A stretch of DNA of 16,174 nt from Candidatus Hermodarchaeota archaeon (GCA_016839365.1 JAEOUH010000037.1:1-16174); one strand, 5' to 3'; shown: positions 1-16,174, counted from the first letter of the stretch. Translations and numbers: made by a program. Notes: a model not told the origin generated them from the letters alone.

Positions 1-99
1 GATTTCACCGATGGTGATAGAGAGGATCCCATTGGTGGGCCCATCAACTTCAACGTTGATTGTTTGGTTGTTGATGGTGAGTTTATATTTTCGTGTCAA
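1..99 (-). CDS. Probable biotin carboxyl carrier protein (1.3S/MmdC-like), N-terminal part only; runs off the window edge
   Basis: Not in the ORF track. Manual translation from TTG at 99 gives MTRKYKLTINNQTINVEVDGPTNGILSITIGEI..., resembling the typical stand-alone BCCP N-terminus (M-K-K-Y-K-I-T-V-N-G-x-x-Y-E-V-E-V). GGAG RBS at 112-109. Starts 25 nt after the upstream carboxyltransferase stop. The biotinylation motif (AMKM) is not visible in the window. Confidence 0.75.
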   Translation of the reverse strand, partial: MTRKYKLTINNQTINVEVDGPTNGILSITIGEI

Positions 100-124
100 T
101 TAGGGCTTCTCCACGCTATTTTCT

Positions 125-1636
125 TTAATCATAACCCATAGCTTCTCGGCGTCCAGTAAGCACCCAAGGATTCGATCCATTTTTATTAGAACGACGGATT
201 GTCGGCATCTTCAGCGGTTCAGGCTGCATTTCGAGTAGTGCGGCAGTTATTGCGGCCTGCAACTCAGGAGTAAGCTTGCTTAAGGATTCTTGGTCTTTGC
301 GGTGCTCGAAGAATTCGAGGGCAGGCTGTGGGAAAAGGATGTAAGCGATGATGTCTTCGATATTCGAAGTGATGCCTTTGAGTTCAGCTCGTGCCTTGGG
401 AATTGCAGGTTCTAATAGGTCAGCTGGGCGACAAGTAATTGGCTCTTCGTCGCCGATCACAAGCTTCTGGATTGCTGGGTCAATGGGTGCCGGAGGGCGA
501 CCATAATAGCCACGGACATATTGCTTAACCTCCTCAGGGATTGTCTTATAACGTTCTCCAAGTAACACGTTGAGTGTTGCTTGTGTGCCGACAATCTGAC
601 TTGATGGGGTCACGAGAGGAGGGTATCCCATTTCTTTACGGACAATGGGAACTTCGTCCAGCACGTCTTGTAGGCGGTCTAAGGCGTTTTGTTCACGTAA
701 TTGGTTGACCAGATTCGACATCATTCCACCAGGGACTTGGAATTGCAAGACGTTTGTATCCACCCCCACCATGCCACATTCATATGCTTCATATTTCTCT
801 CGGACATCATGTATGTAAGTAGCGATTTCTGATAAGAGATCAAGATTGAGTTTCGAATCCCAAGGAGTTCCTTGAAGGACCGCTACCATAGTTTCTAATG
901 GTGGCTGGGATGTTGATTGTGCTAACGATGAGATAGCCGTATCAACAATATCGACGCCAGCCTTAATGGCTTCAAGATAGGTCATACTTGCCATCCCCGA
1001 AGTGTAATGAGAGTGCAATTGAATGGGGACACTAATTTCCTCTTTCAGACGGGTAACCAGTTCTCGGGCGATAAATGGGCTAAGGAGGCCCGCCATGTCC
1101 TTAATACATATTGAATCAGCGCCCATTTCTTCCAGATATCTGGTCTGCTCCACGAATGTTTCAACGTTATGAACTGGACTTATCGTGTAGCTAAAACTCA
1201 ACTGTGCGTGAGCTCCTGCCTTATGGATGGCTTTTAGGGCGGTTTGCATGTTCCTAGGGTCATTTAATGCGTCGAAGACCCGGAAGATATCGATTCCATT
1301 TGTAGCAGCGAGTTCAACGAATTTGCGAACCGTATCGTCGGGGTAATGACGGTATCCCACGATGTTTTGGCCCCGTAAAAGCATCTGAAGCTTCGTCTTC
1401 TTGATCGCGGCTCGGAGTTGTCGAAGCCGTTCCCACGGATTCTCCTTCAGAAATCGGAGAGGCGCGTCAAAGGTGGCTCCACCCCAAACTTCCATCGAGT
1501 TAAACCCGACCTGGTCCATTTTCTCAGCGATAGGCAGCATATCCTCGGTTCGCATTCGTGTAGCCAACAAGGATTGATGTGCATCACGAAAAGTGGTATC
1601 TGTAAATTTAATTGGCTTGCTAGAAGCGTACGACAC
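125..1636 (-). CDS. Pyruvate/oxaloacetate carboxyltransferase (transcarboxylase 5S / OadA / PycB-type catalytic domain) lacking a biotinyl domain
   Basis: Motifs DTTFRDAHQSLLATRM, EVWGGATFD, MLLRGQN, FRVFDALND, IKDMAG, LHSH, QVPGGM and GYPPLVTPSSQIVG. No AMKM biotin-attachment domain. Start placed at GTG 1636, 8 nt after GAGGTG (1650-1645); the ORF track uses TTG 1642. Confidence 0.93.
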   Translation of the reverse strand: MSYASSKPIKFTDTTFRDAHQSLLATRMRTEDMLPIAEKMDQVGFNSMEVWGGATFDAPLRFLKENPWERLRQLRAAIKKTKLQMLLRGQNIVGYRHYPDDTVRKFVELAATNGIDIFRVFDALNDPRNMQTALKAIHKAGAHAQLSFSYTISPVHNVETFVEQTRYLEEMGADSICIKDMAGLLSPFIARELVTRLKEEISVPIQLHSHYTSGMASMTYLEAIKAGVDIVDTAISSLAQSTSQPPLETMVAVLQGTPWDSKLNLDLLSEIATYIHDVREKYEAYECGMVGVDTNVLQFQVPGGMMSNLVNQLREQNALDRLQDVLDEVPIVRKEMGYPPLVTPSSQIVGTQATLNVLLGERYKTIPEEVKQYVRGYYGRPPAPIDPAIQKLVIGDEEPITCRPADLLEPAIPKARAELKGITSNIEDIIAYILFPQPALEFFEHRKDQESLSKLTPELQAAITAALLEMQPEPLKMPTIRRSNKNGSNPWVLTGRREAMGYD

Positions 1637-1672
1637 GCACAATACACCTCATAAACAGCGTCTTGGCGAGAT

Positions 1673-1692
1673 AGGAGGTATTTATTCCTCCT
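1673..1692. promoter_or_regulatory. Intergenic hairpin AGGAGG-N8-CCTCCT between the two carboxyltransferase genes
   Basis: AGGAGG (1673-1678) and CCTCCT (1687-1692) are exact inverted repeats around an A/T-rich loop. Function unknown. Confidence 0.4.
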
Positions 1693-1722
1693 CGTTTTTA
1701 GTCTTCTGTCTGTCTAGGCTTC

Positions 1723-3282
1723 CTAAAGTGGGCAGTTACCATGCTTCTTTTTTGGTAATGCTTGTCGCTTGGTACGCAACATTTCTAATGCTGCAATCAC
1801 ACGAGGTCGAGTAACAGCAGGTTCTATAACTTCGTCGATGAAACCACGAACTGCCCCAGAATAGGGATTCGCAAACCTTTCTCTGTATTCTGCGATTCGT
1901 TTCGCCCGAGCAGCCTCTGGGTCCTTCGCCTTCTCAATTTCTCGTCGGAAAATGATGTTTGCTGCACCTTCCGGTCCCATGACCGCCATTTCCGTCGTTG
2001 GCCAGGCATACACCACGTCCGCGCGTAAATGCTTTGATCCCAACACCACATAAGCCCCGCCAATGGCCTTTCGAGTTATAACCGTGACTTTTGGCACAGT
2101 GGCCTCAGCATATGCAAAGAGGATTTTAGCACCGTGTCTAATGATACCACGGTGTTCCTGGTCGACTCCTGGGAGAAACCCAGGGACATCCATGAAAGTG
2201 AGCACTGGAATGTTGAATGCATCACAGAATCGGACAAATCGGGCACACTTATCTGACGCATTAATATCCAAGGTTCCCGCGAGATAATTGGGCTGGTTGG
2301 CAACAACGCCCACTGGATGACCATTCAATCGGATGAATCCTACAACCATATTCTGGGCAAAAAGCTCATGCACTTCTAGAAACTGATGATTATCGGCTAC
2401 GCTCAAAATCGCTTGCTTCATATTGTACGGCGTCGTTGTATCATCAGGAAGCAACTCGTTAAGTGTAGGATCCGTTCTTCGTGCATCATCGGCTGGCTCC
2501 ACTGATGGAGGGTCTTCGACATTATTCGAAGGTAAATAAGAAAGGAGTTCTCGGATGAGTTGCAGGCAGTGCTCTTCATTCTCTGCTGCAAACTGCGCGA
2601 CTCCGCTTTTCACGTTATGTGCCATTGCGCCTCCGAGTTCTTCAAACGAGATGACTTCTCCAGTGACCGACTTGATCACGTTGGGTCCTGTGATGAACAT
2701 GCGGCTAGTATTCTTCACCATGAGCGTAAAATCGGTGACCGCAGGACTATATACCGCCCCTCCAGCACAGGGTCCCATGATGGCACTTATTTGGGGAATC
2801 ACACCCGACGCAATTACGTTGCGATAAAAGATCTCTCCATACGCCCCTAGACTTGCCACGCCTTCTTGAATCCGTGCTCCACCAGAATCATTCAAACCGA
2901 TTACTGGTGCTCCTGCTTCCAGGGCTAGATCCATGATTTTGGTCACCTTTTCTCCAAACATCTCACCCAAGGCGCCGCCAAAAACCGTGAAATCCTGACT
3001 AAACACAAACACCAACCGACCGTCAATGGTGCCATACCCGGTCACCACGCCATCGCCGGGTATCTTCTGTTTATCCATCTTGAAATCCGTGCACCGGTGC
3101 TCTACCAGCGCATCGAACTCCATGAAACTGCCCGGGTCCAAGAGCCGGTCAATCCTTTCCCGTGCCGTCATTTTCCCAGCTTTGTGTTGCTTTTCAATCC
3201 GCTCCTTTCCACCACCAAGTGTGGCTTTTTTCAGGCGTTTTTGGAGTTCTTTCATCTTCTTGTTCATCACATCAGAAGGCAT
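1723..3282 (-). CDS. Acyl-CoA carboxyltransferase subunit (methylmalonyl-CoA carboxyltransferase 12S / propionyl-CoA carboxylase beta / MmdA family)
   Basis: Motifs [64 protein letters not shown] and C-terminal KKHGNCPL. Start moved to ATG 3282 (MPSDVMNKK) with GGAGAG 8 nt upstream. The ORF-track extension to 3372 runs over the promoter region. Confidence 0.95.
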
Positions 3283-3339
3283 ACCAGTTACTCTCCATTT
3301 CAGACAGAATGGTTCCTCTACCGCAGCCACTCCTCTTAA

Positions 3340-3355
3340 ACCCAACCGGTTGGGT
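3340..3355. promoter_or_regulatory. Perfect 16-bp palindrome ACCCAACCGGTTGGGT, candidate operator
   Basis: Read directly and equals its own reverse complement. Lies in the divergent intergenic region and abuts a minus-strand TATA-like TTTAAG (3340-3335). Confidence 0.7.
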
Positions 3356-3379
3356 AAAATCCATGCCCTCAAAAATCAC

Positions 3380-3392
3380 AAAGATTCTTAAC
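3380..3392 (+). promoter_or_regulatory. Putative archaeal BRE/TATA promoter of rubrerythrin
   Basis: AAAGATTCTTAAC ends about 37 nt before ATG 3429. Similar elements sit at similar distances before the genes at 6410 and 6764. Confidence 0.45.
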
Positions 3393-3428
3393 CTAAACCT
3401 GGCTGATACAGTCCGAGGTTAGACCCCA

Positions 3429-4013
3429 ATGTCTAAAACATTAACCGGACTGGTCCAAGCTTTCATCGGCGAAAGCCAAGCCCGTAACAGATACAATATC
3501 TACGCAAAAATCGCGAGAAACGAAGGTTTTGAACAGATCTCTGAAATCTTCGATGTTACTGCTGATAATGAGCGGGTTCATGCCAAGAATTTTTGGCGCG
3601 CTGCCCAAGCAGTCATGAATCAAACTGGCAAACCCATGCCTGAAATCACCGTCGACGCCCTTGCTCCCCTCAAAGTCGGTACAACCGCTGACAATCTTAA
3701 AGCTGCTATCGAAGGTGAAACCCACGAGCACACCAAAATGTACCCTGAAATCGCGGACACCGCTGAAAAGGAAGGCTATATAGAAATCGCCAAACAAGTC
3801 CGTGCCATTGCCCACGCCGAAGTCCATCATGCTGATCGTTACACCGCCTTGCTCAAAGAAATCGAGGCTAAAACTGTCTTTAAGAAAACGAAACCCACCC
3901 GCTGGTTGTGCCGTGAGTGTGGTTACATCCACGAAGGCGACGAACCTCCAGAACAATGTCCTTCCTGTTTCCATGCATTCAAATACTTCCAAGTCCTCTG
4001 TGAAACCTACTAA
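3429..4013 (+). CDS. rbr: Rubrerythrin
   Basis: AFIGESQARNRY; di-iron motifs NERVHAK, GETHE and AEVHH; C-terminal rubredoxin-like WLCRECGY...CPSC. GAGGT RBS upstream. Confidence 0.97.
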   Translation: MSKTLTGLVQAFIGESQARNRYNIYAKIARNEGFEQISEIFDVTADNERVHAKNFWRAAQAVMNQTGKPMPEITVDALAPLKVGTTADNLKAAIEGETHEHTKMYPEIADTAEKEGYIEIAKQVRAIAHAEVHHADRYTALLKEIEAKTVFKKTKPTRWLCRECGYIHEGDEPPEQCPSCFHAFKYFQVLCETY

Positions 4014-4058
4014 GCTGTCTTTCTAGAGGGAATTTATACTTCAGTAGAGCTAGTCTCT

Positions 4059-5456
4059 CTAGTCCCATTCGGAAGGTGGCTCTTGTATTCGGCGTTTCTT
4101 GCCGGAGGCTTCCCATTCAGCCTGGGCTTCTTCTATTGTGTCCCGATAAGCTTTTGGTAGCCGACTTTGAAGTGAGAATCCGCTTTCTTCATCGAGGGCA
4201 TAGGAGAACATGAAGGTGCGATAGGCGGTGTTCAAGGGGCGGAAGATGAAATAGCTCGGAATTGCTGAGAAGATGACAAACACAATGGCGAAGATGATTC
4301 CAATCACTACGGACAAGAAGATATCACTAAAAATGACGATGCCCATGAGATAGCCGAAGAGAAATCCAATCACAATGAAACCAAGCGTTAATAGAGCTCC
4401 AAATAAACTGAACACCGAAGATACGCCGGTCTCGGAAATATACACATCCACAAGCCATTGCCAGGTTAACCGAGCCGATCGTTTGACTGAAGCCACCAGA
4501 CCCCGTTTCTCAATGATTATCGCCGGTAGGGTGAAATAGGTCAGAAAGTAGAATACCGCTCCAATAATCCGACTAGCAATGGCTCCCAGTATCGCAAACA
4601 CCCCTCCTTGACGTTGCCCCCCGCTTTGCGCGGTACTCTGCGCTACAGAAACGGCTGTTCGAACTGCAGCAAACCGAATGATGGTGCCCATAACTCCCCG
4701 AACCTCGTGAGAGGCTCCGGCAAGGTTTGGATCCTGATTTCGATACCAAGTATGGGCGATTGATACGTTGATTCCGTCAAAGATGTAGAAAATTGAGAAG
4801 TAGACGAACAAATAGGGAACTTGCACCAATATAGTCAACGCCCAAAAGATGAGAGACTCAGGGGGGATGCCAATGAGGGGGAGCCAAGTATACATGGCCC
4901 CAAGGGTAGCCATCATGAGAATGCCTGTAAGTAGACTGAACACAGCAGTAACCAGGGGAATAATGAACATCTGCTTTTCCTCAAGTAATAACTGCGCCGT
5001 AAATTCGACCAGTTTGCCAGCGCGTTCAATCTTCTGTCGTCGACGAAACCATATCCATAACTGAATTAGTCCAAAGACTGGAAAGATGAACCCAAACAAA
5101 CCAAAAGGTCCCAAGAACAGGAACATGGCAATTCCAATCACAAACATGAACACGGCTTGAAGCAGCCAAAGCACTCTCAACGTTCCAGCTGCTGCTCTTT
5201 TCATCAAATGAAGAACCAGATAGGCAAGCACTATTCCCAGAAGGATCAAAAACAGGAAAAACCCTGAAATCGCCGGTAAAAAGGTAACAAACCATGGAAA
5301 TGCAAGGAGAATGATCGAAATAATAATCGGAAGAAAAGGTGAAGCGATATAGAAGAGATTGTAGAAACCAAAGCTGTATAGAAGGATTATACCAATCACA
5401 AGGCCTAGAATAGGGCCACGGCCACCACTTGTTTCCTCATACTCGCGATATGACAT
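4059..5456 (-). CDS. Polytopic membrane protein resembling the choline transporter-like (CTL/SLC44/Pns1) and DUF6159 families
   Basis: 465 aa with roughly 10 hydrophobic segments. Segments RQKIERAGKLVEFTAQLL..P, IAHTWY, GASHEVRGVMGTI and FLTYFTLPAIIIEKRGLVASVKRSARL follow the CTL/DUF6159 layout as recalled. The gene is well supported; the family assignment is by eye. Confidence 0.7.
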   Translation of the reverse strand: MSYREYEETSGGRGPILGLVIGIILLYSFGFYNLFYIASPFLPIIISIILLAFPWFVTFLPAISGFFLFLILLGIVLAYLVLHLMKRAAAGTLRVLWLLQAVFMFVIGIAMFLFLGPFGLFGFIFPVFGLIQLWIWFRRRQKIERAGKLVEFTAQLLLEEKQMFIIPLVTAVFSLLTGILMMATLGAMYTWLPLIGIPPESLIFWALTILVQVPYLFVYFSIFYIFDGINVSIAHTWYRNQDPNLAGASHEVRGVMGTIIRFAAVRTAVSVAQSTAQSGGQRQGGVFAILGAIASRIIGAVFYFLTYFTLPAIIIEKRGLVASVKRSARLTWQWLVDVYISETGVSSVFSLFGALLTLGFIVIGFLFGYLMGIVIFSDIFLSVVIGIIFAIVFVIFSAIPSYFIFRPLNTAYRTFMFSYALDEESGFSLQSRLPKAYRDTIEEAQAEWEASGKKRRIQEPPSEWD

Positions 5457-5616
5457 AGGCTACCATATACCACCGTTGTAGTAAAAAAGTTAGCAGGTTC
5501 ACCAATCTTTGAGGCAAAACACCATATTCGAATCTGGAACATGAAATAACTAAGGGTCTTCATAATACCCAAACAGTAATAACCCCCAATTCAGCCAACA
5601 AACCCGGTGACCTACA

Positions 5617-5781
5617 ATGGCACAAAAATGGCAATGTACTGCGTGCGGATATATTTATGACCCTGCAGTCGGTGACCCCGATGGCGGCGTCGAACCTGGT
5701 ACTGCATTCGAAGACATTCCCGCAGACTGGGTTTGTCCGGTATGCGGCGTCGGGAAGGACATGTTTGAGCCGATGGATTAG
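5617..5781 (+). CDS. rub: Rubredoxin (54 aa)
   Basis: Below the ORF-track cut-off. Manual translation [54 protein letters not shown] has the canonical CxxCGYxY...WxCPxCG. GGTGA RBS 6 nt upstream. Confidence 0.97.
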
Positions 5782-5795
5782 CTCGTTAAATGAAC

Positions 5796-5850
5796 ATGGC
5801 GGGGGTAGGCCCCGTATATGGAGTGCCGAAACCGCCGTTTCCTTGTTTTT
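5796..5850 (+). terminator. GC-rich stem followed by a pyrimidine tract downstream of rubredoxin
   Basis: ATGGCGG (5796-5802) pairs with CCGCCGT (5832-5838), with an inner GGG-tagg-CCC hairpin, then TTCCTTGTTTTT. Confidence 0.4.
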
Positions 5851-6083
5851 CGATTAATTGGCTTCTCATTCCGTTCCAGTATTCTTTGAATTTTACGGTT
5901 TCCTGGAAAAGGTGGTTTAAGTGGATTGGAAATAGGGGCTTTGCCTCTTATCTTCCTGTTATTTCCAGGGTTGATTCGATTTCTCCTCTACAGGAATCGG
6001 TTTGGAAGGTGCTCTGGGTCCTTCTAGGCGAGTTCTGGGTTTATTACCTGGTGTGTTAATTCTCCCGCTCAAGAGGTGTCTGT

Positions 6084-6242
6084 ATGAAGACTCAACGATA
6101 TGACCGTTTGAATAATGAAAATGACTTTGACCAGCGAAGAAAAACTGACGAAGAACGCGTCGTTGAAGAAAAGGAACAGAAATCAAGGAAGTACAAGTAC
6201 ATGTGGACCCAGAAAGGTAATCTGGGCAAGGGAGGTATCTAA
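6084..6242 (+). CDS. Small highly charged hypothetical protein (52 aa)
   Basis: Not in the ORF track. MKTQRYDRLNNENDFDQRRKTDEERVVEEKEQKSRKYKYMWTQKGNLGKGGI. GAGGTG RBS 5 nt before ATG, TTTATTA about 38 nt upstream, hairpin plus oligo-T at the stop. Confidence 0.7.
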   Translation: MKTQRYDRLNNENDFDQRRKTDEERVVEEKEQKSRKYKYMWTQKGNLGKGGI

Positions 6243-6283
6243 GAACTCAAGTGTTCTTTTTTACCTCCTTTTTTCTAATTTTT
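6228..6283 (+). terminator. Long hairpin plus T-tracts overlapping the stop of the 52-aa ORF
   Basis: AAGGGAGGTA (6228-6237) pairs with TACCTCCTTT (6262-6271). Inner AAGAAC/GTTCTT stem (6241-6246/6253-6258) with a 6-nt loop. Several T5-T6 runs follow. Confidence 0.6.
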
Positions 6284-6357
6284 CGGTTTCACCTTTAGAT
6301 AGCCTTCTTGGGTTATCTGAATGTGTGTATCTAAAGTGGCTGATGGCCGTTTTCTGT

Positions 6358-6375
6358 GAAAGCGATTCTTTATAG
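6358..6375 (+). promoter_or_regulatory. Putative BRE/TATA promoter of the PC4-like gene
   Basis: GAAAGCGATTCTTTATAG. TTTATA ends 36 nt before ATG 6410, and an AGGTGA RBS follows. Confidence 0.5.
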
Positions 6376-6409
6376 GGTGTATTTTGGTAATGAGAGGTAA
6401 GGTGATTTT

Positions 6410-6712
6410 ATGACGACTGTAGGTGAACCAGTGGCGTTGCCGCGAAGTGAAACCGAAAAAATCTGGGTGTCTCTTTCTGAATGGCAAGGCTTCCTAGGCA
6501 TAGATATTCGAGTTTATTATCAGGCTGGGGAAGCGAGTTGGCGTCCAACCAAGAAAGGAGTCCGCATTTCCTTGGAGCTGAAGGATCAGCTGATTGCGGC
6601 TATCGAGAAGGTGGCCGGGTATGCTGATGATGTAATGGGTGAATCTAGGGGTAAGCCGAAGCCACTTGCGGAGTCTAAAAAGGTAGACGAGGACGAGGGA
6701 GCCGATAAGTAG
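6410..6712 (+). CDS. PC4/p15 (Sub1/YdbC-like) ssDNA-binding transcriptional coactivator family protein
   Basis: IWVSLSEWQG..GIDIRVYY....WRPTKKGVRISL matches the PC4 signature (V..F.G...IDIR.YY...PxKKGI.L). Charged, low-complexity C-terminal tail. AGGTGA RBS. Confidence 0.88.
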   Translation: MTTVGEPVALPRSETEKIWVSLSEWQGFLGIDIRVYYQAGEASWRPTKKGVRISLELKDQLIAAIEKVAGYADDVMGESRGKPKPLAESKKVDEDEGADK

Positions 6713-6763
6713 GAAAACCAAACCGATTTTAAGCTCAACAATGTTAACCTCTCACTGGTAACC

Positions 6764-7039
6764 ATGAAGATTATCGATGACTGCCCTGGCGCTACTCCCC
6801 TCAAACGACCCACCATCATCTTCAAGACCTGCCCACGTTGCGGAGAAGAAGTTGAACTCTTTACGAGTGATGTGAAGATGACCTGTGAGGGTTGTGGGTT
6901 AATCATCTACAACGATACGATGTCCTGCGTGGAGTATTGTGAATACGCCAAAGAATGCGTAGGCGAAGAGATTTACAACGACGTACAGGAAATGATCAAA
7001 AAGAAGAAAGAACAAGAGACCATCAGAAAAGCCGGGTAG
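6764..7039 (+). CDS. Small cysteine-rich metal-binding protein (CPG...CPxCG...CxxCG...SCxxxCxxAxEC), function unknown
   Basis: 91 aa with 8 Cys in a zinc-ribbon/Fe-binding arrangement. TATA-like GATTTTAAG at 6725-6733. Ends 45 nt before desulfoferrodoxin. Confidence 0.82.
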   Translation: MKIIDDCPGATPLKRPTIIFKTCPRCGEEVELFTSDVKMTCEGCGLIIYNDTMSCVEYCEYAKECVGEEIYNDVQEMIKKKKEQETIRKAG

Positions 7040-7084
7040 CCATCAACTTACAATAATCATCTAATCGAATGGTGTAACTTTAAA

Positions 7085-7462
7085 ATGACTAAACTACTTC
7101 AAATCTACAAATGCAAAACCTGTGGAAATATCGTCGAAGTGCTACACGCTGGTGCGGGCTCATTAGTCTGCTGTGGCGCAGCCATGACCCTCATGGAGGA
7201 ACAAACAGCCGACTTCAAGACCGAGAAGCACGTACCAGTTGTGAAAGAAACCAAAGACGGCCTTCACATCGTTGTTGGTTCCACTCCTCACCCAATGGTC
7301 AATGAGCACTGGATTGAATGGATCCAGGTCGTCAAGGATGGTACAATTATGCGCCAATTCTTGGAACCTGGCCAGAAACCGGAAGCCAACTTCCCGATGA
7401 AAGGCAAGCCTGACATGGCACGTGAATACTGTAACATTCACCTGCTCTGGAAGACGAGTTAA
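7085..7462 (+). CDS. dfx: Desulfoferrodoxin (2Fe superoxide reductase)
   Basis: Centre I YKCKTCGNIVEV...LVCCG. Centre II EKHVP, HPM, HWIEWI and EYCNIH. Confidence 0.97.
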   Translation: MTKLLQIYKCKTCGNIVEVLHAGAGSLVCCGAAMTLMEEQTADFKTEKHVPVVKETKDGLHIVVGSTPHPMVNEHWIEWIQVVKDGTIMRQFLEPGQKPEANFPMKGKPDMAREYCNIHLLWKTS

Positions 7463-7494
7463 ATCCACATTGAAATTCGACAAAAGCCTTATAG

Positions 7495-7534
7495 GGTGAC
7501 TAGCTTTGAGGCTGGTCACCAAAACCTCTTTTTT
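7495..7534 (+). terminator. Hairpin between the convergent dfx and 131-aa genes
   Basis: GGTGACTAGC (7495-7504) / GCTGGTCACC (7511-7520): 10-bp stem with one G-U pair and a 6-nt loop, followed by a T6 run at 7529-7534. Confidence 0.6.
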
Positions 7535-7535
7535 C

Positions 7536-7931
7536 TTAGCTACCGTTGACAATTGTTTCTTCTAGCTCAACGACCTCGCCGCAATAAGGACATTCAGCTT
7601 GTCGTGGGCCTGTCCATCGAACCTCATTATATTTGAGGGGTGCATCGCAGCGGGGGCATTCGACTGGTAGGCTTTCTCGGATAAGTTGGCGTTCCTGTCT
7701 TTGTTGACTACTGAAGTGAACGGTTTCGGGCATGTCAATCTCTTTGGTTGCAGCACGCATGCTCTTGCAAATCATATAGAACGCAAAAATGAAGACACCC
7801 ACAAAAATCGCGATGAACAGGATAAAAACCAATCCAAAAGCACCGAAAATAAAGTTTAGCAACATATCAACAAATTCGAATTGTGCGGCTATTAATAGTA
7901 AAACTGGCTGGAAACCATAGTATGACATCAT
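7536..7931 (-). CDS. Small membrane-anchored protein with a C-terminal zinc ribbon
   Basis: Hydrophobic N-terminal half, then ECPRCDAPL...AECPYCG (2x CxxC). Fills the gap between dfx and birA. Confidence 0.8.
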   Translation of the reverse strand: MMSYYGFQPVLLLIAAQFEFVDMLLNFIFGAFGLVFILFIAIFVGVFIFAFYMICKSMRAATKEIDMPETVHFSSQQRQERQLIRESLPVECPRCDAPLKYNEVRWTGPRQAECPYCGEVVELEETIVNGS

Positions 7932-7980
7932 TGTTCACTAATTGGTGTTGAGAAGTCTACGCCTAAAAGGCTTGTTAAGA

Positions 7981-8811
7981 TTATTCATTCATGTCTTCAG
8001 AGATTGAGGAAACCATGTCCCCACTTCGAATATTCAAACGTCCTTCAGCCGTTTGAATGATAAGACTGCCATCTACATCTAATTTCTCTGCCATTCCAGT
8101 GACGTGCCTGTCGCCCATATCAACAGTCACATTCTTCCCAAGGGTTCTGCAGAGGCGTAGATAATGTGGTTTGATAGCTCTGAAACCTTTGTCACGAAGT
8201 ATGACATACCAAAATTCCAGTTGACCCACTAAATACCCGAATAGTCGGGGCAAATCCACCGCGCGATTAAGCTGCTCCTGAAGCGTCGTAACCTTCGATT
8301 GAAGCAAATCCGGGAAATCTCCTAATGTGGAATTAGCATTAATTCCGATACCAATCACAGCGTATTCGATATCGTTACCAATAAAAGCTGATTCGACGAG
8401 AATCCCTGCCACTTTCTGATTATTTAACAATACATCATTTGGCCATTTCAATACGGCTTTTAGCCCTAATGCAGTCTGAAGAACCTTAGCGACCGCTACA
8501 CCTGCTGTCAATGTAATCAACGGGGTTTCATCAGCTCTAATGTTCATTGGACGAACTAATAGAGAAAAATACAGTCCACCAGGTGGTGAATACCACCTGC
8601 GATCTAATCTCCCCACCCCTTCTGATTGCTCATCAGCTAGCACAATTAATCCTTCGCGTTCACCCACCTTAGCTAACGGTTTCAGATACGCGTTGGTTGA
8701 GGGAAGCGATGAAAAATGAAGCAATCGCTTAAAAACTAGTTTTGAGGTATTGCTCAGCGCTTGTTGGAAAAGGTCGTTTCGGGGTTCAAGGGGGATGGGT
8801 GGTTTAGCCAT
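7981..8811 (-). CDS. birA: Biotin--protein ligase (monofunctional, no N-terminal HTH)
   Basis: STNAYLK, ADEQSEGVGRLDRRWYSPPGGLYFSLL, LKWPND, KVAGILVE, VIGIGINAN and an SH3-like C-terminus. Start taken at ATG 8811 (MAKPP); the track uses GTG 8820. Confidence 0.95.
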   Translation of the reverse strand: MAKPPIPLEPRNDLFQQALSNTSKLVFKRLLHFSSLPSTNAYLKPLAKVGEREGLIVLADEQSEGVGRLDRRWYSPPGGLYFSLLVRPMNIRADETPLITLTAGVAVAKVLQTALGLKAVLKWPNDVLLNNQKVAGILVESAFIGNDIEYAVIGIGINANSTLGDFPDLLQSKVTTLQEQLNRAVDLPRLFGYLVGQLEFWYVILRDKGFRAIKPHYLRLCRTLGKNVTVDMGDRHVTGMAEKLDVDGSLIIQTAEGRLNIRSGDMVSSISEDMNE

Positions 8812-8826
8812 ACAACTCACAGTAAG

Positions 8827-9225
8827 CTATTTGGTTGGTTGGCACAATTCTAACAGCACACCGTTGGTGCTTCGTGGATGGATGAAAGCGATACGCATAT
8901 TTCCAGCACCCATTCGTGGTGTTTCATCGATTAACTGGAATCCCTGAGCTTTCATCTTAACTAGCGTGACCTCGATATCATCCACTTCAATAGCGATATG
9001 GTGGATGCCTTCACCACGCTTTTCGATGAACTTTGCCACAACACCATCAGGACTCGTCGATTCAAGTAACTCGATACTGGAATCGCCAACTGGAATGTGA
9101 ACCGCTTTGACCTTCTGGTTTTCGATAATTTCAATACTTGAAGGCTCTAATCCGAGGACCTCTTGATATATTTTGAGAGCCTCATCAGCATCCTTAACTG
9201 CAATTCCTATGTGAGCAATGCGCAA
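8827..9225 (-). CDS. mce: Methylmalonyl-CoA epimerase (VOC superfamily)
   Basis: HIGIAV, IELLE, KFIEKRGEGIHHIAIEV, IAFIHPRSTNGVLLEL; metal ligands H/H/E present. TTG start with GGAG upstream. Confidence 0.95.
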   Translation of the reverse strand: MRIAHIGIAVKDADEALKIYQEVLGLEPSSIEIIENQKVKAVHIPVGDSSIELLESTSPDGVVAKFIEKRGEGIHHIAIEVDDIEVTLVKMKAQGFQLIDETPRMGAGNMRIAFIHPRSTNGVLLELCQPTK

Positions 9226-9336
9226 TAGACACTCATCTCCGTCTTCTTTGAGATGTAGTGCCTTGAAAAAACTTCTGTTCCACTAAACTAGTATTCCACA
9301 AACGTTTTTATTGAAGGTCAGGTGTTGAGGCGCATT

Positions 9337-10581
9337 ATGCAACCCACTGAGGGTCGTGAGCAGGAAAATATGGGCGAGAAACCCCCATTAAATTCCAATC
9401 TTTTGATTATTTTTAGTACAACCCTCATTGCAGTCATGGGTGTTGCAAGTATAACTCCGGCGTTTCCTGCAATGAGTATTACTCTTAGTGTTCCCCCTGG
9501 CATGATCAGTCTTGTTATCATCGTATTCACACTCCCCGGAGTCATCCTTACCCCTTTTTTAGGGGTGGCTGCAGATCGATATGGTCGCAAACGAGTGTTG
9601 GCTCCCTCTCTGTTACTGTTCGGAGTCGCTGGATTTGCTTGTGCGTTTTCTGAACCCCTAGGGCTTCTATTGGGGGCATCGCCATTTTTCATGCTGCTGA
9701 TTCTTCGAGTCTTTCAAGGGGTTGGGGCAGCCTCTCTTGGTTCACTTAATGTCACAATCATTGGCGATTTGTACCACCGCCAGCAGCGCACACATGTGAT
9801 GGGTTACAATGTAAGTGTACAAAGCATTGCAACAGCCATTTATCCCACGCTCGGTGGATTCTTGGCGCTTTTCGCCTGGTATTTCCCCTTCTATCTCCCG
9901 TTGCTAGCCATCCCGGTTGGTGTGGCCGCACTAATCTGGCTTAGTGTGCCAAAAGCTGAATGTCTCCTAACCCTACGCGAATATTTCGGGCAAATCTGGC
10001 ATATTCTCAAAGATCGACAGGTAGCTGGTTTGTTCATTATAAGTACAGCAATTTTCGTCATGCTATATGGAGCTATTATCACCTACCTACCCTTTCTTCT
10101 AATCTCTGCGTTTTTGGTCGACTCATTCATTGCTGGGATTGTCGTGTCTTTCATATCGGTTACTTCAGCTTTTACAGCCTTCTTAGTAGGGAATCTGATT
10201 CGAAGGTACTCCATGAAGGGCTTGTTGATGGCTGCATTTCCCTTTCAGGCGTTTGGCTTGTTCCTCATTCCCTTCGCACCTCATCTACTGATTATCCTCA
10301 TTCCAGTTGGGTTGTTTGGAGTGGGCATGGGATTGGCTATACCCACGACCCAAAACCTCCTTGTGAATCTAGCCCCAATGGAGAACCGAGCGGCGGTCAT
10401 GTCGCTAAACGGACTTGTTCTTCGATTAGGACAAACATTAGGTCCTCTTATGATGGCGGTCGTTCTAAGCGCCTTGGCACTTCCTGGAGTCTATTTCATA
10501 GGAGCCTTGATTGCACTGGCACTCATCCCAGTAGTCTTTCTAACAGTACCATCCCTGAACCGGTCTATGAAAGAACGCTAG
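9337..10581 (+). CDS. MFS transporter (DHA1-like)
   Basis: MFS motif [13 protein letters not shown], motif B LRVFQGVG, and about 12 hydrophobic segments. Start uncertain (GTG 9322, ATG 9337 or ATG 9370). TTTTTA at 9305-9310 favours 9337 or later. The stop overlaps the mutase stop (CTAG 10578-10581). Confidence 0.92.
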
Positions 10582-12251
10582 AAGATTTGTGGGGCCTTGT
10601 ACTCACCAAAAACTGAGCGTAGACTATCGCATATCTCACCTAAGGTTGCATGGGCTTCAACTGCTACAAGGATGGGAGTGAAGAGATTATTCATATCCTC
10701 TGCAGCTACTTTGAGATTATTTAGTGCTGATTCTACCCTTGTTGCATCCCGGGATTGTTTAAGGGCTGCCAGTTTCTTGGCTTGCAGGTCCTCGACAAGC
10801 GGGTCAACCCTTAGGTAATCAATAGTGCGTTCCTCTTCAGGGATTTCAAATTGATTAACACCAACCACTACCCTTTCACCAGTTTCAATTTCGCGTTGAT
10901 AACGATAGGCACTGTCATGAATTTCGCGTTGAATGTAACCTGATTCAATGGCTCGCAGGACGCCACCCATTTTATCGATTTGTTGAAGGTACTTCTCAAC
11001 TCCCTCTTCAATCTCATTAGTAAGATTTTCCAAGAAATAGGATCCAGCGAACGGATCAATGGTGTTTGCAGCACCAGTTTCATGGGCAAGGATTTGTTGA
11101 GTGCGGAGTGCGATGGTTGCGGCTTTTTCAGTTGGGAGGGCAAGGGCTTCATCCATAGAGTTGGTGTGAAGAGATTGGGTTCCTCCCAGCACAGCAGCTA
11201 GCGCCTGCATCGTGACTCGTACAATGTTATTCTCTGGTTGTTGAGCAGTAAGACTACAACCAGCAGTTTGCGTATGAAAACGCAAGAGCCATGAACGCGA
11301 ATCCTTTGCATTATACCGTTCTCGCATAATCTTATACCACAATCGACGAGCAGCCCGGAATTTCGCAATCTCCTCGAATAGATCATTATGGGCTCCAAAG
11401 AAGAAGGAGAGCCGTGGGGCAAACTCATCGACCTGGAGCCCCGCATCAATGGCGGCCTGCACATAAGCTATGCCATTGGCAAATGTGAACGCTACTTCTT
11501 GGATGGCGGTACTACCCGCTTCACGGATATGGTAACCACTAATACTGATAGTATTCCACGAGGGCAGCTCTTCGCGACAATACGCGAAGGTATCAGTGAT
11601 TAATCGCATGGAAGGTTTAGGTGGGTAAATGTAAGTTCCACGGGCCACATATTCTTTGAGAATATCGTTTTGAATCGTACCACGCAAAACCTTAGGATTA
11701 ATCCCCTGTCTTTTGGCAATCACAATATACATCGCTAGTAAGACTGCTGCGGGGGCGTTGATTGTCATGCTTGTGCTGACCTTTTCGAGAGGAATATTCT
11801 GGAAGAGAATGCCCATGTCTTCAACAGATGGGATGGAGACGCCGCATTTGCCCACCTCACCTGCAGCCATTGGATGGTCTGCGTCATAACCGATCTGAGT
11901 TGGTAAATCAAAGGCTACACTGAGCCCGGTTTGTCCCTGCTTGAGGAGGTACTGGTAGCGTTCATTGGTCTGTTCAGCATTACCGAATCCTGAGTACATG
12001 CGCATGGTCCATAAGCGTCCCCGGTACATCGTGGGATACACACCACGAGTATATGGAGATTCACCAGGAAATCCTAAGTCCTGTTGATAGTCAAATTCAG
12101 GAAGGTCTGCTGGTGAATAAAGTCGTTTGACGGGTTTACTGGAGGTAGTCATAAACTGGTCAGCCCGTTCGGGGGCTGTTTTTAAATAAGGTGTAAGGAC
12201 ATTCACCTCCCAATCATCATACGCTTTCTTTACTCGCTTCTTTTTGGACAC
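10578..12251 (-). CDS. mcmA: Methylmalonyl-CoA mutase, large (substrate-binding) subunit of the split form
   Basis: [69 protein letters not shown] and [10 protein letters not shown]. No DxHxxG B12-binding domain. GGTGA RBS 6 nt before GTG. Confidence 0.95.
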
Positions 12252-12272
12252 TTCATATCACCGCTTAGCCAG

Positions 12273-12815
12273 CTACATCTCCACACCTTTACGCGCTGCG
12301 ACTCCCTTCTGATAAGGATGCTTTACTTCCCTCACCTCACTGACAAGATCTGCAAGTTCAATAATCGAAGCGGGTGCATAGCGACCCGTCAGGACCACTT
12401 CCATATGGGCGGGACGGGATTCAATTAGCGCAATGACCTCCTGTTCCGTAACCAATCCGAAATCCATTGCCACATTCACTTCATCAAGAATAAGAAAGTC
12501 AACGGTCCCTATTTCGATTATCTCACGAGCATGATTGAGGGCTTCTTTTGCCAACTTGACATCTTTGGGGTCTGGCTTCGATTTGTCGACAAAGTCTGGA
12601 CGACCAAATTGTCGAATCGTGAAGTTGGGTATGTGTTTAACAGCGTTTATTTCTCCATAGTTAATCTGCCCTTTCATGAATTGAATCATGTATACTTCAA
12701 AGCCATGGCCAGCTGCACGTAGCCCCAACCCTAATGCGGCAGAGGTTTTTCCCTTTCCAGAGCCGGTATACACCTGTACCAAACCTTGGTGACCGGATTC
12801 TTTTCTATCCTTCAT
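12273..12815 (-). CDS. cobO: Cob(I)alamin adenosyltransferase, CobA/CobO/BtuR type
   Basis: VQVYTGSGKGKTSAALG, IQFMKG, ILDE, EVVLTGR, ADLVSE and KHPY..G..ARKGVE. Alternative start GTG 12824 overlaps the HIT stop. Confidence 0.95.
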   Translation of the reverse strand: MKDRKESGHQGLVQVYTGSGKGKTSAALGLGLRAAGHGFEVYMIQFMKGQINYGEINAVKHIPNFTIRQFGRPDFVDKSKPDPKDVKLAKEALNHAREIIEIGTVDFLILDEVNVAMDFGLVTEQEVIALIESRPAHMEVVLTGRYAPASIIELADLVSEVREVKHPYQKGVAARKGVEM

Positions 12816-12820
12816 TGCCT

Positions 12821-13324
12821 TCACTTTGATGTGAGAATCTCCAAGTGGGGGGCTAGCCGTTGATAGGTTGTTTCTGCATTCATGACCAAGGTCCGTGTGT
12901 CAGCGGTGGTTTCCATGAAGCCTAGTTCTCGGGGATAGCGTGGCACGATATGCAAATGGAGATGCAAAATACTGGCCCCTGCAGCTGAACCAATATTTAG
13001 TCCCATGTTCACACCCGTTGGGTTGAAGGCTTTTTGGACGAGTTTTACTGTTTTAGCACCCATCCAGAAGAAGGCGTTTGTCTCCTCCTGAGTTAACTCC
13101 GAAAGCTTCACCACATGCCGAATGGGAACAACCATCACATGACCCGGATTAAAAGGAAACATATTGAGAAGGACCAAGAATTGATCATTACGGTAAACGA
13201 TTTTGGTTTTCACCTTCGGGTGGCCTTCGATTATGGCACAGAAGATGCAGGGAATTTCATGGCGTTCCCGCCCCTCTATATACGCTAGTTTATGCGGGGC
13301 TGCAATGTAATCTCGGAAGGGCAC
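12821..13324 (-). CDS. HIT family nucleotide hydrolase/transferase (Ap4A hydrolase/phosphorylase-like)
   Basis: CIFC, LNMFPFNPGHVMVVP.RH and GLNIGSAAGASILHLHLHIVPR (histidine triad). AGGAG RBS about 10 nt upstream of GTG. Confidence 0.93.
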   Translation of the reverse strand: MPFRDYIAAPHKLAYIEGRERHEIPCIFCAIIEGHPKVKTKIVYRNDQFLVLLNMFPFNPGHVMVVPIRHVVKLSELTQEETNAFFWMGAKTVKLVQKAFNPTGVNMGLNIGSAAGASILHLHLHIVPRYPRELGFMETTADTRTLVMNAETTYQRLAPHLEILTSK

Positions 13325-13334
13325 GGTTCTAACT

Positions 13335-13377
13335 ACTCCTATTCAGGCTAGCTGAACTTGTTATTCAACAAAGGAGT
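13335..13377 (-). promoter_or_regulatory. Predicted three-way-junction RNA structure sequestering the HIT gene RBS
   Basis: Minus strand reads ACTCCT-TTGTTgaatAACAA-g-TTCAGctagcCTGAA-t-AGGAGT: three perfect stems of 6, 5 and 5 bp. Confidence 0.5.
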
Positions 13378-13422
13378 GAAAAGTACAATTAATACTTCCG
13401 TTTCTGCCGTGAATTTGGAATA

Positions 13423-14313
13423 TTAGCCACCGTGACGGTGGACTTCGTCTTCAAGTCCTCGAATTGCGGCTTTGAGGCGTAACCGTTCTTCGACGTATTC
13501 GTCCCCGGTTACATCGCCAGACTTGAACTTTTTGTCTACATCGCTCAGTTCTGCTTTCAATTTTTTGATTCGTTGCCGCATCTGATCAACATAACTCACG
13601 GTACGGCCTTCAGCACCAGCTTCAAGTTCTGCGGGGGTATAAGCGGCTTTAATTACTCCATCGTCGATTCGGAGAATTCGTTCCGTGGCTGCAGCGACCA
13701 GCGGATTGTGGGTTACGAGAATAATTGTCTTCTTATACTTCTCATTGATTTGCACCAAAAAGTCAACAATAACTTGGGAGGTTTCGGAATCCAACTCACC
13801 AGTTGGCTCATCAGCCAAAACAATGGGAGGATCATTAGCTAGTGCTGCGGCGATGGCGACTCGTTGCTGTTCGCCTCCGCTCAATTCATCGGGTTTGTGC
13901 TTCGCCCGGTCGGAGAGTTGAACTATAGAGAGCAGGTCATCTACTCGGTCTCGGCGTTCGCTTCGGGGGAGTTGATTGACAATCATGGGTAATGCGACGT
14001 TTTCCGCCGCTGTGAGAGTAGGAACCAAGTTCAATGTCTGGAAGATGTGTCCCACCACTCGTCGGCGGTACATCACTAACTGTCTTCGGTCCAAGAAAGT
14101 GACATCTACATCACCTACTTTGGCTTCTCCCGCTGTGGCTCGGTCAAGACCCCCAAGAATGTTTAGCAAGGTGGTCTTTCCAGAACCGGAGGGTCCCATA
14201 ACCGACACCAGTTCGCCTTCGCGCACTTCCATGGATAATCCTCTAAGGGCTCGAACCTCAACGGCGCCTAAGCGATAGACGCGAACCAAATCTTTGACTG
14301 TAATATAGGACAT
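13423..14313 (-). CDS. ABC transporter ATP-binding protein (LolD/MacB family) with a C-terminal helical extension
   Basis: Walker A GPSGSGKTT, signature LSGGEQQRVAIA, Walker B VLADEPTGELD and H-loop LVTH, plus an extra tail of about 60 aa. Confidence 0.95.
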   Translation of the reverse strand: MSYITVKDLVRVYRLGAVEVRALRGLSMEVREGELVSVMGPSGSGKTTLLNILGGLDRATAGEAKVGDVDVTFLDRRQLVMYRRRVVGHIFQTLNLVPTLTAAENVALPMIVNQLPRSERRDRVDDLLSIVQLSDRAKHKPDELSGGEQQRVAIAAALANDPPIVLADEPTGELDSETSQVIVDFLVQINEKYKKTIILVTHNPLVAAATERILRIDDGVIKAAYTPAELEAGAEGRTVSYVDQMRQRIKKLKAELSDVDKKFKSGDVTGDEYVEERLRLKAAIRGLEDEVHRHGG

Positions 14314-14320
14314 TCTCTTT

Positions 14321-16174
14321 TCACCTCAATACGGAGAGATCGTACCGGGCGGTACGGGCTTCAATTAGAATTGGAACGAAGGTATTCAAGATTAAGAGAC
14401 CGACTGTGGTTCCAATGAAGATTGCAAACATGACATTGAATGAGGGGGGTAAGAACCGTGGCAGCAGGAGAGCGGGTATAACCGTCGCCACTCCGCCACT
14501 AATAAGACCATAATAGATAATCAAGCCCACGGTCAATCCAAGGAGGATGGCAAATATCATCATCGTCAAGATTTCAGCTGACAGCATAGTGACGGTCTGC
14601 GTATAGGTCATTCCGCGAGCGCTCATCAGGGCTGTAGTTGTCCGTCGCTCTCGAAGCGTCAAATAGATGATGACCAAAGTGCCCACCGATGCAAGAATGA
14701 TAGCGAAGGCAACTCCCAATTGCATCATGTTGGTTGTGGAACTTCGAAGCACATCAATATTATAATTCTCAATCAGTGTAATCGCTGAATCGACTTGAAG
14801 AACATCGTCCAAGGCTTCCAATGTTTGGATTACCTCAGCATTGAACACAGGCGAATCTAGTGATACTAGCACATACCCTGTGGGATTTATCTCGGTGGAA
14901 TAGCTCTCCATCAACTCAACCGACACATATGACCAGGAGGGCTCAGCCATCCAATTTCCCCCTTGAGGGGAATAGGGCAGCTGTACAAATTCAGGCTCTG
15001 GACCCATGAATCCAATGATTGTCAGCGGTTGGAATCCGCTGTATTCAGAAAATTCAACGGAAATGGTCTGGCCAAAATCTGCCTGCACATTGATGGCTAC
15101 CAGTTTTTCAACAATGATTGTTTCATTGTTTTCTGCAATACCATTAAAAGCGATTGGATAGGGAACGCCTAATATCCATTCTGGTTCGAGGTAGGCAACT
15201 CCTAACCATTCACTGACATTTATCGCTCTCACAACAAGTCCGTCGCTTGCAACGGTATTTATCGTGAAGGTGTACTGGCCTGCAGCGTCACGAACTCCAT
15301 CAATGTTACGAATAGTGGGGAGCAAGTCGGTGACATTTTCGGGGTGACTGACATGGACTTTGATATCGGCACCCACAGATGTATAGGCACTTCTTATTGC
15401 CAGATCATTACTACTGCCGAGGATTCCAATGGTCTGCACAGAATACCCAACTATTAGTGCAGTGATGAAGATAATCGCTACTGTTCGTCCTGGACGCCTC
15501 GAGATGTTGTGTGAAGCTAATCCTCCTAGTTCACCCATGATCTTTCCAATGAAGCGCTCCGAATAATGGTAGAAGCCTTTCCAGCCCTTGACGATAAGTG
15601 TGACAAATCCCCAGAGGAATAACAAAGGTGCCCAGAATGAAATTATGGAATCAAAGACTACCCAATATAATGATAGTGAACCAAGAATTGGGTTGCTGAA
15701 GACTAAGCTTAATGCGACTTCAGCGACGTTGATTCCCAAAAGCCAGATGATAAGTTTGTAGCTTCCCAGAATTAAAGCCGTCCACGCTAGCATTCGTGGG
15801 AGCCCACCAGGCTCTCCTATTAAGGTGTACTCTCGGATTGCCTCAGTCGTTGGGATTTTTGCTGCTCTTCTGGCAGGGAGATAGGATGCAAAAACAGCAA
15901 TGAGAACTCCAATCAGAAATGTCAAGAAGATCGTATCGACACCGATACCTACGATGAGGATGGTTGTCCAGGTGATTGCCGGAATGAAAAAGGGAAGAAT
16001 TCCGATGGCGATAAGGATGCCAAAAATGCTTGCAATGATTCCAGTGAGGACTGCCTCCCATACAAACAGGCTGGTTATGGTGCTTCTTGTCACACCCTTA
16101 GTGAGTAACAGTCCCACTTCACGACGGCGAATAGAATAGGATACATCATTCAACGTCACGCCCATATACAAAGC
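14321..16174 (-). CDS. ABC transporter permease (FtsX/MacB-like, two permease domains), 5'-truncated by the window edge
   Basis: RRREVGLLLTKG...EA, ASYLPARRAAKI, RRPGRT, GADI and a second ERRTTTALMSARG..E motif. The frame is open to the window edge and ends 7 nt before the ATPase start. Confidence 0.9.
   Translation of the reverse strand, partial: ALYMGVTLNDVSYSIRRREVGLLLTKGVTRSTITSLFVWEAVLTGIIASIFGILIAIGILPFFIPAITWTTILIVGIGVDTIFLTFLIGVLIAVFASYLPARRAAKIPTTEAIREYTLIGEPGGLPRMLAWTALILGSYKLIIWLLGINVAEVALSLVFSNPILGSLSLYWVVFDSIISFWAPLLFLWGFVTLIVKGWKGFYHYSERFIGKIMGELGGLASHNISRRPGRTVAIIFITALIVGYSVQTIGILGSSNDLAIRSAYTSVGADIKVHVSHPENVTDLLPTIRNIDGVRDAAGQYTFTINTVASDGLVVRAINVSEWLGVAYLEPEWILGVPYPIAFNGIAENNETIIVEKLVAINVQADFGQTISVEFSEYSGFQPLTIIGFMGPEPEFVQLPYSPQGGNWMAEPSWSYVSVELMESYSTEINPTGYVLVSLDSPVFNAEVIQTLEALDDVLQVDSAITLIENYNIDVLRSSTTNMMQLGVAFAIILASVGTLVIIYLTLRERRTTTALMSARGMTYTQTVTMLSAEILTMMIFAILLGLTVGLIIYYGLISGGVATVIPALLLPRFLPPSFNVMFAIFIGTTVGLLILNTFVPILIEARTARYDLSVLR

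Follow-up and report, generated by a model that had tools for sequence, protein, structure and literature searches.

A Putative ATP-Independent Biotin Transcarboxylase Encoded by a Three-Gene Cluster in Hermodarchaeota

Introduction

The transcarboxylase of Propionibacterium catalyzes the ATP-independent reaction methylmalonyl-CoA + pyruvate <-> propionyl-CoA + oxaloacetate. The enzyme from P. freudenreichii subsp. shermanii is composed of two carboxyltransferases, 12S and 5S, and a separate biotin carrier, the approximately 123 amino acids long 1.3S subunit (PDB entries 1on3, 1rqb, and 1dcz), and it contains neither a biotin carboxylase (BC) nor a pump. Homologous carboxyltransferases and a biotin carrier are also found in the sodium pumps OadABG and MmdABCDE. 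In propionyl-CoA carboxylase (PCC; 3n6r, 7ybu, and 6ybp) the PccA chain, organized as BC-BT-BCCP, is combined with a PccB hexamer. The two-subunit pyruvate carboxylases, such as methanogen PycA/PycB and the enzyme from Methylobacillus flagellatus (5ks8), have a PycB subunit with the biotinyl domain on its own chain (577-626 aa, AMKM), and PycB needs PycA. The methanogen PycB genes also adjoin BirA.

Transcarboxylase has been characterized in bacteria, and a literature search found no characterized archaeal enzyme. However, the archaeal prediction itself has already been published. Transcarboxylase genes have been named as conserved in Asgard archaea (Imachi, 2020; PMC7015854), and a Hermodarchaeota contig orthologous to the one described here has been annotated (Zhang et al., 2021; PMC8163825). 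The metabolic inference of an Asgard transcarboxylase is thus not new. When it comes to a transcarboxylase with a BT domain, the literature search returned just an evolutionary survey from 2011, in which transcarboxylases were left aside.

The Gene Cluster and Its Genomic Context

The stretch of DNA analyzed here, referred to as the window, is one entire contig of 16,174 nucleotides (JAEOUH010000037.1) from a genome of Candidatus Hermodarchaeota archaeon (GCA_016839365.1). This genome is 83.7% complete, and the class is represented by 19 MAGs, all of them incomplete (72-91%). Since ribosomal protein S8e is encoded in the genome, and this family matched only the four archaeal control genomes, the genome is archaeal, as it had appeared to be from the window alone. 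The features of interest are listed in Table 1.

Table 1. Positions of features in the window, with the domain or family matches on which the names are based.
Feature	Position	Strand	Remarks
Biotin carrier, first 33 codons	1..99	-	Remainder on G000:C5 294-875; total 193 aa
5S-type pyruvate/oxaloacetate carboxyltransferase without biotinyl domain	125..1642	-	505 aa; HMGL-like + PYC_OADA
5S C-terminal tail (residues ~452-505)	125..289	-	Ala/Leu-rich segment, spacer, then NPWVLTGRREAMGYD
12S-type acyl-CoA carboxyltransferase	1723..3282	-	519 aa from ATG 3282; Pfam Carboxyl_trans
12S/rubrerythrin divergent intergenic region	3283..3428	.	Presumed promoter region; read directly
Biotin-protein ligase, BirA catalytic type, no repressor domain	7981..8820	-	BPL_LplA_LipB + BPL_C; TIGR00121
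Methylmalonyl-CoA epimerase	8827..9225	-	TIGR03081
Methylmalonyl-CoA mutase catalytic subunit	10578..12251	-	Pfam MM_CoA_mutase; Tyr/Arg signature residues
ATP:cob(I)alamin adenosyltransferase (CobA type)	12273..12824	-	CobA_CobO_BtuR; TIGR00708

The genes encoding the 12S-type subunit, the 5S-type subunit, and the carrier are co-oriented and separated by only 80 and 25 bp, in agreement with the sequence-only reading, which had described three closely spaced genes, the last of them probably encoding a stand-alone carrier. The carrier gene is cut by the left end of the window, and it could be completed because this end shares 392 bases with contig C5 from the same genome. When reverse-complemented, window positions 1-392 align with the first 392 bases of C5 with six mismatches, of which one is intergenic, four are in third codon positions, and one is in a first codon position of the 5S gene. 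On C5 the carrier gene is followed by genes encoding an acyl-CoA mutase, the B12 subunit of this mutase, and MeaB. Eight related Hermodarchaeota loci have the genes in the same order, 12S-5S-carrier-mutase-B12 subunit-MeaB, each on a single contig, which supports the join between the window and C5. No carrier ORF is listed for a ninth related locus, L093. It had been proposed that the genes beyond position 1 be read for AMKM in the carrier and for oadB/mmdB or accC; the motif is there, and none of these genes was found after the carrier.

A divergently oriented rubrerythrin gene is located upstream of the 12S gene, also in the class-mates, and the region between the two genes may serve as a promoter region. 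An Rfam scan of the window gave zero matches. The genes encoding BirA, the epimerase, the window mutase, and the adenosyltransferase are all found within 13 kb, while succinyl-CoA synthetase is encoded elsewhere in the genome. The epimerase scores 153.9 bits against TIGR03081 (cut-off 114.95), BirA 184 bits against TIGR00121 (cut-off 83.1), and the adenosyltransferase 219 bits against Pfam CobA_CobO_BtuR and 179.6 bits against TIGR00708 (cut-off 167.75), so that each exceeds its cut-off. Malate dehydrogenases of the Ldh_1 or Ldh_2 type were found in none of the 19 class genomes, nor was a CoA-transferase of the AcetylCoA_hyd_C type found in the window's own genome; the cycle surrounding these enzymes is thus not the textbook one.

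The two mutases differ in the residues aligned with Tyr89 and Arg207 of the P. shermanii enzyme. The window mutase (767.8 bits against Pfam MM_CoA_mutase) has Tyr and Arg in these positions, as seen both from a motif scan and from alignments with PDB sequences, and is by these signature residues assigned as a true methylmalonyl-CoA mutase. The operon mutase encoded on C5 has Phe and Gln, and is for this reason probably not a methylmalonyl-CoA mutase.

The Carboxyltransferase Subunits

The reading frame of the 12S-type subunit is open to position 3372, and GGAG is found about 10 nt upstream of the suggested ATG. The protein covers the full Carboxyl_trans profile (668.7 bits, E 6e-201), and its GG-A motifs are invariant in an alignment of homologues. 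Among PDB sequences it is more similar to PccB from T. maritima (1vrg, 723 bits) than to the 12S subunit from P. shermanii (1on3, 601 bits), and it scores 874 bits against the mmdA model TIGR01117, which is under the cut-off of 998.8. The position corresponding to D422 in S. coelicolor PccB is occupied by Val in this protein and by Leu in P. shermanii 12S. This position was considered as a substrate discriminator and rejected, given that hydrophobic residues are found both in P. shermanii 12S and in T. maritima PccB.

The 5S-type subunit was correctly recognized in the sequence-only reading as a keto-acid carboxyltransferase without a biotinyl domain; it matches HMGL-like and PYC_OADA, and not Biotin_lipoyl. 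The motifs RDAHQS, KDM, and HxH of the metal and carbamyl-lysine site are invariant in 24 homologues. The best PDB match is PycB (5ks8_C, 536 bits), followed by the V. cholerae OadA domain (2nx9, 523 bits) and transcarboxylase 5S (1rqb, 458 bits). The protein passes the cut-off of 402 for the domain-level model NF006761 (770 bits), while it misses those of the 5S equivalog NF008984 (559 bits, cut-off 827) and the oadA model TIGR01108 (718 bits, cut-off 756.5); indeed, all NCBIfam equivalog cut-offs for the carboxyltransferases are missed. As 5S is closer to PycB and OadA, and 12S closer to PccB, than either is to its P. shermanii counterpart, sequence similarity does not separate the possible functions.

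The C-terminal tail of the 5S-type subunit ends in a conserved W..(G/A/N)R motif, and such a tail is found in most of the transcarboxylase-type loci from Hermodarchaeota, Thorarchaeota, Bathyarchaeia, and Chloroflexota. Residue W493 is invariant in the 5S alignment (A2). The tail is absent from the 5S proteins of Bacillota loci with an OadB context, and it could not be matched to the 1rqb chain of P. shermanii 5S or to any other PDB sequence with E-values up to 10. It may have a role in docking. Open frames of up to 733 aa in class-mates prompted the idea of a 5S-carrier fusion, which was abandoned since a stop codon follows 5S in all of the loci that were read directly. In these eight loci the stop comes after ...AGRREAMGY(D/E) in all eight, and a separate carrier ORF is found in seven, L093 being the one for which none is listed.

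The proposal that the 5S subunit should be placed by phylogeny was followed using a maximum likelihood tree of 80 homologues. The Hermodarchaeota sequences form a clade with support 100/100, and this clade groups (96/90) with sequences from Thorarchaeota, Chloroflexota, and Acidobacteriota that come from contexts with both 12S and a carrier. None of the OadB-context sequences are found inside this group, and those of the mixed Bacillota clusters fall in a different supported group. The Hermodarchaeota 5S thus differs from the mixed Bacillota clusters both by its long tail and by its position in the tree.

The Biotin Carrier

The completed carrier contains the motif EAMKM, and Biotin_lipoyl matches residues 127-192 with 67 bits. 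The motif is invariant among aligned homologues, and Lys159 is invariant in 21 homologues. The AlphaFold model has eight strands in residues 1-88, a disordered stretch in residues 89-122, and the biotinyl domain in residues 126-193. A Foldseek search with the N-terminal domain alone found the BT domains of PCC, MCC, and ACC, and the domain superimposes on the BT domain of PCC alpha with a TM-score of 0.74-0.76 and an rmsd of 1.9-2.4 Å over 86 columns. With the whole model about 192 columns are aligned to PCC alpha, at a high rmsd as the two domains were not separated. The biotinyl domain also matches 1dcz, the 1.3S subunit from P. shermanii. The first strand is of a K-Y-x-L-x-I-N type, which presumably resembles the N-terminus of 1.3S. 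However, the eight-stranded BT-type barrel and the Pro/Ser/Thr linker that precede the biotinyl domain set this carrier apart from that subunit, and by its fold the carrier is not of the 1.3S type; it corresponds to the combination of BT barrel and BCCP in propionyl-CoA carboxylase. The sequence-only reading, in which the trio has the composition of the Propionibacterium enzyme, was right about two carboxyltransferases and a separate carrier, with the qualification that the carrier is of another type.

Compared to PCC, the BC domain is missing throughout the class, a separate 5S-type carboxyltransferase takes the place of BC, and BT-BCCP is a free protein. The central BT helix in PCC belongs to the same chain as the barrel, while the corresponding Hermodarchaeota helix, if present, would come from the 5S tail. 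A complex of the 12S monomer (the scored partner), the 5S tail (residues 450-505), and carrier residues 1-95 was predicted with a median of 0.31 against a mark of 0.32, where the monomer may poorly represent the hexamer. The fused bacterial proteins L029 and L055 were considered as Rosetta-stone sequences, and their similarity to the carrier is confined to the biotinyl domain.

Possible Functions of the Encoded Enzyme

It is quite likely, judged from the genes, that the three proteins constitute a biotin transcarboxylase that acts between methylmalonyl-CoA and pyruvate without ATP (EC 2.1.3.1). The 12S-type subunit would transfer the carboxyl group of (S)-methylmalonyl-CoA to biotin on the single carrier, which would be biotinylated by the BirA encoded in the window. 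The swinging biotinyl domain would then bring the carboxyl group to the 5S-type subunit, which would carboxylate pyruvate to oxaloacetate, and the overall reaction would be reversible. Together with the epimerase, the Tyr/Arg mutase, the adenosyltransferase, and succinyl-CoA synthetase this would link propionyl-CoA and succinyl-CoA with no ATP spent on carboxylation. Both the substrates and the direction of the flux are what we infer for such an enzyme. It is the best reading of the locus because just one carboxyltransferase of each type and a single carrier are encoded in the genome (the 12S gene is the only Carboxyl_trans gene, the 5S gene the only full-length PYC_OADA gene, and the carrier the only Biotin_lipoyl match), because BC and OadB are absent from all 19 genomes of the class, and because the 12S/5S pair is found in 17-18 of them (PYC_OADA in 17, Carboxyl_trans in 18). 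The archaeal transcarboxylase suggested by the sequence-only reading is thus supported by gene content, by the class-wide absences, and by the 5S tree. In its working the enzyme would be transcarboxylase-like, while the BT-type barrel of the carrier and the low NF008984 score place it outside the Propionibacterium family at the ortholog level.

The similarity of 12S to PccB, of 5S to PycB, and of the carrier to the BT-BCCP part of PCC alpha would also fit an ordinary ATP-dependent propionyl-CoA carboxylase and pyruvate carboxylase that share one carrier, and as the genome is incomplete the BC gene could be located in unassembled DNA. The window had been said to lack a BC gene, which was borne out, and a search of the genome, also proposed earlier, gave no match to Biotin_carb_C, OAD_beta, or OAD_gamma. 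While 13 of 14 control genomes have Biotin_carb_C, none of the 19 from the class does. The genome has two weak ATP-grasp matches (CPSase_L_D2), one of which is SucC; the other, a generic ATP-grasp protein, scores 30-36 bits with accC models whose cut-offs lie near 600. PycA is likewise absent, and, unlike in PycB, 5S and the carrier are encoded separately in the eight Hermodarchaeota loci that have a carrier ORF (none is listed in L093). An ATP-dependent pair of carboxylases is therefore highly improbable. The alternative offered in the sequence-only reading, a sodium-pumping decarboxylase with a single carrier for both an MmdA-like and an OadA-like subunit, is even less credible. The exact gene set for such a pump, mmdA-oadG-carrier-oadB-oadA-like, does occur in Bacillota, where locus L036 served as a positive control (OAD_beta 544 bits, OAD_gamma 56 bits). 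In Hermodarchaeota, however, the pump is contradicted by the gene content: OAD_beta is absent from all 19 genomes and OAD_gamma from the window's own genome, the genes beyond the left edge encode other proteins, the oadA and mmdA equivalog scores are missed, and the 5S sequences fall in another supported tree group than all those from OadB contexts.

An alkylsuccinate route has been proposed for Hermodarchaeota (Zhang et al., 2021; PMC8163825), and the same three-subunit enzyme could act mainly on alkyl-substituted malonyl-CoA. With the operon mutase it would then rearrange and decarboxylate the alkylsuccinyl-CoA derived from alkylsuccinate synthase, the carboxyl group would be passed to pyruvate or propionyl-CoA, and fumarate would be regenerated. 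The carboxyltransferase and the mutase of the orthologous contig were indeed assigned to this role (PMC8163825), the operon mutase is not a standard methylmalonyl-CoA mutase, and its Phe/Gln pair is also seen, by eye, in the mutase sequence from the Desulfoglaeba ass cluster given in the supplement to PMC8163825. However, a PFL-like glycyl-radical enzyme is found neither in this genome nor in the most complete one of the class (91%), and in only 9 of the 19, which is to be compared with 17-18 for 12S/5S. The epimerase and the Tyr/Arg mutase of the ordinary methylmalonyl-CoA route share the window with the cluster, and operons of the same type are found in Thorarchaeota, Bathyarchaeia, and Chloroflexota as well. 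Alkyl-substituted malonyl-CoA is thus considered unlikely as the main substrate.

When it comes to the architecture of the predicted transcarboxylase, the BT-type barrel of the carrier and the 5S tail probably anchor these two subunits to a 12S core resembling PccB, by analogy with the role of the BT domain in PCC. A more far-reaching and tentative proposal, for which the chances seem slightly short of even, is that the enzyme follows the propionyl-CoA carboxylase plan, with a PccB-like hexamer and a BT-BCCP module in which biotin carboxylase has been replaced by 5S. The BT domain would then be split between two genes, the 5S tail contributing its helix and hook and the carrier its barrel, and this build would be common to Hermodarchaeota, Thorarchaeota, Bathyarchaeia, Chloroflexota, and Acidobacteriota.

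Implications

With a transcarboxylase of this kind, propionyl-CoA and succinyl-CoA could be interconverted in these anaerobic Asgard archaea with no ATP used for carboxylation. This bears on the choice between propionate fermentation and oxidation of propionyl-CoA originating from amino acids and odd-chain compounds, and also on the published proposal that the Asgard ancestor fermented to propionate. What is added here to the earlier predictions is the class-wide evidence against an ATP module or a pump, the correct assignment of the two neighboring mutases, and the structural idea that the holoenzyme docks according to the propionyl-CoA carboxylase plan rather than the 1.3S plan of Propionibacterium. 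If this idea is true, the split-BT build would represent a widespread second transcarboxylase architecture, and carboxylases and transcarboxylases would interconvert through the swap of a module.

Gene Organization and Contig Join

The genome, a MAG of 2.2 Mb in 93 contigs that is 83.7% complete, has a gene for ribosomal protein S8e, which among the controls was matched only in the four archaeal ones, and its closest named relatives are Hermodarchaeota MAGs. The host is thus an Asgard archaeon; the sequence-only reading had taken the genome to be apparently archaeal. The window is the complete 16,174-base contig C4. The three genes at its left end are co-oriented on the minus strand, and no biotinyl domain is found in the 5S protein (Pfam), in agreement with that reading. 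The start chosen for the 12S gene is backed by homologues and by a GGAG about 10 nt upstream, and the product gives a full-length Carboxyl_trans match (E 6e-201, Pfam).

The carrier gene is completed on another contig of the same genome, C5. Reverse-complemented, bases 1-392 of C5 correspond to window positions 1-392 with six mismatches, one intergenic, four at third codon positions of the 5S gene and one at a first position. Such a pattern resembles strain variation, which probably caused the assembly to break inside the 5S/carrier junction and left the operon divided between two contigs. The completed carrier contains an EAMKM motif and, at residues 127-192, a Biotin_lipoyl domain (Pfam), which confirms the separate carrier earlier considered only probable. 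It is followed by a 363-base gap, the genes for a mutase large subunit, a B12-binding subunit and MeaB, and then electron-transfer flavoprotein genes. Nothing resembling oadB, mmdB, or accC is found downstream of the carrier on C5.

The join is sound, since the order rubrerythrin (divergent)/12S-5S-carrier-mutase-B12 subunit-MeaB is found on single contigs in the archaeon isolate H03M_Hermod_104, whose 5S protein is 89% identical. Of the eight class genomes read, seven show it on a single contig as well; for the remaining one (L093) the ORFs listed include no carrier. Two class-mates have a gene inserted between 12S and 5S, encoding in L096 a zinc-ribbon and RDD-family membrane protein (Pfam), which the ORF in L091 resembles by eye; the window has no such insert.

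Features of the window, of contig C5 and of homologous loci
Feature	Location	Strand	Remarks
Carrier	C4, from 99 past left edge	-	193 aa when completed on C5
5S	C4 125-1642	-	505 aa; HMGL-like and PYC_OADA (Pfam)
12S	C4, ORF 1723-3372	-	start put at ATG 3282; 519 aa
Rubrerythrin	C4 3429-4013	+	divergent from 12S
Polytopic membrane protein	C4 4059-5456	-	465 aa
Short ORFs only	C4 5457-7085		about 1.6 kb; 66-100 aa
Desulfoferrodoxin	C4 7085-7462	+
BirA-type biotin ligase	C4 7981-8820
Methylmalonyl-CoA epimerase	C4 8827-9225		above equivalog cut-off
Window mutase	C4 10578-12251	-	Tyr89 position Tyr; Arg207 position Arg; AFDLPT
CobA-type adenosyltransferase	C4 12273-12824
Operon mutase (L088), large subunit	C5 1239-2933	+	564 aa; Tyr89 position Phe; Arg207 position Gln; AFHLPT
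B12-binding small subunit	C5, after mutase		132 aa
MeaB GTPase	C5, after B12 subunit		324 aa
Insert gene	L096 6153-6815	-	between 12S and 5S
Insert ORF	L091 2551-3132	+	between 12S and 5S
Bacillota cluster	L036 2281-7407		OAD_beta 544 bits; OAD_gamma 56 bits (Pfam)

The position of the rubrerythrin gene is conserved across the class. The only Pfam family matched by the neighboring membrane protein is PF04515, plasma-membrane choline transporters found mainly in eukaryotes; the match covers the whole profile with E 3.9e-6 and 26.7 bits, the cut-off being 26.9. At the corresponding place in the Hermod_104 locus (L008) this protein is missing. In the stretch that follows, three scanned ORFs gave no NCBIfam match, and the stretch itself no Rfam match.

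Type of Biotin Enzyme

The best PDB matches of the 5S protein are PycB (5ks8, 536 bits), OadA (2nx9, 523 bits), and the P. shermanii 5S subunit (1rqb, 458 bits), while those of the 12S protein are T. maritima PccB (1vrg, 723 bits) and P. shermanii 12S (1on3, 601 bits). None of the subunits reaches an NCBIfam equivalog cut-off. The type of enzyme is therefore decided by gene content and not by sequence similarity alone.

The genome encodes exactly one Carboxyl_trans, one full PYC_OADA, and one Biotin_lipoyl gene, and has no match to Biotin_carb_C, OAD_beta, or OAD_gamma. Only two weak ATP-grasp matches occur; one is the beta subunit of succinyl-CoA synthetase, the other a generic ATP-grasp protein scoring 30-36 bits against accC models with cut-offs near 600. 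As absence from one MAG is weak evidence, all 19 Hermodarchaeia genomes (72-91% complete) were searched. Biotin_carb_C and OAD_beta were found in none of them, PYC_OADA in 17 and Carboxyl_trans in 18, and the 12S and 5S genes are neighbors wherever the contigs permit. The controls behaved as expected: 13 of the 14 reference genomes matched Biotin_carb_C. The subunits have intact catalytic motifs, which do not vary across the aligned homologues. With two carboxyltransferases and one carrier, and neither ATP/bicarbonate loading nor a membrane subunit for discharge, transfer between the two transferases is the only known chemistry left. The archaeal transcarboxylase proposed earlier is thus supported as a prediction.

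The alternative was a sodium-pumping decarboxylase of hybrid type. Such clusters do exist in Bacillota loci, for example L036, where the order is mmdA-oadG-carrier-oadB-oadA-like; they look like sodium pumps in which two different carboxyltransferases have a common carrier and membrane subunit. The same cluster is seen in L028, L059, L061, and others, the oadA-like protein being a 5S without biotinyl domain. The Hermodarchaeota genes very probably do not belong here, as OAD_beta is missing from all 19 class genomes and OAD_gamma from this genome, and the 5S proteins form a separate group. In a careful, unrooted maximum likelihood tree of 80 homologues, with context labels limited by truncated loci, the Hermodarchaeota 5S clade (support 100/100) groups with Thorarchaeota, Chloroflexota, Acidobacteriota, and a few others (96/90). 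The loci of this group contain 12S and/or a downstream carrier, never OadB, while every OadB-context sequence falls in another group (99/96). A third group comprises methanogen PycB with fused biotinyl domains and most transcarboxylase-type sequences of Bathyarchaeia. Among the latter, L016, L019, and L042 group with methanogen PycB and not with the Asgard sequences; they display the order epimerase-BirA-12S-5S-carrier with a Tyr-type mutase convergent downstream, and L019 and L042 have a second carrier-like gene upstream.

The Two Acyl-CoA Mutases

The window mutase and the operon mutase are 63% identical. Signature positions were placed by alignment to the P. shermanii and human methylmalonyl-CoA mutases and HcmA. 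According to published work on isobutyryl-CoA mutase, its Phe80 and Gln198 are the signature of mutases whose substrates lack a free carboxylate. The Tyr/Arg pair of the window copy, against Phe/Gln in the operon copy, indicates that the predicted true methylmalonyl-CoA mutase is the one beside the adenosyltransferase. The mutase encoded after the carrier probably belongs to the isobutyryl-CoA type, and its Phe/Gln pair and AFHLPT motif recur in all nine class-mates examined. A tblastn search of the genome finds a single B12 subunit and a single MeaB.

Pathway Context

The epimerase, BirA, mutase, and adenosyltransferase, and a succinyl-CoA synthetase encoded on contig C77, fit a propionyl-CoA/succinyl-CoA route. 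These methylmalonyl-CoA pathway genes are interspersed with rubrerythrin and desulfoferrodoxin, oxidative-stress genes of anaerobes. Class-I fumarase is found in 15 of the 19 class genomes, as is, about 2 kb away, a succinate dehydrogenase/fumarate reductase flavoprotein, and malic enzyme in 17. Since the class has no malate dehydrogenase of the Ldh_1 or Ldh_2 type (0/19) and the genome itself no CoA-transferase of the AcetylCoA_hyd_C type, neither a complete Wood-Werkman cycle nor complete syntrophic propionate oxidation is evident. Incomplete propionate routes agree with a remark of Imachi et al. (PMC7015854). It has been proposed that the carboxyltransferase and the mutase process alkylsuccinates (Zhang et al., 2021; PMC8163825). 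This cannot be their general role, as a PFL-like glycyl-radical enzyme is missing from this genome and found in only nine of the 19.

Subunit Architecture

In the carrier family (alignment A1, n = 21) a Pro/Ser/Thr linker connects a conserved N-terminal domain to the biotinyl domain. In AlphaFold models residues 1-88 form eight strands (pLDDT about 85). Foldseek searches with this domain alone returned, down to rank 47, only BT domains of propionyl-CoA carboxylase (PCC), methylcrotonyl-CoA carboxylase, and acetyl-CoA carboxylase, with TM 0.76 and rmsd 2.4 Å over 86 columns for human PCC (7ybu_A) and TM 0.74 and rmsd 1.9 Å for Methylorubrum PCC (6ybp). Given these matches, the modeled carrier is a PCC-type alpha subunit reduced to its BT barrel and BCCP, without the biotin carboxylase.

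In PCC (PDB 3n6r) a helix threads the BT barrel and a hook touches PccB, whereas the carrier has no such helix. Most transcarboxylase-type loci encode a 5S tail of 45-90 residues, in which a segment rich in Ala and Leu precedes a conserved W..(G/A/N)R motif; in the window the tail reads LTPELQAAITAALLEM ... NPWVLTGRREAMGYD. The tail is not found in OadB-context 5S proteins and has no match among PDB sequences. By analogy with PCC, the 5S tail would provide helix and hook in trans to the carrier barrel, and the assembled module might then dock onto the PccB-like 12S core.

Imachi et al. (2020; PMC7015854) had listed transcarboxylase genes among those conserved across Asgard archaea. A methylmalonyl-CoA carboxyltransferase has been reported in every Hermodarchaeota genome, with genes on contig h03m_104_k127_2026471 (our L008) listed in a table of that study (Zhang et al., 2021; PMC8163825), and the metabolic claim has thus appeared in print before, as an inference from genomes. 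The literature search turned up neither biochemical work on an archaeal transcarboxylase nor an account of a transcarboxylase whose carrier has a BT domain. In its subunit architecture the predicted enzyme is a variant of the known kind, one that merits a structural test.

Follow-up and report, generated by a model that had tools for sequence, protein, structure and literature searches.

The window analysed here, a stretch of 16,174 nucleotides from a Candidatus Hermodarchaeota archaeon, is the start of a contig (C4) and encodes near that end a 5S-like pyruvate/oxaloacetate carboxyltransferase with an unusual C-terminal tail (Table 1). A 12S-type acyl-CoA carboxyltransferase gene lies upstream of it, adjacent and co-oriented, and its product is recognised by the Carboxyl_trans model (E 6e-201) and by TIGR01117 (874 bits). 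On the other side the window breaks off within a biotin-carrier gene, which is carried in full by a second contig (C5) that shares the window's first 392 bases apart from 6 mismatches; the next gene past the carrier encodes a second methylmalonyl-CoA mutase. An earlier note on this DNA had placed the 5S tail in the role of a carrier bridge, a view contradicted by the 1.3S-like carrier encoded 25 nt downstream of the 5S stop codon. The biotinyl domain of this carrier is the sole one found in the genome. The order 12S-5S-carrier-mutase is retained in relatives, and elsewhere the window holds birA, epimerase, mutase and cobO genes.

Table 1. Features of the 5S-like locus, in window coordinates
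Feature	Position	Strand	Remarks
Biotin-carrier gene (1.3S-like), first 33 codons	1..99	(-)	contig ends here; 193 aa in full
5S-like pyruvate/oxaloacetate carboxyltransferase gene	125..1642	(-)	stop codon included; product without biotinyl domain
C-terminal tail, residues 451-505	128..292	(-)	adaptor module; delimited by alignments and HMMER/hhalign matches to OAD_gamma proteins
Amphipathic helix LTPELQAAITAALLEMQ, residues 457-473	224..274	(-)	predicted plug for the carrier barrel; AF2 helix, pLDDT about 75
Pro/basic linker PEPLKMPTIRRSNKNGSN, residues 474-491	170..223	(-)	variable, with conserved I-R-R element
Terminal motif PWVLTGRREAMGYD, residues 492-505	128..169	(-)	12S a candidate partner, by analogy
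12S-like acyl-CoA carboxyltransferase gene	1723..3282	(-)	519 aa from ATG 3282

The 5S-like protein and its tail

The frame at 125-1642 comprises 505 codons when read from TTG 1642 to the stop codon at 125-127, and residues are numbered here from that TTG. The true start is likely GTG 1636, since an identical protein of 503 aa is on record. Pfam places an HMGL-like domain at residues 11-275 and PYC_OADA at 298-460, and its scan found no biotinyl domain in the protein, just as the earlier note had held. This is the architecture of transcarboxylase 5S (EC 2.1.3.1), an HMGL-like TIM barrel plus PYC_OADA without a biotinyl domain. The body groups with PycB/OadA/5S carboxyltransferases: NF006761 scored 770 bits in the NCBIfam scan, and residues 8-457 matched the 5S structure 1rqb in the PDB search (E 4e-136), all alignments from both sources ending at residues 450-460. 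The model for transcarboxylase 5S itself, NF008984, scored 559 bits, below its equivalog cut-off of 827. Judged by these models, the protein is a distant 5S type, nearer to the PycB/OadA models, and its named homologues come from Asgard archaea (Promethearchaeota, Hodarchaeota and Thorarchaeota).

Past the body, the translation reads QESLSK-LTPELQAAITAALLEMQ-PEPLKMPTIRRSNKNGSN-PWVLTGRREAMGYD. Its last 49 residues, LTPELQAAITAALLEM-QPEPLKMPTIRRSNKNGS-NPWVLTGRREAMGYD before the stop codon, are exactly the two motifs around a Pro/basic linker quoted in the earlier note, and base 274 opens the codon of Leu457, so that the span 125-274 given there is also exact. In the AF2 model of the 5S monomer, pLDDT falls below 50 at residues 477-505 and the terminal motif is disordered.

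The catalytic-domain scan found an orthologue in 94 of 400 Asgard genomes. The earlier note's reading implied conservation of the tail in orthologues, and this is borne out: all 28 further Asgard 5S sequences that we read, from four families, carry both motifs in the shape of a P-E-x-E-A-A-x-I-A-A-V-L-H helix and a terminal W-x-x-A-G-R-x-x-L-M, at an overall 5S identity of 58-61% outside the own family. Within the family, an alignment of 17 tails has 13 invariant positions (L457 or L454, T458, P459, A463, A467, L469, P474, W493, G497, R498, R499, M502 and G503), and the linker 474-491 is its least conserved stretch. Across the four Asgard families A464, W493, G497 and R498 are invariant. A loose pattern for the two motifs (A[AV][IVL]..., then 15-60 residues, then W..xGR) occurred at this locus only among 4.45 million residues of the six-frame genome translation. 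The tails of one family (f31) have a longer linker and a second internal W..GRE copy.

Kinship of the tail and its bacterial forms

By profile comparison, the tail of 5S is a homologue of the soluble C-terminal portion found in membrane subunits of the MmdD/OadG type. A search of 1.84 billion representative proteins with the tail profile retrieved, at E 1.5e-4, a true OAD_gamma protein of 127 aa (P0021), which itself matches PF04277 at E 1.5e-17; its membrane helix, at the N-terminus, is followed by a linker, by EELVAVVAAAIA and lastly by IRRR...AWSLAGRQETM. From this search only P0021 and a 5S fragment (P0015) were retained; the other matches were long repetitive proteins, each aligned in numerous short segments, and were discounted as compositional. 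Alignment of the tail with P0021 and three of its relatives by hhalign gave a probability of 95.4% (E 1.8e-8, 43 columns), BLASTP matched the tail to an OAD_gamma protein at E 1e-7, and the tails of other Asgard families aligned with OAD_gamma proteins at 92.5% (E 4.9e-7). In these alignments the I-R-R element of the linker falls on VRSIRR of the bacterial OadG-like proteins (hhalign), and the terminal motif on W-S-L-A-G-R-Q-E-x-M of MmdD-like proteins.

The Pfam OAD_gamma model (PF04277; cut-off 27 bits) matched neither the tail nor the whole 5S protein at E<=10, and it did not match the tail when the genome was scanned in six frames at E<=1. It misses the tail because it extends no further than the helix (positions 74-75 of 76), and the homologous part lies mostly beyond it. 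Scanning the tail directly with Pfam and NCBIfam returned nothing relevant either. The profile check proposed in the earlier note thus came out negative with the Pfam OAD_gamma and ACC_epsilon models, and positive with the tail's own profile.

That note had derived the tail from both the decarboxylase delta/gamma and the acyl-CoA carboxylase epsilon subunits, of which the former stands and the latter does not. ACC_epsilon (PF13822) reached at best 13.6 bits (E 0.11) against a gathering cut-off of 25 bits, and did so in 2 of 17 tails, where the match is collinear (tail residues 5-48 against profile positions 8-47 of 60); none of 15 diverse tails matched, nor did the tail in the genome scan. With matches so weak, kinship with ACC epsilon is not established. 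PDB sequences searched with the tail itself, and with two profiles of it, yielded chance matches only, so neither the C-terminus of Propionibacterium 5S nor AccE5 is detectably related to it. A fusion of an OadG-type tail to 5S was not found described in our literature search; it is a variant of a known adaptor.

The same module was traced through 40 bacterial loci, mostly of Bacillota. The typical operon there encodes, in order, a 12S-type carboxyltransferase, an OadG-like protein, a carrier starting with MKKYxITVNGxxYEVEVEE, and OAD_beta, and often also a tail-less 5S-like protein of about 470 aa. About 20 bacterial OadG-like proteins carry the module. Where such a protein is encoded beside a 12S-type enzyme, VRSIRR is present and W..GR occurs in most, being missing in Lachnospiraceae operons; a classical OadG beside OadA, in the one instance read (locus L047), terminates directly past the helix. 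A free, soluble copy of 64 aa lies between 12S and the carrier in a Chthoniobacteraceae (verrucomicrobial) genome in which no pump was found, and it aligns with the tail at 92% (hhalign E 5.9e-7, 47 columns); the 5S protein of that genome ends in a carrier-like hairpin, KYVLNVDGARHEVVVEE. This copy was the only one found with the tail profile in five bacterial genomes, the profile being too insensitive for a survey of bacterial fusions. The module is thus known in three forms: membrane-anchored, free, and fused to 5S.

A proposed two-part adaptor and its alternatives

Together, the 12S-5S-carrier genes would encode a soluble transcarboxylase, putatively methylmalonyl-CoA:pyruvate, because the 19 genomes of the family lack biotin carboxylase and pump subunits. 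In these genomes (72-91% complete) 12S is present in 18 of 19, and OAD_beta and biotin carboxylase in none of 19, an absence that is supported by the 19 genomes jointly and proven in no single one. The gene set is that of a transcarboxylase, with a 12S-type carboxyltransferase and a free biotin carrier co-encoded and neither biotin carboxylase nor pump, and transcarboxylation is the only biotin chemistry that these parts permit.

With the sequence of the tail, its conservation, its OadG-type homology and its gene context established, the reading that we favour, as a lean rather than a firm conviction, is that the operon specifies such a soluble transcarboxylase and that the 5S tail is a two-part adaptor, its helix sitting in the carrier barrel and its W..GR motif on a third surface. 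The last 50 residues of 5S would then serve as an assembly adaptor of common ancestry with the cytoplasmic C-terminus of OadG/MmdD/GcdD, here lacking the membrane helix and attached to 5S. The helix at 457-473 would enter the N-terminal barrel, eight-stranded and BT-domain-like, that belongs to the separate carrier, and helix and barrel would complete a BT/PT-type domain split over two chains, tethering the swinging biotinyl domain to 5S. The terminal P-W-x-L-x-G-R-R-E-x-M-G, on its flexible Pro/basic linker, would dock at a third surface, most likely the 12S core, and all three subunits would be joined in this way.

Precedents exist for both halves of this arrangement. It was proposed that the helix of OadG binds the association domain of OadA, which precedes the biotinyl domain, to give a PT-like domain, and deletion of the helix leads to loss of the alpha subunit (PMC7274780). 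In glutaconyl-CoA decarboxylase, the C-terminal region of GcdD and the N-terminus of GcdC were located together in the linker (PMC7145394). In the case of AccE5, the N-terminal helix occupies a barrel formed by AccA3, and the C-terminal part is lodged in the carboxyltransferase hexamer (PMC13612425).

The contact of helix and barrel comes from structure prediction. In the AF2 model of the carrier, eight strands at residues 2-87 (pLDDT about 80) are followed by a disordered linker and the biotinyl domain, and the N-terminal half resembles the sheet of a BT domain lacking its central helix. Three Pfam models of BT domains (PF18140, PF21139 and PF21385) were run on 12 carriers and gave sub-threshold matches throughout: PCC_BT in 9 of 12 (best E 3e-4), BT_MCC_alpha in 7 of 12 (best E 6e-5) and ACCA_BT in 5 of 12. 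The PCC_BT match to the carrier begins at profile position 16; in the structure of PCC, the helix belonging to the BT domain precedes the strands. Searched against known structures, the carrier model aligned as a whole with the BT-BCCP chains 5csa_B (Z 12.9) and 3u9s_A (Z 12.5) only at high rmsd, the biotinyl domain dominating the list.

When carrier residues 1-95 were modelled together with the 55-residue tail, from custom shallow alignments of 12 and 17 rows, the complex reached an ipSAE of 0.62 (0.57, 0.62 and 0.63 in the runs), and the best of 3 controls 0.01. Among solved complexes 58 of 80 reach the mark applied to ipSAE, and among mismatched pairs 2 of 110, a calibration that is only rough with custom alignments; passing the mark may partly reflect likeness to solved intramolecular BT domains. 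The score is the model's own confidence and supports binding as a predicted contact only. The partner has a pLDDT of 52-54, and at least 20% of contacts are shared between runs. In the predicted interface, tail residues 7 and 9-23 (457 and 459-473) lie against alternate residues of all eight strands, and the W-x-x-x-G-R end remains outside the confident part. According to the model, the tail helix most likely plugs into the carrier barrel rather than directly into 12S.

The terminal motif should bind something other than the carrier, because three of the four residues invariant across families sit in it, yet it is disordered and outside the carrier interface. By analogy, 12S is the leading candidate, since the W..GR extension occurs where a 12S-type enzyme needs tethering, and since it is the C-terminal part of AccE5 that binds the carboxyltransferase hexamer (PMC13612425). 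The association of the extension with 12S-type partners is confounded by phylogeny, and the Lachnospiraceae operons without W..GR mean that it is not strict.

The earlier note went further and had the tail tether 5S directly to 12S. A reading of this kind, in which the whole tail, helix included, docks straight on 12S and links it to 5S without the carrier, as AccE/PccE epsilon does on PccB, could draw on the collinear ACC_epsilon match in 2 of 17 tails, on the adjacent and co-oriented 12S and 5S genes, and on the carboxyltransferase-bound part of AccE5 (PMC13612425). We nevertheless regard it as unlikely. That match stays at 13.6 bits against the 25 required and is absent from 15 diverse tails, and neither tail profile found a related chain among PDB sequences. 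In both precedents, moreover, the helix binds the barrel or sheet beside a biotinyl domain and not a carboxyltransferase, its partner in OadG being the association domain (PMC7274780, PMC13612425), and in the complex model, whose controls were clean, the helix sits in the barrel of the carrier. Only the last 14 residues, those with the W..GR motif, would be candidates for direct docking on 12S.

Slightly less credible still is that the tail mainly drives self-association of 5S into a dimer of dimers rather than linkage of different subunits. According to the account of Balsera 2011 given in PMC7274780, the isolated C-terminal tail of OadG binds alpha in a 1:2 ratio and promotes alpha tetramers, and the second internal W..GRE copy of the f31 tails would suit a symmetric partner. 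The effect on OadA, however, works via the association domain, which 5S lacks and whose equivalent sheet is on the carrier; the prediction also does not place the tail against the body of 5S, its pLDDT remaining below 50 at 477-505. It is very improbable that the tail has no current role and is left over, inert, from a fusion to an OadG-like gene once the pump had been lost: bacterial source operons hold OadG-like and 5S-like genes together, which makes an accidental fusion conceivable, but both motifs keep invariant residues over four Asgard families (58-61% overall 5S identity) against a changing linker, and a pump-less verrucomicrobial operon retains the free 64-aa copy.

Comparison with known systems and significance

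The two-part adaptor that we favour resembles several known devices. With OadG/MmdD/GcdD (PF04277) the Asgard tail shares an amphipathic E-L-x-A-x-I-x-A-A-I helix, a short I-R-R linker and collinear spacing, with the MmdD-like subset also the terminal W-x-L-A-G-R-x-E-x-M motif, and, as predicted for it here, the role of an assembly adaptor beside a biotin carrier. Unlike these subunits, it has no N-terminal pump-binding membrane helix but follows a soluble catalytic domain, and it is fused to the C-terminus of 5S instead of standing alone; the Pfam model is blind to it. The BT domains of PCC, MCC and ACC, the PT domain of pyruvate carboxylase and the OadA-OadG pair all set one helix in or against an antiparallel sheet or barrel that stands immediately before the biotinyl domain and keeps the holoenzyme assembled (PMC7274780), as the complex modelled here would do. 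In the model, however, barrel (carrier 2-87) and helix (5S 457-473) belong to separate polypeptides, and the helix donor is a catalytic subunit. AccE5/PccE (PF13822) is likewise a two-part adaptor on a flexible linker (PMC13612425), but epsilon is a free protein whereas the Asgard tail is fused, and a sequence relation between them is not established.

The transcarboxylase of Propionibacterium freudenreichii likewise combines 12S, 5S and 1.3S-type parts without biotin carboxylase, and the K-x-K-(L/V)-T-(I/V)-N hairpin motif with which the Asgard carrier starts is also that of 1.3S. Assembly of the transcarboxylase requires the 1.3S N-terminus. The 5S C-termini differ between the two systems, since NF008984 aligns only to position 458 of 500, and the Asgard carrier is predicted to have a full eight-stranded N-domain, not one hairpin. 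The earlier note contrasted the proposed assembly with that of Propionibacterium, a contrast which may not hold, as the Propionibacterium operon has a separate fourth small CDS between 12S and 1.3S (PMC2909200). By its position, where bacterial operons place the OadG-like gene, this small CDS may be a free counterpart of the tail.

A wider reading, in which helix, W..GR adaptor and barrel form one movable assembly module of multi-subunit biotin enzymes, is attractive, and we put it forward tentatively, as a possibility with the odds against it. The small Propionibacterium CDS and ACC epsilon would perhaps be further free soluble forms of the module. If true, a movable module would explain the architecture of the transcarboxylase, and the Asgard enzyme would have arisen from a bacterial operon for a sodium-pump decarboxylase, the pump having been lost and the soluble half of the anchor fused to 5S.

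What joins the 5S, 12S and carrier subunits has so far been known from peptide-deletion work, and our literature search did not find a transcarboxylase holoenzyme structure at high resolution. If its helix is on 5S and its barrel on the carrier, a split BT-type domain would offer a concrete contact that can be mutated. This reading would also connect the devices used by pyruvate carboxylase (PT), the acyl-CoA carboxylases (BT, epsilon) and the sodium-pump decarboxylases (gamma/delta).

The subunits were named methylmalonyl-CoA decarboxylase and pyruvate carboxylase in previous work (PMC7015854), names that stand against family genomes with neither pump nor biotin carboxylase. The enzyme belongs to the propionate/methylmalonyl pathway, which is used for inferring the metabolism of Asgard archaea (PMC7015854).

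Tail homologues and a possible counterpart outside the Asgard fusion

The classical transcarboxylase operon of Propionibacterium freudenreichii is made up of four CDS, one of which, the small PFREUD_18850, lies between 12S and 1.3S; its annotation describes it as the C-terminal portion of 12S (PMC2909200). Its position is exactly that occupied by the OadG-like gene in bacterial operons. In a Chthoniobacteraceae genome, where no OAD_beta was found, a homologue of the tail is encoded as a free soluble protein between 12S and the carrier, and this set is followed by an acetyl-CoA hydrolase/transferase gene. The 5S of this bacterium ends in a carrier-type hairpin, KYVLNVDGARHEVVVEE.

In many operons of Bacillota (L028-L067), genes for a 12S-type carboxyltransferase and a carrier stand together with an OadG-like gene, OAD_beta and a 5S-like gene, whose product of about 470 aa has neither the tail nor a biotin domain. 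Such operons could encode either a pump that two carboxyltransferases supply or a transcarboxylase bound to the membrane.

Asgard tails and the 5S-carrier junction

In f31, one of the Asgard families compared, the 5S tails are extended by about 30 residues and carry a second, internal W-x-x-x-G-R-E motif preceding the terminal one; at these loci (L104, L106-L108, L110, L113-L115, L117) the carrier gene is not immediately 3' of 5S. In the Hermodarchaeota genome the assembly is broken inside the 5S-carrier junction. The ends of the two contigs (window 1-392 and positions 1-400 of C5, locus L001) overlap by 392 bases with 6 mismatches, one of which changes S453 of 5S to A, and the break was probably caused by strain variation.

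Neighbouring genes

The mutase-like gene that follows the carrier is additional to the mutase encoded in the window, and the same order, carrier then mutase-like gene, was also found in relatives.

Positions of the genes and operons discussed
Feature	Position	Strand	Remark
Second methylmalonyl-CoA mutase-like gene	L001:1239-2369	+	3' of carrier gene
Methylmalonyl-CoA mutase	window 10578-12251
465-aa membrane protein	window 4059-5456	-	PF04515, eukaryote-type choline transporter-like family, E 3.9e-6; 26.7 bits, slightly below the 26.9 cut-off
Rubrerythrin	window 3429-4013	+	between carboxyltransferase genes and birA
PC4-like protein	window 6410-6712	+	between carboxyltransferase genes and birA; E 3.4e-11
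Desulfoferrodoxin	window 7085-7462	+	between carboxyltransferase genes and birA
Bacillota operon, example	L031:4427-9388
Bacillota operon, example	L033:4409-9405
Tail homologue, 64 aa, Chthoniobacteraceae	L064:5974-6165	+	between 12S and carrier
5S, Chthoniobacteraceae	L118:1441-2961	+	~7 kb from the 64-aa homologue

The presence of rubrerythrin together with desulfoferrodoxin points to the oxygen-stress set of an anaerobe.
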